Shown here: in pieces, positions 1 to 64,000 of the stretch
How positions within the stretch are numbered: the stretch's first letter is position 1
Layout of the letters: each line of letters opens with the position of its first letter
Sequence record: NC_054908.1
DNA length: 64,000 nucleotides
Reading direction: 5' to 3' (one strand)
Origin: Escherichia phage vB_EcoM_DalCa
The notes under the pieces: generated by a model
Seen by the model: the letters and a program-made list of their open reading frames with translations, nothing else
Database searches by the model: none
What the model was told of the DNA's origin: nothing
Translations under genes and position numbers: made by a program

Positions 1-1
1 T

Positions 2-1342
2 CTTAAAAAATACGGAATTCCAGGAGTAGTAGCTCTTTATCCAGGCGAATTAGGCGATAAAATTGAAATTGAAATCGTATCTAAAGCTGACTATGCAAAA
101 GGAGCTTCTGCATTACTCCCAATTTATCCAGGTGGTGGTACTCGTGCATCTACTGCCAAAGCAGTGTTTGGATATGGACCGCAAACTGATTCACAGTACG
201 CTATTATAGTTCGTCGCAATGATGCTATTGTTCAAAGCATTGTTCTTTCAACTAAGCGTGGTGAAAAAGATATTTACGATAGTAACATCTATATTGATGA
301 CTTTTTCGCAAAAGGTGGTTCAGAATATATTTTCGCAACTGCGCAAAACTGGCCAGAAGGCTTCTCTGGAATTTTAACTCTGTCTGGTGGATTATCATCA
401 AATGCTGAAGTAACAGCAGGAGATTTGATGGAAGCTTGGGACTTCTTTGCTGACCGCGAATCTGTTGACGTTCAGTTGTTTATTGCAGGTTCTTGTGCCG
501 GTGAATCTCTTGAAACAGCATCTACTGTCCAAAAACATGTTGTTTCAATTGGTGATGCTCGTCAAGATTGCTTAGTATTGTGCTCACCTCCGCGTGAAAC
601 TGTAGTTGGAATTCCTGTAACTCGTGCAGTAGATAATTTAGTTAACTGGAGAACTGCAGCAGGTTCATACACTGATAATAACTTTAATATCAGTTCAACC
701 TACGCAGCAATTGATGGTAACTACAAATATCAGTATGACAAATATAATGATGTGAATCGTTGGGTTCCATTAGCAGCTGATATTGCCGGTTTATGCGCAA
801 GAACTGATAACGTATCTCAGACTTGGATGTCTCCAGCTGGTTATAATCGCGGCCAGATTCTTAACGTTATTAAACTTGCTATTGAAACTCGCCAAGCTCA
901 GCGCGACCGTTTATACCAAGAAGCTATCAACCCAGTGACTGGTACAGGTGGTGATGGTTACGTATTATATGGTGATAAAACAGCTACTTCTGTTCCTTCT
1001 CCATTTGATCGTATTAACGTTCGTCGTCTGTTTAATATGTTGAAAACGAACATCGGACGTAGTTCAAAATATCGTTTGTTCGAATTAAACAACGCGTTTA
1101 CTCGTTCATCATTCCGCACAGAAACTGCCCAGTACTTACAGGGAATTAAAGCTCTCGGTGGAATTTATGAATATCGTGTAGTTTGCGATACAACAAATAA
1201 CACTCCGTCAGTAATTGATAGAAATGAGTTTGTTGCAACATTCTACATTCAACCGGCTAGAAGCATTAACTACATTACCTTGAACTTCGTAGCAACTGCT
1301 ACTGGTGCAGATTTCGATGAGTTAACTGGTCTTGCTGGTTAA
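2..1342 (+). CDS. 18: Tail sheath protein gp18, C-terminal part (5' end lies upstream of the window)
   Basis: Reading frame is open from the window edge to the stop at 1342; sits immediately upstream of gp19/gp20 in T4 order; hairpin follows. Confidence 0.8.
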   Translation, partial: LKKYGIPGVVALYPGELGDKIEIEIVSKADYAKGASALLPIYPGGGTRASTAKAVFGYGPQTDSQYAIIVRRNDAIVQSIVLSTKRGEKDIYDSNIYIDDFFAKGGSEYIFATAQNWPEGFSGILTLSGGLSSNAEVTAGDLMEAWDFFADRESVDVQLFIAGSCAGESLETASTVQKHVVSIGDARQDCLVLCSPPRETVVGIPVTRAVDNLVNWRTAAGSYTDNNFNISSTYAAIDGNYKYQYDKYNDVNRWVPLAADIAGLCARTDNVSQTWMSPAGYNRGQILNVIKLAIETRQAQRDRLYQEAINPVTGTGGDGYVLYGDKTATSVPSPFDRINVRRLFNMLKTNIGRSSKYRLFELNNAFTRSSFRTETAQYLQGIKALGGIYEYRVVCDTTNNTPSVIDRNEFVATFYIQPARSINYITLNFVATATGADFDELTGLAG

Positions 1343-1358
1343 TACGGTGCATTCTAAA

Positions 1359-1376
1359 GGCCTGTTTCGGCAGGCC
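1359..1376 (+). terminator. Hairpin after gene 18 (GGCCTG-tttcgg-CAGGCC)
   Basis: 6 bp GC-rich stem; weak T tract. Confidence 0.4.
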
Positions 1377-1377
1377 A

Positions 1378-1385
1378 TATAAATA
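1378..1385 (+). promoter_or_regulatory. Late promoter box TATAAATA upstream of gene 19 (distal of two)
   Basis: Exact TATAAATA. Confidence 0.5.
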
Positions 1386-1436
1386 CACTATATCCTTAAT
1401 TCTTTAATTCTATATGCCCTAGGTTAAACATAGGGA

Positions 1437-1444
1437 TATAAATA
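1437..1444 (+). promoter_or_regulatory. Late promoter box TATAAATA for gene 19
   Basis: Exact TATAAATA about 15 bp upstream of the gene 19 ATG. Confidence 0.6.
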
Positions 1445-1458
1445 CTACAGAGGCTAAT

Positions 1459-1950
1459 ATGTTTGTAGATGATGTAACACGAGCGTTTGAATCTGGTGAT
1501 TTTGCTCGACCTAACTTATTCCAAGTAGAAATTTCTTATCTTGGACAAAATTTTACATTCCAATGTAAAGCCACTGCTTTACCAGCTGGTATTGTAGAAA
1601 AAATTCCAGTCGGATTTATGAACCGTAAAATTAACGTAGCAGGCGATCGTACATTCGATGACTGGACTGTTACAGTAATGAACGATGAAGCTCATGATGC
1701 TCGCCAGAAGTTTGTTGATTGGCAAAGCATTGCTGCTGGTCAAGGAAACGAAATTACTGGTGGAAAACCTGCAGAGTATAAAAAGAGCGCTATTGTTCGT
1801 CAATATGCTCGTGATGCTAAAACAGTAACAAAAGAAATTGAAATTAAAGGTCTGTGGCCTACTAACGTGGGTGAACTTCAATTAGATTGGGATTCAAACA
1901 ATGAAATCCAAACCTTTGAAGTAACTCTTGCTCTCGATTATTGGGAATAA
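1459..1950 (+). CDS. 19: Tail tube protein gp19 (163 aa)
   Basis: 163 aa, same length as T4 gp19; position between 18 and 20; two TATAAATA boxes upstream. Confidence 0.9.
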   Translation: MFVDDVTRAFESGDFARPNLFQVEISYLGQNFTFQCKATALPAGIVEKIPVGFMNRKINVAGDRTFDDWTVTVMNDEAHDARQKFVDWQSIAAGQGNEITGGKPAEYKKSAIVRQYARDAKTVTKEIEIKGLWPTNVGELQLDWDSNNEIQTFEVTLALDYWE

Positions 1951-1982
1951 AATGAATGGGGAGAAATCCCCATCCTGCTTAA

Positions 1983-3607
<1,625 letters not shown>

Positions 3608-3608
<1 letters not shown>

Positions 3609-3847
3609 TGGAAGGTTTAATTGAAGCTATTAAATCAAACGACCTCGTAGCCGCTCGTAAATTATTTGCTGAAGCCATGGCTGCAAGAACGACTGATTTA
3701 ATTAAAGAAGAAAAAATCGCTATCGCTCGTAATTTCTTAATCGAAGGTGAAGAACCTGATGACGAGGATGATGACGAAGACGAAGATAGTGATGATAAAG
3801 ACGACAAAAAAGACAAAGACTCTGACGAAGACGAGGATGATGAATAA
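3608..3847 (+). CDS. 67: Prohead core protein gp67 with strongly acidic C-terminal tail
   Basis: 79 aa; ATGA-type overlap with gp20 stop; D/E-rich C-terminus; T4 order 20-67-68-21. Confidence 0.8.
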
Positions 3848-4272
3848 TGCTTCTGATCCCTGAAACTCATGAATTAGTTCTCGAGAATGTCGAAGCACTT
3901 ATTCCTGAAGCACAGGGTCGCTTTGACGAATTGTCTTCTGCTTTAAATAAAGACGATATAAATACAATTGTCGAGAATATGCTTGATGATGAAACTGATT
4001 TAGCGGTTGCATTAGCTTCTATTAATGAAAATATGCCGTTAAATGAATTTATCGTTAAACATGTTTCTGCCCGTGGTGAAATTACTCGCACTAAAGATCG
4101 CAAAACCCGCGAACGTAATGCATTTCAAACTACCGGGTTGTCTAAAGCAAAACGTAGACAAATTGCTCGTAAAGCTACCAAAACGAAGATTGCCAATCCA
4201 GCAGGTCAATCTCGTGCTCAGCGTAAGCGTAAAAAAGCTCTTAAACGCCGTAAAGCATTAGGATTAAGCTAA
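3847..4272 (+). CDS. 68: Prohead core protein gp68
   Basis: 141 aa, basic C-terminus; start overlaps the gp67 stop; T4 gene order. Confidence 0.8.
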
Positions 4273-4910
4273 TGAATGAACCCCAATTACTAATTGAAAC
4301 TTGGGGTCAACCTGGCGAAATTATTGATGGCGTACCAATGCTTGAATCTCATGATGGAAAAGACTTAGGTTTAAAACCGGGTTTATACATCGAAGGAATA
4401 TTCATGCAAGCGGAAGTCGTCAATAGAAATAAACGTCTTTATCCAAAACGTATATTAGAAAAAGCGGTAAAAGACTATATTAATGAGCAAGTTTTAACTA
4501 AACAAGCTCTCGGAGAATTAAATCATCCTCCACGCGCTAATGTTGACCCGATGCAAGCCGCTATCATTATAGAAGATATGTGGTGGAAAGGAAATGACGT
4601 ATACGGACGAGCTCGTGTTATTGAAGGTGACCACGGTCCTGGAGATAAATTAGCAGCTAATATTCGTGCCGGATGGATTCCAGGAGTTTCTTCTCGTGGA
4701 TTAGGTTCATTGACTGACACAAATAAAGGTTATCGTATCGTAAACGAAGGATTCAAATTAACTGTAGGTGTTGATGCAGTATGGGGTCCAAGTGCTCCAG
4801 ATGCATGGGTAACTCCTAAGGAAATTACCGAATCACAGACGGCGGAAGCCGATACAAGTGCCGATGACGCCTATATGGCTCTCGCAGAGGCCATGAAAAA
4901 AGCGTTATAA
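4272..4910 (+). CDS. 21: Prohead core protease gp21
   Basis: 212 aa, same length as T4 gp21; order 68-21-22. Confidence 0.9.
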   Translation: MNEPQLLIETWGQPGEIIDGVPMLESHDGKDLGLKPGLYIEGIFMQAEVVNRNKRLYPKRILEKAVKDYINEQVLTKQALGELNHPPRANVDPMQAAIIIEDMWWKGNDVYGRARVIEGDHGPGDKLAANIRAGWIPGVSSRGLGSLTDTNKGYRIVNEGFKLTVGVDAVWGPSAPDAWVTPKEITESQTAEADTSADDAYMALAEAMKKAL

Positions 4911-4913
4911 ATA
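4906..4913 (+). promoter_or_regulatory. Late promoter box TATAAATA for gene 22
   Basis: Exact TATAAATA about 30 bp upstream of the gene 22 ATG. Confidence 0.6.
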
Positions 4914-4940
4914 TTATTATCTAAACAACAGGACTACAAA

Positions 4941-5750
4941 ATGCTTAAAGAACAACTGATTGCCGAAGCGCAGAAAATTGATGCTTCCGTTGCTCTTGAT
5001 AGTATTTTCGAATCAGTTAATATTTCTCCGGAAGCAAAAGAAACTTTCGGCACTGTATTCGAAGCTACCGTCAAGCAGCACGCCGTTAAATTAGCTGAAT
5101 CTCATATCGCTAAAATTGCTGAAAAAGCAGAAGAAGAAGTAGAAAAAAATAAAGAAGAAGCAGAAGAAAAAGCTGAGAAGAAAATCGCTGAGCAAGCTTC
5201 TAAATTCCTTGACCATCTTGCAAAAGAATGGCTCACTGAAAATAAATTAGCAGTAGATAAAGGTATCAAAGCCGAACTGTTTGAATCCATGCTTGGTGGA
5301 TTGAAAGAGCTCTTCGTTGAACACAACGTTGTTGTTCCAGAAGAATCAGTTGATGTTGTAGCTGAAATGGAAGAAGAACTGCAAGAACATAAAGAAGAAT
5401 CAGCTCGTCTGTTCGAAGAACTCAATAAGCGTGACGCATATATCAATTATGTGCAGCGTGAAGTGGCATTGAGCGAAAGTACTAAAGATCTGACTGAGTC
5501 TCAAAAAGAAAAAGTCTCTGCTCTGGTCGAAGGTATGGATTATTCAGATGCATTCTCAAGTAAATTGAGTGCAATCGTAGAAATGGTGAAGAAATCTAAT
5601 AAAGATGAAAGCACTATTACTGAGAGTATAAATACTCCTGATACTGAAGCAGCCGGACTGAATTTCGTCACTGAAGCTGTAGAAGATAAATCTGCACAAG
5701 GTGCAGAAGATATTGTAAGTGTATATGCGAAAGTCGCATCTCGTTTCTAA
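4941..5750 (+). CDS. 22: Prohead core scaffold protein gp22
   Basis: 269 aa, E/K-rich coiled-coil-like composition; TATAAATA upstream; immediately precedes gene 23. Confidence 0.9.
   Translation: MLKEQLIAEAQKIDASVALDSIFESVNISPEAKETFGTVFEATVKQHAVKLAESHIAKIAEKAEEEVEKNKEEAEEKAEKKIAEQASKFLDHLAKEWLTENKLAVDKGIKAELFESMLGGLKELFVEHNVVVPEESVDVVAEMEEELQEHKEESARLFEELNKRDAYINYVQREVALSESTKDLTESQKEKVSALVEGMDYSDAFSSKLSAIVEMVKKSNKDESTITESINTPDTEAAGLNFVTEAVEDKSAQGAEDIVSVYAKVASRF
5627..5634 (+). promoter_or_regulatory. Late promoter box TATAAATA for gene 23, inside the 3' end of gene 22
   Basis: Exact TATAAATA about 135 bp upstream of the gene 23 ATG. Confidence 0.65.
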
Positions 5751-5768
5751 TTTTAAAGGTTAACACAA

Positions 5769-7319
5769 ATGACTATCAAAACTAAAGCTGAACTTTTGAA
5801 CAAATGGAAGCCATTACTGGAAGGTGAAGGTTTACCGGAAATTGCTAATAGCAAACAAGCGATTATCGCTAAAATCTTTGAAAACCAGGAAAAAGATTTC
5901 CAGACAGCTCCGGAATATAAAGACGAAAAAATTGCTCAGGCATTCGGTTCTTTCTTAACAGAAGCTGAAATCGGTGGTGACCACGGTTACAATGCTACCA
6001 ACATCGCTGCAGGTCAGACTTCTGGAGCAGTAACTCAGATTGGCCCAGCTGTTATGGGTATGGTACGTCGTGCTATTCCTAACCTGATTGCTTTCGATAT
6101 TTGTGGTGTTCAGCCAATGAATAACCCGACTGGCCAGGTATTCGCACTGCGTGCAGTATATGGTAAAGACCCAATCGCTGCTGATGCTAAAGAAGCATTC
6201 CACCCAATGTATGGTCCAGATGCAATGTTCTCTGGTCAGGGTGCTGCTAAGAAATTCCCAGCTCTGGCTGCTAGCACACAAACCAAAGTAGGTGATATCT
6301 ATACTCACTTCTTCCAGGAAACTGGTACTGTATATCTGCAAGCTTCTGCTCAAGTAACAATTAGTTCTACTGCAGATGATGCAGAAATTAAGAAACAAAT
6401 GGAAGCTGGCGCATTGGTAGAAATCGCTGAAGGTATGGCTACTTCTATCGCTGAACTTCAGGAAGGTTTCAACGGTTCTACCGATAACCCATGGAATGAA
6501 ATGGGCTTCCGTATCGATAAACAAGTTATCGAAGCTAAATCTCGTCAGCTGAAAGCTGCTTACTCTATCGAATTAGCACAAGACCTCCGCGCTGTTCACG
6601 GTATGGATGCTGATGCTGAACTGTCTGGTATTCTGGCTACCGAAATTATGCTGGAAATCAACCGCGAAGTTGTTGATTGGATTAACTACTCCGCTCAGGT
6701 TGGTAAATCTGGTATGACCCTGACTCCGGGTTCTAAAGCTGGTGTATTTGACTTCCAGGACCCAATCGATATTCGTGGTGCTCGCTGGGCAGGTGAATCC
6801 TTTAAAGCTCTGTTGTTCCAGATTGACAAAGAAGCAGTTGAAATTGCTCGTCAGACTGGTCGCGGCGAAGGTAACTTCATTATCGCTTCCCGTAACGTAG
6901 TTAACGTTCTGGCTTCAGTTGATACCGGCATTTCTTATGCTGCACAAGGTCTGGCTACTGGCTTTAACACTGATACTACCAAGTCAGTATTTGCTGGTGT
7001 TCTGGGTGGTAAATACCGTGTATATATCGACCAGTATGCTAAACAGGATTATTTCACCGTAGGTTATAAAGGTCCGAACGAAATGGATGCTGGTATTTAC
7101 TATGCTCCATATGTAGCTCTGACTCCGCTGCGTGGTTCTGATCCGAAGAACTTCCAACCGGTAATGGGATTCAAAACTCGTTACGGTATCGGTATCAACC
7201 CATTTGCAGAATCCGCTGCTCAGGCTCCGGCTTCTCGCATCCAGAGCGGTATGCCTTCTATTCTGAATAGCCTTGGTAAAAACGCTTACTTCCGCCGTGT
7301 ATATGTTAAAGGTATCTAA
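5769..7319 (+). CDS. 23: Major capsid protein gp23
   Basis: 516 aa; N- and C-terminal regions match T4 gp23 as I remember it; late promoter inside the 3' end of gene 22. Confidence 0.95.
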   Translation: MTIKTKAELLNKWKPLLEGEGLPEIANSKQAIIAKIFENQEKDFQTAPEYKDEKIAQAFGSFLTEAEIGGDHGYNATNIAAGQTSGAVTQIGPAVMGMVRRAIPNLIAFDICGVQPMNNPTGQVFALRAVYGKDPIAADAKEAFHPMYGPDAMFSGQGAAKKFPALAASTQTKVGDIYTHFFQETGTVYLQASAQVTISSTADDAEIKKQMEAGALVEIAEGMATSIAELQEGFNGSTDNPWNEMGFRIDKQVIEAKSRQLKAAYSIELAQDLRAVHGMDADAELSGILATEIMLEINREVVDWINYSAQVGKSGMTLTPGSKAGVFDFQDPIDIRGARWAGESFKALLFQIDKEAVEIARQTGRGEGNFIIASRNVVNVLASVDTGISYAAQGLATGFNTDTTKSVFAGVLGGKYRVYIDQYAKQDYFTVGYKGPNEMDAGIYYAPYVALTPLRGSDPKNFQPVMGFKTRYGIGINPFAESAAQAPASRIQSGMPSILNSLGKNAYFRRVYVKGI

Positions 7320-7333
7320 TCTTTGACGATTTA

Positions 7334-7366
7334 AGGGACCTTCGGGTCCCTTTAGTTGTTTTTATG
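7334..7366 (+). terminator. Rho-independent terminator after gene 23
   Basis: AGGGACC-ttcg-GGTCCCT followed by a T-rich run. Confidence 0.7.
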
Positions 7367-7367
7367 G

Positions 7368-7375
7368 TATAAATA
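7368..7375 (+). promoter_or_regulatory. Late promoter box TATAAATA for gene 24
   Basis: Exact TATAAATA between the gene 23 terminator and gene 24. Confidence 0.6.
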
Positions 7376-7402
7376 AATCATATAAACTGAAAGGAAAGCG
7401 CA

Positions 7403-8686
7403 ATGGCTAAAATCAACGAACTTCTGCGCGAATCAACCACAACGAATAGCAACTCAATCGGTCGCCCAAATCTCGTTGCTTTGACTCGCGCTACCACTAA
7501 ATTAATATATTCTGACATTGTAGCAACGCAAAGAACTAATCAACCTGTTGCTGCTTTTTATGGTATCAAATACCTTAACCCAGACAATGAATTTACATTT
7601 AAAACTGGTGCTACTTATGCTGGCGAAGCTGGATATGTAGACCGAGAACAAATCACAGAATTAACAGAAGAGTCTAAATTAACTCTCAATAAGGGCGATT
7701 TATTCAAATATAATAATATCGTTTATAAAGTATTAGAAGATACACCATTTGCTGATATTGAAGAAAGCGATTTAGAATTAGCTCTTCAGATTGCAATTGT
7801 TCTTTTAAAGGTTCGTCTATTTTCTGACGCAGCGTCAACAAGCAAATTTGAAAGCTCTGATAGTGAAATTGCGGATGCTAGATTCCAGATTAATAAATGG
7901 CAAACCGCAGTTAAATCTCGTAAACTTAAAACTGGTATCACAGTTGAATTAGCACAAGATTTAGAAGCAAATGGATTCGATGCTCCTAATTTCTTGGAAG
8001 ATTTGCTTGCAACTGAAATGGCAGATGAAATCAATAAAGATATTCTGCAGTCTTTGATTACAGTGTCAAAACGCTATAAAGTTACAGGAATTACTGATAC
8101 TGGATTCATCGATTTGAGTTATGCATCTGCACCTGAAGCTGGTCGTTCATTATACCGAATGGTATGTGAAATGGTTTCGCATATCCAAAAAGAATCAACT
8201 TATACAGCAACGTTCTGTGTTGCTTCAGCTCGTGCTGCTGCGATTCTTGCTGCATCAGGTTGGTTAAAACATAAACCAGAAGATGACAAATATCTTTCAC
8301 AAAATGCCTACGGGTTCTTAGCTAATGGTTTACCGCTTTATTGCGATACTAACAGCCCATTAGATTATGTAATCGTTGGCGTAGTAGAAAATATCGGTGA
8401 AAAAGAAATTGTTGGATCAATTTTCTATGCTCCGTATACAGAAGGTCTTGACTTAGATGACCCTGAACATGTAGGTGCATTTAAAGTTGTAGTTGATCCA
8501 GAAAGTTTGCAGCCATCTATCGGTTTATTAGTTAGATATGCTTTATCTGCAAATCCTTACACCGTAGCAAAAGATGAAAAAGAAGCAAGAGTAATTGATG
8601 GTGGAGACATGGATAAAATGGCGGGTCGTTCAGATTTGTCTGTTTTATTAGGTGTTAAACTACCAAAAATTATCATTGATGAATAA
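7403..8686 (+). CDS. 24: Capsid vertex protein gp24
   Basis: 427 aa; gp23 paralogue by position and length; terminator before, late promoter upstream, terminator after. Confidence 0.9.
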   Translation: MAKINELLRESTTTNSNSIGRPNLVALTRATTKLIYSDIVATQRTNQPVAAFYGIKYLNPDNEFTFKTGATYAGEAGYVDREQITELTEESKLTLNKGDLFKYNNIVYKVLEDTPFADIEESDLELALQIAIVLLKVRLFSDAASTSKFESSDSEIADARFQINKWQTAVKSRKLKTGITVELAQDLEANGFDAPNFLEDLLATEMADEINKDILQSLITVSKRYKVTGITDTGFIDLSYASAPEAGRSLYRMVCEMVSHIQKESTYTATFCVASARAAAILAASGWLKHKPEDDKYLSQNAYGFLANGLPLYCDTNSPLDYVIVGVVENIGEKEIVGSIFYAPYTEGLDLDDPEHVGAFKVVVDPESLQPSIGLLVRYALSANPYTVAKDEKEARVIDGGDMDKMAGRSDLSVLLGVKLPKIIIDE

Positions 8687-8690
8687 AACA

Positions 8691-8716
8691 AAGGGACCTT
8701 TCGGTCCCTTTTTATT
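8691..8716 (+). terminator. Rho-independent terminator after gene 24
   Basis: AAGGGACC-tttc-GGTCCCTT followed by TTTT; overlaps the end of the rnlB continuation on the other strand. Confidence 0.7.
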
Positions 8717-8871
8717 TAACTTACCAATTCAATCCAAGCCGGACGAAGTACATCTTGTACCATTTTAACTAATTCCTTTTTAATCAAAGAAGGATTATCT
8801 GCTTGAGTTAGAGTAATACCTTCACGAGAAGTTTCTTCCAAAATATCTTGAACAGTTAGTCCCATCACCTT
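8716..8871 (-). pseudogene. rnlB: In-frame continuation of rnlB after the TGA: 51 further codons (KVMGLTVQDILEET...AWIELVS)
   Basis: Same frame stays open for 51 codons after the TGA; 282+1+51=334, the length I remember for T4 Rnl2. Confidence 0.6.
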
Positions 8872-9720
8872 TCAAAAATCCTTCGGACCAATTTCACCAA
8901 TTTTAGAAATAACGTTATTTACTCGGTTCAGTGTAACGTAGCAAGCTAAAATTCCCACCAATTTGTTATCAGCTTCTGATAGTTCAACTTTAGCTTTAAT
9001 AGGCTTATCAGACTTTTTCTTTTCACTAAATTTGGAATTCTTGCATTTGATGGCTACACGATTTCCATTATGAAGCCAAGAAGGACAACAAGGTTTCAAT
9101 ACATATCCTTCAGCGGTAAATACTTCGCCTTTGGCTTCAGCTTTCCAAACACATTTGTTAGCGTCAACTAATCCTGCATGGTCTACTGTAAAATTATAAT
9201 CTTGGACGACAGAATCTAAATCATTTGGCAATTTAATAAGCTCTTCAAATTTACCGCGACCTAAAAGTGGAGCCATTTTAAATTTAAATGTATTACAAAA
9301 TGATTCCATCATATAATCATCGACATAAGTCACATCACCACTTTCTGTAGTGACAATAATGTCAAATACATAAAAATCTTTATCGCCATAATCGACATTC
9401 TTCTGAATGCCAGGTCCAGCGAATTCGCCAAAGACTTGATAAGATACAACCGCTGAGGTTTCCATAATATCTTGTACTGCTTTAATAGAATCTTCGTAAT
9501 TCTTTAGAATAATTTCATACCCAAAGAAATCTTCAGCAGGAAGAATTGGTCCAGTACGTTTAGCGCAAGTTACTTTATCACGCTCAATAATCAATGAGAA
9601 ATTTGTGCCGTGAATCTTTTCACGAGCTACCCACTCCCCACCAGTCAATCCCAAGCTATAAAGTTTTTCAATAAATTTAGAGTTGTAATGATTTTCAAGA
9701 CTGCTATACTTTTTAAACAT
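8872..9720 (-). CDS. rnlB: RNA ligase 2 (Rnl2), N-terminal 282 codons ending at an in-frame TGA
   Basis: Motif I lysine at residue 35 (EKIHGTN); position downstream of gene 24 region; ORF stops at TGA 8872-8874. Confidence 0.85.
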
Positions 9721-9729
9721 AATTAATCC

Positions 9730-10008
9730 TCAAAATGTAATTTCTAACCAATCACCATCACGCTGATCACTATTGACTTTAAAGCTGAATCCTTCTTTTC
9801 TCAGCCAATCACCAATTTCTTCAGTAATCAATTTATCACGAGCAATACAATAATAACTAAAATGTGTTTTACCTTGTTCAGCTGCTTTATTAGCAAGTTC
9901 CGAAAAATCTTTAATAAAACATTCTAGTTTAAACTGTTTACTTTTAAGTGCTTTTTCTCGCAATTGATTAGCAAAAGATTCATTTTCATAAAGATCATAC
10001 TGTTCCAT
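9730..10008 (-). CDS. Hypothetical protein (T4 24.2 position)
   Basis: 92 aa ORF in the minus-strand early block between rnlB and hoc. Confidence 0.6.
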   Translation of the reverse strand: MEQYDLYENESFANQLREKALKSKQFKLECFIKDFSELANKAAEQGKTHFSYYCIARDKLITEEIGDWLRKEGFSFKVNSDQRDGDWLEITF

Positions 10009-10210
10009 TTTTCACCTTTTTATTGATATGTCTTTTTCTATAGACGACTTTTTCTCGAGTTTCAAATTTATTCTTAGCAGTCATAGCTCGAGCCCATAAT
10101 ACAGCCACTTCTTTTGCCTGTAAGTTTAATTCACGAGCAATTTCAATGAATGACTTTCCAGACTCATGAAGCGTAAACACCACAACCTCAGTTCTCATAA
10201 TTAATCTCAT
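9995..10210 (-). CDS. Small hypothetical protein with possible helix-turn-helix (T4 24.3 position)
   Basis: 71 aa ORF; GKSFIEIARELNLQAKEV resembles an HTH; overlaps the upstream ORF end. Confidence 0.5.
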   Translation of the reverse strand: MRLIMRTEVVVFTLHESGKSFIEIARELNLQAKEVAVLWARAMTAKNKFETREKVVYRKRHINKKVKNGTV

Positions 10211-10267
10211 GTTATCGAGTTGGTGCCATTATATACATCATTTTCTGATTGTGTTTTGCGTGCTTTC

Positions 10268-10294
10268 AAAATGAAGAAAGGGGCCGAAGCCCCT
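10268..10294 (-). terminator. Rho-independent terminator after hoc
   Basis: AGGGGC-ttcg-GCCCCT followed by a T-rich run on the minus strand. Confidence 0.6.
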
Positions 10295-10299
10295 TATGA

Positions 10300-11715
10300 T
10301 TATGGATAGGTATAGATGATACCAGTTTCTAAAGCAGTTTTATGAATGATGTATCCATTACGCGATTCTTGGACATCAACTTCTGGATAGTCTTTAATCA
10401 TCTTCTGAAGAGTGTAACGATGCAGGTAGTATTTACTATCTGGGTCGTCAGTTTTCCAATCTTTACCTTCTTCGGTCATTTTTTGGATTTCATCCATAAC
10501 CCACCAACCGCACCAGATATAAGCTGAAGTACGATGTGGAAGAGGATGAACATAAGGTAGTTCACCTTCTGGTTCAATTGGAGTCCGTTCAGCAATAACA
10601 ACTTCAGCTGTTGAACTAATTGTCTTTGAAGTGTAATTATCTTTAGTTAATACTGCTTCAACTTTAATTGTATGAGTACCCGCTGAGGAGGTATCAATAC
10701 TATAAGTATTAGTAGAATTACTTTCTGCTACGTTGTCTTTCTTCCAAGAGTACACAATATTAGTATCACCAGGAGCACCAGTAACAGATGCTGTTAAAGT
10801 TGCAGTTCCACCAACAGTAGTATTAACTGATGGCGGAGATAAAGAAATGGTGGCACTATTAAATGTCGCATTATTAGTTACTACTGTTGCTTCTGCTGAA
10901 ATTTCTTTTGTAACATAATTTGTTGCAGAAACAGATGCGGTGCATTTAAGAGTTTTACTTCCGACTTCGGTCGGAGTGAATTTATACGTAGCAGAAGTTG
11001 CATCCGGAATATTACTGTCATCCATTGACCATTGGAATGTTATAGTAGCACCTGAAGGTGCACTAGAGACATTTGCAGTTAAAGTAATAGGAACACCAAA
11101 GACTGTAGTCGGAGACTCGGGTGTAATTTTTAGCGTCGAAGAATTAGCCTTTTTATTTACAGTCAAAGAAACCGCTGATGATTCTACTGTTTTATCAACG
11201 TAATCAGTTGCAGTCACTGTGACAGAGCAAGTTATAGACTTAGTTCCTTCAGTTGTTGGTGTATATTCAAAGGTTGATTGCTTTTGACCGTCAACATCGA
11301 CCCCGTCAACTTTCCATGTATAATCAATAGCAGCACCAATAGGTTGATTGCTTACATTAGCAGTGAATGTTGTTGCTGTTCCAATTTCTACTGCCGCAGG
11401 AGAAGCCGGAGTAACAGTGATAGTGGAATTATTTTCTTTCTTATTAACAGTGATAGTTGTTGATGCTTCAGCTATTTCCGGATCTCCTGCGGAAAGTGTA
11501 TTAGTTGCAACCACTTTAATTTTTTTTGTTCCTGCTGGAGAAGCAAGAGTATAATCCATTGTAGCAGCCGTAGAGCCCTGTGTTATATCATCTACAGTCC
11601 AGACGTATGTAATAGTACCGTCTGGGGTTTCACCTGCAGGTGTAGCAGTGAATGTTTGTGAACCTCCAATAACCCCTGTAGGAGTTAGAGGAGATAACGT
11701 GACAGTGAATGCCAT
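10300..11715 (-). CDS. hoc: Highly immunogenic outer capsid protein Hoc, four tandem Ig-like repeats plus C-terminal domain
   Basis: 471 aa; repeated ~95 aa units with T.TA...I.Y.W..D pattern; W-rich C-terminal domain; position next to inh. Confidence 0.85.
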   Translation of the reverse strand: MAFTVTLSPLTPTGVIGGSQTFTATPAGETPDGTITYVWTVDDITQGSTAATMDYTLASPAGTKKIKVVATNTLSAGDPEIAEASTTITVNKKENNSTITVTPASPAAVEIGTATTFTANVSNQPIGAAIDYTWKVDGVDVDGQKQSTFEYTPTTEGTKSITCSVTVTATDYVDKTVESSAVSLTVNKKANSSTLKITPESPTTVFGVPITLTANVSSAPSGATITFQWSMDDSNIPDATSATYKFTPTEVGSKTLKCTASVSATNYVTKEISAEATVVTNNATFNSATISLSPPSVNTTVGGTATLTASVTGAPGDTNIVYSWKKDNVAESNSTNTYSIDTSSAGTHTIKVEAVLTKDNYTSKTISSTAEVVIAERTPIEPEGELPYVHPLPHRTSAYIWCGWWVMDEIQKMTEEGKDWKTDDPDSKYYLHRYTLQKMIKDYPEVDVQESRNGYIIHKTALETGIIYTYP

Positions 11716-11724
11716 AAGTTATCC

Positions 11725-12405
11725 TTATTTTAATGTTATGAAAGAAGAATTACGAGTTTCGCGAATTAGAACTGATCCATCGCGATTAATATAATAAATT
11801 AAGCTAAATAATGTTTGGTGTGCTGACGCATGTTCAAAACTAGTTGGGTGAGATTTCCAATCCGGAGTTTCAGCAATCCATTGATAAATCCACCAAGGAA
11901 CAGTGCAGAATCCTGGATTTTTTCCAATCAGTTGAAGATTCGGACTAAAGTTTTCCGGAAGAGTAAATACAGACGGCTTTTCAGATTCAATAATCTCAGC
12001 TACAGCTTGTTCAAACTTTTCTTCAACAAACGGAGTGTCTTCAATCAAAACTGAGGTATTTTCAGGAATTTTATCCGTTTCTACTACTTCAATTTTAATG
12101 TCAGATTTAACCGGAGAATCAATCAAAAGTGCTGCTTCTGGATTGACTTCTTCATCGTCATATTTTAATCCCTCTGCGGCATCAGCAGCATCAATTAAGT
12201 CTTTAATAGATAACCCATCAGTCTCCGGCATAGGTTCACTAGCGAGCTTCTGGAGGGCTTCTTCAATATCAACAACGATATTATCAAAAGATTTATTCTT
12301 TTTGACCTTTATACCAAACTGTTCAGCATATTCAGCTAATTTAGCTTTAGCTTCTTTGTTATCATCAAGAGCCTTCAGCTCTGCAATATAATCTTTATCT
12401 ATCAT
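11725..12405 (-). CDS. inh: Inh, inhibitor of prohead protease gp21
   Basis: 226 aa, same length as T4 Inh; between hoc and uvsW. Confidence 0.75.
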   Translation of the reverse strand: MIDKDYIAELKALDDNKEAKAKLAEYAEQFGIKVKKNKSFDNIVVDIEEALQKLASEPMPETDGLSIKDLIDAADAAEGLKYDDEEVNPEAALLIDSPVKSDIKIEVVETDKIPENTSVLIEDTPFVEEKFEQAVAEIIESEKPSVFTLPENFSPNLQLIGKNPGFCTVPWWIYQWIAETPDWKSHPTSFEHASAHQTLFSLIYYINRDGSVLIRETRNSSFITLK

Positions 12406-12418
12406 AATATTTCCTCAG

Positions 12419-12426
12419 TATAAATA
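12419..12426 (+). promoter_or_regulatory. Late promoter box TATAAATA for uvsW
   Basis: Exact TATAAATA 30 bp upstream of the uvsW ATG in the divergent inh/uvsW spacer. Confidence 0.55.
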
Positions 12427-12455
12427 TAGATATATTTATTACATGGTATTTAGAC

Positions 12456-13967
12456 ATGACTGACATTAAAGTACATTTTTATGATTTTAGTCACGTGAGA
12501 ATTGATTGTGAAGAAAGTACATTTCATGAACTCCGTGATTTCTTTAGCTTTGAAGCTGATGGGTATCGTTTTAATCCGAAGTACAGATATGGCCACTGGG
12601 ATGGACGAATCCGTCTGTTAGATTATAATCGTCTTCTTCCATTCGGCTTAGTCGGGCAAATTAAAAAGTTCTGCGATAACTTTGGCTATAAAGCCTGGAT
12701 TGACCCACAGATTAACGAAAAAGAAGAATTATCAAGAAAAGATTTTGATGAATGGCTTTCTAAATTAGAAATCTATTCAGGAAATAAAAGAATTGAACCA
12801 CATTGGTATCAAAAAGATGCAGTGTTCGAAGGATTAGTTAATCGTCGTAGAATTCTTAATCTTCCAACATCCGCAGGTAAATCTTTAATTCAAGCTCTGC
12901 TTGCTCGGTATTATTTGGAAAATTATGAAGGCAAAATTCTTATTATTGTTCCAACAACTGCTCTGACAACTCAGATGGCTGATGACTTTGTTGACTATCG
13001 TTTATTCAGTCATGCAATGATAAAGAAAATCGGTGGTGGAGCATCAAAAGATGATAAATATAAAAATGATGCACCAGTCGTTGTTGGTACATGGCAAACT
13101 GTAGTAAAACAACCGAAAGAATGGTTCTCACAGTTTGGAATGATGATGAATGATGAATGCCATCTTGCTACAGGAAAAAGTATTTCATCTATCATATCAG
13201 GTTTAAATAACTGCATGTTCAAATTTGGTCTATCTGGTTCATTACGTGATGGCAAAGCCAATATCATGCAGTATGTTGGAATGTTTGGTGAAATATTTAA
13301 GCCAGTAACGACTTCTAAGTTAATGGAAGATGGACAAGTAACTGAGCTAAAAATTAATAGTATTTTTCTTCGCTATCCCGATGAGTTCACTACTAAATTA
13401 AAGGGAAAAACTTATCAAGAAGAAATAAAAATTATTACGGGGCTTAGTAAAAGAAATAAATGGATCGCTAAATTGGCTATTAAGCTTGCACAAAAAGATG
13501 AAAACGCTTTTGTCATGTTTAAACATGTATCACATGGTAAAGCTATTTTCGATTTAATTAAAAATGAATACGATAAAGTTTATTACGTATCAGGGGAAGT
13601 TGATACCGAAACCCGCAACGTAATGAAAACCTTAGCTGAAAATGGTAAAGGAATAATTATAGTAGCTAGTTATGGTGTATTTTCTACTGGTATTTCAGTT
13701 AAAAATCTGCATCACGTTGTTTTAGCGCACGGTGTTAAATCAAAAATCATTGTATTACAAACAATCGGTCGTGTATTACGTAAGCATGGTTCTAAAACAA
13801 TCGCAACAGTCTGGGACCTCATAGATGACTGTGGTGTCAAGCCAAAATCTGCTAATACTAAAAAGAAATATGTTCACTTGAACTATCTTTTAAAACACGG
13901 CATTGATCGTATTCAGCGCTACGCAGATGAAAAATTTAATTACGTAATGAAAACAGTTAATTTATAA
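12456..13967 (+). CDS. uvsW: UvsW DNA/RNA helicase
   Basis: 503 aa; Walker A-like PTSAGKS, DECH box; TATAAATA about 30 bp upstream. Confidence 0.9.
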   Translation: MTDIKVHFYDFSHVRIDCEESTFHELRDFFSFEADGYRFNPKYRYGHWDGRIRLLDYNRLLPFGLVGQIKKFCDNFGYKAWIDPQINEKEELSRKDFDEWLSKLEIYSGNKRIEPHWYQKDAVFEGLVNRRRILNLPTSAGKSLIQALLARYYLENYEGKILIIVPTTALTTQMADDFVDYRLFSHAMIKKIGGGASKDDKYKNDAPVVVGTWQTVVKQPKEWFSQFGMMMNDECHLATGKSISSIISGLNNCMFKFGLSGSLRDGKANIMQYVGMFGEIFKPVTTSKLMEDGQVTELKINSIFLRYPDEFTTKLKGKTYQEEIKIITGLSKRNKWIAKLAIKLAQKDENAFVMFKHVSHGKAIFDLIKNEYDKVYYVSGEVDTETRNVMKTLAENGKGIIIVASYGVFSTGISVKNLHHVVLAHGVKSKIIVLQTIGRVLRKHGSKTIATVWDLIDDCGVKPKSANTKKKYVHLNYLLKHGIDRIQRYADEKFNYVMKTVNL

Positions 13968-13969
13968 GG

Positions 13970-13981
13970 GCTTCGGCCCTT
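13970..13981 (+). terminator. Short hairpin between uvsW and uvsW.1 (GGGC-ttcg-GCCC)
   Basis: Tetraloop hairpin followed by TTT; possibly attenuating. Confidence 0.35.
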
Positions 13982-13992
13982 TGGAGAAAAAG

Positions 13993-14223
13993 ATGTTACT
14001 AGAATTTAAACAATTTCTTTATGAAGCTTCTATTGATGAATTTATGGGTAAAATTGCCTCTTGTCAAACATTAGAAGGTTTAGAAGAGCTTGAAGCTTAT
14101 TATAAGAAAAGAGTTAAAGAAACTGAATTAAAAGATACTGATGACATCTCAGTCAGAGATGCTTTGGCAGGAAAAAGAGCTGAATTAGAAGATTCAGACG
14201 ATGAAGTAGAAGAAAGCTTTTAA
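13993..14223 (+). CDS. uvsW.1: UvsW.1 small acidic protein
   Basis: 76 aa from ATG 13993 with GGAG RBS; separate frame just after uvsW. Confidence 0.75.
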   Translation: MLLEFKQFLYEASIDEFMGKIASCQTLEGLEELEAYYKKRVKETELKDTDDISVRDALAGKRAELEDSDDEVEESF

Positions 14224-14278
14224 ATTAAAAAAGGCCCAACCAAAAAGGAAGGGCCAAAACTATAGACTAAAGGTCACA

Positions 14279-14446
14279 CTATAGCAAAAGTTGTGTTTCA
14301 TTTAATTGTTCTTCCGAACTTTCTGAAACTGGTAGTTCTTTAATGTAATTATAGCAAGGCCCAGGATGTACAGGACCTTTGTCTGTTTCAACAACCAATG
14401 CAGAATCGATTGGAGTTTTACAGACAACACAAATCTTATCTGACAT
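14279..14446 (-). CDS. Small Cys-containing protein (55 aa, MSDKICVVCKTPIDS...) not in ORF track
   Basis: ATG with GAGGAGA RBS 6 nt upstream; co-oriented with the uvsY cluster; C-x2-C ... H-x3-C spacing. Confidence 0.45.
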   Translation of the reverse strand: MSDKICVVCKTPIDSALVVETDKGPVHPGPCYNYIKELPVSESSEEQLNETQLLL

Positions 14447-14474
14447 GATTGTCTCCTCTGAATTATATATCTAT

Positions 14475-14699
14475 TTATACAACTCTCATATGCATATCAA
14501 TGCCCATATCTTTAGAATAAAAATATTCATCAAGATATCCGGCAAATTTTCCTTTAATATAAAGAACATCTTCACCGCACGGGTGGTCGGCCAGGATACG
14601 AATATCCTGACGCTTAAGATTATGCTTTTTCATTAAGAATTGAATTTCCGTTTCAAATTCTTCTTCATAATTAAAAGCATCATCAATGCTATATCTCAT
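14475..14699 (-). CDS. Hypothetical protein immediately downstream of uvsY
   Basis: 74 aa ORF whose start overlaps the uvsY stop (coupled). Confidence 0.6.
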   Translation of the reverse strand: MRYSIDDAFNYEEEFETEIQFLMKKHNLKRQDIRILADHPCGEDVLYIKGKFAGYLDEYFYSKDMGIDMHMRVV

Positions 14700-15112
14700 T
14701 ATTTTCCAGCCTCAAATGCTCGCATGTCTTGAATATGCTTAATAGCAAATCCACGTGATTTAATAGCATCAAGAGCTCCGCTACAGAAATCTAATAAAAT
14801 CCCCCAATACTGTAACGAGGTATCAACCTTTAAAACATCCTTATCAGCTGATAGAACTGTCTTCATTTCTGATTTCTCGTAACGATCCATACTAAATTCA
14901 TCACCATCTCCTCGTCCCGAGTAGTAGTCTAATTTAGCTTTAAGAGCAACTTTTTTCTGTGCATCAATTCTAAGCATTTCCTTTTTAATACTTGAATGCT
15001 TATTAAGCCATTTACTATATAACATCACATTATTAGCTGCTTCATACTGTAATTTAGTCGAATCTATAAATACATCTTTCTTCAATTCTTCTTGAAGATC
15101 TTCTAATCTCAT
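14699..15112 (-). CDS. uvsY: UvsY recombination mediator
   Basis: 137 aa, same length as T4 UvsY; MotA-box middle promoter upstream. Confidence 0.9.
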   Translation of the reverse strand: MRLEDLQEELKKDVFIDSTKLQYEAANNVMLYSKWLNKHSSIKKEMLRIDAQKKVALKAKLDYYSGRGDGDEFSMDRYEKSEMKTVLSADKDVLKVDTSLQYWGILLDFCSGALDAIKSRGFAIKHIQDMRAFEAGK

Positions 15113-15152
15113 ATTGTTCTCTATTCAATTGTTATTGGATGGACTTAGATTC

Positions 15153-15179
15153 ATTATACCACGTTTTAACGTGAAGCAT
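15153..15179 (-). promoter_or_regulatory. MotA-dependent middle promoter for uvsY (MotA box ATGCTTCAC, 12 nt, TATAAT)
   Basis: TGCTT core of the MotA box consensus about 12 bp upstream of an extended -10 (TGgTATAAT), 40 bp before uvsY. Confidence 0.55.
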
Positions 15180-15577
15180 TATACTCTATTACTGGAAGCC
15201 AATTGCAGTTTTATCTGCTCAATATCATCAGGGTTATCGATGACCGAACAGCGTATTTCTACTATCAGAGTATAATCATCATAAACTGGTATCACATTAA
15301 CTGCTAATTTATCAATACGTGGCTCATAGTTTCTTACTGCGCTTTCGATATTGCGCTCAACTGTGTCAGCAGTAAGAGGAGTCATATTTTCAAAAAGCTG
15401 GTCTGATAAATCACATCCAAATTCAGGGTCAAACGGTCTTGAACCTTTTCTTGTTGTAATAATTCCCAAAAGACTGTTTTTAATTGACCTTAATCCAAGC
15501 GATCTGGAAACATCTTTGTTCCAATCCATTTTCATTTCTGGGTCAATGTCAGAATAAAGCTTATTAATATTTGCCAT
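15179..15577 (-). CDS. 25: Baseplate wedge protein gp25
   Basis: 132 aa, same length as T4 gp25; coupled to gp26 upstream. Confidence 0.9.
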   Translation of the reverse strand: MANINKLYSDIDPEMKMDWNKDVSRSLGLRSIKNSLLGIITTRKGSRPFDPEFGCDLSDQLFENMTPLTADTVERNIESAVRNYEPRIDKLAVNVIPVYDDYTLIVEIRCSVIDNPDDIEQIKLQLASSNRV

Positions 15578-16203
15578 TATAGTAACTCAAAGAACTCTTT
15601 GAGGCCTCTTATTACATGAGCATGGGTTTTTCCACACTCTGGACACTTAATTGGAACAGCCAAATAAACGGTAGGTTTTAAAAGCATATCTTTTATAGCT
15701 ACAATATCTGACTCTGTGATGATAGAATATAAATCTTCTAGTTCCTTTTCATTTAAGTCTTCAACTGGAATGCTTTCCCCGTTAGCATGAATCGTTTCTA
15801 TGCATGATACTATCATGTGGGCTATATTTTTATCATCAAAAATTTTAGGGTATTGGAATTTAATTTTAATGTCACCCAGTGTATACCAGAGGTCTTCTGG
15901 TGCATCTATTTGTGTATGTAATAGATTTATATGGGTTGGTATTTCAGTTCCACAGGTGCACTTCCAAGAGTTTTCGTGATTAACTTCACCAAGAGAATGC
16001 GCCCATAAATGAATCAGTAATAGTTCTGATTCTTGGCGGTTTAAATCTTTTGCATTTGTACAGTCTTTGATTAGCTTTTTAACAATCTCTTCTACTGAAC
16101 CATTCTTTTTAGCAGTAATAAGTTCTAGATATTCTTTAAGCGTGAATGCGCGACAATTGATTATTTTAGAACCAACTCTCACATCAAATTTGTATTCATA
16201 CAT
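15577..16203 (-). CDS. 26: Baseplate hub protein gp26
   Basis: 208 aa; divergent from gene 51 across an intergenic region with TATAAATA boxes on both strands. Confidence 0.85.
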
Positions 16204-16225
16204 ATTTTAGCTCCTTTATTTATCA

Positions 16226-16237
16226 TATTTATAAATA
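16226..16237. promoter_or_regulatory. Divergent overlapping late promoter boxes for gene 51 (+) and gene 26 (-)
   Basis: TTTATAAATA reads as TATAAATA on both strands between the divergent genes 26 and 51. Confidence 0.5.
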
Positions 16238-16254
16238 GAATAAAAGGAGCATCT

Positions 16255-17004
16255 ATGGCAAACATTATTCGTTGTAAATTACCAGATGGTGTTCATCGTT
16301 TTAAACCATTTACGGTAGAAGATTATCGAGATTTTTTGTTAGTTCGAAACGATATAGAGCATCGGTCACCACAAGAACAAAAAGAAATAATTACTGATTT
16401 AATTGATGATTATTTTGGAGACTATCCGAAGACTTGGCAACCATTTATATTTTTGCAGGTATTTGTAGGGTCAATAGGTAAAACTAAAGTACCGGTCACA
16501 TTTGTATGTCCAAAATGTAAAAAAGAAAAGACAGTTCCATTTGAAATATACCAAAAAGAATTAAAGGAACCTGTTTTTGATGTAGCTAATGTTAAAATTA
16601 AATTAAAGTTTCCTTCTGAGTTTTATGAAAATAAAGCAAAGATGATTACTGAAAATATTCATTCTGTCCAAGTAGATGAAATATGGTATGATTGGAAGGA
16701 AATTAGCGAGTCCAGTCAAATAGAACTTGTTGACGCCATCGAGATAGAAACATTAGAAAAAATTCTCGATGCAATGAATCCTATTAATTTAACTCTACAT
16801 ATGTCATGCTGTAATAAGTATGTAAAAAAATACACTGATATAGTAGATGTGTTTAAGCTATTAGTTAATCCAGATGAGATATTTACTTTTTATCAAATTA
16901 ATCACACGCTTGTAAAAAGTAATTATAGCTTAAATTCAATAATGAAAATGATTCCTGCTGAGCGCGGATTCGTATTAAAACTGATTGAGAAGGATAAACA
17001 ATAA
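16255..17004 (+). CDS. 51: Baseplate hub assembly protein gp51
   Basis: 249 aa; late promoter upstream; order 51-27-28-29. Confidence 0.85.
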
Positions 17005-18176
17005 TGAGTATGTTGCAACGCCCCGGATATCCAAATCTCAGCGTTAAATTATTTGAGAGTTATGACGCTTGGAGTAATAATAGATTTGTTGAATTAGCTG
17101 CTACTATTACCACATTAACTATGCGGGATTCTCTTTATGGTCGAAATGAAGGAATGCTACAATTTTATGATTCTAAAAATATCCATACAAAAATGGATGG
17201 AAATGAAATAATTCAGATTTCTGTAGCTAATGCAAACGATATTAATAATGTTAAAACAAGAATTTATGGATGTAAGCATTTTTCTGTATCTGTAGATTCA
17301 AAAGGTGATAACATCATTGCTATTGAATTGGGAACTATTCATTCTATAGAAAATCTTAAATTTGGTAGACCATTTTTCCCTGATGCCGGTGAATCTATAA
17401 AGGAAATGCTTGGCGTAATTTATCAAGATCGTACATTATTAACTCCAGCGATAAATGCTATTAATGCTTATGTTCCTGATATTCCATGGACTAGCACATT
17501 TGAAAACTATTTGTCATATGTAAGAGAAGTTGCTCTAGCGGTAGGAAGCGATAAGTTCGTATTTGTATGGCAAGACATCATGGGAGTTAACATGATGGAC
17601 TATGATATGATGATAAATCAAGAACCATATCCAATGATTGTAGGTGAGCCAACTTTAATAGGTCAATTCGTCCAAGAATTGAAATATCCATTAGCATATG
17701 ATTTTGTTTGGTTGACTAAATCAAACCCGCATAAACGTGATCCAATGAAAAATGCTACTATCTATGCTCATTCATTTTTAGATTCTTCATTACCAATGAT
17801 TACTACAGGAAAGGGTGAAAACTCTATTGTAGTGTCAAGGTCAGGTGCTTATTCTGAAATGACTTATAGAAATGGATATGAAGAAGCTATTCGTCTTCAG
17901 ACTATGGCGCAATATGACGGCTATGCTAAATGTTCTACTGTCGGTAATTTTAACTTGACTCCTGGCGTTAAAATTATTTTTAATGATAGTAAAAACCAAT
18001 TTAAAACAGAATTTTACGTTGATGAAGTTATTCACGAATTATCAAATAATAATTCCGTAACTCATCTATATATGTTCACTAATGCAACGAAACTGGAAAC
18101 AATCGACCCAGTTAAGGTTAAAAATGAATTTAAAACTGATACTACCACTGAAGAAAGTAGTTCTTCCGATAAGTAA
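17004..18176 (+). CDS. 27: Baseplate hub protein gp27
   Basis: 390 aa; ATGA overlap with gp51 stop. Confidence 0.9.
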
Positions 18177-18657
18177 TAAAGAAGTTTCTATTCCTAAGAT
18201 GGGTCTTAAACATTATAACATTTTAAAAGATGTTAAAGGTCCTGATGAAAATTTAAAGCTTCTTATTGATTCTATTTGTCCAAATTTATCACCGGCAGAA
18301 GTTGATTTCGTTTCTATTCATTTATTGGAATTTAATGGAAAGATTAAATCTCGTAAAGAAATAGATGGCTATACTTATGACATTAATGATGTTTATGTAT
18401 GCCAAAGATTAGAATTTCAATACCAAGGAAATACATTTTATTTTAGACCTCCTGGAAAATTTGAACAATTTTTAACGGTGAGCGATATGTTATCTAAATG
18501 CTTGCTTAAGGTCAACGATGAAGTTAAAGAAATTAATTTTCTTGAGATGCCAGCATTCGTTTTAAAATGGGCAAATGATATTTTTACAACTTTAGCAATT
18601 CCTGGCCCTAATGGTCCAATAACTGGAATTGGCAATATTATTGGATTATTTGAATGA
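18124..18657 (+). CDS. 28: Baseplate hub distal subunit gp28 (177 aa from internal ATG)
   Basis: Track ORF begins at a TTG inside gp27; the ATG at 18124 gives 177 aa; overlaps gp27 3' end. Confidence 0.75.
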
Positions 18658-20426
18658 AAAAGCCACAAGAAATGCAAACGATGCGTAGAAAAGTTATTTC
18701 AGATAATAAACCAACACAGGAAGCGGCTAAATCCGCTTCCAATACTTTATCTGGACTTAATGACATTTCTACAAAATTGGATGATGCTCAAGCTGCTTCT
18801 GAATTAATAGCTCAAACCGTTGAAGAAAAATCGAATGAAATAATTGGAGCAATTGACAATGTAGAAAGCGCAGTGAGTGATACTACTGCTGGTTCTGAGT
18901 TAATTGCTGAAACTGTAGAAATTGGCAACAATATTAATAAAGAAATCGGTGAATCACTCGGAAGTAAATTAGATAAATTAACGAGTTTACTAGAACAAAA
19001 AATTCAAACAGCTGGAATTCAACAGACAGGAACCAGCTTAGCTGTAGTCGAAAGTGCTATTCCCGTTAAAGTTGTTGAGGATGATACAGCTGAATTTGTT
19101 GGTCCATTATTACCAGCTCCTGAAGCAGTTAATAATGATCCTGACGCTGATTTTTTCCCTGCCCCTCAACCAGTTGAACCTAAGCGAGAGTCACCGGAAG
19201 AAAAACAGAAAAAAGAAGCATTTAATTTAAAATTATCTCAAGCTTTAGATAAATTAACAAAGACTGTTGATTTTGGATTTAAAAAATCCATTTCAATTAC
19301 TGATAAAATATCAAGCATGCTATTTAAGTATACTGTCAGTGCTGCTATTGAAGCTGCTAAAATGGTTGCATTAATAATGGCTGTTGTTATTGGAATAGAC
19401 CTACTGATGGTTCATTTTAAATATTGGTCAGATAAATTTTCAAAAGCCTGGGATTTGTTTAGCACTGATTTTAAAACTTTTTCAAGCGAAACCGGAACTT
19501 GGGGTCCTTTATTACAGAGCATCTTTGAATCTATTGATGAAATTAAAAAGTTCTGGGAAGCGGGAGATTGGGGCGGTTTGACGGTAGCTATTGTAGAAGG
19601 GCTTGGAAAGGTTCTTTATAATTTAGGAGAACTTATTCAGCTTGGAATGGCTAAATTATCAGCAGCAATTCTTCGAGTTATTCCTGGTATGAAAGATACT
19701 GCTGACGAAGTAGAAGGAAGAGCGCTGGAAAATTTCCAAAATTCTACTGGAGCATCTCTCAATAAAGAAGACCAGGAAAAAGTTGCGAATTATCAAGATA
19801 AACGAATGAATGGAGACCTTGGTCCGATAGCAGAAGGACTAGACAAAATTGCGAACTGGAAAACTCGTGCATCTAACTGGATTCGTGGTGTTGATAATAA
19901 AGAAGCATTGACAACTGATGAAGAACGCGCAGCAGAAGAAGAAAAATTAAAGCAGCTTTCACCAGAAGAAAGAAAAAATGCTTTAATGAAGGCTAATGAA
20001 GCCCGTGCCGCGATGATTCGTTTTGAAAAATATGCTGATTCAGCTGATATGAGTAAAGACTCAACAGTTAAATCAATTGAAGCCGCTCATGAAGACCTTA
20101 AAAAACGGATGAATGACCCGGATTTAAATAATTCACCTGCAGTTAAAAAGGAGCTTGCTTCTAGATTTGCTAAAATTGATGCTACTTATCAAGAGCTTAA
20201 GAAAAATCAACCTGAGGCCAAACCTGAAACTTCTGCTAAATCGCCAGAAGCAAAACAAGTCCAGGTAATAGAAAAGAACAAAGCACAGCAAGCTCCTGTT
20301 CAACAAGCATCTCCTTCAATCAATAATACTAATAATGTTATTAAGAAAAATACTGTCGTTCATAATATGACACCCGTAACGAGCACAACTGCTCCTGGTG
20401 TATTTGGCGCGACTGGAGTTAATTAA
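18654..20426 (+). CDS. 29: Tail tape-measure / baseplate hub protein gp29
   Basis: 590 aa; ATGA overlap with gp28; order 28-29-48-54. Confidence 0.9.
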   Translation: MKKPQEMQTMRRKVISDNKPTQEAAKSASNTLSGLNDISTKLDDAQAASELIAQTVEEKSNEIIGAIDNVESAVSDTTAGSELIAETVEIGNNINKEIGESLGSKLDKLTSLLEQKIQTAGIQQTGTSLAVVESAIPVKVVEDDTAEFVGPLLPAPEAVNNDPDADFFPAPQPVEPKRESPEEKQKKEAFNLKLSQALDKLTKTVDFGFKKSISITDKISSMLFKYTVSAAIEAAKMVALIMAVVIGIDLLMVHFKYWSDKFSKAWDLFSTDFKTFSSETGTWGPLLQSIFESIDEIKKFWEAGDWGGLTVAIVEGLGKVLYNLGELIQLGMAKLSAAILRVIPGMKDTADEVEGRALENFQNSTGASLNKEDQEKVANYQDKRMNGDLGPIAEGLDKIANWKTRASNWIRGVDNKEALTTDEERAAEEEKLKQLSPEERKNALMKANEARAAMIRFEKYADSADMSKDSTVKSIEAAHEDLKKRMNDPDLNNSPAVKKELASRFAKIDATYQELKKNQPEAKPETSAKSPEAKQVQVIEKNKAQQAPVQQASPSINNTNNVIKKNTVVHNMTPVTSTTAPGVFGATGVN

Positions 20427-20434
20427 GGAATAAT

Positions 20435-21529
20435 ATGGCAATTGTTAAAGAAATAACTGCTGATTTAATTAAAAAGTCCGGTGAGAAAATTTCAGCCGGA
20501 CAGAGTACTAAATCAGAAGTAGGAACTAAAACATACACAGCCCAGTTTCCAACTGGGCGTGCTAGTGGGAATGACACTACAGGGGACTTCCAGGTAACAG
20601 ATCTATATAAGAATGGATTATTATTTACTGCATACAATATGTCATCTAGGGATTCTGGAAGTCTCAGAACGATGAGATCTAACTACTCTTCTTCATCTTC
20701 TAGTATTTTACGTACAGCCAGAAACACTATTAGTAGTACAGTATCAAAACTATCAAATGGATTAATATCAGATAATAATTCAGGAACAATAAGTAAAGTT
20801 CCTGTTGCAAATATTCTTTTACCGAGATCTAAATCCGATGTTGATACATCATCACATAGATTTAACGATGTTCAAGATAGTCTTATTACAAAAGGTGGAG
20901 GTACTGCTACTGGCGTGTTAAGCAATATGGCTTCAACTGCAGTATTTGGAGCACTGGAAAGTATAACACAAGGTATAATGGCTGATAATAATGAACAGAT
21001 TTATACGACAGCCAGAAGTATGTATGGTGGTGCTGAGAATAGAACTAAAGTGTTCACTTGGGATTTGACTCCGCGTTCCACAGAAGATTTAATGGCTATT
21101 ATTAATATCTATCAATATTTTAACTATTTTTCTTATGGTGAAACGGGTAAATCTCAATATGCTGCTGAAATAAAAGGATATCTAGATGAGTGGTATCGCT
21201 CTACTTTTATTGAGCCATTAACTCCAGAAGATGCAGTTAAAAATAAGACGTTATTTGAGAAAATGACATCGAGTTTAACTAACGTTCTTGTAGTTTCAAA
21301 CCCGACAATTTGGATGGTTAAAAACTTTGGCGCAACTTCTAAATTTGACGGAAAAACAGAAGTGTTTGGACCGTGTCAAATTCAAAGTATTAGATTTGAT
21401 AAAACTCCGAATGGTAATTTTAACGGATTAGCTATTGCTCCTAACCTTCCAAGTTCTTTTACACTCGAGATTACTATGAGAGAGATTATCACGTTAAACC
21501 GTGCTTCTTTATATACGGGGACTTTCTAA
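20435..21529 (+). CDS. 48: Baseplate-tail tube junction protein gp48
   Basis: 364 aa; position. Confidence 0.85.
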   Translation: MAIVKEITADLIKKSGEKISAGQSTKSEVGTKTYTAQFPTGRASGNDTTGDFQVTDLYKNGLLFTAYNMSSRDSGSLRTMRSNYSSSSSSILRTARNTISSTVSKLSNGLISDNNSGTISKVPVANILLPRSKSDVDTSSHRFNDVQDSLITKGGGTATGVLSNMASTAVFGALESITQGIMADNNEQIYTTARSMYGGAENRTKVFTWDLTPRSTEDLMAIINIYQYFNYFSYGETGKSQYAAEIKGYLDEWYRSTFIEPLTPEDAVKNKTLFEKMTSSLTNVLVVSNPTIWMVKNFGATSKFDGKTEVFGPCQIQSIRFDKTPNGNFNGLAIAPNLPSSFTLEITMREIITLNRASLYTGTF

Positions 21530-22494
21530 TGTATTCTTTAGAGGAATTTAATAATCAAGCAATAAACGCAGATTTTCAACGTAATAATATGTTTAGCTGC
21601 GTTTTTGCGACAACTCCATCAACTAAAAGCTCTTCGTTGATAAGTTCAATTAGCAACTTTTCTTATAATAACTTGGGTCTAAATTCAGACTGGTTAGGAT
21701 TGTCTCAAGGTGATATTAATCAGGGAATTACCACGCTAATTACTGCTGGCACACAAAAACTGATAAGAAAATCAGGGGTTAGTAAATATCTTATTGGTGC
21801 CATGAGTCAACGTACAGTTCAAAGTTTATTGGGTTCATTTACAGTTGGTACATATTTAATTGACTTCTTTAATATGGCGTATAATTCATCTGGATTGATG
21901 ATATACTCTGTAAAAATGCCAGAGAATAGATTATCCTATGAAACTGACTGGAACTATAATTCTCCTAATATTCGTATAACTGGGAGAGAATTAGACCCTT
22001 TGGTTATTTCATTTAGAATGGATTCAGAAGCTTGTAACTATCGTGCAATGCAAGACTGGGTTAACGCTGTTCAAGACCCAGTAACTGGATTACGTGCTTT
22101 GCCACAAGATGTCGAGGCAGATATTCAGGTTAATCTTCATGCTCGTAATGGATTACCTCATACTGCGGTGATGTTCACCGGATGCATTCCAGTGTCAGTG
22201 AGCGCTCCTGAGTTATCATATGATGGAGATAACCAAATAACTACATTTGATGTTACTTTTGCATATAGAGTCATGCAGGCTGGAGCAGTTGATAGGCAAG
22301 CTGCGCTTGAATGGCTTGAATCTGCTGCTATAAATGGTATTCAAAGCGTTCTCGGAAATAGTGGAGGTGTTACTGGACTATCTAATTCGCTTTCACGACT
22401 CAGTAGATTAGGGGGAACTGCAGGAAGCATTTCAAACATTAATACTATGACAGGAATTGTCAATTCGCAGAGTAAAATATTAGGAGCAATATAA
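21529..22494 (+). CDS. 54: Baseplate-tail tube initiator gp54
   Basis: 321 aa; ATGA overlap with gp48; strong terminator follows. Confidence 0.85.
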   Translation: MYSLEEFNNQAINADFQRNNMFSCVFATTPSTKSSSLISSISNFSYNNLGLNSDWLGLSQGDINQGITTLITAGTQKLIRKSGVSKYLIGAMSQRTVQSLLGSFTVGTYLIDFFNMAYNSSGLMIYSVKMPENRLSYETDWNYNSPNIRITGRELDPLVISFRMDSEACNYRAMQDWVNAVQDPVTGLRALPQDVEADIQVNLHARNGLPHTAVMFTGCIPVSVSAPELSYDGDNQITTFDVTFAYRVMQAGAVDRQAALEWLESAAINGIQSVLGNSGGVTGLSNSLSRLSRLGGTAGSISNINTMTGIVNSQSKILGAI

Positions 22495-22498
22495 CAAT

Positions 22499-22528
22499 GG
22501 GGACCTTTCGGTCCCCATATTTTTATTT
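22499..22528 (+). terminator. Rho-independent terminator after gene 54
   Basis: GGGGACC-tttc-GGTCCCC followed by ATATTTTTATTT. Confidence 0.7.
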
Positions 22529-22813
22529 ACGGAATGAAATAAAAGCAGAAACTGAAGCAACTAAACTATCTTCAATATAAACTTCAATTTTTACCGGAGC
22601 TTCTGACTCAAATTTACCTGTTACTACACCCTGAAAAATACTTTCAGTCTGTTCTGGCTTTGAAAAATTTTCAGAAGGAAAAATTCCAAACTTTTTATCG
22701 GTTCCAAAAATTTTAATAAATTCATCATAAACTGCTTCATTGAAAGCGTTATCAGCGGGAATAACGCCCTCAACTACAAGTTCTTGACCTAAAAAGCGCA
22801 AAGAAGATTTCAT
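22523..22813 (-). CDS. Hypothetical protein downstream of the Alt pair
   Basis: 96 aa ORF with its own GTTTACA-17-TATAGT promoter-like element and SD. Confidence 0.55.
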   Translation of the reverse strand: MKSSLRFLGQELVVEGVIPADNAFNEAVYDEFIKIFGTDKKFGIFPSENFSKPEQTESIFQGVVTGKFESEAPVKIEVYIEDSLVASVSAFISFRK

Positions 22814-22844
22814 TTTGTGTTCCTCATGTTATGTAAGTAAGACT

Positions 22845-22873
22845 ACTATAACACAACATGATGGACTTGTAAA
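22845..22873 (-). promoter_or_regulatory. Early sigma-70-type promoter (GTTTACA-17-TATAGT) upstream of the 96 aa ORF
   Basis: Near-identical about 45 bp element also upstream of alc. Confidence 0.5.
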
Positions 22874-24931
22874 CTACATTTTGAACTTTTTAGACATTCC
22901 GTTAATGTTAACCAAAGAAGCTAAGATTTGAGAAACTTCATTTTCCTCTTCTTTTGATTCTTCTACAAGGAATTGATTAAATCCAGCCATTGGACGAACT
23001 TCACCAGTTTCCATTAGATGGTCTCCATCATATACTGATTCTTCTAATTGTTCAGAAGGAGGAACGATTGTACCTTCGATTAGATACTTGTTATAAGCAG
23101 TTTCTTTCATAAAGTACGTACTTACTTTATTAATCTTCAGTAAAATTCCACGTGGTAGAATAACTTCAGCTTCTGATGGAAATCCTGATAAATGACCCGG
23201 AACGATAACTTTGATTCGCTCAGCTCCTTTAATTACCATACCCACGCTAGTTTCAGCATCTTCATTAGCATATGTAGAATGACTACCCATATGCATCAAA
23301 TCTTCTGCATCAACAGAACCTTCTCCTTCGCCAGAAAATACTGCACCGGAATCATCTAGAGCCATATAGTTTTTACCATGCTCACCGAAGATATTTGGTT
23401 TAAGTGATGTCGATACGAAGTTCTTGAAATAGAACATTTTATTTTCAATATTGTGACGCAAAGTTTTAAAGGTAACTTCTTGTCCACGGTAAAGTGTAGT
23501 TCCTGGAGGAAGAACTGAACCTTTAGCGAATGCAGAATCCAGCGTCTCAATATGTTTAATAGCTCGTTCCATATATTCTTCACGGGTAGAATCTGGTTTA
23601 CCCAAAAGGAACGAGTTCATTTCAACATATGAATCTGCACAATAATCTTCAATTACGTCAGATTCAGCCTGAGTTAATCCTTTTGGAGTTACTTCAGTAC
23701 TTGCATATTCATATGCCTGAGCGGCAGATTCATTAATCAATTTATAAATGCCATTCATGACAAATTGAATAATAGCTGTCTTTTCATCTGGCGTAGCTTT
23801 AGAACCTTTAACTAAATCATTGACAATTTTCTTAATAACATCAAAACTATTAGAAATATTAATATCAGCAAGATCGCTTAAAATTTTATCAGTTTTATAA
23901 TCAAAGAATTCTTTATTCTTTAAATATTCTTGAGAACCTTGATATGTTATATCGCTCTGCAGCTTGATAGATGGATCGCGTAAACGTGCATGGGCCAATG
24001 CAATATGATTTCGGAAGTTTTCTAGTTCATAATCGTTAGATTTAAAACGAGAAGCACTTCTCATACCACCGATAGCTCCTTTGCTAAAGTTTGAACCAAT
24101 CTGAATAACGCCAGAGTTCATCGGACCTTCTGCTTTATATACCGGAACTTTAGATTCAAACTCTTGATATTTCTTGGCAGCAAAGCTATCACCCTGAAGT
24201 GAAGCATCAACAGTAGAATATTGAGCTTGTGCTGCTAATCGACGACTTATTTTAGTTTTCTGAATAACAGCTTGGTCCGTGCGCTTATCATTTTCTAAAG
24301 CAATAGAAGCAGCAACAGCGACAGCTTTAGGAACAGCATTTCCTGTTTTAACGTCTACATAAACATCACCGACCTTTGATTCAACTTTTGTGAATAACTC
24401 AGTTGAAATAGGAGGTACACCTGGAATGTCTTCTAAATTGGCATTTTTACGGTAAACCATAATATATGCATATTTCTTATCATAGTCCCAGATTTCCTTT
24501 AAAAGAACATATCGACCTGCTCCTTTAGTACGTACTAAACGGTCAGCAATAACTTGCATTTGACGAGCTGCGCCATTTGTTTTACTTTTTAGTACGCGGA
24601 ATAGGCATGCGTCGATTTTATACTGTTTCATTGTTTGAAGAGCAGTATCAAAAACGGCATTAATGACACCAATTGGATTTCCACCCAAGTTTCTAAGTTT
24701 AACCAGTGATAGTTTCTCATTAACACCTATCATTACGATATGCATCATTTTATCGCCTGGCTTAACGTTTTTATTCGTATCACCACCAGAGGTGTATGTA
24801 CAAAATCTAAATCCAGGAAGCACGCTTTCTTCGCCGGCTTGAATAGCAAAAATTTGTGGTATTTTATGCTTAGGATTTAAGTTAACAACCGGCGCCGAAG
24901 CGCCGTCAAATAATTCTGTAATAAGTTCCAT
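22874..24931 (-). CDS. Alt-like mono-ADP-ribosyltransferase paralogue (685 aa)
   Basis: N-terminus MELITELFD... near-identical to the neighbouring Alt; R-S-E motifs (TLYRGQ, FVSTSL, EAEVILPRG). Confidence 0.8.
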   Translation of the reverse strand: MELITELFDGASAPVVNLNPKHKIPQIFAIQAGEESVLPGFRFCTYTSGGDTNKNVKPGDKMMHIVMIGVNEKLSLVKLRNLGGNPIGVINAVFDTALQTMKQYKIDACLFRVLKSKTNGAARQMQVIADRLVRTKGAGRYVLLKEIWDYDKKYAYIMVYRKNANLEDIPGVPPISTELFTKVESKVGDVYVDVKTGNAVPKAVAVAASIALENDKRTDQAVIQKTKISRRLAAQAQYSTVDASLQGDSFAAKKYQEFESKVPVYKAEGPMNSGVIQIGSNFSKGAIGGMRSASRFKSNDYELENFRNHIALAHARLRDPSIKLQSDITYQGSQEYLKNKEFFDYKTDKILSDLADINISNSFDVIKKIVNDLVKGSKATPDEKTAIIQFVMNGIYKLINESAAQAYEYASTEVTPKGLTQAESDVIEDYCADSYVEMNSFLLGKPDSTREEYMERAIKHIETLDSAFAKGSVLPPGTTLYRGQEVTFKTLRHNIENKMFYFKNFVSTSLKPNIFGEHGKNYMALDDSGAVFSGEGEGSVDAEDLMHMGSHSTYANEDAETSVGMVIKGAERIKVIVPGHLSGFPSEAEVILPRGILLKINKVSTYFMKETAYNKYLIEGTIVPPSEQLEESVYDGDHLMETGEVRPMAGFNQFLVEESKEEENEVSQILASLVNINGMSKKFKM

Positions 24932-24934
24932 GAT

Positions 24935-26992
24935 TTATCCTTGAACGAACTTGTAAGGCATGTTTGCAATATCTATACAAGACGCAATAATTCCAAGAGA
25001 TGATTCTACTTTCTGTTTAACATTTGATGAAACAAATGATGCAAAGTCAACTCTGTCTTCTACTTCAATATCACCTGTCATTGCAACCAATTCACCAGTT
25101 TCCATTAAATGGTCTCCGTCATAGATTACCGATTCGGTGAGCTCTTCCGTGGTCATAACTTCAGCTTGAATAAGCTTGTTGTTAGTTTTAACTGTTCCAT
25201 CATTGTAAGATGCATCAGTTATTTTATTAACTTTGACCATTAATCCACGTGGCAAAATAACTTCCATTTCATTTGAAGGCGCTAAACTTCCACCGGGTAA
25301 AACAACATTGACTTTATCAGCCCCAGTAATAACCCATCCAATTCCGACTAAATTATCGCTAGAATTAACAAGCCCTTCATCATTTTTATCGATAGAAATG
25401 TTTAGACGCTTTTCATCTGGTAAAACACCAACAGCTGAATCAGTCATCCAAGTACCAAAAATGTTTGGATATAATGATGTTGATACAAAATTTCTAAAAT
25501 AAAAAACTCGATTTTTTACCAATGCTTCATATATTGAAGGTAACATTCGCTGTGAACGATATAAAGTAATACCTTTTGGCAATCGATCACCATTTTTAAA
25601 GGCTGAATCTAAATTATCAATAGCTTTTTCTATGTCAGATGCTGTCAAAATACTTGTACGCTCATCTGGATTATATAATCCCAAAAGAGCATTATTTATG
25701 TCTACATATCCTGAACCTACGTATTCACGAATTCCGCGTTTTTGTGCTGGTGTGTATTTAGATGAATCTTTATTTTCGACTATAGGATGTAATGACCATC
25801 CAGCTGTAAGAGCATATCCACGTAATTCTCTTCGAATAATCTTTGTTTTTATTGCATTCCAAGAATTTTGTACTAACTCATTTGCAGCATCTTGGTTTAA
25901 ATGCGAATGTTTGTTAATATTTCTTTCAAACCAAGCACCTTTATATTTTTCTAAAGTATCATCGACGATAGAAGCAATAGTTTCTAAAGTTTTTATTGAA
26001 GTAATAGATTCTTTTCGTAATTTTTCTAAAGCTTTATTTTTTATTTCTGCATTAATAATGGATTCTTTATCTTCAGGAATTATAGAAGCTTCTCTGAATG
26101 CCATCCCAGCTGTAACACTGCTAAGAGCATTCTCTAGTGCAAATCCTGAAGTAGAAATTACCGTTAATTCATTAGAATCAGAAATTAAAGGCGCGTCCGC
26201 TGGTTTATTTAATTCTGCCGCTGAAGCCTCAAATTTTTGAAACATCGGTGTTTCAAATCTAGAAGATTCCAATGACTGACTTTGTGCAATTGCTCTACGG
26301 GAAATTTTAACTTTAACGATTACAGCTTGGTCAGAACGTTTATCATTTTCTTGTGCAATAGATGCTGCAATTGCCTCATTTTTGGTTACTTGAGCTCCGG
26401 TATCTTTATTGATATAAACATCACCGACCTTCGATTCAACTTTAGTAAAGAGCTCGGTACTAATTTCCGGAACTCCTGGAATGTCTTCTAGTGATACATT
26501 TTTGCGATGTATAAGAATATATGCATACTTTTTATCATAATCCCAGAGTTCCTTAAGAAGGACGTATCTGCCACCTGAACGACTACGGATAAGTCTATCA
26601 GCAATAACTTGAATTTGTCGAGCTTGACCAGCGGTTTTAGACTTAAGAATACGAAGCATACAAGCATCAATTTTATACTGACGCATTGTTTGCATTGCAA
26701 CAGTAAAAACTGAATTGATATAATTAATTGGGCTTGGACCAAGACCTTTTAATTTAGCAATTGAACCTTTAGCAGTTAATGTAAAAGGAACAATATGCAT
26801 CATTTTATCGCCCATTTTTAAATCGCGATTAGTATCACCTCCAGATGTATAGGTACATAAACGAAAGCCTGGTTGTTCAATTGCATCATCAACATGAACT
26901 GAAAAAATTTGCGGTATTTTCTTCTTTGGATTTAAGTTTGTAATCGGAAGAGTAGTATCTTCGTCAAATAATTCTGTAATAAGTTCCATCAT
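24935..26992 (-). CDS. alt: Alt ADP-ribosyltransferase (685 aa)
   Basis: N-terminal packaging-type sequence MMELITELFDEDTT...; R-S-E motifs (TLYRSQ, FVSTSL, EMEVILPRG); adjacent to gene 30. Confidence 0.8.
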   Translation of the reverse strand: MMELITELFDEDTTLPITNLNPKKKIPQIFSVHVDDAIEQPGFRLCTYTSGGDTNRDLKMGDKMMHIVPFTLTAKGSIAKLKGLGPSPINYINSVFTVAMQTMRQYKIDACMLRILKSKTAGQARQIQVIADRLIRSRSGGRYVLLKELWDYDKKYAYILIHRKNVSLEDIPGVPEISTELFTKVESKVGDVYINKDTGAQVTKNEAIAASIAQENDKRSDQAVIVKVKISRRAIAQSQSLESSRFETPMFQKFEASAAELNKPADAPLISDSNELTVISTSGFALENALSSVTAGMAFREASIIPEDKESIINAEIKNKALEKLRKESITSIKTLETIASIVDDTLEKYKGAWFERNINKHSHLNQDAANELVQNSWNAIKTKIIRRELRGYALTAGWSLHPIVENKDSSKYTPAQKRGIREYVGSGYVDINNALLGLYNPDERTSILTASDIEKAIDNLDSAFKNGDRLPKGITLYRSQRMLPSIYEALVKNRVFYFRNFVSTSLYPNIFGTWMTDSAVGVLPDEKRLNISIDKNDEGLVNSSDNLVGIGWVITGADKVNVVLPGGSLAPSNEMEVILPRGLMVKVNKITDASYNDGTVKTNNKLIQAEVMTTEELTESVIYDGDHLMETGELVAMTGDIEVEDRVDFASFVSSNVKQKVESSLGIIASCIDIANMPYKFVQG

Positions 26993-27027
26993 AGCCTCTC
27001 TAGTGTTTATTCTATTTATAAAATTAA

Positions 27028-27045
27028 AGGCCCGAAGGCCTTTAG
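27028..27045. terminator. Hairpin between alt and the 62 aa ORF (AAAGGCC-cgaa-GGCCTTT)
   Basis: Perfect 7 bp stem with tetraloop; function not established. Confidence 0.4.
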
Positions 27046-27230
27046 TAATCTAGTGGTAAGAGAGTACGATATATTTCAAACTTTGGTCCTTTTTCATAGG
27101 CATCAAATGTTTCTGTAAATTTATTATAAGCGTATGCATCTACAAATTCGAGAATGACTTGTGATACAGAAGTAGAAACATCTCCACCTTCTTTTTGAGC
27201 AATGACAATTGTTTCTAAGTAAGCTTTCAT
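27042..27230 (-). CDS. Hypothetical small protein between gene 30 and alt
   Basis: 62 aa ORF overlapping the gene 30 stop by 4 nt; hairpin after it. Confidence 0.5.
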   Translation of the reverse strand: MKAYLETIVIAQKEGGDVSTSVSQVILEFVDAYAYNKFTETFDAYEKGPKFEIYRTLLPLDY

Positions 27231-28690
27231 AAACCAGTTACCTCATGAAAATCACCAAATACATCCTCGAATGTATTAGCTTTAGTTTTATCTTCACGTA
27301 AACGAATCGCAATCGGAAGAAATAATTTAACGTAATCAGTGCGGCCATCAGATTTTAACCAACCGTTGCATTCGCACTCTAGAATTTTTCCAATATAATA
27401 ATTTTGGTTTTCCATAATGCGAGTACGGTCAAGTTCATGTGATTTTACGCCGGCTTTGTCTTTTAAGCCTGAACCAGCATTTACCTTAATTTTTCCACAC
27501 TCTGACTCAAGAATAAATCCACCTGCTTTAGTAGGGTCTTTACGGTGAGGATAAATTCCTACAATTTTTAAATCAACATCAATTACTTCTTTAAATTTAT
27601 AGAGATTTTTTGAACGAGCATTTTCCCATAACCCATCAACGTTTTTGAGAATAATACCTTCAAGACCTTGATCAATATACTTTTTATAAATTACCTTAGC
27701 TTCATCTAGGTTATTTACTACCTGGTTTTCAATTAAAATTACTTTATCATAACCTGATGTCATTTGTTCTAGTTTAGAAAAACGTACATCATATTTCAAA
27801 CGAAATGCAGGAAGACCGTATATTTCTACCAACGGGACATAATCCCAGACCTGAAACTTCATGCATTGAGCTTCTTTTTCAGAAATGGTTCCCTTTAAAG
27901 ATTTATTGGCGATGCCATTAGATGCAGTACGTGATTCAGCTACTTCGGCGAATTCTTTAGCTTTACTAATTTCAGGATAAGCATCAAAAAGAAAATCTAG
28001 GCCTTCTGGCTCCTTTTCAACTTGCTCATGGTATACCAATTCGCCATCAATTAACACACCTTCTGGATGAATCTGGCGAGCTTCTGCAGTCATTTTGATT
28101 AACTCTTCCTTAAGAAGATCTAATCCTAGATATTCATTACCAGCTCGTGATAAAAGACGAACATCATCTAATTCATCACCTCTAACTTCAGCAAAACACC
28201 GAGCTCCATCAGCTTTTAACTGGGCAAAGGCTGGAAATTTGATATTCTTATTAATGCCTTTTTCATCATAAGAACTTGCAAGCATTTGAGGTTGTTCAGG
28301 AATTAAACCTGGCCAAACTTTGTTCGCAATAGATACTGAAGCACCACATTCAAGGTCTCGCATCATCACCCGACGCAAAACTTCAACATCATCTTTTTTA
28401 CCGTCAGTAATATATCCAGTTAATTCCTCAATTGCCGCATTTCCAGTCAATTTCCGAGTAGCTAACGTGAATTCAATGAAGTCAAGCATATCGGTAAGAG
28501 TCAACATTCCAAAACTCTGGGTAGCAATACCCGGTTTAGGCCATTTCTTGATATAATACTGTAACCCACGAGAATAAGTCAGACGATATACTCGTTTAAG
28601 CAATTCATTATCTTTATTCTTTTCAAGAATTGCTTGCTTCTGCTTAGTTGAACCAATAGATGCTATTTCGTTCAGAATTTTAAGAATCAT
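27227..28690 (-). CDS. 30: ATP-dependent DNA ligase gp30
   Basis: 487 aa, same length as T4 DNA ligase; KADG adenylation motif (QLKADGARCF). Confidence 0.9.
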   Translation of the reverse strand: MILKILNEIASIGSTKQKQAILEKNKDNELLKRVYRLTYSRGLQYYIKKWPKPGIATQSFGMLTLTDMLDFIEFTLATRKLTGNAAIEELTGYITDGKKDDVEVLRRVMMRDLECGASVSIANKVWPGLIPEQPQMLASSYDEKGINKNIKFPAFAQLKADGARCFAEVRGDELDDVRLLSRAGNEYLGLDLLKEELIKMTAEARQIHPEGVLIDGELVYHEQVEKEPEGLDFLFDAYPEISKAKEFAEVAESRTASNGIANKSLKGTISEKEAQCMKFQVWDYVPLVEIYGLPAFRLKYDVRFSKLEQMTSGYDKVILIENQVVNNLDEAKVIYKKYIDQGLEGIILKNVDGLWENARSKNLYKFKEVIDVDLKIVGIYPHRKDPTKAGGFILESECGKIKVNAGSGLKDKAGVKSHELDRTRIMENQNYYIGKILECECNGWLKSDGRTDYVKLFLPIAIRLREDKTKANTFEDVFGDFHEVTGL

Positions 28691-28956
28691 TGTTCATCCT
28701 TTAGAGTTTGGTTTACAGCTCTATTATAAATCAATTCATCATTAAGCTCAGTCAAAGACCTGTGGTACGTGGTTCTAACTTTATTTCCTTGCATCCAGTG
28801 CTTGACGTAAATGAAACCTTGCTCTACACATTTTTTAAAAATTCGTTCGTCTTTTTGAGCTCGGAATTCTGGATTGCATCTAAAAAATTGATTTACGTGA
28901 CCGTAATCACGTGTAGTATTACCTTCATTTTCATAAATAGTGTGAACAACAAACAT
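28687..28956 (-). CDS. Hypothetical protein (30.1 position)
   Basis: 89 aa ORF coupled to gene 30. Confidence 0.55.
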   Translation of the reverse strand: MFVVHTIYENEGNTTRDYGHVNQFFRCNPEFRAQKDERIFKKCVEQGFIYVKHWMQGNKVRTTYHRSLTELNDELIYNRAVNQTLKDEQ

Positions 28957-29810
28957 TAGAATGCTCCTTGGAAAATATTATCACCACTACCACTAGTAAG
29001 TCTATTAAAATACCCTGCGTCGCCAGGCTTAATATAACTCCACGTATGGAATGGATGCATCTGATGTGAGTGTGTATAATATGGATGATATGGATTATAA
29101 GGATTAAATCCAGGAGTTCTCCAAGTAGTGTTCCAACGAAAAGAATCGTTTTTAATCATCTTCTCAATTACATCTTTTATAACTTTTTCACTATCAAAAC
29201 TTTCTTTATTTTCCTTCGATGGAAAAAGCTTATTCTCTACATCATTCCATGTATAAACTCGCTGTGCAGTTTTTGGAATACTGTCACGTTCCCCTCGAGC
29301 CATCCAATAAACAGGAACATTTAATATTTCACTCGCGTGATCGCAGTGGTGAGCGAGATCGTCAATATAACAAATTACGTTATATTTTTCTTTTGCCTTT
29401 TTGAACAACTCTTCTTTTGAAGAATCATGACCACACATCAGTACTTCTGAGAAGGCACCAGGAAAAAGAGCATTCAAATTAAATTGACGATTCAGCAGAG
29501 CGTCAATAGAATCACCCAATGCTGTAACAGCTACAAAATTATAATCTTCTTTTAATTTGTTAATTACACACAGAGCATCTTTATATGGAGACAAGTAACG
29601 AATAAAATCTGAACGATTGTATTTTTCAATTAGCTTGACGCCAAGTTCTTCGTCACAATTAAAGAGTTTACCTGGAGAAATAAATTTCTCATCCTGGATC
29701 ATTTTTAAAATATGTTCTAACGGAAGATTATATTTCTGAGCAAAATAAGGAAGACCTGATTGCCAGCTTAAACATACTCCATCAATATCAGTTAAAATAG
29801 TAGGCTTCAT
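28956..29810 (-). CDS. HAD-superfamily hydrolase-like protein with His/Pro/Tyr-rich C-terminal tail (30.2 position)
   Basis: N-terminal LTDIDGV (HAD motif I DxDGx); 284 aa; C-terminus NPYNPYHPYYTHSHQMHPFH. Confidence 0.6.
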   Translation of the reverse strand: MKPTILTDIDGVCLSWQSGLPYFAQKYNLPLEHILKMIQDEKFISPGKLFNCDEELGVKLIEKYNRSDFIRYLSPYKDALCVINKLKEDYNFVAVTALGDSIDALLNRQFNLNALFPGAFSEVLMCGHDSSKEELFKKAKEKYNVICYIDDLAHHCDHASEILNVPVYWMARGERDSIPKTAQRVYTWNDVENKLFPSKENKESFDSEKVIKDVIEKMIKNDSFRWNTTWRTPGFNPYNPYHPYYTHSHQMHPFHTWSYIKPGDAGYFNRLTSGSGDNIFQGAF

Positions 29811-30271
29811 AGAGAGTCTCTTAATAGGTTTAACACATCAATAAATTCAGCTTCGGTTAGTATTGTATCATCTTTTGTTAGACCACTAGCCATGCTGTGC
29901 TTCAAAACTTTTCCTTTCGAGGCTTGTAATGCATCACGGAAGCCCTTGTTTTGGATCACTGCTTCAAAATATGCATTTGTGTATAATTCTTTCCACGCCG
30001 GGGAGTATCTTGAAAATGGAACTCCAAGCCAGAAGAGGGTCCCACGGTCCTGAGCTCTAGCATAAGACCTTCCAGCTTGTTGAGCGGCAAGCCCGGATAA
30101 CCCAAATATACGACGTTGTTGTTCAACGTTTTTTACCTTGCATCCTTGGAGGAATCCTTCAAGACCTCCAAATTGAATACCATCCATAACGAAAGGCCAT
30201 TGGGCGAAATTGCTTAATGCACATGATGGCCATCTAAAATTGCTTCTTATCTCTAGCTCAGACATTTTCAA
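29807..30271 (-). CDS. NADAR / YbiA-like (DUF1768) domain protein (30.3 position)
   Basis: 154 aa; SNFAQWPF..DG..F...E.FLQ pattern typical of the YbiA/NADAR family; call is from memory, not a search. Confidence 0.6.
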   Translation of the reverse strand: MKMSELEIRSNFRWPSCALSNFAQWPFVMDGIQFGGLEGFLQGCKVKNVEQQRRIFGLSGLAAQQAGRSYARAQDRGTLFWLGVPFSRYSPAWKELYTNAYFEAVIQNKGFRDALQASKGKVLKHSMASGLTKDDTILTEAEFIDVLNLLRDSL

Positions 30272-30464
30272 TACTTATAATTTCAACATCAGCCCAATGA
30301 CCATAGCAAGGAAGACGAAATTCAACTGGCCAGTTAGGGTCCTTTTCTAATATAATAGACTTAACTTGTGGTTCTTCATGTTCATCGGTATACGGACCTT
30401 TATACGTTACTTTATATGTGACCTTAATGTACTGAATTCCAAAAATCTTATTAATTATATTCAT
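30258..30464 (-). CDS. Hypothetical small protein (30.x block)
   Basis: 68 aa ORF, coupled overlaps on both sides. Confidence 0.5.
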   Translation of the reverse strand: MNIINKIFGIQYIKVTYKVTYKGPYTDEHEEPQVKSIILEKDPNWPVEFRLPCYGHWADVEIISIENV

Positions 30465-30658
30465 ACTAATTCCTTTAATCCATAGATAGGAGATAATTCA
30501 TCACCCATACGAAGGTCTTCATTTCCATCTACCCAGGAAACAATATAAGCCTCTTTTATTTGAACGTCTCTCCATTTAAATGCAGGCAAAACCTTAGAAA
30601 TTAATCCAGGTATACCGACTCCCTTTAATTCAACAGTTTGACCCAAAAAGAATTTCAT
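30461..30658 (-). CDS. Hypothetical small protein (30.x block)
   Basis: 65 aa ORF, overlapping starts and stops. Confidence 0.5.
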   Translation of the reverse strand: MKFFLGQTVELKGVGIPGLISKVLPAFKWRDVQIKEAYIVSWVDGNEDLRMGDELSPIYGLKELV

Positions 30659-30945
30659 TAGAACCTCATCTGAAATCCGTGCGATTTAACATTACCACCA
30701 CCAATGTCAGAAATATTAATTTCACTCGCAATTGAAGGGTCAATGTCAATTTCACGATTGAGTTTAATGATTGCTAGAGTATCACGTCCATTTACAGTAC
30801 GGAACTCTAAAGGACATACTACATTAACGTAGTTTTTAATCGATTCACTGGTAGGCTGCAAATGAGCAGGAAGGTCTTTAGGCGCCTTAGAGAAAACCAC
30901 TTCACAGAAATTTTTGCGGGTATCAAAATAAGTAGTCATAAACAT
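30658..30945 (-). CDS. Hypothetical protein (30.x block), about 95 aa from ATG with GAGGAAA RBS
   Basis: Track ORF runs through an upstream hairpin; ATG at about 30945 has a proper SD. Confidence 0.55.
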   Translation of the reverse strand: MFMTTYFDTRKNFCEVVFSKAPKDLPAHLQPTSESIKNYVNVVCPLEFRTVNGRDTLAIIKLNREIDIDPSIASEINISDIGGGNVKSHGFQMRF

Positions 30946-30958
30946 AGTATTTTCCTCA

Positions 30959-30974
30959 GTAAGGGGCCGAAGCC
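30959..30974 (-). terminator. Intergenic hairpin in the 30.x block (GGGGC-ttcg-GCCCC)
   Basis: Sits between a stop and the next RBS. Confidence 0.4.
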
Positions 30975-30985
30975 CCTGTTTTATT

Positions 30986-31363
30986 TTAAATATCAAATTC
31001 GTTAAGAACTACATCAAAGATTGCTTCAAGATGCTCAGGTTTAGCTCTGTTACTCAGAATATGACGAATCCAAGTTTTAACCAGAAGCTTACGATTGACG
31101 CCATTCCAACAAGGATGAGTCCCTAAATCACGTTGACGAAAATCATCATCCAGAGCGATTTTAAAAGAAGAACCTTCTTTCGTGATTGAAACCGTAATGC
31201 CATTTTCAAATCGCATATAAACGTAGTTAGGAGTCATATACTGTTCAATTTCGCATACTGATCCATTTTGATGTTTCCAAAGGCAAATAGTATCAATAGA
31301 ACCTGCAATACCGTTAGAAACATATTTACGTTCAAAGTTAATGTAGTTCATTTTATTCTCCAA
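30986..31363 (-). CDS. Hypothetical protein (30.x block)
   Basis: 125 aa ORF; early promoter-like element with flanking inverted repeat upstream. Confidence 0.6.
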   Translation of the reverse strand: MENKMNYINFERKYVSNGIAGSIDTICLWKHQNGSVCEIEQYMTPNYVYMRFENGITVSITKEGSSFKIALDDDFRQRDLGTHPCWNGVNRKLLVKTWIRHILSNRAKPEHLEAIFDVVLNEFDI

Positions 31364-31387
31364 GATGTTTAATTGCGGTACAGGTAT

Positions 31388-31416
31388 ATAATATCATATC
31401 CTGTACCAAAGTAAAC
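31388..31416 (-). promoter_or_regulatory. Early promoter-like element (GTTTACT ... ATATTATA) bracketed by an 8 bp inverted repeat
   Basis: GGTACAGG / CCTGTACC flank the -10 region upstream of the 125 aa ORF. Confidence 0.4.
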
Positions 31417-31418
31417 AA

Positions 31419-31751
31419 TTATTTTACTAATTTCCAATGCTTCATGTCAAGTTTGCCAACTTTTTTCATCTTCTCAATTAAGCGTTCGGCACGCTGGCGA
31501 GCTGTAACATAATACCATTCACCCAATTCATTTTGTTCAATTTTTCCAACGATTACTGTATTCAATTCATAAATCCAACCAGTAAAGAAATTATGAACTT
31601 GAATTGTAAAGGTGAAATCTGTTCCCATACCTTCTGTTGTTTCTACTTCAACAATATCACCTTCAACTGCCATTAAGAACCACATAGTTTCATCATATTT
31701 ACCATTGAAGCATTTAGTTTTAACTGCAGCGTTCAGATTAATCGTTTTCAT
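31419..31751 (-). CDS. Hypothetical protein (30.x block)
   Basis: 110 aa ORF; GTTTACA promoter-like element and SD upstream. Confidence 0.6.
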   Translation of the reverse strand: MKTINLNAAVKTKCFNGKYDETMWFLMAVEGDIVEVETTEGMGTDFTFTIQVHNFFTGWIYELNTVIVGKIEQNELGEWYYVTARQRAERLIEKMKKVGKLDMKHWKLVK

Positions 31752-31778
31752 TTTATTCTCCTTTGTTTGTGTAAGATA

Positions 31779-31809
31779 ATACTATCACAAAGGAACCATA
31801 CTGTAAACA
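31779..31809 (-). promoter_or_regulatory. Early promoter-like element (GTTTACA ... ATAGTAT) upstream of the 110 aa ORF
   Basis: Same architecture as the other GTTTACA elements. Confidence 0.4.
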
Positions 31810-31861
31810 ACTTTGTGCAATCTTTGGAAAATAAAAAAGGACTCCCGAAGGAGTCCTCAAC

Positions 31862-32038
31862 TTATGCTTTCTGCTTACCAAAACGAGAAGCATCATCTCG
31901 AAGAACCGCACGTGCTCGGCGCATGATCTTCTCAACAGTTTGATTGATACGAGAGTTCGACCCACGCTTGTAACCAGCGCGTTTAGAATCACCAACTTTC
32001 TTTTCAACTGCTTTCTTTGCTTTAGCTTGTTTTGCCAT
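31862..32038 (-). CDS. Small highly basic protein (about 58 aa, MAKQAKAKKAVEKK...)
   Basis: Encoded on the minus strand (reverse complement reproduces the track protein although the track labels it +); ATG at about 32038 preceded by AAAAGAG. Confidence 0.5.
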   Translation of the reverse strand: MAKQAKAKKAVEKKVGDSKRAGYKRGSNSRINQTVEKIMRRARAVLRDDASRFGKQKA

Positions 32039-32281
32039 TATAAATTCTCTTTTAAATGAAAATGCAGGACTTATTGGCATTGCCTGCGCAAGCCCTCAAG
32101 GGGAACATAGGTTTTGTATATTTACCGACAGGATAACCATAAACCCGTCATCATTCACATTCAAGAGGTACACCGTAAAACTGCCGGGGTCTTAAAACTA
32201 TAATGATTCGCAAATCATTAATCAGACAGTTCGACGGCTCCTCGATTTTAGCTCACACTAAGGCAGTGAATCTCCAATAAA

Positions 32282-32530
32282 TTACTTCAATGTTACCACA
32301 AAGTGACGAACTGCTTTTCGTGCAGCAGAAGCCAGAGGCTTAGCATATTTAAGTTCATCTTTTTCCTGAAGCTCAGCAGCTAATGCAGTTTGAGCAGGAT
32401 TCAGATGTTTGAAATAACGCAGGATTTCAAGAGCTTCGGCTTCAACATCAATAGATGCGCCATAGTTTTCGTGACCATTATTCCATGCGTTTCGTTGCAG
32501 TTCAAGAGCGTGTTGTAATTGTTTAATCAT
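32282..32530 (-). CDS. rIII: RIII lysis-inhibition accessory protein
   Basis: 82 aa, same length as T4 RIII; adjacent to gene 31; TATAAATA about 150 bp upstream. Confidence 0.8.
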   Translation of the reverse strand: MIKQLQHALELQRNAWNNGHENYGASIDVEAEALEILRYFKHLNPAQTALAAELQEKDELKYAKPLASAARKAVRHFVVTLK

Positions 32531-32677
32531 TTAAAAATTCTCGTTAGAGATTAAAACTCGGTAGTCACGTTCTTCTGAATTTCATCTTCTTTCGACAGAT
32601 CTCTCAGTTGTAGACTACCACATAGAATTGTTCGGTTAACTTATTATTCCGACACCCAATTCATATTATTATTTATA

Positions 32678-33013
32678 TCACTTATAAAGACACGGAATAG
32701 CTTTATAGTGACAAGTAACGAATTTTTGTTTAATTTCTTTTGGCTGCTTAAGACCCAGAGCTACAAAAGGATGCGGAACATTTCGAATTTGACCAACTGG
32801 AAGAGAAGTCAAATCACCAACTTCGCAGAAACCTTCAGGAACATCAGGACCGACAGAGTGAACTACACACAGTTCAGGAACTTCACCTTGAACACGTTTA
32901 CCGATAATAAGTCCTGATTCTGTAACTTCTTCATCACCGGCTTGTGCAGGTTCAGAAACTAAAATAACATATTCACCGACAGCACGAATTGGTAGCTGTT
33001 GTACTTCAGACAT
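32678..33013 (-). CDS. 31: Co-chaperonin gp31 (GroES-like)
   Basis: 111 aa, same length as T4 gp31; position. Confidence 0.9.
32680..32687 (-). promoter_or_regulatory. Late promoter box TATAAATA upstream of rIII
   Basis: Exact TATAAATA on the minus strand at the gene 31 stop, about 150 bp before rIII. Confidence 0.4.
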
Positions 33014-33069
33014 CGTTTTTCCTTTTTGTTAACAGATGAATTAATAATAACAAATAATTCTTAAAGCAT

Positions 33070-33378
33070 TTATTTACCAATAAATTGGAGCAAATGCTCA
33101 ACTTTCATACCATTAACGGAAATCAATTTGTCAATAGAAAAACCTCGCCATGCACCAAGTTCAACATCAAATACTGGAATCATATCAGTAGATTCTTTCC
33201 GAGTAGATTCAGTCAATTTACCAGTTTGCATGGTTGGCATAAAGTCAGCATCGCGAGTACCTTTCATAACACGAATAGTACCATCAGACTTTTCAAAAAC
33301 TACGTTTGAAACACCCATGGACAATTTAGTTTTCAAAATTTCACGAATTGCTACTTTTTGTTCAGTCGTCAGTTTCAT
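33070..33378 (-). CDS. Hypothetical protein (31.1 position)
   Basis: 102 aa ORF. Confidence 0.6.
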   Translation of the reverse strand: MKLTTEQKVAIREILKTKLSMGVSNVVFEKSDGTIRVMKGTRDADFMPTMQTGKLTESTRKESTDMIPVFDVELGAWRGFSIDKLISVNGMKVEHLLQFIGK

Positions 33379-33615
33379 TTATTTACCTATTACAGTTTTA
33401 ATATGAGTTGTTCCACGTTCTTTAAGAGTGGAAAGTAATTTTTGGCATTTTTCTAAATCAGATTTCCAACTATGTGGTCTATCAATACAAACCCAGTTTG
33501 ACTTATAATACTGCTTCCATTTAGAGAAAAAATACTTCTTATACTCTACAGCAAATGAAATGTTCTCGTTGGAATAAGAACTAATTGCTGTGAGCTGTAC
33601 CAAACGAAATTTCAT
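33379..33615 (-). CDS. Hypothetical protein (31.2 position)
   Basis: 78 aa ORF coupled to cd. Confidence 0.55.
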   Translation of the reverse strand: MKFRLVQLTAISSYSNENISFAVEYKKYFFSKWKQYYKSNWVCIDRPHSWKSDLEKCQKLLSTLKERGTTHIKTVIGK

Positions 33616-34196
33616 TATTCACCACAGAATTCGTTGATATTTTCCCAGTTTAACTTATTTAAGTTTTTCTTAGGAACATTAAACACTTCAATACCTGCAT
33701 TTCGCAGAATATCATCCCAGCCAGGTTTATTTTTATCGTATGTTTCACAATAAACCAGCTTTTTAATTCCAGATTGAGCTATTGCTTTTGCACAATCTGG
33801 GCAAGGAGAAAGTGTTACATACATAGTAGCACCTTCAATTGAAGAACCGTTTCGTGCAGCAAACAAAATCGCATTTAGTTCAGCATGAATTTCATTTTTA
33901 GACGACCATTCAGAGTGCGCGCTACGATGTTCTTTCGCCAATACAAAACGATCAGTTGAACCAAACGATACACATTCAGGCTTATGACCTTGAATGATAG
34001 TATGTTTAGGCTTATTCAGCAACCAACCTTGCTCAGCAGCATAATCACAGCAGTTCACACCACCTGCAGGTGAACCATTATATCCAGTAGAAATAATACG
34101 TCCATTCTTTTCAATTACTGCTCCTACTTTCCAGGAGCAACATTTTGATTCTTGTGATACTAAATATGCAATTTGAAGTACTGTACTCGCTTTCAT
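33615..34196 (-). CDS. cd: dCMP deaminase
   Basis: 193 aa; zinc-binding HAE and PCxxC motifs (HAELNAI, SPCPDC). Confidence 0.9.
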   Translation of the reverse strand: MKASTVLQIAYLVSQESKCCSWKVGAVIEKNGRIISTGYNGSPAGGVNCCDYAAEQGWLLNKPKHTIIQGHKPECVSFGSTDRFVLAKEHRSAHSEWSSKNEIHAELNAILFAARNGSSIEGATMYVTLSPCPDCAKAIAQSGIKKLVYCETYDKNKPGWDDILRNAGIEVFNVPKKNLNKLNWENINEFCGE

Positions 34197-34531
34197 TTCA
34201 TAATCACCAGATAAGCAGATTTAGCAGTTTCAACACGATAAATTTCGTGACGAAGTTTAGTTATACTTTTAATAACAGAACTAATTATATTCTGCCCATC
34301 TTTAAAGCGGTTTTTCTTATCAATAAAAATTGCGCCAACCATCTTTTTGTGAAGCTCAACCGGATACTTCGTCACAATAATAGCATCATACACAGAAGGA
34401 TGAATACTATTCACCAGAGTATCATTCATTAAAGTTATTCTAATGAACTTTGCTGTTTCAGAGTCAAGCGCTCTATGATCGCCAGTATCATTTTCAAGAC
34501 AATTATCAATTATATCAGTTAAATTCATCAT
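34193..34531 (-). CDS. Hypothetical protein (cd.1 position)
   Basis: 112 aa ORF, ATGA-coupled. Confidence 0.55.
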   Translation of the reverse strand: MMNLTDIIDNCLENDTGDHRALDSETAKFIRITLMNDTLVNSIHPSVYDAIIVTKYPVELHKKMVGAIFIDKKNRFKDGQNIISSVIKSITKLRHEIYRVETAKSAYLVIMK

Positions 34532-34764
34532 AGTACGCCATACACCCTTTGTGCTTCAACTAATCCATCAAAATCCAATTTGAGATGTGTTATTTGGTCA
34601 CCATCACCTGGATTCACAATTACTAATACCGAACGAGGAGTTTCGGTAATAACACGAACCGACGTTTCAGGAAATCGTTCAGAAACCTTATTTACCAATT
34701 CTTGAGCAAATAGTTTAACTTTTTCTTGGAATTCTTTAACAGTAATTGGTTTTTCGCTTAGCAT
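34528..34764 (-). CDS. Hypothetical protein (cd.2 position)
   Basis: 78 aa ORF, coupled. Confidence 0.55.
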   Translation of the reverse strand: MLSEKPITVKEFQEKVKLFAQELVNKVSERFPETSVRVITETPRSVLVIVNPGDGDQITHLKLDFDGLVEAQRVYGVL

Positions 34765-35285
34765 GTTGATCCTAGCTCCTTACTTTCAACATTTTTAACT
34801 AATTTGACAGAAACTAATTCAGCATCTTGGGTAATCATTACCGGACCTTCTTCATGCTCTTCAAGATATTCTAGAGCTTTCTTTTTAGCTTCTTCCTTCG
34901 TATCAGTTTGAGCATAGATATAGAACATACAACCAGTAATACCTACTACTTTCCACTTAATTTCTTTATCAGTTTTAATTTCAAATTTACTTACAGAATC
35001 ATCTTTTTGAACTTCTTCGAAAAAAGAATATTCTAACATATAAGCAATTGAAAATAACGGGCTAACTTTATAGGATTCACCCATTACATCAACAGCTTTA
35101 TACCAACAATCATCAATTTCACGTTTAATGCTAATAACATTTTTCGCAGGATCTATTTTTACTTTAAATGAATTTTCCCCAATAAACTGGGCAATTCGTT
35201 TATTAGCCCCGCAAGTTTCATTAAAAATATCTTTATATCCAGCTTTAAAGCGATAAACCTTATCTTCTTCAAACCATTCGCTCAT
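34758..35285 (-). CDS. Hypothetical protein (cd.3 position)
   Basis: 175 aa ORF with early promoter-like element upstream. Confidence 0.6.
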   Translation of the reverse strand: MSEWFEEDKVYRFKAGYKDIFNETCGANKRIAQFIGENSFKVKIDPAKNVISIKREIDDCWYKAVDVMGESYKVSPLFSIAYMLEYSFFEEVQKDDSVSKFEIKTDKEIKWKVVGITGCMFYIYAQTDTKEEAKKKALEYLEEHEEGPVMITQDAELVSVKLVKNVESKELGSTC

Positions 35286-35315
35286 TTCAATTTCCTCATT
35301 TGTTTTGGTAGAGCT

Positions 35316-35345
35316 ATAATATCACAACTCTACCGTAAAGTAAAC
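35316..35345 (-). promoter_or_regulatory. Early promoter-like element (GTTTACT ... ATATTATA) upstream of the 175 aa ORF
   Basis: Same architecture as the other GTTTACA elements. Confidence 0.4.
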
Positions 35346-35347
35346 TA

Positions 35348-35653
35348 TTAAATTGCTTTGAATTCTGATGTCTGTGATTCAAAGCGAATGTCGCCTTTGA
35401 TAACTAGCTCAGCATCAAGACCGAATACAACAATGATATGCGCGGAACCTGGATACAACGTAATGGCAATAGAATCCACCTGGTCTGGAAGCAAAGTGTT
35501 CAATACATGAGTCACTTGAGCGTGGATTCGAAGCTCAGCTGCATTATCAAGCTTTTCAAACATGTTATTAGCGATAATTTGGCTAAACACTACTTCTACG
35601 ATTTTAGAGTAAGTCGGAAACATATTTACCTCACATAATTTTCTTCGAGCCAA
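35348..35653 (-). CDS. Hypothetical protein (cd.4 position)
   Basis: 101 aa ORF. Confidence 0.55.
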   Translation of the reverse strand: MARRKLCEVNMFPTYSKIVEVVFSQIIANNMFEKLDNAAELRIHAQVTHVLNTLLPDQVDSIAITLYPGSAHIIVVFGLDAELVIKGDIRFESQTSEFKAI

Positions 35654-35826
35654 TCAATAACATCCAAAGCGTTATCAAAAGTTGCGCCATCTACTTTGTC
35701 TTCTGTTTCATAATCAAGAACATCTAGGCCTACTCTTCCGTCAACAATAGGCCATAGACAAAATAGATATTTCTTTTCTTTTTCAATTTTATCACAAAGA
35801 CGATAAATCTTTTCTAGGTTATTCAT
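35626..35826 (-). CDS. Hypothetical small protein (cd.5 position)
   Basis: 66 aa ORF. Confidence 0.5.
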   Translation of the reverse strand: MNNLEKIYRLCDKIEKEKKYLFCLWPIVDGRVGLDVLDYETEDKVDGATFDNALDVIDWLEENYVR

Positions 35827-36015
35827 ACGTTTTCCATGGTAAAGGCAGTTTAGTTTTCTTTACTGTTAGTTCAACATCAGGATTCTTTTCTCTTAATTTA
35901 AGGCATTCCTCCCATGCTCTATTTTCACTAGTGAATACACAAAATTGCCCATTACTAGTACCGACTAAACCACTATTTACAATAATAATAGCCCAAGTTT
36001 CATGATGCAAAGCCA

Positions 36016-36016
<1 letters not shown>
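35819..36016 (-). CDS. Hypothetical small protein coupled to the pseT stop
   Basis: About 65 aa from the ATG that overlaps the pseT stop (TAATG); the track ORF starts further upstream inside pseT. Confidence 0.45.
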
Positions 36017-37216
<1,200 letters not shown>

Positions 37217-37220
<4 letters not shown>

Positions 37221-37447
37221 TTATTTTTCTCAACCAATGATTGAATATAATCATGCAGGTCTTTAGATGCTTTACCCCACTTATTTTGATATTCATTTTT
37301 GAGATTAGCGCGTGATTGAGCTAATAAAACATCATTAGTTGGAGGTAAAGATTCTAATCGTTGAATCTGTCGTCCATAAATCATTGCAGCCATCTCGGAT
37401 TCATAAATTAATCCTTTTAGATGTTCAAATTGATACCATGAAATCAT
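37217..37447 (-). CDS. Hypothetical small protein
   Basis: 76 aa ORF coupled to neighbours. Confidence 0.5.
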
Positions 37448-37743
37448 TTACATTTATCCTCTTTTAGCTCTTGACGATAATAACATATCATAGTTTTCTG
37501 GTCATGTACATATCGTTTTACATCATTAAGCCAAATACGAAATTCCTGAGAATCTTCAAATGGCATACCTACCCAAGCTTTACCATCAATAACTTTAACT
37601 TGCCAAGATAGTTTAGCTTCGTCATATGACTTTATTTGTACAGGCCAATTAGGATGAACTGTTTCTTTCTTTACTTCTAGAGGCTTTGTCGAACAACCAG
37701 CTAGAAGACCAATAGATAATATTACTGCTGATAGTTTAATCAT
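37444..37743 (-). CDS. Outer-membrane spanin (o-spanin) lipoprotein
   Basis: 99 aa; signal peptide with lipobox LLAGC; 4-nt overlap with the upstream membrane coiled-coil ORF. Confidence 0.7.
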   Translation of the reverse strand: MIKLSAVILSIGLLAGCSTKPLEVKKETVHPNWPVQIKSYDEAKLSWQVKVIDGKAWVGMPFEDSQEFRIWLNDVKRYVHDQKTMICYYRQELKEDKCK

Positions 37744-38093
37744 TTAGAAAGGTCCTGGATGTCTTCTGCGAACTTGTTGAAGGAGTTGTTGATTTGTTTT
37801 TCAACCAATCCTGGCTTATGAGCCACCACATCCGCCTTCTTTGCGTCTTTGCGCAGCTTTTCATTTTCACGCTCAATAGCAGCAATCGCCTCACGATTTT
37901 TATTATTCATCGCATCAATATAATTATACTGAATTCGCAAATTATTTAATGCTAAGGCGTTTTCATTGGCCGTTTTTGTAATTTCTACAACAGACGTTTC
38001 TAATCTTTCTACCTTATTTTTTAAAATAATAGATGTTCCGCCAAATGCTATTACAAGTAATAGCAATCCAGCTGTAAAATTACTTACATGCAT
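37740..38093 (-). CDS. Inner-membrane spanin (i-spanin)
   Basis: 117 aa; N-terminal transmembrane segment then coiled-coil-like region; directly upstream of the lipoprotein. Confidence 0.7.
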   Translation of the reverse strand: MHVSNFTAGLLLLVIAFGGTSIILKNKVERLETSVVEITKTANENALALNNLRIQYNYIDAMNNKNREAIAAIERENEKLRKDAKKADVVAHKPGLVEKQINNSFNKFAEDIQDLSK

Positions 38094-38590
38094 AAAGTTT
38101 TAATAACCTCTATAATATCGTCTTGAGAAAGACCGTTAATTAAAATATGATGTTCAGCTGGAGATTTAGAAATTTTAAAGCATGCCGCAACATCTTCTGC
38201 CATATCCGATGCGCTACGATTTGGATTACTAATTCCAAGACGATGTTTTCCCGTCAAAGGATTAACGATGATGTAGCATTTGCAATTATTGATATGAACA
38301 TTAGGTTGAGTCTGATTAATAAACACTTCACAATCATATTTCGCAAGCTGATTTTCTAAAAAGACTTTCATCTCCTCAACCGCATCAGGAAGCATATCAC
38401 GGGCTTGCTCAAGACGACGATTTCGATATTCTTTAATGGTCGTTTTCCGCTTGACTTGCTTAGCTAAATCTTTCTTAAGATCGGTGATATATCCAACTCG
38501 ACGATTTCCTTTAAATACAGAAATCCCATCTGTAGTATCACCGTATGCTTCAACGACCATTTCAGTAGTAATAAGCTGTAAATCCATCAT
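38084..38590 (-). CDS. alc: Alc, inhibitor of host transcription
   Basis: 168 aa; position between rnlA and the spanin pair as in T4; GTTTACA-17-TATAGT promoter-like element upstream. Confidence 0.7.
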   Translation of the reverse strand: MMDLQLITTEMVVEAYGDTTDGISVFKGNRRVGYITDLKKDLAKQVKRKTTIKEYRNRRLEQARDMLPDAVEEMKVFLENQLAKYDCEVFINQTQPNVHINNCKCYIIVNPLTGKHRLGISNPNRSASDMAEDVAACFKISKSPAEHHILINGLSQDDIIEVIKTLCM

Positions 38591-38618
38591 AAAGTCCTCA
38601 TGTTATGTCAGTAAGTCT

Positions 38619-38647
38619 ACTATAACACAACACGAGGGGTTTGTAAA
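38619..38647 (-). promoter_or_regulatory. Early sigma-70-type promoter (GTTTACA-17-TATAGT) for alc
   Basis: Shares CCTCATGTTATGT.AGTAAG.CTACTATAACACAACA with the element at 22845. Confidence 0.5.
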
Positions 38648-38651
38648 CAGC

Positions 38652-40239
<1,588 letters not shown>

Positions 40240-40266
40240 AATAAAATGGGCCTTGCGGCCCACTCC

Positions 40267-41445
40267 TTAAAAGTATTTTTTAAAACTCATCATAACTTTA
40301 TCATCAACATCATTATCAATCTGTGCAACAAGATAAGATGACAGTTCTACTTCTTGCGGCGCGGATTGAACATTATCAGAATTAAGGTATTCACGAATCC
40401 AAGGATATGGATGTTTAACCGGAGCATCGGTAATCGGGCATGGAAGACCACACTGTTTCATACGAGATACAGTTAAGTAATCAATAAAGCTCCACATGCT
40501 ATTTGTATTTAATCCAGGAACATCGCCATCTTTAAATAAATGAACTGCCCAATCTTTTTCTTGGCGGTTAACTTCCATGAAAATATCAACTGCTTCTTGT
40601 TCACACTCTTGAGCAATTTTAACCCATTGATCGCCATCAGTACCAGATTGAAGTTGACGAATAATATATTGTGTACCTTTAAGATGAAGCTGCTCATCAC
40701 GTGCAATGAACTTCATAATCTTGGCATTACCTTCCATGATTTCCATGTTTTTATGGAAGTTAAAGGTACACGCAAAGGATACATAAAAACGAATAGCTTC
40801 CAGAGCATTGATAACGTGCAGACAGAGATAAAGCGACTTCATCAGGTCTCGTTTACATTCTTCCAAATGAGTGAGACTGTTTGAATATGCTTCTAAATCA
40901 TATTCATTTTCAGCAAAATAACTAAAGTTTTCTTTGGCGTTTTCCCAAATACGTGTCTTGTCCAGAACATCATCATAATAACGACCAATAGATTCAGCAC
41001 GTTTCATGATAGCTTTATCTAATACAATCTCATCAAATACCTTTGACGGATCAGTATAAAGATTTCGCATAATATGAGTGTATGAACGACTGTGAATAGT
41101 TTCACTAAAAGTCCATGTAGCAACCCATGTATCAAGGCTTGGGTCTGAAATCAATGACATAAGTACAGCAGACGGTGCACGACCCTGAATGCTATCCAGA
41201 AGTGATTGATACTTCAGATTATTAGTAAAAATATTCTGCTGATATTGAGGAAGCTTATTAAACTGTGCAGCATCCATCATTAAGTTTACTTCTTCAGGAC
41301 GCCAGAAAAATGACAACTGCTTTTCGGTTAAATCTTCAAAAACTTTATGACGTTGAATATCATAACGCGCAATACCAAGACCTGAACCAAAAAACATAGG
41401 TTCTTTTAAAACATCAACTGGATTTGTATTAAAAACTGTGCTCAT
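40267..41445 (-). CDS. nrdB: Ribonucleotide reductase small subunit NrdB, uninterrupted
   Basis: 392 aa continuous ORF; di-iron ligand-like E..H motifs; order denA-nrdB-nrdA. Confidence 0.9.
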   Translation of the reverse strand: MSTVFNTNPVDVLKEPMFFGSGLGIARYDIQRHKVFEDLTEKQLSFFWRPEEVNLMMDAAQFNKLPQYQQNIFTNNLKYQSLLDSIQGRAPSAVLMSLISDPSLDTWVATWTFSETIHSRSYTHIMRNLYTDPSKVFDEIVLDKAIMKRAESIGRYYDDVLDKTRIWENAKENFSYFAENEYDLEAYSNSLTHLEECKRDLMKSLYLCLHVINALEAIRFYVSFACTFNFHKNMEIMEGNAKIMKFIARDEQLHLKGTQYIIRQLQSGTDGDQWVKIAQECEQEAVDIFMEVNRQEKDWAVHLFKDGDVPGLNTNSMWSFIDYLTVSRMKQCGLPCPITDAPVKHPYPWIREYLNSDNVQSAPQEVELSSYLVAQIDNDVDDKVMMSFKKYF

Positions 41446-41496
41446 AAATTTTCCGCTTAGTTAATAGTTGGTGACTCGTCCGTGAGTCAAATTATA

Positions 41497-43761
41497 TCAT
41501 AATTTACAGGATGAACAATCTTCAGCTTTTGGAGTTTCTATTTCATAATCATCAGTACCAGAACCGTCACGGGTATTATGATAATAGAAATTTTTTCCGC
41601 CAAAATACCAGAAATACAAAAGGTCATCAATCATTATTGACATTGGAACCTTGCCTTTAGGGAAGATTTGGGGGTCATAGTATGTATTCGCCGAAGCTGA
41701 TTGACAAACCCATTTCAGCATAATAGCTACCTGCGTAAGATAAGGTTTATTACCTTTCTTAGCTAATTTCCATGTATAATCATAAAGGTCTATGTTATGC
41801 TCAATATTGGGCACGACTTGATTAAAGGAGCCCTCTTTTGATTCTTTAACAGAGACTGGTCCACGTGGAGGCTCGATACCGTTTGTACTGTTAGAAACTT
41901 GGGAAGATGACTCACATGGCATAAGTGCTGATAGTGTGCTATTACGGATGCCAAAGAGCTTAAGGTCTTCCCGCAGCGACGACCAGTCACAAACGTATTT
42001 TGGAGCTGCGATTTGGTCAATCTTTTTATTGTACCAGTCGATAGGTAATTCGCCTCGAGACCAACGAGTGTCTGAATAATATTCACAAGGTCCTTTTTCT
42101 TTGGCGAGTTTAATGGATGCTTTAATAAGTCCATACTGTAATCTCTCAAATAGTTCATGTGTTAAATCGTTAGCATCTTCATAAGAAGCAAAGTTACTTG
42201 CCAACCAAGCTGCATAGTTAGTAACACCTACACCGAGGTTACGACGCTTTTTAGCTTTTTCTGCTTCAGGAACTGGATATCCTTGGTAATCCAAAAGATT
42301 ATCAAGAGCACGAACCTGGACTTCTGCCAATTCATTAATTTTATCTTGGTCTTGCCAGTCAAAATTATCCAGTACGAATGCAGAGAGAGTACACAATCCA
42401 ATTTCAGCATCAGGACTATTCACATCATTTGTTGGAATAGCAATTTCACAGCACAAGTTACTCTGACGAATAGGTGCCTTTTCACGAATAAACGGAGTAT
42501 AGTTATTCGTATTATCAATGAACTGTACATAAATCCTTGCTGTTCCTGAACGTTCAGTCATGAGCAATTCAAATAGTTCACGGGCTTTAATACGCTTTTT
42601 ACGAATATTAGGGTCTTTTTCTGCTGCTTCGTATAATTCACGGAAACGGTCTTGGTCTTTAAAATAAGAATAATACAGCTCTCCACCCATTTCATGTGGA
42701 CTGAACAAAGTAATGTAATCGTTCTTTCCGAATCGTTCCATCATCAAATCATTCAGTTGAACACCATAATCCATATGACGAATGCGGTTTTCTTCTACGC
42801 CTTTGTTATTTTTCAAAACGAGAAGATTTTCAACTTCCAAATGCCAAATAGGATAATAAGCAGTAGCAGCGCCGCCACGAATTCCGCCCTGTGAGCATGA
42901 TTTAACAGCAGTCTGAAAATGTTTCCAAAAAGGAATAACACCAGTATGACGCACTTCACCCATGCCAATCTTAGAACCTTCGGCACGAATCATACCAACG
43001 TTAATACCAATTCCAGCACGTTTGGAGATATATTCAACAATTGAAGCAGAAGCCTTATTAATAGACTTTAATGAATCACCTGCCTCAATAACAACGCATG
43101 AACTAAACTGCCGAGTTGGAGTACGGCAACCAGCCATAATAGGAGTTGGTAATGAAATCTGTCGAGTAGATACTGCTTCATAAAAACGAATAACATGTTT
43201 TAATCTATCAACAGGTTCATCTTGATGCAATGCCATTCCAATAGTCATAAATGCAAACTGAGGAGTTTCATAAATTTGACCAGTGGTTTTATCTTTAACT
43301 AGATATTTTTCTTTTAATTGCATCGCCCCGGAATAAGTAAATTCCATATCCCGTTCGTGCTTAATTTTTGATTCTAAAAATGTAATTTCTTCTGCTGAAT
43401 ATTTTGACAACAATTCAGGGTCATATTTACCTTCATTTACACAGTAAGAAATATGGTCAATAAATGAACGTGGTTCATACTGCCCATAAACATGCTTACG
43501 AAGAGCGAACATTAGACAACGTGCAGCTACATATTGATAATCAGGCTCTTCAACCGAAATAGAATTCGCAGCGGCCTTAATGACAATAGTCTGAATATCA
43601 TCAGTTGTCATTCCATCACGGAGATAAGATTTAATATTTTCATATAATTCATAAGGATCTACTGATGTTCCCTCAGCTGCCCAAGATAAAACTTTAATAA
43701 TTTTTTGTGGGTCAAAGCTCTGAGAAACACCACTACTTTTGATAACATTAATTAATTGCAT
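41497..43761 (-). CDS. nrdA: Ribonucleotide reductase large subunit NrdA
   Basis: 754 aa; C-terminal CSSCKL redox cysteines. Confidence 0.9.
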   Translation of the reverse strand: MQLINVIKSSGVSQSFDPQKIIKVLSWAAEGTSVDPYELYENIKSYLRDGMTTDDIQTIVIKAAANSISVEEPDYQYVAARCLMFALRKHVYGQYEPRSFIDHISYCVNEGKYDPELLSKYSAEEITFLESKIKHERDMEFTYSGAMQLKEKYLVKDKTTGQIYETPQFAFMTIGMALHQDEPVDRLKHVIRFYEAVSTRQISLPTPIMAGCRTPTRQFSSCVVIEAGDSLKSINKASASIVEYISKRAGIGINVGMIRAEGSKIGMGEVRHTGVIPFWKHFQTAVKSCSQGGIRGGAATAYYPIWHLEVENLLVLKNNKGVEENRIRHMDYGVQLNDLMMERFGKNDYITLFSPHEMGGELYYSYFKDQDRFRELYEAAEKDPNIRKKRIKARELFELLMTERSGTARIYVQFIDNTNNYTPFIREKAPIRQSNLCCEIAIPTNDVNSPDAEIGLCTLSAFVLDNFDWQDQDKINELAEVQVRALDNLLDYQGYPVPEAEKAKKRRNLGVGVTNYAAWLASNFASYEDANDLTHELFERLQYGLIKASIKLAKEKGPCEYYSDTRWSRGELPIDWYNKKIDQIAAPKYVCDWSSLREDLKLFGIRNSTLSALMPCESSSQVSNSTNGIEPPRGPVSVKESKEGSFNQVVPNIEHNIDLYDYTWKLAKKGNKPYLTQVAIMLKWVCQSASANTYYDPQIFPKGKVPMSIMIDDLLYFWYFGGKNFYYHNTRDGSGTDDYEIETPKAEDCSSCKL

Positions 43762-44078
43762 AAGTCCTCAACTTGAAAATCGTCTTTAAACAATCGGTTA
43801 ACTATATGAGCTATTATATCACCATGACACGGCTTTGGTTTACATGTGCATCCTAGCCTCATTCCACGTAAAGGCTCTAAATGTGCTTTAGTTATTTCTC
43901 CGGATTTAATTCGACGTATAAAATCTTTTTTGAATAATTCAATGGCAACCTCCCGGCTGCCAGCATCTTTACCGACGTAATTTCCCCAAAATGTACCACG
44001 GTGAATATTAACATCAAAGTCGGATTTGTATTTATTCACTACCCGACATAGACGGCCCGCGCGGTGATAATTCGGCAT
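43752..44078 (-). CDS. Hypothetical Cys-containing protein between td and nrdA
   Basis: 108 aa; [12 protein letters not shown] cluster; overlaps the nrdA start by about 10 nt. Confidence 0.55.
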
Positions 44079-44295
44079 ATTGTTTTTCCGTTAAAACAGT
44101 AATATCGTAGTAACAGTCAGAAGAAGTTTTAACTGTGGAAATTTTATTATCAAAATACTCACGAGTCATTTTATGAGTATAATATTTTTTGCCATAAATG
44201 ATAATAGGCTGATTTGGTCCTGGAACTTCTAGCTCACTTGGATTAGGAAGTGTAAAAAGAACAACGTCAGAAGTATCTTTAAATCGTAAAATCAT
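44032..44295 (-). CDS. Hypothetical small protein between td and nrdA
   Basis: 87 aa ORF overlapping the td stop by 4 nt. Confidence 0.5.
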
Positions 44296-45152
44296 ATTGC
44301 CATTTTCCCTTTAATTGCTGGATGCGATTCATAATTTTCAAGGATAAAATCTTTCGGTTTCATGTATTCAGTTAACCAGTAAAGCTGTGTTTCGGTGTCA
44401 CAATTTCCAAACTCTATAGGCCAATCAATTTTAAGTTCACATAGTTCTTTAGGCTCACGACGTAAAATTTCTTTACATTGCTCAGTATGATTCATATAGA
44501 TGTGAGTATTACCACCAGAAAATATCAAATCTCCTGGGATAAGATTACACATCTTAGCCACAATATGCGTCAAGGCAGCGTACGAGGCAATGTTGAATGG
44601 CAATCCCAAGAAAACATCTACACTTCTTTGGTACCATTGTAAATCAAGATAACCATTACGCACATTAAACTGATAGAACATATGACAGGGCGGTAATGCC
44701 ATTTGATTGATTTCAGCTGGATTCCATGCTGAAACGATTTGACGTCGATCAGTTGGTAATTTTTTAATACGATCAATAGTTTCAACTAATTGATCCACAC
44801 CGCCGAAATCACGCCATTGTTTACCGTATATAGGACCAAGTTCACCACTATGATATCCTAGGTCTTTAGCCTGGTTTTCATAGTTATCGTCCCAAATAGT
44901 TTTACCTTGAATAAGACTACCATGTGTGCGAAGACGTAAATCATTAACATTGGTAGAACCGGAAATAAACCATAGAAGCTCAGCAATGCATGCATTCCAC
45001 GCAAGCTTCTTAGTTGTTACCGCAGGAAAACCTTTAGTTAAATCCCAACGTAATTTAGTACCGAACAAAGCAATTGTTCCTGTGCCTGTTCGGTCATCGG
45101 TTTCATAGCCATTTTCAAAAATGTCTTTAATTAAATCTTGGTATTGTTTCAT
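44292..45152 (-). CDS. td: Thymidylate synthase, uninterrupted
   Basis: 286 aa continuous ORF; active-site region [10 protein letters not shown]. Confidence 0.95.
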
Positions 45153-45197
45153 TTAGTACCTTATATAAATTATAATACATTTTATGAAGCTAAATAA

Positions 45198-45545
45198 TCA
45201 ATACGGTTTAGCATCAAATTTTCTCTCAATTTCAGGCGTGAAATATAATTCTTTACCGCGTTTGGAAAAGCGACCAATAATATGATAATTATTCTCATCA
45301 AACGTGATATTACCAATATCCATAGCTTTCAACCAAATATCGATATTTCTATCCAGCTTTATGTCAAAATTCCAATACGGTGAACTATTACCGAAAATAC
45401 TGCAAGCGGATTCAGTGAAACAACTGCTATAAATCTTGTCTTTAGGAACTACTAATTGATAGACACCTTTAATAAACTGAGGACCCTGCCACTTTGGCTG
45501 TTTCGTGTCTTTTTCTAATAGAATAGGGTAATAATTAAAATTCAT
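45198..45545 (-). CDS. Hypothetical protein located between frd and td
   Basis: 115 aa ORF flanked by short spacers; no recognisable nuclease motif. Confidence 0.6.
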   Translation of the reverse strand: MNFNYYPILLEKDTKQPKWQGPQFIKGVYQLVVPKDKIYSSCFTESACSIFGNSSPYWNFDIKLDRNIDIWLKAMDIGNITFDENNYHIIGRFSKRGKELYFTPEIERKFDAKPY

Positions 45546-45564
45546 ATTTCCGCCACGTGTTATT

Positions 45565-46394
<830 letters not shown>

Positions 46395-46404
46395 ATTATT
46401 TTCC

Positions 46405-46647
46405 TTAAACAGACTTTTTCACAATTTTCCAATCAGCTTTAAACTGCTCGACGTCAGAATGGTAAATCCAGAATCCTGCGCTTTCACCGTCTTCATAAAG
46501 CGGACACCCATCACATTCATCTTCCCATCCCATGCCACGTAAAAGGTGTTCAGCTTTTTCAACAAGTTCAGAATCTTTACCGATGATATTAAAATACCAT
46601 TTACCTCTAACTTCTGAATCTTTGATGCTCTGGCGTTGTAATCTCAT
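46405..46647 (-). CDS. Hypothetical protein (frd.x block)
   Basis: 80 aa ORF with TAAGGAGAATAAA RBS. Confidence 0.55.
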   Translation of the reverse strand: MRLQRQSIKDSEVRGKWYFNIIGKDSELVEKAEHLLRGMGWEDECDGCPLYEDGESAGFWIYHSDVEQFKADWKIVKKSV

Positions 46648-46657
46648 TTTATTCTCC

Positions 46658-46726
46658 TTAGCAAGCTTTAATCAAAAGATATAAACAGACCAACATAACT
46701 GCTGCCATAATATAAGGTGCGAACAT
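46658..46726 (-). CDS. Candidate 22 aa hydrophobic micropeptide (MFAPYIMAAVMLVCLYLLIKAC)
   Basis: ATG with GGAG 9 nt upstream; its stop lies within the RBS of the next gene; single TM-like segment. Confidence 0.3.
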   Translation of the reverse strand: MFAPYIMAAVMLVCLYLLIKAC

Positions 46727-46785
46727 TTTCTTTTCTCCATTAGTTTTGATAGGGTAATAGTATCACACTACTACCCTTCTGTAAA

Positions 46786-47151
46786 CTACTTTTTGAAAGT
46801 TTTTCGCAAAAGTTCAATGATTTCATCTACATTGTTTTCGTCAACAATGCAGTGAATTTTTGTTACGCCAGAAACTTTGTCTTTGACTTCATCTTCTTCA
46901 GAAGTCGGTTCTTTATACTCACGAAAACAATGAAATTCGTCTTCACAAACGTTAAAGTAAAAATGCTTTCCATTTGCGCATTCAATGTGTTTTATTACTC
47001 TAAATCCATCAACAAAGAAAGCTTCTTTAACTTCAAACCATCCGCCATTTTCTTGAATAATTTTAACTATTGCTGAATTAGAACGTGGGCGATAATTAAT
47101 AAATGTATCAATAAGTCTTGGAACAAGTTCATACTTTTTACCGATATACAT
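46786..47151 (-). CDS. Hypothetical protein (frd.x block)
   Basis: 121 aa ORF. Confidence 0.6.
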   Translation of the reverse strand: MYIGKKYELVPRLIDTFINYRPRSNSAIVKIIQENGGWFEVKEAFFVDGFRVIKHIECANGKHFYFNVCEDEFHCFREYKEPTSEEDEVKDKVSGVTKIHCIVDENNVDEIIELLRKTFKK

Positions 47152-47195
47152 TATGTTTTCCTCATTTTAACGGGGCTGTAATAGCCCCTTGATAA

Positions 47196-47423
47196 TTATT
47201 GTTCAATCAATCCCATGTAAAATTCTGCGTCTTCAGAATCCATACCATCACAATATTCATTAGCCATAAAGCGGGTGAGGTCTTCAAGAGGACCTTCAAT
47301 AACGATTTGAATACTCCAAAACTTAGAATCTTGCACGCTTGTGATACTAAGTTCAGGATAACGATTACGAATAATTTCTTCGATATATTCAAAATCAACG
47401 ATGTCAATATCAACTTTAGCCAT
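47196..47423 (-). CDS. Hypothetical acidic small protein downstream of gene 32
   Basis: About 75 aa from the ATG at 47423 with AAGAGGAAA RBS; track ORF extends further upstream. Confidence 0.5.
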
Positions 47424-47520
47424 ATTATTTTCCTCTTTAATCATCAGCAGTATTGCCGATAGTTGTATAGTACCATGGAAGGACAAGGATGTAAACCGTT
47501 TTGTGAAAAAATTTTTGAAA

Positions 47521-47545
47521 TAAAAAGGGGACCTCTAGGGTCCCC
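47521..47545 (-). terminator. Rho-independent terminator after gene 32
   Basis: GGGGACC-ctag-AGGTCCCC followed by TTTTTATTT on the minus strand. Confidence 0.7.
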
Positions 47546-47567
47546 AATTAATTAGTAATATAATCTA

Positions 47568-48476
47568 TTAAAGGTCATTCAAAAGGTCATCTAGGTCCGT
47601 GTCATCAGCACTAGATGAACTGCCAGAGCTTGAGCTCATAAAATCATCTTCAGTTTTTGTATTGAAGTCATCAACATTGAATGCATCCAAATCATCAGCA
47701 ACTTTATCAGCTTTCTTAGCAGCAGTTGCAGCAGCACCGCCCATCACAGCAGTTCCCATAACTTGACCGAATTTAGTGCTCAGTTCTTCAAACGATTTGA
47801 ATTTATCTTTAGAAGTCATTTCAGAAAGGTCAACCATTTGTTCGAACAGTTCTTTCTGGAAAGATTCATCGTCAATGTTTGGAATCGCAGATTGATTCAG
47901 GAATTTAGATTCGTCGTAGTTACTAAATCCAGAAACCTGTTTAACTTTCAGTACAAAGTTAGCACCTTCCCACGGACAAGTTACATCAACCGGAGTTTCA
48001 CCCATTTCAACATCAACTGCAATCATTGCGTTGATTTTATCCCAGATTTTCTTACCGAAACGGTATTTAAATACTTTACCTTCATTTTCTGGAGCAGCTG
48101 GGTCTTTTACTACAAGAATGTTAGCCCAGTAAGAAGTTTTACGTTTAACAAGACCGTACTCTTTATTGTCAGTGTTATACAAATCATTTTTACTGATGTA
48201 CTGACATACTGGACAAGAATCGTAATCACCGTGGGTAGATGAACAGTTTTCAATATACCATTTACCATTTTTCTTGAAACCGTGATTTACAAGAATTGCG
48301 AATGGTGCTTGTTCATCATTTTTAGACGGAAGAAAACGAATTACTGCTTGACCGTTACCCGCATTGTCGAGTTTCAGTTTCCACTCGCCTTTATCTTCAG
48401 AAGAAAAACCACCTTTATTTCCAGCCAGTTTAGCCATTTGTGCAGCGAGTTCAGCAGTAGATTTACGTTTAAACAT
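47568..48476 (-). CDS. 32: Single-stranded DNA-binding protein gp32
   Basis: 302 aa; acidic Ser/Asp-rich C-terminus; pseudoknot-like leader upstream; strong terminator downstream. Confidence 0.95.
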
Positions 48477-48508
48477 TTTTATTTCCTTTTTAATTTAATT
48501 AACAGTTG

Positions 48509-48543
48509 GTGCTATGACGATGTATGACCTCATAGCTGGTCAG
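48509..48543 (-). promoter_or_regulatory. Gene 32 mRNA leader pseudoknot-like element (translational operator)
   Basis: Minus strand UGACC-AGCUAUGA-GGUCA-uacaucg-UCAUAGC: two interleaved stems, followed by an A/U-rich stretch to the ATG. Confidence 0.55.
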
Positions 48544-48550
48544 TGAGGTA

Positions 48551-48576
48551 ATTATAATCTATTTATAATAAGCAAT
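48551..48576 (-). promoter_or_regulatory. Gene 32 promoter cluster (MotA-box-like ATTGCTTAT, TATAAATA and TATAAT)
   Basis: Minus strand reads ATTGCTTATTATAAATAGATTATAAT upstream of the gene 32 leader. Confidence 0.5.
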
Positions 48577-49229
48577 TAATACCTACAAGATTTCACAGTT
48601 TCAATGAAAACACTTTTAGCTTTCTGTGAATCAATATTTAAAATTTTTCTATAAGCCTTTAACTTTATAGAATAATTATTCCAGACTAAATTATCAGTCT
48701 GTTCATCATGTTTATCAATTATATTTAAAAACGAATCAAGCAAGATAAACGTTTCAAACGAAATTATATTCGATTGAAGTAGTTTAAAAATATAACTTGA
48801 TTGAACTTTTGGATTATACTCAAAGATTTCTTTAAAAGCAGAAACTTCAACTTTTTTACTAAAATAATAAATGTTGCGAATATCTTCTTCAAACTTAAAT
48901 TTAATTTGCTTTAAGCGTCCGATATATTCACGATAAAACACAAGTGCATCAGCGTCAGAGATGTCACCAATCCAAGCATCTTGGTTAGCTACAAGATTGC
49001 TAATAAAAATTAAAGTTAATTCTTTTAATTTATACTTTTCTGATAGCTTTTGGAAAAAATACTTATCCCTTCGCTTTTGATAAGCGGCATCAGACACCCG
49101 CATGCACCAATTATACTTAATTACATCATACTTTCCATTCATATGTTGTTTTATCATTAAGTATAATTTATAAACTGATTTACCATCAATGTATCTTTCA
49201 CCACCAGCAGGCATGCGGAGTTTAATCAT
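48576..49229 (-). CDS. 59: Helicase loader gp59
   Basis: 217 aa, same length as T4 gp59; order 59-32. Confidence 0.9.
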   Translation of the reverse strand: MIKLRMPAGGERYIDGKSVYKLYLMIKQHMNGKYDVIKYNWCMRVSDAAYQKRRDKYFFQKLSEKYKLKELTLIFISNLVANQDAWIGDISDADALVFYREYIGRLKQIKFKFEEDIRNIYYFSKKVEVSAFKEIFEYNPKVQSSYIFKLLQSNIISFETFILLDSFLNIIDKHDEQTDNLVWNNYSIKLKAYRKILNIDSQKAKSVFIETVKSCRY

Positions 49230-49564
49230 AGTAGAAAATCTAATGTATTAGTTTTTTCACAACGAACAACAGAAGGACGTAAAAGATTTTCGTCAATGGC
49301 TTCTGACTGAATTTTTTCAATTATACCCGAAGGAATAAATTTAGCAAATTGAGTTTCAGGAATAGAGTTTTCTTCCAAGAATGCTGTCGTAGCTTCAAGA
49401 TAACTCATTCCAAACTCTTCTACCATTTTTTCAATGATAAATCCATTTTCTTGACGATCGAGAAGCTTTGCTATTTCATCCTTTTCTTTCTTAATTGAAA
49501 GTTCTTTTTCTGAAAGTCCGGTCTCATCGACCGGACGAATATCATTTAGAGAAAACTGTGTCAT
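49226..49564 (-). CDS. 33: Late transcription co-activator gp33
   Basis: About 112 aa from the internal ATG; coupled to gp59. Confidence 0.85.
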   Translation of the reverse strand: MTQFSLNDIRPVDETGLSEKELSIKKEKDEIAKLLDRQENGFIIEKMVEEFGMSYLEATTAFLEENSIPETQFAKFIPSGIIEKIQSEAIDENLLRPSVVRCEKTNTLDFLL

Positions 49565-49811
49565 AAAGTTCAACTACCTCTTCAGTTTCAGCTTCAAACA
49601 CATCACGATTATCTTTATGATACAAAGCTAATAGACGATTAAACATCTTACCATCAACGCCAAGTTCATCTTTGGCACGAATTCGAATATCTTTAATCAG
49701 TTCATTATAACCGGAAATTTTCAGTTTATGATCAGATGCTTCTTTAATAAATTTAGCCAAGTCTTCGCCATGGATAGCTTCATCAAATTCAACCATTTCT
49801 TTTTTAGCCAT
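49542..49811 (-). CDS. dsbA: DsbA double-stranded DNA-binding protein
   Basis: 89 aa; position between rnh and 33. Confidence 0.8.
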   Translation of the reverse strand: MAKKEMVEFDEAIHGEDLAKFIKEASDHKLKISGYNELIKDIRIRAKDELGVDGKMFNRLLALYHKDNRDVFEAETEEVVELYDTVFSK

Positions 49812-49819
49812 TATTCACC

Positions 49820-50737
49820 TCAAAATTCATTAATGCTATTAGTTAATTTAGAAAGACCCGCTTTTACAAAATATGAATAAATTTTGCCACGCGGTGGTAA
49901 TTTATATGAATTATAGTAATTCACAATGTTTGAAGCAATATTATCAGGAATATAATCAAAATCAATTAGAACTAAATTTTCTTTATAACGATTATATTCA
50001 GATTCTGTGAGAAGCACCTTAGCTTGTTCACGGTCATTAGCAATAGCTTCAACGATTGAAGTTTTCATTGAAGGAGTTCGTTCACCTTCAACTTTGGTAA
50101 ACCAAAAGTCAGATCGTACTTTAACTGAAGCAACGTTATCCTTTTTGTCACCTTTAAGGATTTTAGTCATACAGTCAATTTCAGCAGAACCGCTTTTAAT
50201 TTTAACCCATTTCTTATGCATCGGTGACCATTGCTTAACATTTGGGTATTTGTGAAGCTGTGTAAAGTCACCATCCGACGAAATGATTAAAATCTTATGT
50301 CCTTCTAAAGAGAACTTTTTAACAAGAACAGCAATATGGTCATCTGCTTCATACTTATCAATATCCATAACAATGTATGGCATATAAGCTTTCAATTCAT
50401 CTATAACTTTATGACTGGATTCAAAATAACCTTCCCAGTCCCAAGTAGATTCTTCTCGTGCTTTTCCACGGTTTTTCTTATAATAATAAGCGAAATCACG
50501 ACGCCAGTATCCAGATTTCGCGTTATCAATACACAGTACAATTTTAGTGTATCCAAGCGTTTTTGCTTTTTTGACATTAAACTTAATTGAGTTCAATATC
50601 AAATGACGAACCATTGATAAATTAATTTTTTCTTTATCTGGGAAGTTTACCAGAGCAGTTGAAAGAGCAATTTGACTAAAGTCAATAAAGCAAATTCCTT
50701 CTTTGTAATCTTCATCCAGCATCATTTCTAAATCCAT
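49820..50737 (-). CDS. rnh: RNase H (5'-3' exonuclease / flap endonuclease)
   Basis: About 305 aa from the ATG at 50737; position before gene 34. Confidence 0.85.
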   Translation of the reverse strand: MDLEMMLDEDYKEGICFIDFSQIALSTALVNFPDKEKINLSMVRHLILNSIKFNVKKAKTLGYTKIVLCIDNAKSGYWRRDFAYYYKKNRGKAREESTWDWEGYFESSHKVIDELKAYMPYIVMDIDKYEADDHIAVLVKKFSLEGHKILIISSDGDFTQLHKYPNVKQWSPMHKKWVKIKSGSAEIDCMTKILKGDKKDNVASVKVRSDFWFTKVEGERTPSMKTSIVEAIANDREQAKVLLTESEYNRYKENLVLIDFDYIPDNIASNIVNYYNSYKLPPRGKIYSYFVKAGLSKLTNSINEF

Positions 50738-50799
50738 ATGAACCTCGTTCAATTAGTGAGATTTCTATTATATACTATCTAAATCTTAAAGTAAACAGG

Positions 50800-50807
50800 T
50801 ATAAATA
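50800..50807 (+). promoter_or_regulatory. Late promoter box TATAAATA for gene 34
   Basis: Exact TATAAATA about 35 bp upstream of the gene 34 ATG. Confidence 0.6.
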
Positions 50808-50841
50808 CTTATTATTGAAAACACAATAGGAGCCCGGGAGA

Positions 50842-53800
50842 ATGGCCGAGATTAAAAGAAAGTTCAGAGCAGAAGATGGTCTGGACGCAGGTGGCGATAA
50901 AATAATCAACGTAGCTTTAGCTGATCGTACCGTAGGAACTGACGGTGTTAACGTTGATTACTTAATTCAAGAAAACACAGTTCAGCAATATGATCCAACT
51001 CGTGGATATTTAAAAGATTTTGTAATCATTTATAATAATCGTTTTTGGGCAGCAACGGATAATATTCCAAAACCTGCTGGAAATTTTAATAGAATTCGTT
51101 GGAAAGCATTACGTACTGATGCTGTATATACAACCGTATCATCTGGACCGTATCAATTAAAATCCGGAGAAGCAATTTCAGTAGATACATCAGTTGGTAA
51201 TGACATTGAGTTTACTTTACCACCTTCTCCGCTCGATGGAGAAACAGTAATAATTCAAGATATCGGTGGAAAACCTGGTATAAATCAGGTTAAAATAAGT
51301 TCTTCAAATCAGAGCATTGTTAATTTTAGAGGTGAACAAGTACGTTCAGTTTTAATGACTCATCCAAAGTCACAGATGGTATTCATTTTTAATAATCGTT
51401 TGTGGCAAATGTATATTGCTGATTATAGCAGAGAAGCTGCGATTGTTACTCCATCGACTGCGTATCAAGCACAATCTAATGATTTTATCGTACGTAGATT
51501 TACTTCTGCTGCACCAATTAATGTTAAACTTCCGAGATTTGCTAATCATGGCGATATTATTAATTTCGTTGATTTAGATAAACTGAATCCACTTTATCAT
51601 ACAATTGTTACTACATACGATGAAACGACTTCAGTACAAGAAGTTGGAACTCATTCCATTGAAGGCCGTACATCGATTGACGGTTTCTTGATGTTTGACG
51701 ATAATGAGAAATTGTGGAGATTGTTTGACGGGGATAGTAAAGCACGTTTACGCATTATAACAACTAATTCAAATATTCGTCCAAATGAAGAAGTCATGGT
51801 ATTTGGCGCGAATAATGGAACAACCCAAACAATTGAACTTCAGCTTCCGACTGATATTTCTGTTGGTGATACTGTTAAAATTTCCATGAATTACATGAGA
51901 AAAGGACAAACAGTTAAAATCAAAGCTGCTGGTGAAGATAAAATTGCTTCTTCAGTTCAATTGCTGCAATTCCCAAAACGTTCAGAATATCCGCCTGAAG
52001 CTGAATGGGTAACAGTTCAAGAATTAGTTTTTAACGGTGAAACTAATTATGTTCCAGTTTTACAACTTGCTTATATAGAAGATTCTGATGGAAAATACTG
52101 GGTTGTACAGCAAAACGTTCCAACAGTTGAAAGAGTCGATTCTTTAAATAATTCTACTAGAGCAAGATTAGGCGTAATTGCTTTAGCTACACAAGCTCAA
52201 GCAAATGCTGATTTAGAAAATTCTCCGCAAAAAGAATTGGCAATTACTCCAGAAACGTTAGCTAATCGTACTGCTACTGAAACTCGCAGAGGTATTGCAA
52301 GAATAGCAACTACTGCTCAAGTGAATCAGAACACCACATTCTCTTTTGCAGATGACCTTATCATCACTCCTAAAAAGCTGAATGAAAGAACTGCTACAGA
52401 AACTCGCAGAGGTGTCGCTGAAATTGCTACGCAGCAGGAAACTAATACAGGTACTGATGATACTACAATCATTACTCCTAAAAAGCTTCAAGCTCGCCAA
52501 GGTTCTGAATCATTATCTGGTATTGTAACTTTTGTATCTACCGCAGGAGCTACTCCAGCTTCTAGTCGTGAATTAAATGGTACGAATGTTTATAATAAAA
52601 ACACTAATAATTTAGTTGTTTCACCTAAAGCTTTGGATCAGTATAAAGCTACTCCAACGCAACAAGGCGCAGTAATTTTAGCAGTTGAAAGTGAAGTAAT
52701 TGCTGGACAAAGCCAAGAAGGATGGGCAAATGCGGTTGTAACGCCAGAAACGTTACATAAAAAGACATCAACTGACGCAAGAATTGGTTTAATTGAAATT
52801 GCTACACAAAGTGAAGTTAATACAGGAACTGATTATACTCGCGCAGTCACTCCTAAAACTTTAAATGACCGTAGAGCAACTGAAAGTTTAAGTGGTATAG
52901 CTGAAATTGCTACGCAAGTTGAATTCGACGCAGGCGTCGACGATACTCGTATCTCTACACCATTAAAAATTAAAACCAGATTTAATAGTACTGATCGTAC
53001 TTCTGTTGTTGCTCTATCTGGATTAGTTGAATCAGGAACTCTCTGGGACCATTATACCCTTAATATTCTTGAAGCAAATGAGACACAGCGTGGTACACTT
53101 CGTGTAGCTACACAAGTTGAAGCTGCTGCAGGAACATTAGATAATGTTTTAATAACTCCTAAAAAGCTTTTAGGTACTAAATCTACTGAAGCACAGGAAG
53201 GTGTCATTAAAGTTGCAACTCAGTCTGAAACTGTGGCTGGAACGTCAGCAAATACTGCTGTATCTCCAAAAAATTTAAAATGGATTGTGCAGAGTGAACC
53301 TACTTGGGCAGCGACTACTGCGATAAGAGGTTTTGTTAAAACTTCGTCTGGTTCAATTACATTCGTTGGTAATGATACAGCTGGTTCAACACAGCCATTA
53401 GAATCATATGAGAAAAATGGTTATGCAGTATCACCATATGAATTAAATCGCGTATTAGCAAATTATTTGCCATTAAAAGCAAAAGCCGTAGATAGTAATT
53501 TATTAGATGGTCTAGATTCGCTCCAGTTCATTCGTAGGGACATTGCACAAACAGTTAATGGTTCACTAACCTTAACCCAACAAACGAATCTGGGTGCCCC
53601 TCTTGTATCATCTAGTACTGCTACATTCGGTGGATCAGTTTCAGCAAATAGTACATTAACTATTTCTAATACTGGAACGGCAACTCGTCTGATTTTTGAG
53701 AAAGGACCTCAAACTGGAACAAACCCGGCTCAAACGATGACAGTCAGAGTGTGGGGAAATCAATTTAGTGGGGAATCAGACACAACACGTTCTACCGTAT

Positions 53801-54711
53801 TTGAAGTTAGTGATGAAACGTCTAGTCATTTTTATTCTCAGCGTAATAAAGCTGGAAATATAACATTTAATATCAACGGTACAGTAACACCGATAAATGT
53901 TAATGCTTCAGGAACATTGAATGCAAATGGTGTAGCAACATTTGGTAATTCAGTCACTGCAACTGGTGAAATTATTTCTCGAAGCGCAAATGCTTTCCGT
54001 GCTATTAACGGAAATTATGGTTTCATTGTTCGCAATGATGGATCAGTAACGAATTTTATGCTTACTGCATCGGGTGATCAGACTGGTGGATTTAATGGAT
54101 TACGTCCTTTAGCTATTAATAATGCATCTGGCCAAGTAACGATTGGTGAAAGCTTAATCATTGCCAAAGGTGCTACTATAAATTCAGGCGGTTTGACTGT
54201 TAACTCGAGAATTCGTTCTCAGGGCACTAAAACATCTGATTTATACACCCGCGCTCCAACATCTGATACTGTAGGATTCTGGTCAATTGATATTAACGAT
54301 TCAGCCACTTATAACCAGTTCCCGGGTTATTTTAAAATGGTTGAAAAAACTAATGAAGTGACTGGACTTCCATACTTAGAACGTGGTGAAGAAGTTAAAT
54401 CTCCTGGTACATTGACTCAGTTTGGTAACACACTTGATTCACTTTACCAAGATTGGATTACTTATCCAACGACCCCAGAAGCACGTACCACTCGCTGGAC
54501 ACGTACATGGCAGAAAACCAAAAACTCTTGGTCAAGTTTTGTTCAGGTATTTGACGGAGGTAACCCTCCTCAACCTTCAGATATAGGAGCGATCCCATCT
54601 GATAATGGAATAATAGGTAATCTTACTATTCGCGATTTCTTGCGAATTGGTAATGTTCGCATTATTCCTGACCCAGTGAATAAAACTGTTAAATTTGAGT
54701 GGATTGAATAA
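50842..54711 (+). CDS. 34: Long tail fibre proximal subunit gp34
   Basis: 1289 aa; TATAAATA at 50800-50807; repeated ATETRRG.A.IAT motifs. Confidence 0.9.
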   Translation: MAEIKRKFRAEDGLDAGGDKIINVALADRTVGTDGVNVDYLIQENTVQQYDPTRGYLKDFVIIYNNRFWAATDNIPKPAGNFNRIRWKALRTDAVYTTVSSGPYQLKSGEAISVDTSVGNDIEFTLPPSPLDGETVIIQDIGGKPGINQVKISSSNQSIVNFRGEQVRSVLMTHPKSQMVFIFNNRLWQMYIADYSREAAIVTPSTAYQAQSNDFIVRRFTSAAPINVKLPRFANHGDIINFVDLDKLNPLYHTIVTTYDETTSVQEVGTHSIEGRTSIDGFLMFDDNEKLWRLFDGDSKARLRIITTNSNIRPNEEVMVFGANNGTTQTIELQLPTDISVGDTVKISMNYMRKGQTVKIKAAGEDKIASSVQLLQFPKRSEYPPEAEWVTVQELVFNGETNYVPVLQLAYIEDSDGKYWVVQQNVPTVERVDSLNNSTRARLGVIALATQAQANADLENSPQKELAITPETLANRTATETRRGIARIATTAQVNQNTTFSFADDLIITPKKLNERTATETRRGVAEIATQQETNTGTDDTTIITPKKLQARQGSESLSGIVTFVSTAGATPASSRELNGTNVYNKNTNNLVVSPKALDQYKATPTQQGAVILAVESEVIAGQSQEGWANAVVTPETLHKKTSTDARIGLIEIATQSEVNTGTDYTRAVTPKTLNDRRATESLSGIAEIATQVEFDAGVDDTRISTPLKIKTRFNSTDRTSVVALSGLVESGTLWDHYTLNILEANETQRGTLRVATQVEAAAGTLDNVLITPKKLLGTKSTEAQEGVIKVATQSETVAGTSANTAVSPKNLKWIVQSEPTWAATTAIRGFVKTSSGSITFVGNDTAGSTQPLESYEKNGYAVSPYELNRVLANYLPLKAKAVDSNLLDGLDSLQFIRRDIAQTVNGSLTLTQQTNLGAPLVSSSTATFGGSVSANSTLTISNTGTATRLIFEKGPQTGTNPAQTMTVRVWGNQFSGESDTTRSTVFEVSDETSSHFYSQRNKAGNITFNINGTVTPINVNASGTLNANGVATFGNSVTATGEIISRSANAFRAINGNYGFIVRNDGSVTNFMLTASGDQTGGFNGLRPLAINNASGQVTIGESLIIAKGATINSGGLTVNSRIRSQGTKTSDLYTRAPTSDTVGFWSIDINDSATYNQFPGYFKMVEKTNEVTGLPYLERGEEVKSPGTLTQFGNTLDSLYQDWITYPTTPEARTTRWTRTWQKTKNSWSSFVQVFDGGNPPQPSDIGAIPSDNGIIGNLTIRDFLRIGNVRIIPDPVNKTVKFEWIE

Positions 54712-54719
54712 GAGGTATT

Positions 54720-55835
54720 ATGGAAAAATTTATGGCAGAGTTTGGACAAGGATATGTCCAAACACCATTTTTATCGGAAAGCAATTCAGTAAGATATAAA
54801 ATAAGCATAGCGGGTTCTTGCCCGCTTTCTACTGCGGGGCCATATGTTAAATTTCAGGATAATCCCGTTGGAAATCAAACATTTAGTGCAGGTCTTCATT
54901 TAAGAGTTTTTGACCCTTCTACGGGAGCATTAGTTGATAGCAAGTCATATGCTTTTTCTGCTTCAAACAATACAACATCTGCCGCTTTTGTCAGTTTCAT
55001 GAATTCTTTGTCAAACAATAGACTTGTTGCTATATTAACTAGCGGAAAGGTTAATTTTCCTCCTGAAGTGGTATCTTGGTTAAGGGGAGCAGGAACTTCA
55101 GTTTTTCCATCAGATTCAGTATTGTCAAGATTTGACGTATCATATGCTGCTTTTTATACTTCTTCTAAAAGAGCTATTGCATTAGAGCATGTTAAACTAA
55201 GTAATAGAAAAAGCACAGATGATTATCAAACTATTTTAGATGTTGTATTTGATAGTTTAGAAGACGTCGGAGCGACAGGATTTCCAAAAAGAACTTATGA
55301 AAGTGTAGAGCAATTCATGTCAGCAGTTGGTGGAACTAATAACGAAATTGCGCGATTGCCAACTTCAGCTGCTATAAGTAAACTTTCTGACTATAATTTA
55401 ATTCCTGGTGATGTTCTTTATCTTAAAGCACAGTTATATGCTGATGCTGATTTACTTGATCTTGGAACTACAAACATATCCATTCGTTTTTATGATGCAT
55501 CAAATGGATATATTTCCTCGACCCAAGCTGAGTTTACTGGGCAAGCTGGGTCTTGGGAATTAAAAGAAGACTATGTAGTTGTTCCAGAAAACGCCGTAGG
55601 ATTTACGATATATGCACAAAGAACTGCTCAAGCAGGTCAAGGCGGCATGAGAAATTTAAGTTTTTCTGAAGTATCAAGAAATGGCGGCATTTCAAAACCT
55701 GCCGAATTTGGCGTCAACGGTATTCGCGTTAATTATGTCTGTGAATCGGCTTCACCTCCAGATATAATGGTACTTCCTACACAAGCCTCTTCTAAAACTG
55801 GCAAAGTGTTTGGACAGGAATTTAGAGAAGTTTAA
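54720..55835 (+). CDS. 35: Long tail fibre hinge protein gp35
   Basis: 371 aa; order 34-35-36-37. Confidence 0.85.
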   Translation: MEKFMAEFGQGYVQTPFLSESNSVRYKISIAGSCPLSTAGPYVKFQDNPVGNQTFSAGLHLRVFDPSTGALVDSKSYAFSASNNTTSAAFVSFMNSLSNNRLVAILTSGKVNFPPEVVSWLRGAGTSVFPSDSVLSRFDVSYAAFYTSSKRAIALEHVKLSNRKSTDDYQTILDVVFDSLEDVGATGFPKRTYESVEQFMSAVGGTNNEIARLPTSAAISKLSDYNLIPGDVLYLKAQLYADADLLDLGTTNISIRFYDASNGYISSTQAEFTGQAGSWELKEDYVVVPENAVGFTIYAQRTAQAGQGGMRNLSFSEVSRNGGISKPAEFGVNGIRVNYVCESASPPDIMVLPTQASSKTGKVFGQEFREV

Positions 55836-55839
55836 ACTG

Positions 55840-55865
55840 AGGGAGCCTTCGGGTTCCCTTTTTCT
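55840..55865 (+). terminator. Terminator after gene 35
   Basis: GGGAGCC-ttcg-GGTTCCC followed by TTTTTCTTT. Confidence 0.6.
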
Positions 55866-55866
55866 T

Positions 55867-55874
55867 TATAAATA
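55867..55874 (+). promoter_or_regulatory. Late promoter box TATAAATA for gene 36
   Basis: Exact TATAAATA between the gene 35 terminator and gene 36. Confidence 0.6.
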
Positions 55875-55897
55875 ATATTAAAATAAAGGGGCATATA

Positions 55898-56548
55898 ATG
55901 GCTGATTTAAAAGTAGGTTCAACTGTGGGTGGATCTGTCATTTGGCATCAAGGAAATTTTCCATTGAATTCAGCCGGTGACGATGTACTCTACAAATCAT
56001 TTAAAATATATTCAGAATATAATAAACCGCAGGCAGCTGATAACGATTTCGTTTCTAAAGCTAATGGTGGTACTTACGCCGGTCCAATTACTATTAATTA
56101 CGGGGTAAATAGTTATCTTCAATTAAGTAATAATGAAACCCCTATCCGAATTCGTTCTGGTGGCGGCACTGGTAATACTCTTGTAGTTGGCGGCTCTTCC
56201 GGTGGTATTAGTTTTAGACCTGCAGGTAGTGAAATCACTACTGGACAAATTACTATTACGCCAGAAGGTTTGACAACATTTACCAGGGCTGTAACGGCTC
56301 CATCGGTAACTGTTACATCTACTCCTTCCGCAGCATCTGATGTTACTCGCAAAGATTATGTTGATGGAGCAATAAATACTGTTACAGCAAATGCAAACTC
56401 TAGGGTATTACGCTCTGGAGACACTATGACAGGAAATTTAACTGCGCCAAACCTTTTTTCACAGAATCCTGCATCTCAACCTTCACACGTTCCACGATTT
56501 GACCAAATCGTAATTAAGGATTCTGTTCAAGATTTCGGCTATTATTAA
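55898..56548 (+). CDS. 36: Long tail fibre distal connector gp36
   Basis: 216 aa; terminator and TATAAATA upstream. Confidence 0.85.
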
Positions 56549-56556
56549 GAGGACTT

Positions 56557-59523
56557 ATGGCTACTTTAAAACAAATACAATTTAAAAGAAGTAAAACTGC
56601 AGGTCAACGTCCTGCTGCTTCAGTATTAGCCGAAGGTGAATTGGCTATAAACTTAAAAGATAAAACAATTTTCACAAAAGATGACTCAGGTAGTGTTATA
56701 GAATTAGGTTTAAAATATGGAGGAACAATTGATGGTTCTTTAACTGTTAATGGAAACATAATTGGAAATTTAACAGGTAACGCTGCAACTGCAACGAAAT
56801 TAAAAACAGCACGAAAAATTAATGGTATATCCTTTGATGGGTCAAAAGATATCACGCTAACTCCATCTGACATAAATGTCAATAGCACAACGTTTATAAA
56901 AAATAACGGCGAATTACCTGTTGATGCTAATTTAGATGAGTATGGGCCTGTTGAAGAATATCTTGGAGTTTGGTCGAAAGCAACTTCAACCAACGCTCAA
57001 CCAGCAAATAAATTTCCAGAAGAAAATGCTGTAGGTGTTCTAGAAGTATTTGTGGCCGGTCAATTTGCTGGTACTCAGAGATATACAACTAGATACGGAA
57101 ATGTTTATATTCGTTCCTTGACTGCTACATGGAACGGAGTAAACGGTCCGTGGAGTGCGTGGCGAAATATTCAATCTGGTACTCGTCCACTGTCAACAAC
57201 GATTGATCTTAATGATCTAGGAGGCGCTGAACACCTTGGTTTGTGGCGAAATAGTTCAAATTCCATTGCTACCTTTGACAGAAATTTCCCAGAAGAAGGA
57301 TCGTCCGCTCAAGGACTTTTAGAAGTATATGAAGGTGGAAACTATTCTCGCACACAGAGATATACGACCAGATTTGGTGTTGTTTATACTCGTTGTCTTG
57401 CTGCTGCGTGGGATGCTTCTGCGCCTAAATGGGGACCTTGGCAACAAGTCGGTAATGTCACACCGGCGACTTTCTATGACGGAGATCTGAATGATTTTAA
57501 AACTCCTGGGTTATATAATATTTTAGGCACTGATGCCGTTATTAACTGTCCTACCGGTGAAGGTTTACCAGCCGTTATTGTTGGTTTGCTGGAAGTTAAA
57601 CAGCGTGCTTCTGGTGGTGCTATTTTCCAAAAATTTACTACTGCCGGAACGGGTGCAACTACTCGCGATCGTATTTTTGAGCGTGCATATACTGGTGGTG
57701 TGTGGGGTGCATGGAACGAAGTATATACATCTTATTCCCTGCCAATTACTTTGGGTATGGGTGGTATTAAAACTCAATTAGCGGAGTTAGATTGGCAAAC
57801 CTTTGATTTTGTCCCTGGTAGTATGTTTAGTGTTCCTTTGAACAAAATAAAGAATATGCCAGCAAATATGGATTGGGGCACGATTGATGGAAACCTGGTT
57901 ATGTTTTCCGTTGGTCCTAGCGAACACACTAGCACAGGACGTACTGTTCAGATTTGGCGCGGCACCGTATCCCAGACAAACTACCGTTATTTTGTCGTTC
58001 GTGTGTTCGGTAATTCTGGAAATAGAACTTGCACAGTTCGTCGTGTTGTTCTTGAAGACGGATCACATACTTGGACTGCTAAACAAGATTTTAATGGCGC
58101 AGTTAACTTTAACTCTACTGTTAACCTTAATAACACTACCACATTTAAAACAGAAGTTAAATTTCGCTCATTGAATGCATTCCGTATGTATGGCGGAAAA
58201 TTTGGTACATTTTTACGTAATGATGGAGAGAGTCTTTATATTCTTTCCACCGACGAAGATGATCAAGATGGAAACTTTAATACAAATAGACCTTTCCGTT
58301 ATGAATTAAGAACTGGTGATGTTACTTTGGGTGGTGCTAGTGGTGCTAACGTTTTAAAATTAAAACGTGATTCTCTCACCGCATTTTTTGGCGGTGATAT
58401 TAACATTAAAGGCATGATGACTTTTGACGCCGGACGTTTAGGATCACGAGATTATTTTAAATTTAACCATTGGGGTGATAGTAATAATGCGCGTGATAAC
58501 ATTATTCAGTTAGAAGACAGCAAAGGCGCTCATTTTTCCACTGAACGTACTTTAGCGACTGGTGCAATTAAGACTAAATTTTTTGGTGAAATTGAATCCG
58601 ATGGTAAATTGGTTATTAAACGTCCGGGTGATTCTATTGTATTATCAACAACTGCTAGTAATTCTTTGCATATTCGCGGTGATATAGACGGGACTGGTAA
58701 CTGGTATATTGGTAAAGGTGGTGCTGATAATGGATTAGCGTTCTATAGTTATGCTACTAATGCTGGTGTATACATTACAAACGCAGGAGATATCTCGCTA
58801 AGTCCAAAGGGTGCCGAAATGGCTCAGGTCAATAACGTTCGATTATATGTTCATGGTGAACGTTGGACCGCTAGTCAACCAGGTGATTGGGGCAGTCAGT
58901 GGCAAGTGGAAGCGCCAATATTCGTCGATCATGGTTATGTTGGACCAGATAGCTATTATCCAATTATTAAAGGAAGAAGTGTAATCACCAATCAAGGGTT
59001 TGTAACTGCCGTCGATCTTGGTATTCGTCGTGTCCCTAACAATTGGGGGCAAGCAATTATTCGTGTTGGATCTGCAGAGGCATCGCCAGCGGCTGGACAC
59101 CCTAACGCGGTATTTGAATTTCATTACGACGGTACTTTCTATTCTCCTGGTAATGGTAACTTTAACGATGTGTATATTCGTTCCGATGGTCGTCTTAAGA
59201 TTAATAAAAAAGAGCTAGAAAACGGAGCACTTGAAAAAGTATGCCGACTGAAAGTTTATACATACGATAAGGTTAAGTCTATTAAAGATCGTAGTGTTAT
59301 TAAACGTGAAGTTGGTATTATTGCTCAGGATCTTGAAAAAGAATTACCGGAAGCTGTGTCTAAAGTTGAAGTTGATGGATCTGATGTTCTGACAATTTCT
59401 AACTCCGCTGTGAATGCTCTTTTAATTAAGGCTATCCAAGAAATGAGCGAAGAAATTAAAGAATTAAAAACGCCTTTCTTCACTAAAATTGCTCGCAAAA
59501 TTAGTAAATATTTTAAATTCTAA
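56557..59523 (+). CDS. 37: Long tail fibre distal subunit gp37 with C-terminal self-cleaving chaperone-like domain
   Basis: 988 aa; N-terminus [19 protein letters not shown] typical of fibre proteins; SDGRLK motif about 113 aa from the C-terminus. Confidence 0.9.
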
Positions 59524-59529
59524 CAACAA

Positions 59530-59548
59530 GGGGGCAACGCCCCCTTTG
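59530..59548 (+). terminator. Hairpin after gene 37 (GGGGGC-aac-GCCCCC)
   Basis: 6 bp GC stem followed by TTTGG; just upstream of the gene 38 RBS. Confidence 0.5.
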
Positions 59549-59558
59549 GAGATAAATT

Positions 59559-60359
59559 ATGGCAGTAGTTGGTGTTCCTGGTTGGATTGGTAGTTCATCC
59601 GTAAATGAAACAGGACAACGATGGATGAGTCAAGCGGCTGGTCAATTAAGATTGGGTGTTCCTTGCTGGATGAGTCAATTTGCAGGTCGCTCACGAGAAA
59701 TTATTCATACACTTGGAGCAGACCATAACTTCAATGGTCAATGGTTCCGAGATAGATGTTTTGAGGCCGGTAGTGCACCTATAGTGTTTAATATTACAGG
59801 TGATTTAGTATCATATTCTAAAGATGTTCCTTTATTCTTCATGTACGGGGATACGCCTAATGAATATGTTGTTCTTAATATTCATGGTGGTGTTCATATG
59901 TGGGGTCGTGGTGGTAATGGTGGATACACTCACTCGGGAGGCGACGGTAACGGTACACAAGGCGGTCATGTTATTCAAAATGATATCGGTGGACGGCTTC
60001 GTATTTGGAACTACGGTGTTATAGCTGCTGGCGGTGGCGGCGGTGGTGGTATTGCATATCGTCCACACTCAGGGGCAAACTGGCAAGATATCGGTGGCGG
60101 TGGTGGTCGACCTTTCGGTGGCGCTGGCGGTGGCGGTTATTCCGGTGGTGCTGCTTCGTATGAAGGTCCGGGTGGTGGTTATGACTATGGTAACGCACAC
60201 TCCGGCGCAGGTGGTAATGCTGGTGCTGCTGGTCAGAATGCATGGTCTGACGGCGGTAAAGTTCTTAAAGTTGGTGTTGGTGGTGCGTCTGGTCATGCAG
60301 TGTTTGGGTCTTCTCCAACTTGGGGTGCTGTTGGAACAATTTACGGACCAAGAGTATAA
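59559..60359 (+). CDS. 38: Receptor-recognising adhesin gp38, T2-type with glycine-rich motifs
   Basis: 266 aa; several poly-Gly stretches (GGGGGGG, GGGGG, GGAGGGG) separated by variable segments. Confidence 0.85.
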
Positions 60360-60389
60360 TTTGAATAAATATCCTTAAAAGGAGGGTCT

Positions 60390-61046
60390 ATGGCAGCACC
60401 TAGAATATCATTTTCGCCCTCTGATATTCTGTTTGGTGTTCTAGATCGCTTGTTCAAAGATAACGCTACCGGGAAGGTTCTTGCTTCCCGAGTAGCTGTC
60501 GTAATTCTTTTATTTATGATGGCGATTGTTTGGTATAGGGGAGATAGTTTCTTTGAGTACTATAAGCAATCAAAGTATGAAACATACAGTGAAATTATTG
60601 AAAAGGAAAGAAATGCACGCTTTGAATCTGTCGCCCTGGAACAACTCCAGATAGTTCATATATCATCTGAGGCAGACTTTAGTGCGGTGTATTCTTTCCG
60701 CCCTAAAAACTTAAACTATTTTGTTGATATTATAGCATATGAAGGAAAATTACCTTCAACAATAAGTGAAAAATCACTTGGAGGATATCCTGTTGATAAA
60801 ACTATGGATGAATATACAGTTCATTTAAATGGACGTCATTATTATTCCGACTCAAAATTTGCTTTTTTACCAACTAAAAAGCCTACTCCCGAAATAAACT
60901 ACATGTACAGTTGTCCATATTTTAATTTGGATAATATCTATGCTGGAACAATAACCATGTACTGGTATAGAAATGATCATATAAGTAATGACCGCCTTGA
61001 ATCAATATGTGCTCAGGCGGCCAGAATATTAGGAAGGGCTAAATAA
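60390..61046 (+). CDS. t: Holin T
   Basis: 218 aa; single N-terminal TM segment and large periplasmic domain; position after 38. Confidence 0.9.
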   Translation: MAAPRISFSPSDILFGVLDRLFKDNATGKVLASRVAVVILLFMMAIVWYRGDSFFEYYKQSKYETYSEIIEKERNARFESVALEQLQIVHISSEADFSAVYSFRPKNLNYFVDIIAYEGKLPSTISEKSLGGYPVDKTMDEYTVHLNGRHYYSDSKFAFLPTKKPTPEINYMYSCPYFNLDNIYAGTITMYWYRNDHISNDRLESICAQAARILGRAK

Positions 61047-61319
61047 TTATTTGTTCGTATACATCTCTAGATATCGATATACACCCTCAAAACCCTCGTT
61101 GAATTCGTCGATGAGGGTTTTCTTATCTTCTTGAGTTAATTCAGAAACAATTTTACGGAATGAATTCTGATTTAACTTTCTACCTTCATGCGTTACTCCA
61201 ATCTCATTCAGAAATGCAATAAAATTAGCACGATTCTCAACAATATCTTCTCTGGAAAATTTAATCAAAATAGACGCAACAGTAATAATTTCACGAACTG
61301 TATCAATGTTTTTATTCAT
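61047..61319 (-). CDS. asiA: Anti-sigma-70 factor AsiA
   Basis: 90 aa; TTTACA-17-TATTAT promoter upstream. Confidence 0.9.
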   Translation of the reverse strand: MNKNIDTVREIITVASILIKFSREDIVENRANFIAFLNEIGVTHEGRKLNQNSFRKIVSELTQEDKKTLIDEFNEGFEGVYRYLEMYTNK

Positions 61320-61331
61320 TAACTATACCAC

Positions 61332-61484
61332 TCAATTAGTTGACTTTGTTATAATATCATCAGACACTTGATTTGTAAACTGGTCTGTGTTATTTTCTTC
61401 AAAAATTTTTTCTACGAATTCCTTGAACGACTCGCGTTCCTGAGCTACATTATGCTCGATTACCATTTCAAGATTATGACTCAT
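61332..61484 (-). CDS. Candidate 50 aa ORF (MSHNLEMVIEHNVAQERESF...) not in ORF track
   Basis: Its ATG overlaps the arn stop codon (ATGA coupling); contains the asiA promoter in its 3' part. Confidence 0.4.
   Translation of the reverse strand: MSHNLEMVIEHNVAQERESFKEFVEKIFEENNTDQFTNQVSDDIITKSTN
61351..61379 (-). promoter_or_regulatory. Early sigma-70 promoter for asiA (TTTACA-17-TATTAT)
   Basis: Good -35/-10 with 17 bp spacer about 30 bp upstream of the asiA ATG. Confidence 0.5.
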
Positions 61485-61759
61485 TCGAAATAATCTTCAA
61501 TTTCGTAATCATGGACATAAATCATTATAGTTTTTAATACATCATCAATACTTTTTCCTGGAGCTGGAATTACGTAAAAATATCCTGCTTTTGAGAGGTC
61601 TTTATAAGTTCCAATCAAGAAATCATTATTCTCAAGATGTAACTCTTCAACTAATTCATTGACAATTGAATGGTATAGGTTTGGTAGAAACTTATATAGC
61701 TTTTCTAGAATATCAATTTTGATTGTGTATTGAACCACGGACTGAGAATCAATAATCAT
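61481..61759 (-). CDS. arn: Arn-like anti-restriction protein
   Basis: 92 aa acidic protein; position between asiA and motA. Confidence 0.75.
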   Translation of the reverse strand: MIIDSQSVVQYTIKIDILEKLYKFLPNLYHSIVNELVEELHLENNDFLIGTYKDLSKAGYFYVIPAPGKSIDDVLKTIMIYVHDYEIEDYFE

Positions 61760-61842
61760 AGACCTTCCCCTTATGTTTCTGTTTGCGATTAGATTCTTTA
61801 AACGCTTTCTTCTTATCCTTATGAACAGAAGCTTTATTAAAA

Positions 61843-62061
61843 TTATGCTTTGCGACTAAATTGTTCATAGTGCTGAATTACCTCTCTTAAACATTTGCAT
61901 GTGAATGAAAACTTTTTAGCTACACCACATTCAAATATATGTTCTCTTAAATCACGTGTATCAGTATATCCCATCTCAACAATAAAATGCCTTATTAGAT
62001 TTTTATCTTTATCATTGAGAGAATTAAAATAATCAGATTTTGAATTAATTTCCCTGGCCAA
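61843..62061 (-). CDS. Hypothetical small protein (arn.x block)
   Basis: 72 aa ORF. Confidence 0.5.
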   Translation of the reverse strand: MAREINSKSDYFNSLNDKDKNLIRHFIVEMGYTDTRDLREHIFECGVAKKFSFTCKCLREVIQHYEQFSRKA

Positions 62062-62341
62062 ATTGAATCACCTTCAGTTGACGTTTTAGCTCTTTTATCA
62101 TCTCTTCGTTCATCGCAATATAAAGATCGCGTAAAGCAGGTTTTATCATTCCATTTATTGGGGAACTAAATGGGCATACATAATCTTTTCCTACGAGCTT
62201 TTTAGTGAATTCCATATCACAAAACTGAAATGCAGGTTCATTAGCATAAATTCCCCAATTGGTTGACATCATTTTATTGGCATATTCCAATGCTTGGATT
62301 TGATTAGTAATTCCATCAATTTGAAACTTTTTAATATTCAT
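62045..62341 (-). CDS. Hypothetical protein (arn.x block)
   Basis: 98 aa ORF. Confidence 0.55.
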   Translation of the reverse strand: MNIKKFQIDGITNQIQALEYANKMMSTNWGIYANEPAFQFCDMEFTKKLVGKDYVCPFSSPINGMIKPALRDLYIAMNEEMIKELKRQLKVIQFGQGN

Positions 62342-62808
62342 TAGTAAAGGTCCTCGGAGTAAAGTTCTTTTTCACTACCACCACGTTCAATACGCACTTG
62401 TCCAGCGTAAGTTGCAATAATCATTGCTTCTTCACGTGTCCAGTAATTGCTATACTGGTCAATAAATCCTTGGTCTTCACCACAAACATGGTCTGATACA
62501 AGTTTATCACTTACCTGGTCAAGAACTTCAGCCATATCTTTAGAATAATGACGAGCACCAGGAATAACCAGAGTCCCACCATCTTTTAACTTAAAGCGGT
62601 TGGCTGCACACACAATTCGACGTTGATATTTTTCATTATTGTTCCAATGAGCTACTTGCCAACAGATTTCAGGAACCTCTTCTAAAACATCCTCTTCCGT
62701 ATATTCGGTGTAGTCGCCATAGGCCTGTAATTTAGCTGCTAGACTTTCTGGAGTTTCACGTAATAAAGCCAGGTCTAATAATTCAAGACGCTCTTTGAAG
62801 GTTTTCAT
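62341..62808 (-). CDS. Hypothetical protein (arn.x block)
   Basis: 155 aa ORF; ATGA overlap with the downstream ORF. Confidence 0.6.
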
Positions 62809-62960
62809 TTGGTTTCCTCAACACTTTTAATTTTTATAGCTTGTTTAGAACTTTCAAAGCATTGACAATATACTCTTACCGCATCAAACTGGTTGGCCGC
62901 TTTAAGATGGACTACACCTTCGTCGTTATAAAATTCTACGACAATTTTAAATGTTTTCAT
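62805..62960 (-). CDS. Candidate 51 aa ORF ([20 protein letters not shown]...) not in ORF track
   Basis: ATGA overlap with the upstream 109 aa ORF stop and with the downstream 155 aa ORF start. Confidence 0.5.
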
Positions 62961-63286
62961 TTAAACCATCCTTTAATACGTTGCCATAAAGTTTTCTGTT
63001 GAGCTTTGTTAACACCAATTGAACGAATAACTGGTTGAGATTCCTGAAATTCTTTATAATCAGCAAGGTAAATTTCGTAAGCTGCATCCGTAAATGAACT
63101 TATCGCTGCCATAAAATTATTGCGAATACCTACTGGAGCATCTTTACTTTCACGAATAATCATGTATTTACCAGTCTTAATCTTTACGATAGTTCCAAGA
63201 TAAGCTCCATGGTACCAGATGTCCCAACCCTCTTGAGTAGGTTCTACACAACGACGAAGTTCATTGACAATTTCTAACTTGTTCAT
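62957..63286 (-). CDS. Hypothetical protein downstream of motA
   Basis: 109 aa ORF. Confidence 0.55.
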   Translation of the reverse strand: MNKLEIVNELRRCVEPTQEGWDIWYHGAYLGTIVKIKTGKYMIIRESKDAPVGIRNNFMAAISSFTDAAYEIYLADYKEFQESQPVIRSIGVNKAQQKTLWQRIKGWFK

Positions 63287-63296
63287 TATTTATTCC

Positions 63297-63932
63297 TCAC
63301 AGTTCAGATGCTACAGTGATTACAGCTTCAATGTTTTCTGCCGAGCGTTTAATGTCAAGATACACATTACCGTTTTTAGCGATTTTACATGACATTCCGA
63401 TATCAGTAAATTTCTGAATATGATGTTCCATCATTTTGTATCCAAAAATTCGCATATTTCCATTATTGTTAATTTCAAAATTACGAATTCCGTGAGTGCG
63501 TTTTTCTAAAATGGCAAGATAATTACTACGATAAGTTTCAACCTTTTTAAGAACAAATCCATTTTCATCTAAAAGTTTTAACATGAGGTCTTTATCTTCT
63601 TCCATATCAGAAGTAATCTCACGAGCTTTACGAGTTGCTCGTTTTTTCAGTAGTTCAGGAGCATTTTCCTGTGCATATAAAGTTGCCGCATTTGAAATAA
63701 TATCCTGAGCTTCACCAGTAATGATTAATCCATCACCAGATTTCTCCACCAGGCCTTTTTTAATCAATACCCCAATATTACTATTAACTACTGCGTTACC
63801 TAAATCTGGATGCACCTCACGAACTTCTGCGGCTGTAATGAAATCTTTCTTAGCAATGGTAATTAAAATCGCAGCAGTTTTTTCATTCAGAACATCGTTA
63901 GAAGCTTTGATGATGTAAGTTACTTTAGACAT
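63297..63932 (-). CDS. motA: MotA middle-promoter transcription activator
   Basis: 211 aa, same length as T4 MotA; position. Confidence 0.9.
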   Translation of the reverse strand: MSKVTYIIKASNDVLNEKTAAILITIAKKDFITAAEVREVHPDLGNAVVNSNIGVLIKKGLVEKSGDGLIITGEAQDIISNAATLYAQENAPELLKKRATRKAREITSDMEEDKDLMLKLLDENGFVLKKVETYRSNYLAILEKRTHGIRNFEINNNGNMRIFGYKMMEHHIQKFTDIGMSCKIAKNGNVYLDIKRSAENIEAVITVASEL

Positions 63933-64000
63933 TTTAATCTCCGTTTCAGTTCATTTATTTGATAGGTCTATAGTATCATGTTTAAAGCAGAAGTAAACAC

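Follow-up and report, generated by a model that had tools for sequence, protein, structure and literature searches.

Gene 38 of a T-even tail-fibre block very probably encodes an Ox2-type gp38 adhesin, with OmpA as its predicted receptor

Gene 38 in the 64,000-nt stretch of DNA analysed here (the window) encodes, with a probability that we put at about 0.9, an Ox2-type gp38 adhesin of the T2-type family, for which OmpA is the predicted receptor. An earlier sequence-only reading had taken the product to be the T2-type glycine-rich adhesin, and the Pfam GP38 match, 98.9% identity to the gp38 of Ox2 and the predicted fold all agree with this. The gene is an intact ATG-to-TAA open reading frame of 266 aa at 59559-60359 (+), stop codon included, with a GGAG Shine-Dalgarno sequence at 59548-59551, and it lies directly downstream of gene 37 (order 37-38-t). 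The gene order 34-35-36-37-38-t-asiA matches that of T-even phages and the block is canonical:

Gene 34, 50842-54711, T-even late tail-fibre block.
Gene 35, 54720-55835, T-even late tail-fibre block.
Gene 36, 55898-56548, T-even late tail-fibre block.
Gene 37, 56557-59523 (+), 988-aa distal long-tail-fibre subunit of the T2 type, platform for gp38.
C-terminal intramolecular chaperone of gp37 (aa 876-988), 59182-59523 (+), with a predicted cut before S876 (SDGRLK).
Intergenic RNA hairpin, 59528-59546 (+), core GGGGGC-AAC-GCCCCC at 59530-59544, then TTT.
Gene 38, 59559-60359 (+), probable T2/Ox2-type receptor-recognising adhesin, from the Pfam, phrog_2056 and Ox2 matches.
Holin gene t, 60390-61046, matching Pfam Phage_holin_T at 1.9e-117.
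asiA, minus strand, after holin t.

Copies of the T4-type late promoter motif TATAAATA precede gene 34 (at 50800) and gene 36 (at 55867-55874, +), and no copy lies between 55875 and 59558. The copy at 55867 is the nearest upstream of gene 38, from which we infer that genes 36-37-38 are probably co-transcribed. Across the whole 64,000-nt window the motif is present in 18 copies, 13 of them on the + strand, against 8 +/- 3 expected. The hairpin lies downstream of the stop codon of gene 37 and upstream of the ribosome-binding site of gene 38, and its stable stem folds with a minimum free energy of -12.9 kcal/mol (z = -2.57). The homologous site in phage WFK is annotated as a 'putative terminator'; the hairpin of the window was not called by the terminator scan, and its TTT tail is weak evidence of termination. 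Attenuation is one possible role, and stabilisation or processing of the mRNA another. Scans of the whole window (1-64000) for Rfam families and tRNA genes gave nothing at threshold.

Both halves of the family assignment are covered by full-length domain matches. Residues 47-266 match Pfam GP38 (PF05268) at 1.1e-67 and 228.5 bits (cut-off 25) over model positions 1-218 of 218, and residues 1-42 match Gp38_N (PF21721) at 3.2e-19 and 69.1 bits (cut-off 25) over positions 1-40 of 40. In PHROG the match is to phrog_2056, 'tail fiber protein; host specificity', at 8.9e-110 over positions 1-267 of 267, and no NCBIfam model matches either gp38 or gp37. Only two solved structures have sequence similarity to gp38, the PP01 receptor-binding domain 9v85 (2.6e-65), which was identified as that of PP01 gp38 via PMC12892980, and S16 gp38, 6f45_D (3.8e-43).

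The partner protein is of the corresponding type. In Pfam, gp37 of the window carries Gp34_trimer and Peptidase_S74 domains and no Collar domain, whereas T4 gp37 has Collar and Phage_fiber domains and lacks S74. The Peptidase_S74 'chaperone of endosialidase' domain occupies aa 876-934. There is a single SDxRxK motif in the protein, SDGRLK at 876, and by analogy with S16 gp37, whose chaperone (6f45_A) aligns with that of the window (SDRRIK vs SDGRLK), the chaperone is predicted to be cut off before S876, which would free a fragment of 113 aa. This size is near that of the roughly 120 residues that were reportedly found, in work of Drexler from 1986, to be removed from T2 gp37.

An AlphaFold2 model of gp38, built from a 92-sequence alignment, has a pLDDT of 87.9 and a pTM of 0.81. 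When it was compared to the PDB with Foldseek, 9v85 (E 6e-27, TM 0.88) and 6f45_D (E 1.5e-21, TM 0.81) were recovered, and every match beyond these two had E>3. The protein is thus predicted to adopt the beta-helix and polyglycine-II sandwich seen in 6F45 chain D and 9V85. The glycine blocks of the model are confidently assigned as 'coil' by DSSP, with a pLDDT of 92-98 over most blocks; polyglycine-II helices show up as 'coil' in DSSP. The first 14 residues fall below a pLDDT of 50, as expected without gp37. Three modules can be distinguished:

gp38 aa 1-46, 59559-59696 (+), N-terminal attachment module, Pfam Gp38_N, with W9, W22 and W37.
gp38 aa 47-110, 59697-59888 (+), conserved beta-helix core of short beta-strands in the model, pLDDT 93-96.
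gp38 aa 111-266, 59889-60356 (+), specificity domain of glycine motifs (predicted polyglycine-II sandwich) and hypervariable loops.

The tryptophans of the attachment module are conserved in 91 (W9), 90 (W22) and 75 (W37) of the 92 homologs, and in the S16 structure the gp37 trimer takes up these three residues in equivalent pockets (PMC6851490). The core is 89-97% identical to that of most Tequatrovirus and Mosigvirus adhesins compared.

The glycine richness of gp38 is real, extreme and far beyond chance. Glycine makes up 69 of its 266 residues (25.9%), rising to 35.9% in residues 111-266, while the median among the 44 window ORFs of at least 150 aa is 5.8% and the second highest value 11.1%. 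Each of the four poly-glycine motifs that had been quoted from the sequence is there letter for letter, at aa 156-167, 178-199, 203-211 (GPGGGYDYG) and 216-226; a first block (G116-G121, G135-G136) and a last one (~242-250) had been missed. The (near-)invariant glycine columns of the 92-sequence alignment are 116-121, 135-136, 158-163, 179-187, 216-225 and 242-250. The second quoted motif spans a stretch, aa 190-197, that varies across the family and happens to be glycine-rich in this allele. The proposed alternation of glycine motifs with variable segments is correct, with five segments rather than three (variability scores from the 92 sequences):

Variable segment 1, aa 123-132, 59925-59954 (+), score 2.12.
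Variable segment 2, aa 165-178, 60051-60092 (+), score 2.72, holding N174.
Variable segment 3, aa 190-197, GGGGYSGG, 60126-60149 (+), score 1.78, holding G193.
Variable segment 4, aa 207-215, GYDYGNAHS, 60177-60203 (+), score 2.29.
Variable segment 5, aa 226-241, 60234-60281 (+), score 2.37.

Segment 2 is the counterpart of R165-A170, the contact stretch in 'type 1' OmpA binders (PMC12032242). This architecture of glycine-rich motifs and hypervariable segments (GRM/HVS) has already been published (PMC3157838; PMC6851490). Trojet 2011 described 5 motifs and 4 variable segments (PMC3157838), and the S16 structure has 10 polyglycine-II helices and five distal loops (PMC6851490).

OmpA is quite likely to be the primary receptor of this gp38, a prediction that draws on near-identity to Ox2 gp38, a classical OmpA-binding adhesin (PMC12032242, PMC6499177), and on the identity of the loops to those of FL08 and AV119. 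The latter two phages have been shown experimentally to depend on OmpA and are 'type 1' OmpA binders (PMC12032242). Over the 57 variable-loop residues, gp38 is 91-93% identical to FL08 and AV119 and 9-19% identical to T6 (Tsx), M1, FL18, Bp7 and Ac3, of which FL18 is a 'type 2' OmpA binder (PMC12032242). In the comparison with Ox2 and T6, both among the alignments that the sequence-only reading had proposed, 263 of 266 residues are identical in Ox2 and the loops of T6 fall in the above low range. In the literature searched there is no published receptor assignment for this allele, for example one linking ACG-C40 to OmpA. Host range had also been proposed to be determined at gp38. As a prediction this holds for the primary protein receptor and not for host range as a whole; host range is also shaped by the LPS core, which the gp12 short fibres recognise, and by variation in the OmpA loops (PMC12032242; bioRxiv 10.64898/2026.04.02.716166).

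Gene name and position have also to be set against what the protein itself looks like. A T4-type gp38 would be a non-structural chaperone that folds gp37 and is absent from the virion, and T4 gp38 (NP_049864) is like the protein of the window in its gene name and its position between genes 37 and t, and in nothing else. The T4 protein has 183 aa rather than 266, is not found in the virion (PMC6851490), and works with a gp37 that has its own receptor-binding tip (PMC6851490), whereas gp37 of the window is without the Collar-containing tip of the T4 type and has its own predicted cleavable chaperone. In BLASTP the best alignment between T4 gp38 and the gp38 of the window covers 7 residues at E=3.7, and T4 gp38 belongs to phrog_105, 'tail fiber assembly', with no PHROG family common to the two proteins. 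Alignment to the T4-type chaperone, which would have contradicted the earlier assignment, was therefore not found. A chaperone of the T4 type is ruled out by BLASTP, PHROG and the domain content of gp37, and its probability is negligible. Scarcely any weight falls either on the idea of a low-complexity or repeat artefact, or of a decaying gene, in place of a folded functional domain in the glycine-rich stretch. Glycine runs of up to seven and the use of GGT for 48 of the 69 glycine codons could give that impression, but the reading frame is intact, at least six viable phages that were isolated independently have a 100% identical C-domain, no columns of the family alignment are more conserved than the glycine blocks, and the model is both confident over most of these blocks and a match to crystal structures.

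A closer competitor accepts the T2-type adhesin and holds that its primary receptor is not OmpA, or that a second one (LPS core, OmpC, Tsx) is needed. It is improbable in our view. A single loop substitution in gp38, Q206L in RB68, switches the receptor from OmpF to OmpW (bioRxiv 10.64898/2026.04.02.716166), and both loop residues in which gp38 is unlike Ox2, N174 and G193, lie in variable segments 2 and 3. Dependence on more than a single host factor has also been reported for Ox2 and RB32, in the case of RB32 on OmpA and LPS (PMC3157838). However, N174 and G193 are common to the OmpA-dependent FL08 and AV119 (PMC12032242) and occur in all natural isolates of the allele that were fetched, and the loops are far from those of binders of other receptors. 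The Ox2-type adhesin directed to OmpA is thus the reading that we carry forward.

On that reading, adsorption could proceed through a series of steps. Family membership, domain layout, the pattern of variable and conserved segments, the predicted fold, the T2-type gp37 and the near-identity to Ox2 come from the present analysis, whereas proteolysis of gp37, the docking ratio, the polyglycine-II geometry and the binding of OmpA are taken over from published work with homologs. Genes 36-37-38 would be expressed late. Trimerisation of gp37 would be guided by its own C-terminal intramolecular chaperone, which would then be cut off before S876 to expose a tip that binds gp38. One gp38 monomer would be docked on the tip of the gp37 trimer (a 3:1 arrangement) via aa 1-46, with W9, W22 and W37 inserted into three equivalent hydrophobic pockets. 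Residues 111-266 would fold as a beta-helix with a polyglycine-II sandwich of the conserved glycine motifs, with the five hypervariable segments presented as distal loops. Binding of these loops to extracellular loops of an outer-membrane protein, with OmpA as the predicted partner, would then determine which primary receptor is used.

The modules of this locus have different affinities. For the attachment module (aa 1-46), identity is 100% with T6, 96% with M1 and only 50-57% with FL08 and AV119, and the variable loops reverse this pattern, being near FL08/AV119 and far from T6 and M1. All 156 C-terminal residues are shared (100% identity) with ACG-C40, MLP2, Nami, EcNP1, ESh29, EC.W13-3 and EC.W14-2; in ACG-C40, MLP2, Nami, EcNP1 and ESh29 the N-terminal and middle modules differ by a few substitutions. 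The DNA of Nami is 83% identical in aa 47-110 and 98.7% in the C-domain. The next group, at ~84% C-domain identity, includes RB32, wV7, KIT03 and SH7. Recombinational shuffling of modules at this locus has been described previously (PMC3157838).

Two further observations concern exchange around the gene. In the Mosigvirus WFK (MK373775.1), which is of another genus, the region corresponding to 59889-60359 has 97.4% protein identity and 94.3% DNA identity to the window, and the N-terminal module hardly aligns (70% identity over 63% of the module). This indicates that the receptor-binding module has been exchanged across genera. In ACG-C40 and ECML-134 the distal shaft of gp37, aa ~732-875 (58750-59181), is essentially unrelated to that of the window, with 7-8% of it aligning, and the window's last 11 residues before SD, the chaperone type and the gp38 allele are kept.

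Some database entries related to gp38 deserve caution. 'Pseudomonas phage PsgM02F' (OR584013.1), with Pseudomonas coronafaciens pv. garcae as listed host, has a gp38 that is 99.6% identical to that of the window, and its 14-kb tail-fibre region is 96.9% identical to the window (50000-64000). Because an OmpA-type coliphage adhesin is found in a phage labelled as a Pseudomonas phage, this suggests that the host is mislabelled or that the sequence is a contaminant. The gp38 cluster P0047, with 155 members, is named 'receptor-recognizing protein [Bacillus cereus]' at NCBI, a label that probably derives from a contaminated assembly. In a 303-aa protein from an E. coli assembly (P0077), Peptidase_S74, Gp38_N and GP38 all lie within a single ORF. 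Here the C-terminus of gp37 seems to have been fused to gp38, perhaps due to a frameshift or to loss of the stop codon at the 37/38 junction.

Gene 38 of the window is an ordinary gene of a kind already described, and its specificity domain is identical in several sequenced phages. Identification of the gp38 allele allows the receptor of the phage to be predicted (OmpA, 'type 1' loops), the practical value of which is modest. Such predictions help to assemble cocktails whose phages do not share receptors and to foresee resistance that arises through ompA. Conceptually nothing is added, as the split between T2- and T4-type gp38, the motif and loop architecture and the prediction of receptors from phylogeny have all been published (Riede 1987; Trojet 2011, PMC3157838; Dunne 2018 via PMC6851490; PMC12032242; bioRxiv 10.64898/2026.04.02.716166).

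Among known systems, the two with solved structures share the layout of the gp38 described here and not its loops. The S16 gp37-gp38 tip (6F45) and PP01 gp38 (9V85) have the same order of attachment domain, beta-helix and glycine-rich sandwich. Both bind OmpC, their identity to gp38 of the window is 40% (S16) and ~60% (PP01), and their loop sequences are unrelated to those of the window. The gp38 proteins of FL08, AV119 and RB32 are closer, with C-domains 81-84% identical to that of the window. FL08 and AV119 also have in common with it the RxHSGA stretch, a proposed OmpA contact (PMC12032242). In the loops, the window has P169, D209 and N220 where FL08 and AV119 have V, Q and D; the last of these, D217 in FL08 numbering, has been proposed as a contact residue (PMC12032242).

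Ox2 is the nearest relative of all. Its gp38 (X05675, CAA29158) is equal in length at 266 aa, and five nucleotides differ between the two genes, two silently and three as missense changes from Ox2 to the window: AAG to AAC (K174N), CGT to GGT (R193G) and GTT to GCT (V257A). The C-domains are 98.1% identical and 55 of the 57 loop residues are equal, the exceptions being residues 174 in variable segment 2 and 193 in variable segment 3. N174 and G193 are also found in ESCO58, ACG-C40, Sf21, Nami, G29 and ECML-134, and in FL08 and AV119 in the alignment. Since all modern isolates checked carry this pair, it is the 1987 Ox2 sequence that is the outlier. K174 and R193 give Ox2 two additional positive charges in receptor loops 2 and 3, and the Ox2 laboratory line might carry adaptive loop mutations, in which case the host range of the natural allele would not be predictable from Ox2. 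We consider this unlikely yet worth naming, and it holds only if K174 and R193 are real rather than sequencing errors; a text search of the literature for the names of Ox2 host-range mutants gave no match. If true, the natural allele could recognise other OmpA loop variants or differ in its secondary dependence.

Beyond gp38 the likeness to Ox2 is patchy. The Ox2 DNA (X05675.1) is 100% identical over 59182-59888, from the gp37 chaperone to gp38 codon 110, and 95-99% identical in the flanks, with gene 37 upstream and t downstream as in the window. The C-terminal 251 aa of Ox2 gp37 are 96.8% identical, with 8 differences, located in aa 738-875; several bases differ at the start of the holin gene, and the length of the 37/38 intergenic region differs by 1 nt. 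Over the whole 14-kb tail-fibre region the best matches in the phage collection reach 96-97% identity, with none above about 97%. Given the differences in gp37 aa 738-875 and in the holin, and this ceiling on regional identity, the phage of the window is best described, on sequence comparison, as an Ox2-like mosaic that is not demonstrably Ox2.

Follow-up and report, generated by a model that had tools for sequence, protein, structure and literature searches.

T4 early promoters depend on sigma-70 and carry GTTTAC at −35 together with an extended −10 element (PMC1524935, PMC2988021). Between arn and asiA, the T4 reference genome (NC_000866.4) annotates the small gene asiA.1 (product NP_049867.1; UniProt Q9T0T0), about which a full-text literature search returned nothing in main texts; it is named only in supplementary tables of PMC9697503. 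The other described system relevant here is Tad2, which consists of an N-terminal helix and a five-stranded sheet and forms a tetrameric sponge for 1''-3' gcADPR (bioRxiv 10.1101/2023.05.01.538930). We analyzed a window of 64,000 nucleotides from Escherichia phage vB_EcoM_DalCa (NC_054908.1), in which asiA.1 shares with its T4 counterpart the position between arn and asiA, the length, the ATGA overlap with arn and the promoter embedded in the frame; the two proteins are 94% identical, with M7K, N32Y and V40A as the sole differences.

The arn–asiA locus and the identity of the frame

The region is that of a T4-type phage (Tequatrovirus): an 801-nt query spanning the asiA.1 frame and its surroundings matched 488 phage records at 94–100% identity, the best being Escherichia phage NBG2 (99.6%), with T4 at 98.3%. 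The holin gene t on the plus strand is followed, on the minus strand, by asiA, asiA.1, arn, a 39-codon ORF, arn.1–arn.4 and motA. The features at the frame are as follows.

61047–61319, minus strand: asiA, the gene that the embedded promoter would serve (ORF list and annotation; protein 100% identical to T4 AsiA)
61332–61484, minus strand: asiA.1 coding sequence (ORF list, phrog_3762 match, T4 annotation, and T4 protein Q9T0T0 by LC-MS)
61481–61484, minus strand: ATGA, the overlap of the arn stop and the asiA.1 start (sequence and ORF coordinates)
61481–61759, minus strand: arn, the anti-restriction nuclease gene, which lies upstream within the same transcription unit (ORF list and annotation of homologous records)

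The initial annotation had described an unlisted 50-codon frame opened by an ATG that overlaps the arn TGA. The frame is present on the minus strand with exactly the translation that had been quoted, and the overlap is evident both in the sequence and in the ORF coordinates, positions 61484–61482 forming the asiA.1 ATG and 61483–61481 the arn TGA. From its ATG the frame encodes 50 aa (5.9 kDa, pI 4.4) and ends 12 nt upstream of the asiA ATG at 61319. The word unlisted was mistaken, since asiA.1 is annotated in NC_000866.4 and in most of the Tequatrovirus records that we inspected individually, sb4 being the exception. The ORF is likewise annotated in the T4 clone MZ375356, W143, ime09, GiZh, T2, PP01 and RB51, in W143 as 'Uncharacterized 5.9 kDa protein in asiA-arn intergenic region' (the same wording as in UniProt Q9T0T0), and among the matches listed almost every annotated record has a feature under asiA.1. 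The phrog_3762 profile matched the product with an E-value of 2.7e-37, residues 1–50 lying on profile positions 1–50 of 50. Identity of AsiA.1 to most full-length Tequatrovirus clusters is 88–96%, and 75–76% to the insertion variants P0007 and P0010. The 50-codon frame is thus the T4 gene asiA.1, already known and not a new find; as a discovery it matters little, having been in the T4 annotation for decades with a product seen by proteomics.

Many GenBank and UniRef entries for AsiA.1 homologues (e.g. P0004, P0010 and P0012) are named 'anti-sigma factor'. Comparison of AsiA.1 with AsiA gave no BLASTP alignment at E ≤ 100, and there was no similarity to Arn; Pfam and NCBIfam gave no meaningful matches for either the short or the long forms of the family. 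An AsiA-type anti-sigma factor was rejected, since AsiA.1 has no detectable similarity to AsiA. The label appears to have been propagated from the name 'AsiA.1' and is unfounded.

The small ORF that the T4 reference annotation leaves unlisted is the 39-codon ORF, not asiA.1. This lysine-rich ORF (MNNLVAKHNFNKASVHKDKKKAFKESNRKQKHKGKVYDY; 61749–61868, minus strand) overlaps the arn start by 11 nt and is intact and identical in T4 (L018:352-471), yet it has no annotation in NC_000866.4. The ORF is conserved across genera, and T2, W143, GiZh, VR7 and phiR1-RT carry an annotation for it; in the last two the AsiA.1-like ORF comes immediately after it, and Bp7 has the same sequence arrangement at that place. 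The plus strand at 61089–61121, just downstream of the convergent holin gene t and within the 3′ portion of asiA, contains a terminator-like hairpin with a 14-bp stem and a T-rich stretch after it (CTTATCTTCT); fPS-2 has a terminator annotation for this hairpin, a second regulatory element within coding sequence at this locus. In Acinetobacter phage Lazarus (L026), asiA directly follows motA, and neither the arn cluster nor an AsiA.1-like ORF is present there; the arn–asiA.1 block therefore reads as an insertion between motA and asiA, which by sequence comparison would be specific to the enterobacterial T-even group.

Translation and selection on the peptide

When the 165-nt stretch was shuffled 20,000 times with its composition preserved, the coupled frame remained open for at least 50 codons in 1.0% of cases, so the open frame by itself is only mildly unusual, and the comparative and proteomic evidence is decisive. 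The stretch is short enough, at that rate, for a chance ORF in a non-coding spacer or leader that serves solely as the asiA promoter, and over the whole ORF the three codon positions vary about evenly (6/5/8), which might at first be taken for a non-coding pattern.

Detection of the T4 protein by mass spectrometry argues against such a chance ORF. Table S3 of the time-resolved T4 proteome of Wolfram-Schauerte et al. (PMC9697503) lists the sp entry Q9T0T0 (Y16A_BPT4); its LFQ values in that protein-level table are zero for columns 1–11 and 3e7 to 2.8e8 for the other 13. Sampling in that study was at 0, 1, 3, 5, 8, 12, 20 and 30 min in triplicate (24 columns); if the columns are ordered by time, the values are zero at 0–3 min, and the protein is seen in a single replicate of the three at 5 min and in every replicate from 8 min. 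Tables S2 and S4 of the same study class asiA.1 as early RNA and late protein, and AsiA appears from 1 min and reaches about 1e9 in the same protein table (PMC9697503). T4 AsiA.1 contains two tryptic peptides of convenient size. Note that the proteomic evidence concerns the T4 protein, 94% identical to that of the window.

At the DNA level, similarity to the asiA.1 ORF was confined to Tequatrovirus (483 records, 94–100% identity). ORFs directly upstream of asiA were found in four further genera:

Mosigvirus PHB12, 54 aa
Mosigvirus JK36, 53 aa
Dhakavirus Bp7, 52 aa
Gaprivervirus VR7, 54 aa
Tegunavirus phiR1-RT, 55 aa

The short ORFs of these genera, which belong to phrog_5245 (Mosigvirus, Dhakavirus and Gaprivervirus) and phrog_24016 (Tegunavirus), resemble AsiA.1 in their position, acidic character and length (52–55 aa), in an N-terminus of the form MSHNLE/Q...RxxE, in which the MSHNLE/Q start is followed by a similar xVVExxRxRE pattern, and in having a 3′ end that contains the −35 box of the asiA promoter. 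They differ from it in that identity overall is only about 25–30% and in that the overlap with the upstream gene is 11 nt rather than 4. The ORF in the same position in Jiaodavirus also starts with MSHNLE/Q, so that the motif is kept in six genera including Tequatrovirus, and PHROG cross-matches connect the AsiA.1-like groups. AsiA of the compared short-ORF phages is about 50–75% identical to AsiA of the window. Across genera, invariant residues are written with varying codons (Asn4 as AAT or AAC, Leu5 as CTT, TTA or CTA, Glu16 as GAA or GAG), a pattern that points to selection at the protein level. The first 11 nt of the ORF, ATGAGTCATAA, are invariant and in most genera also encode the end of the upstream gene (YES-stop).

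Codon-level analysis of 17 good Tequatrovirus sequences (17–18 in the set; a scan of IMG/VR gave only 7 loci) divided the frame into two parts, an indel hotspot lying in the first.

61386–61484, minus strand: codons 1–33, the conserved, protein-constrained part; predicted acidic alpha helix
61335–61385, minus strand: codons 34–50, a tail encoded by promoter and leader DNA; evolutionarily labile
61401–61411, minus strand: A6T5 homopolymer run in codons E25–F28; indel hotspot

The numbers of variable sites at codon positions 1/2/3 and the pN/pS ratios are as follows.

asiA.1, codons 1–33: 4/3/8; pN/pS 0.18
asiA.1, codons 34–50: 2/2/0; pN/pS undefined (pS = 0, pN = 0.032)
asiA.1, whole ORF: 6/5/8; pN/pS 0.36
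asiA.1 DNA in the other two frames: pN/pS about 0.74
arn: 12/3/27; pN/pS 0.05
asiA: 2/1/17; pN/pS 0.01

Constraint on asiA.1 is weak compared with arn and asiA and is estimated from few substitutions; codons 1–33 appear to be under purifying selection, and the small counts make this result supporting rather than decisive. The A6T5 run carries insertions that keep the frame, of 6 nt in Lutter and 3 nt in P0007, and frameshifts there occur only in P0013 and P0014, both metagenome assemblies. The record of Shigella phage sb4 (L013, PQ666542.1) contains two stop codons in the asiA.1 frame and one in arn, has no annotation of either arn or asiA, and is only 93.5% identical; a low-accuracy assembly seems a better account of it than true loss of the gene, and its stops were not taken as evidence of pseudogenization because arn is also broken and the record is noisy.

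The chance-ORF explanation is already contradicted by the proteomic and comparative data: besides the detected T4 protein, it has against it an N-terminal peptide kept across genera with synonymous changes, a pN/pS of 0.18 in codons 1–33 against about 0.74 in the other frames, the +3 and +6 insertions that stay in frame and the absence of RNA structure (below), and we regard it as scarcely credible. Codon-level conservation in related phages, proposed at the outset as a check, was found in the N-terminal part, both as the pN/pS of codons 1–33 and as the MSHNLE/Q motif kept with synonymous changes. Interruption of the frame with retention of the promoter, which would have spoken against a gene, occurs in the tail alone, where the frame changes in or close to the promoter in T2 and some Mosigvirus; every good-quality record examined keeps the N-terminal two thirds in frame. 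Of the two possibilities first raised, a real small gene with an embedded promoter is thus the one borne out by the T4 mass spectrometry, the cross-genus N-terminal conservation and the codon-position statistics, and we consider it very probable that asiA.1 is a real, translated small early gene of the T4 type with a promoter inside it.

The predicted promoter within the 3′ part of asiA.1

A consensus scan recovered the TTTACA-17-TATTAT promoter that had been noted in the 3′ part of the ORF. It occupies 61379–61351 of the minus strand, agrees with the consensus at 10 of 12 positions and has an upstream TG separated from the −10 hexamer by a single base.

61351–61380, minus strand: predicted asiA early promoter, consisting of GTTTACA (−35), a 17-nt spacer and TGaTATTAT (extended −10), from the consensus scan

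The site falls in codons 36–45, about 25 nt (25–32) upstream of the asiA ATG. In common with T4 early promoters it has GTTTACA, the 17-nt spacer, TGaTATTAT and an A-rich stretch upstream; against the criteria for an early promoter, it shows GTTTAC at −35, a spacer of 17 ± 1 nt, TAnnnT with TG, and a location on the early strand 5′ of an early gene. It is unlike them in lying wholly within coding sequence and not between genes. The pattern GTTTAC-N15-19-TAnnnT has 10 matches in the window, including the asiA.1 site, all on the early-gene strand, compared with 4.1 expected, and the −10 region of the asiA.1 site (TGATATTAT) is the same as at two other sites and nearly identical to that of other early-type sites of the window, e.g. 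35316–35345 and 31388–31416. Two other records annotate the promoter inside asiA.1: fPS-2 calls it a predicted early promoter, and Lutter a promoter.

Codons 34–50 hold the −35 box, the spacer, the −10 box and the first bases of the leader. Changes in these codons are nonsynonymous only and lie in the spacer and just after the −10 box, and both promoter hexamers are unchanged in 16 of 18 sequences. An equivalent GTTTACA box is found at or just past the end of the ORF in other genera, and in Jiaodavirus and Karamvirus the equivalent asiA promoter is entirely intergenic. The other genera read GTTTACA as V-Y-N and usually have a stop between −35 and −10, whereas T4 reads it as F-T-N and continues through; some Mosigvirus (LH01 type, 66 aa) have changed to the T4-like frame and, like T4, extend across the promoter. 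The last 17 codons behave as promoter DNA, not as protein. In two independent records of T2 (L011:707-853 and L028:338-484), a 2-nt deletion changes TATTAT to TATTAA and replaces the last seven AsiA.1 residues by five, giving 48 aa; judged from this sequence change, the proximal asiA promoter may be weaker in T2.

The second possibility raised at the outset, a long structured leader, did not hold. Folding of the 186-nt RNA gave z = +0.89 (160 of 200 shuffles equalled or bettered it), and an Rfam search of asiA.1 RNA gave no match at E ≤ 1; a structured 5′ leader or cis-regulatory RNA was rejected because there is neither excess folding nor an Rfam family. Another explanation is that the act of translating asiA.1 matters, not its product, ribosomes being handed over to asiA or keeping the leader unfolded or protected. 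The asiA.1 stop (TGA) does abut a purine-rich GAGTGG just upstream of the asiA ATG, and the ATGA coupling to arn gives a chain arn – asiA.1 – asiA. However, the stop lies 43–67 nt from the asiA ATG in other genera, so that the layout is not conserved, the region contains no stable structure to melt, and the conservation of the N-terminal peptide is left unexplained; such a role for translation as such is very unlikely. Our reading remains that asiA.1 is coding and not a leader, and is protein-like only in its first two thirds.

Relatives with a Tad2-like fold and the proposed role of AsiA.1

Profile search joined the short forms to proteins of 85–90 aa (phrog_7272) in the same position, present in Jiaodavirus, Karamvirus, Citrobacter phage Moon and Salmonella STP4-a-type phages; when the short forms were aligned with the long ones by hhalign, the first 26 columns matched with a probability of 94% (E 1e-7). 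Foldseek comparison of the long forms with BFVD revealed many 'Thoeris anti-defense 2-like' proteins at a probability near 1. The Tad2 match was not recovered in Foldseek against PDB, even for the long form, and sequence profiles gave no Tad2-type match for the long forms. The structural models thus suggest that the long relatives in Klebsiella and Enterobacter T4-like phages carry a Tad2/AcrIIA7-like fold and share the N-terminal helix. For AsiA.1 itself, AlphaFold2 with a 24-sequence alignment predicted one helix, with pLDDT of 82–89 in residues 1–30 and 50–55 beyond. Unlike Tad2 (DUF2829) and AcrIIA7, the modeled AsiA.1 has no beta-sheet domain and would be unable to form the Tad2 ligand pocket; a Tad2 anti-Thoeris sponge was rejected for AsiA.1, on account of its single-helix model and the lack of a Pfam match.

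The N-terminal helix of a longer Tad2-like-fold protein, of the kind found in the same position of related phages, is probably the ancestor of AsiA.1. The fuller reading, in which the T-even ORFs of 50–55 aa are truncated descendants of such a protein, the helix having taken on a new role or acting as a dominant partner of other proteins, and the promoter having advanced into the gene, is tentative; the ancestral kind of protein, a type that serves as an anti-Thoeris signal sponge, would still be found there in Jiaodavirus, Karamvirus, Moonvirus and Gelderlandvirus-type phages.

The same relatives bear on a further explanation, that the frame is a decaying remnant of the longer Tad2-like-fold gene, translated through coupling to arn, with an idle peptide and selection on the DNA only. 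It draws on the relatives of 85–90 aa in the same position, which share the first ~26 residues and have the Tad2/AcrIIA7-like fold that AsiA.1 is without, on the weak constraint over the whole ORF with its labile, frame-switching tail, and on the invariant first 11 nt, which overlap the end of the upstream gene in most genera. Set against it are the pN/pS of 0.18 with an excess of third-position changes in codons 1–33, and the forms of 50–55 aa kept open in five genera whose AsiA proteins are 50–75% identical, which is hard to account for without selection on the peptide; moreover, truncation, which this explanation presupposes, is only one of two possible directions of change, the other being domain gain. 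We judge an idle remnant unlikely, and favor a functional peptide.

For that peptide, the models suggest an acidic amphipathic helix (residues ~3–30) followed by a poorly constrained tail, whose sequence would follow from the promoter DNA and not from what the protein does. Our best guess is that AsiA.1 is a small helical binding peptide for a host or phage partner early in infection.

As for its expression, transcripts from the embedded promoter would start near 61344 and could not encode AsiA.1, and the protein would therefore come from longer messages. The nearest candidate source is the following.

63970–63998, minus strand: next upstream early-type promoter, before motA, by pattern match (GTTTAC...TGATACTAT)

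Between this promoter and asiA.1 there was no GTTTAC-type match, and a pattern search for MotA boxes found no minus-strand site near arn or asiA.1; a middle promoter for asiA.1 was rejected, as there is no nearby minus-strand MotA box. As read from the sequence, asiA.1 would be translated only from long transcripts that run through arn, likely from the promoter before motA. Upstream of its ATG there is no good Shine-Dalgarno sequence, whereas the Mosigvirus and Dhakavirus versions have one; because asiA.1 has no good site of its own, ribosomes ending arn would likely reinitiate at the overlapping ATGA. The asiA gene would additionally be transcribed from the promoter within asiA.1, which would explain why AsiA is earlier and about ten times stronger than AsiA.1 in the proteome.

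Small as it is, the locus clearly illustrates how a regulatory element can overprint a coding sequence; if the truncation reading is true, the asiA promoter moved into the gene while the C-terminal domain was disappearing. The link to the Tad2 fold provides a first testable lead for asiA.1, and it flags possible anti-Thoeris genes adjoining asiA in Klebsiella and Enterobacter phages.

Follow-up and report, generated by a model that had tools for sequence, protein, structure and literature searches.

An accessory 51-codon gene, probably coupled by translation to arn.4 and arn.3, in T4-like phages

Introduction

The arn operon and the PeSL cassettes of T4-type phages are among the described systems closest to the locus reported here. 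In phage T2, which seems to lack the small gene discussed below, arn.4-arn.3-arn.2-arn.1-arn has been reported as one abundant transcript (bioRxiv 10.64898/2026.06.19.733364). The only characterised product of this operon is Arn, an inhibitor of McrBC with a function in counter-defence (bioRxiv 10.64898/2026.06.19.733364). PeSL cassettes of T4-type phages depend for their movement on promoter and stem-loop motifs between genes (Arbiol et al. 2010, PMC2839356; PMC4122927).

The stretch of DNA analysed here, called the window throughout, comprises 64,000 nucleotides of Escherichia phage vB_EcoM_DalCa (NC_054908.1). Its first-pass annotation had drawn attention to a 51 aa ORF on the minus strand that was missing from the ORF track, and had taken the coupling of this ORF to both neighbours as a strong argument for a real gene. 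We describe the junctions of the ORF, its family and predicted protein, the selection that acts on it and the way in which it varies among related phages.

Results

Junctions and coupling of the ORF

The ORF is located exactly where it was first placed, and its translation matches the one given then. The elements of the locus are:

62805..62960, minus strand: CDS of 51 aa with ATG start, stop codon counted (RB32ORF252c / OE5505 gp160 / phrog_15636), annotated in relatives
62957..63286, minus strand: arn.4, 109 aa, upstream of the 51 aa ORF (RB14 annotation; phrog_1594 match)
62341..62808, minus strand: arn.3, 155 aa, downstream of the 51 aa ORF, the ORF-linked allele (RB14 annotation; phrog_839 match)
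62957..62960, minus strand: ATGA overlap of arn.4 stop and 51 aa ORF start, read directly from the sequence
62805..62808, minus strand: ATGA overlap of 51 aa ORF stop and arn.3 start, read directly from the sequence
62969..62973, minus strand: Shine-Dalgarno-like AAGGA in the 3'-terminal part of arn.4, with an 8-nt spacer to the ATG of the 51 aa ORF
62815..62819, minus strand: Shine-Dalgarno-like GAGGA for arn.3, within ORF codons V47-E48-E49, 6 nt upstream of the arn.3 ATG

At the upstream junction, the ATG of the ORF (62960-62958) overlaps the TGA of arn.4 (62959-62957), and at the downstream junction the ATG of arn.3 (62808-62806) overlaps the TGA of the ORF (62807-62805). Both couplings claimed initially, with the 109 aa and the 155 aa ORF, are therefore present, and the gap between the flanking genes indeed measures 148 nt. 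Stop/start overlaps at both ends and Shine-Dalgarno (SD) motifs at distances of 8 nt and 6 nt are the features of a gene in a coupled operon. Because these ATGA overlaps and SD motifs are present, translational coupling would be the most likely route to expression of the ORF. If ORFs with an ATG start and 40 aa or more are considered, the minus strand of the 64 kb window has 15 ATGA junctions. Double coupling is therefore the local norm and no curiosity.

The 4-nt overlap with the downstream gene is kept in every context examined. The upstream overlap is also found in Dhakavirus QL01 and in the metagenomic contigs L009 and L010; the Klebsiella copies have motA upstream, and a 7-nt gap replaces the overlap. 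In phages without the ORF, the AAGGA motif precedes arn.3 instead. The omission of the ORF from the first ORF track had been ascribed to its length. A cut-off is probably the explanation, as the default minimum of the ORF tool used here is 60 aa and the earlier track is presumed to have had a similar one.

Annotation and family

The description of the ORF as unlisted applies to the ORF track and fails for public annotation, where it is a CDS in OE5505, RB14 and RB32. A comparison of 1,051 bases gave 100% identity of the region with vB_EcoM_OE5505, GADU22 and KK4 (Tequatrovirus), and OE5505 annotates the ORF as CDS KMC18_gp160 / YP_010072548.1. It is labelled RB32ORF252c in RB14 and annotated as hypothetical protein in RB32, and the protein is 98% identical to both copies (1 substitution in 51 residues). 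An annotated orthologue lies between arn.4 and arn.3 in OE5505, RB14, RB32 and QL01. Many other records carry the ORF as hypothetical protein, and a few leave it unannotated, for example the RefSeq entry of PP01. The phrog_15636 HMM matches residues 1-51 to profile positions 1-51 of 51 (E 4.2e-40, 136 bits). The RB32ORF252c / phrog_15636 family of Tequatrovirus, Dhakavirus and Marfavirus, of which YP_002854591.1 is a further example, is the same gene without any difference, and it is a family without assigned function. The ORF is thus already known and annotated and is not new. A literature search found no publication on RB32ORF252c and no T4-type Ribo-seq that covers the locus. The first-pass annotation had pointed to the small arn.x and motA.x genes of T-even phages; a homologous reading frame is found in relatives, but since T4 lacks the ORF, it does not belong to the arn.x or motA.x genes of T4 itself.

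The family is very narrow. A word-indexed search for distant homologues returned 6 close matches only, and an exhaustive HMMER search over 1.84 billion representatives gave nothing beyond the protein's own cluster. The search seeded with the Klebsiella copy yielded 1 match and none outside the known lineages, and the IMG/VR scan yielded 3 loci, all from the same lineages. No paralogue occurs elsewhere in the 64 kb window. In Klebsiella phage AmPh_EK29, a 59 aa ORF (L003, 3153-3332) is coupled downstream of the homologue and shows a similar predicted pattern. Its A-K-N-E-FDA-C-VR motif recalls the KA-N-FDAVR of the family at a non-significant E of 1.2. Paralogy of the two was rejected, with this hmmsearch E value and nothing found by BLASTP.

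Predicted protein

The protein has a mass of 5.9 kDa, a pI of 7.8 (8 K+R, 7 D+E) and no hydrophobic segment. The AF2 model seeded with the window sequence (pLDDT 80.5, pTM 0.60) contains three strands and no DSSP helix, and the model seeded with the Klebsiella homologue (pLDDT 92.7, pTM 0.74) contains a hairpin (2-10, 13-21), helices at 24-34 and 36-40 and a strand at 43-50. The protein is predicted to be soluble and to adopt a beta-beta-alpha-beta fold. Invariant residues are concentrated where strand 2 ends and along the helices (K20-A-x-N-x-x-D-A-V-R-x-Y-x-Q-x-F-E-S37). A CxC metal site (C32, C34) was considered and rejected, the Klebsiella branch having M and Y at these positions.

Among sequence families and structures with a known function, none matched the protein significantly, and PADLOC and NCBIfam gave no match. 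The sole Pfam match, DUF1847 (E 0.033, 14 bits against a cut-off of 25), and RidA-like PDB chains (E > 1) were rejected as candidates. An inhibitor of host RNA polymerase similar to T7 Gp2 would fit the position near motA and asiA, but hhalign assigns a probability of 0.1% (E 0.59) and the pI of 7.8 stands against 4.6 for Gp2. With neither hhalign nor charge in support of this lead, we consider a Gp2-like inhibitor very improbable.

Evidence for selection on the protein

Seven nucleotide copies were compared, namely those of the window, RB14, Dhakavirus QL01, the metagenomic contigs L009 and L010 and two Klebsiella Marfavirus phages. Variable sites in the E. coli-phage group distribute over the codon positions as 8:4:17, and pairwise dN/dS is 0.07-0.23. 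The Klebsiella copies have diverged to 51-53% protein identity with saturated synonymous sites, yet they are exactly 51 codons long, still begin with MKTFKI and end with SVEE, and overlap the following gene by 4 nt. Between branches with 51% identity, 24 residues are invariant, most of them far from the SD. This pattern clearly points to a genuine, conserved protein-coding gene under purifying selection. The claim of a real gene, made initially from double coupling, is thus supported by a frame and a 51-codon length kept down to 51-53% amino acid identity, by dN/dS and by the annotated CDS. Loss of the frame in relatives had been named as evidence that would speak against it; relatives conserve the reading frame, and the gene therefore stands.

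A frame open by chance, or a non-coding spacer kept only for the coupling of arn.4 to arn.3, would encode no functional protein. Such a segment would agree with the abundance of ATGA junctions on this strand (15 in the window) and with T4 and most relatives managing without it. It would also agree with the overlap of the conserved C-terminal SVEE with the SD of the next gene; because all homologues have GAGGAA at a distance of 5-6 nt from the following ATG, the invariant SVEE may partly reflect a constraint at the nucleotide level. Against this stand the low dN/dS and a variation that is richest at third codon positions, the invariant residues at a distance from the SD, and the retention of length and frame despite saturated synonymous sites. 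When the 50 internal codons are shuffled, the frame remains open in only about 1% of cases (0.9% mononucleotide, 1.2% dinucleotide). In phages that lack the segment, arn.4 is coupled directly to arn.3, and no spacer is therefore needed. We give a chance frame or spacer hardly any weight.

A functional RNA element or an antisense ORF of 53 aa on the plus strand (62841..63002) has a negligible probability, since the antisense frame, free of stops within the 156-nt segment in all E. coli-phage copies, is interrupted by a stop in each of the two Klebsiella copies, the codon-position pattern agrees with the frame on the minus strand, and the RNA element was rejected for want of a relevant Rfam match and for a predicted fold that is slightly more stable than shuffles but not significantly so (z -1.66; 12/200 shuffles fold at least as well).

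Operon context

A minus-strand protein-coding gene remains the preferred reading, and it is surrounded by small genes of the same orientation. Apart from arn.4 and arn.3, the gene order comprises:

minus strand: motA, 211 aa, first in the minus-strand gene order
minus strand: arn.2, 98 aa, 297 nt, after arn.3
61843-62061, minus strand: arn.1-like ORF, 72 aa, TTG start, from the ORF list; annotation varies between records
61749-61868, minus strand: RB32ORF249c, 39 aa, Pfam DUF7230, without annotation in the T4 record
minus strand: arn, 92 aa, after RB32ORF249c
61332-61484, minus strand: asiA.1, 50 aa, after arn
minus strand: asiA, 90 aa, after asiA.1
plus strand: holin gene t, opposite the cluster

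The start of arn.1 is annotated inconsistently. RB14 and T4 have a 43 aa frame that starts with ATG about 70 nt after arn.2, and OE5505 has a 74 aa CDS that overlaps arn.2 and is labelled 'anti-restriction nuclease'.

A sigma-70 scan of the arn cluster found 8 promoter-like sites against 12.3 expected from shuffles, and none for the 51 aa ORF. There is no minus-strand terminator in 61000-64000 and no MotA box in the arn cluster. In the whole window, the MotA-box-like WWTGCTTYA has 22 matches where 12.4 are expected, a count attained in none of the shuffles. Just upstream of motA (63960-64000, minus strand), we note GTTTAC-17 nt-TACTAT, which the simple sigma-70 scan did not flag and which we take to resemble a T4 early promoter.

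In T2 arn.2, a 2026 preprint (bioRxiv 10.64898/2026.06.19.733364) locates a site at which the host sRNA ArcZ binds. At the positions given for this site in T2, arn.2 of the window (+285..+294; 62048-62057, minus strand) reads CCAGGGAAAT.

A variable slot between arn.4 and arn.3

By tblastn, the 51 aa ORF is present in 84 phage records, about 76 from Tequatrovirus or Dhakavirus and 8 from Klebsiella Marfavirus. The flanking DNA is present in 651-756 records, as against the approximately 76 carriers of the E. coli type. We regard the ORF as an accessory gene in an evidently variable slot, for which the following states were found:

empty, with arn.3 ATGA-coupled to arn.4 without interruption: T4 (examined) and T2 (inferred)
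empty, arn.3 beginning with MKTFKE...: CHD2BS1 type, about 136 records
51 aa ORF: lineage of the window, about 76 records
unrelated 112 aa ORF: 49 records, with Dhakavirus among those listed
both, the 112 aa ORF and then the 51 aa ORF: metagenomic contig L009

The 112 aa ORF (L008 1326-1664; L009 29-367) overlaps both of its neighbours by 4 nt, and in L009 the 51 aa ORF comes immediately after it. In Marfavirus, the homologue follows motA after 7 nt and is itself followed by the 59 aa ORF and then by an arn.4-like gene. Two further variants were seen. In vB_EcoM_G2540-3 (L005, about 1320-1335), an A-run carries two extra A's (GCTATAAAAAAATT versus GCTATAAAAATT) and the frame is shifted, which results in a 59 aa product with altered C-terminus and a 26-nt overlap with arn.3. 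The extra A's reflect either natural variation or an error in sequencing the homopolymer. In L010 (462-635), the 51 aa ORF precedes a truncated arn.3, of which the C-terminal 57 aa are left behind a new MKPQL start that is still ATGA-coupled.

Linkage to arn.3

Identity in successive 100-nt blocks, together with identities per gene, defines a mosaic patch around the ORF:

62333..63032, minus strand: mosaic patch of about 700 bp (3' end of arn.4, 51 aa ORF and arn.3), 85-97% identical to Dhakavirus QL01 in a background of 61-78%
nucleotide identity of QL01 to the window: motA 67%, arn.4 81% (95% over 63032-62933), 51 aa ORF 92%, arn.3 92%, arn.2 66%
nucleotide identity of T4 to the window: motA 98%, arn.4 97%, 51 aa ORF absent, arn.3 81%, arn.2 94%

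Compared with Dhakavirus E33, QL01 is 94-96% identical in motA, arn.4 and arn.2, and only 85% in arn.3. From the identity profile of QL01 against the window and E33, about 700 bp were therefore exchanged between the genera, the ORF and arn.3 together. The window-type allele of arn.3 (at least 95% identity) is found in 72 records, compared to about 76 E. coli-phage records with the ORF, and identity then drops to 94% or less. The ORF evidently co-occurs with one arn.3 allele and moved with that allele in one Dhakavirus, QL01. Outside of QL01, the linkage could be clonal co-inheritance.

By its sequence divergence, arn.3 is an allelic hot spot, because it is 81% identical to T4 while motA, arn.4 and arn.2 are 94-98% identical. 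Some arn.3 alleles of Dhakavirus are nearer to the window (92-94%) than arn.3 of T4. Residues 1-33 of Arn.3 (62710-62808, minus strand) match profile positions 1-33 of 77 of the PADLOC model PD-T4-9_B (E 3.3e-6). PD-T4-9_B represents one of the components of a candidate anti-T4 defence system; the phage operon protein and this defence protein have the segment in common.

A direct repeat at the borders

A direct repeat of 17 nt marks both ends of a 152-bp unit:

62946..62962, minus strand: left copy of the 17-nt direct repeat, AAATGAAAACATTTAAA, one of 2 copies spaced by 152 nt
62794..62810, minus strand: right copy of the 17-nt direct repeat, AAATGAAAACCTTCAAA, matching the left copy at 15/17 positions

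The repeat pattern occurs twice in the 64 kb window, against 0.01 occurrences expected, and both occurrences flank the unit. The repeat consists of the ATGA junction and the first five codons, and both the 51 aa ORF and arn.3 begin with MKTFK. One copy, AAATGAAAACTTTTAAA, is found at the empty site of CHD2BS1. The start of arn.3 is different in QL01 and L010, and of the repeat only about AAATGAA is left there. The 17-nt repeat is the signature of gain or loss of the ORF via short-homology recombination.

A moron in the sense of Hendrix et al. is said to have its own promoter and terminator and often the opposite orientation. The 51 aa ORF shares the orientation of the adjacent genes and lacks both a promoter and a terminator of its own.

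Discussion

Taken together, we consider it very probable that the 51 aa ORF is a genuine, translationally coupled accessory gene of the arn operon in T4-like phages, which was gained or lost at the 17-nt repeat and is linked to one arn.3 allele. [quoted passage not shown] Ribosomes that end translation of arn.4 would re-initiate at the overlapping ATGA, aided by AAGGA, and the 3' end of the ORF, with GAGGA and the second ATGA, would pass ribosomes on to arn.3. The ORF supplies an SD and an ATGA for arn.3, and insertion would therefore leave operon coupling intact. Gain or loss of the 152-bp unit would take place at the 17-nt joint by short-homology recombination. The locus provides a clean example of a small accessory gene slotted into a tightly coupled phage operon that is left undisturbed.

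From its context, the protein may be a small early or middle binder of a host or defence protein, acting in host takeover or counter-defence and possibly together with Arn.3. We put this forward tentatively, its chances being somewhat below even. The gene accompanies a variable arn.3 allele, and Arn, the one characterised product of the operon, serves counter-defence; the pair is therefore a reasonable candidate for an anti-defence screen.

The gene call by itself adds nothing new, as the CDS is already in GenBank, RefSeq and PHROGs. The main value of the locus therefore is that of a calibration point, showing that an ORF cut-off of 60 aa hides real genes of T4-like phages. The same cut-off would also hide the 39 aa RB32ORF249c and the 50 aa asiA.1 in this cluster.

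Compared with known systems, T7 Gp2 is a small soluble early phage protein with the beta-beta-alpha-beta order predicted here, but there is no detectable sequence relation to the 51 aa protein, the charge differs and the structural scores are below threshold. The genes arn.1-arn.4 and arn of T4 and T2 are alike in strand, operon and tight coupling to small genes; unlike them, the 51 aa ORF is absent from T4 and, we infer, from T2, and its sequence is not similar to those of the arn.x proteins. With the PeSL and ORFan cassettes (PMC2839356; PMC4122927) it shares the character of a small ORFan with patchy occurrence among close relatives in a hyperplastic region, bounded by short repeats that could mediate insertion or excision. 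PeSL cassettes have intergenic early-promoter and stem-loop borders, whereas the 51 aa locus has no intergenic DNA, no flanking promoter or stem-loop motifs and no terminator, and the repeat coincides here with the ATGA junction and the first five codons.

A further-reaching proposal, which we regard as rather unlikely in its full extent, is that the ORF makes up, with the arn.3 allele beside it, a co-transferred counter-defence or host-takeover module of two genes inside the arn operon, which spreads between Tequatrovirus and Dhakavirus. The ORF would then represent a 'coupling-preserving' class of cassettes without promoter or terminator, which insert at ATGA junctions by recombination at the junction and the first codons, each bring along an SD and an ATGA, and can be stacked, as with the 112 aa and 51 aa ORFs in L009. 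If this were true, coupling-preserving cassettes would constitute a mechanism distinct from PeSL-mediated shuffling.
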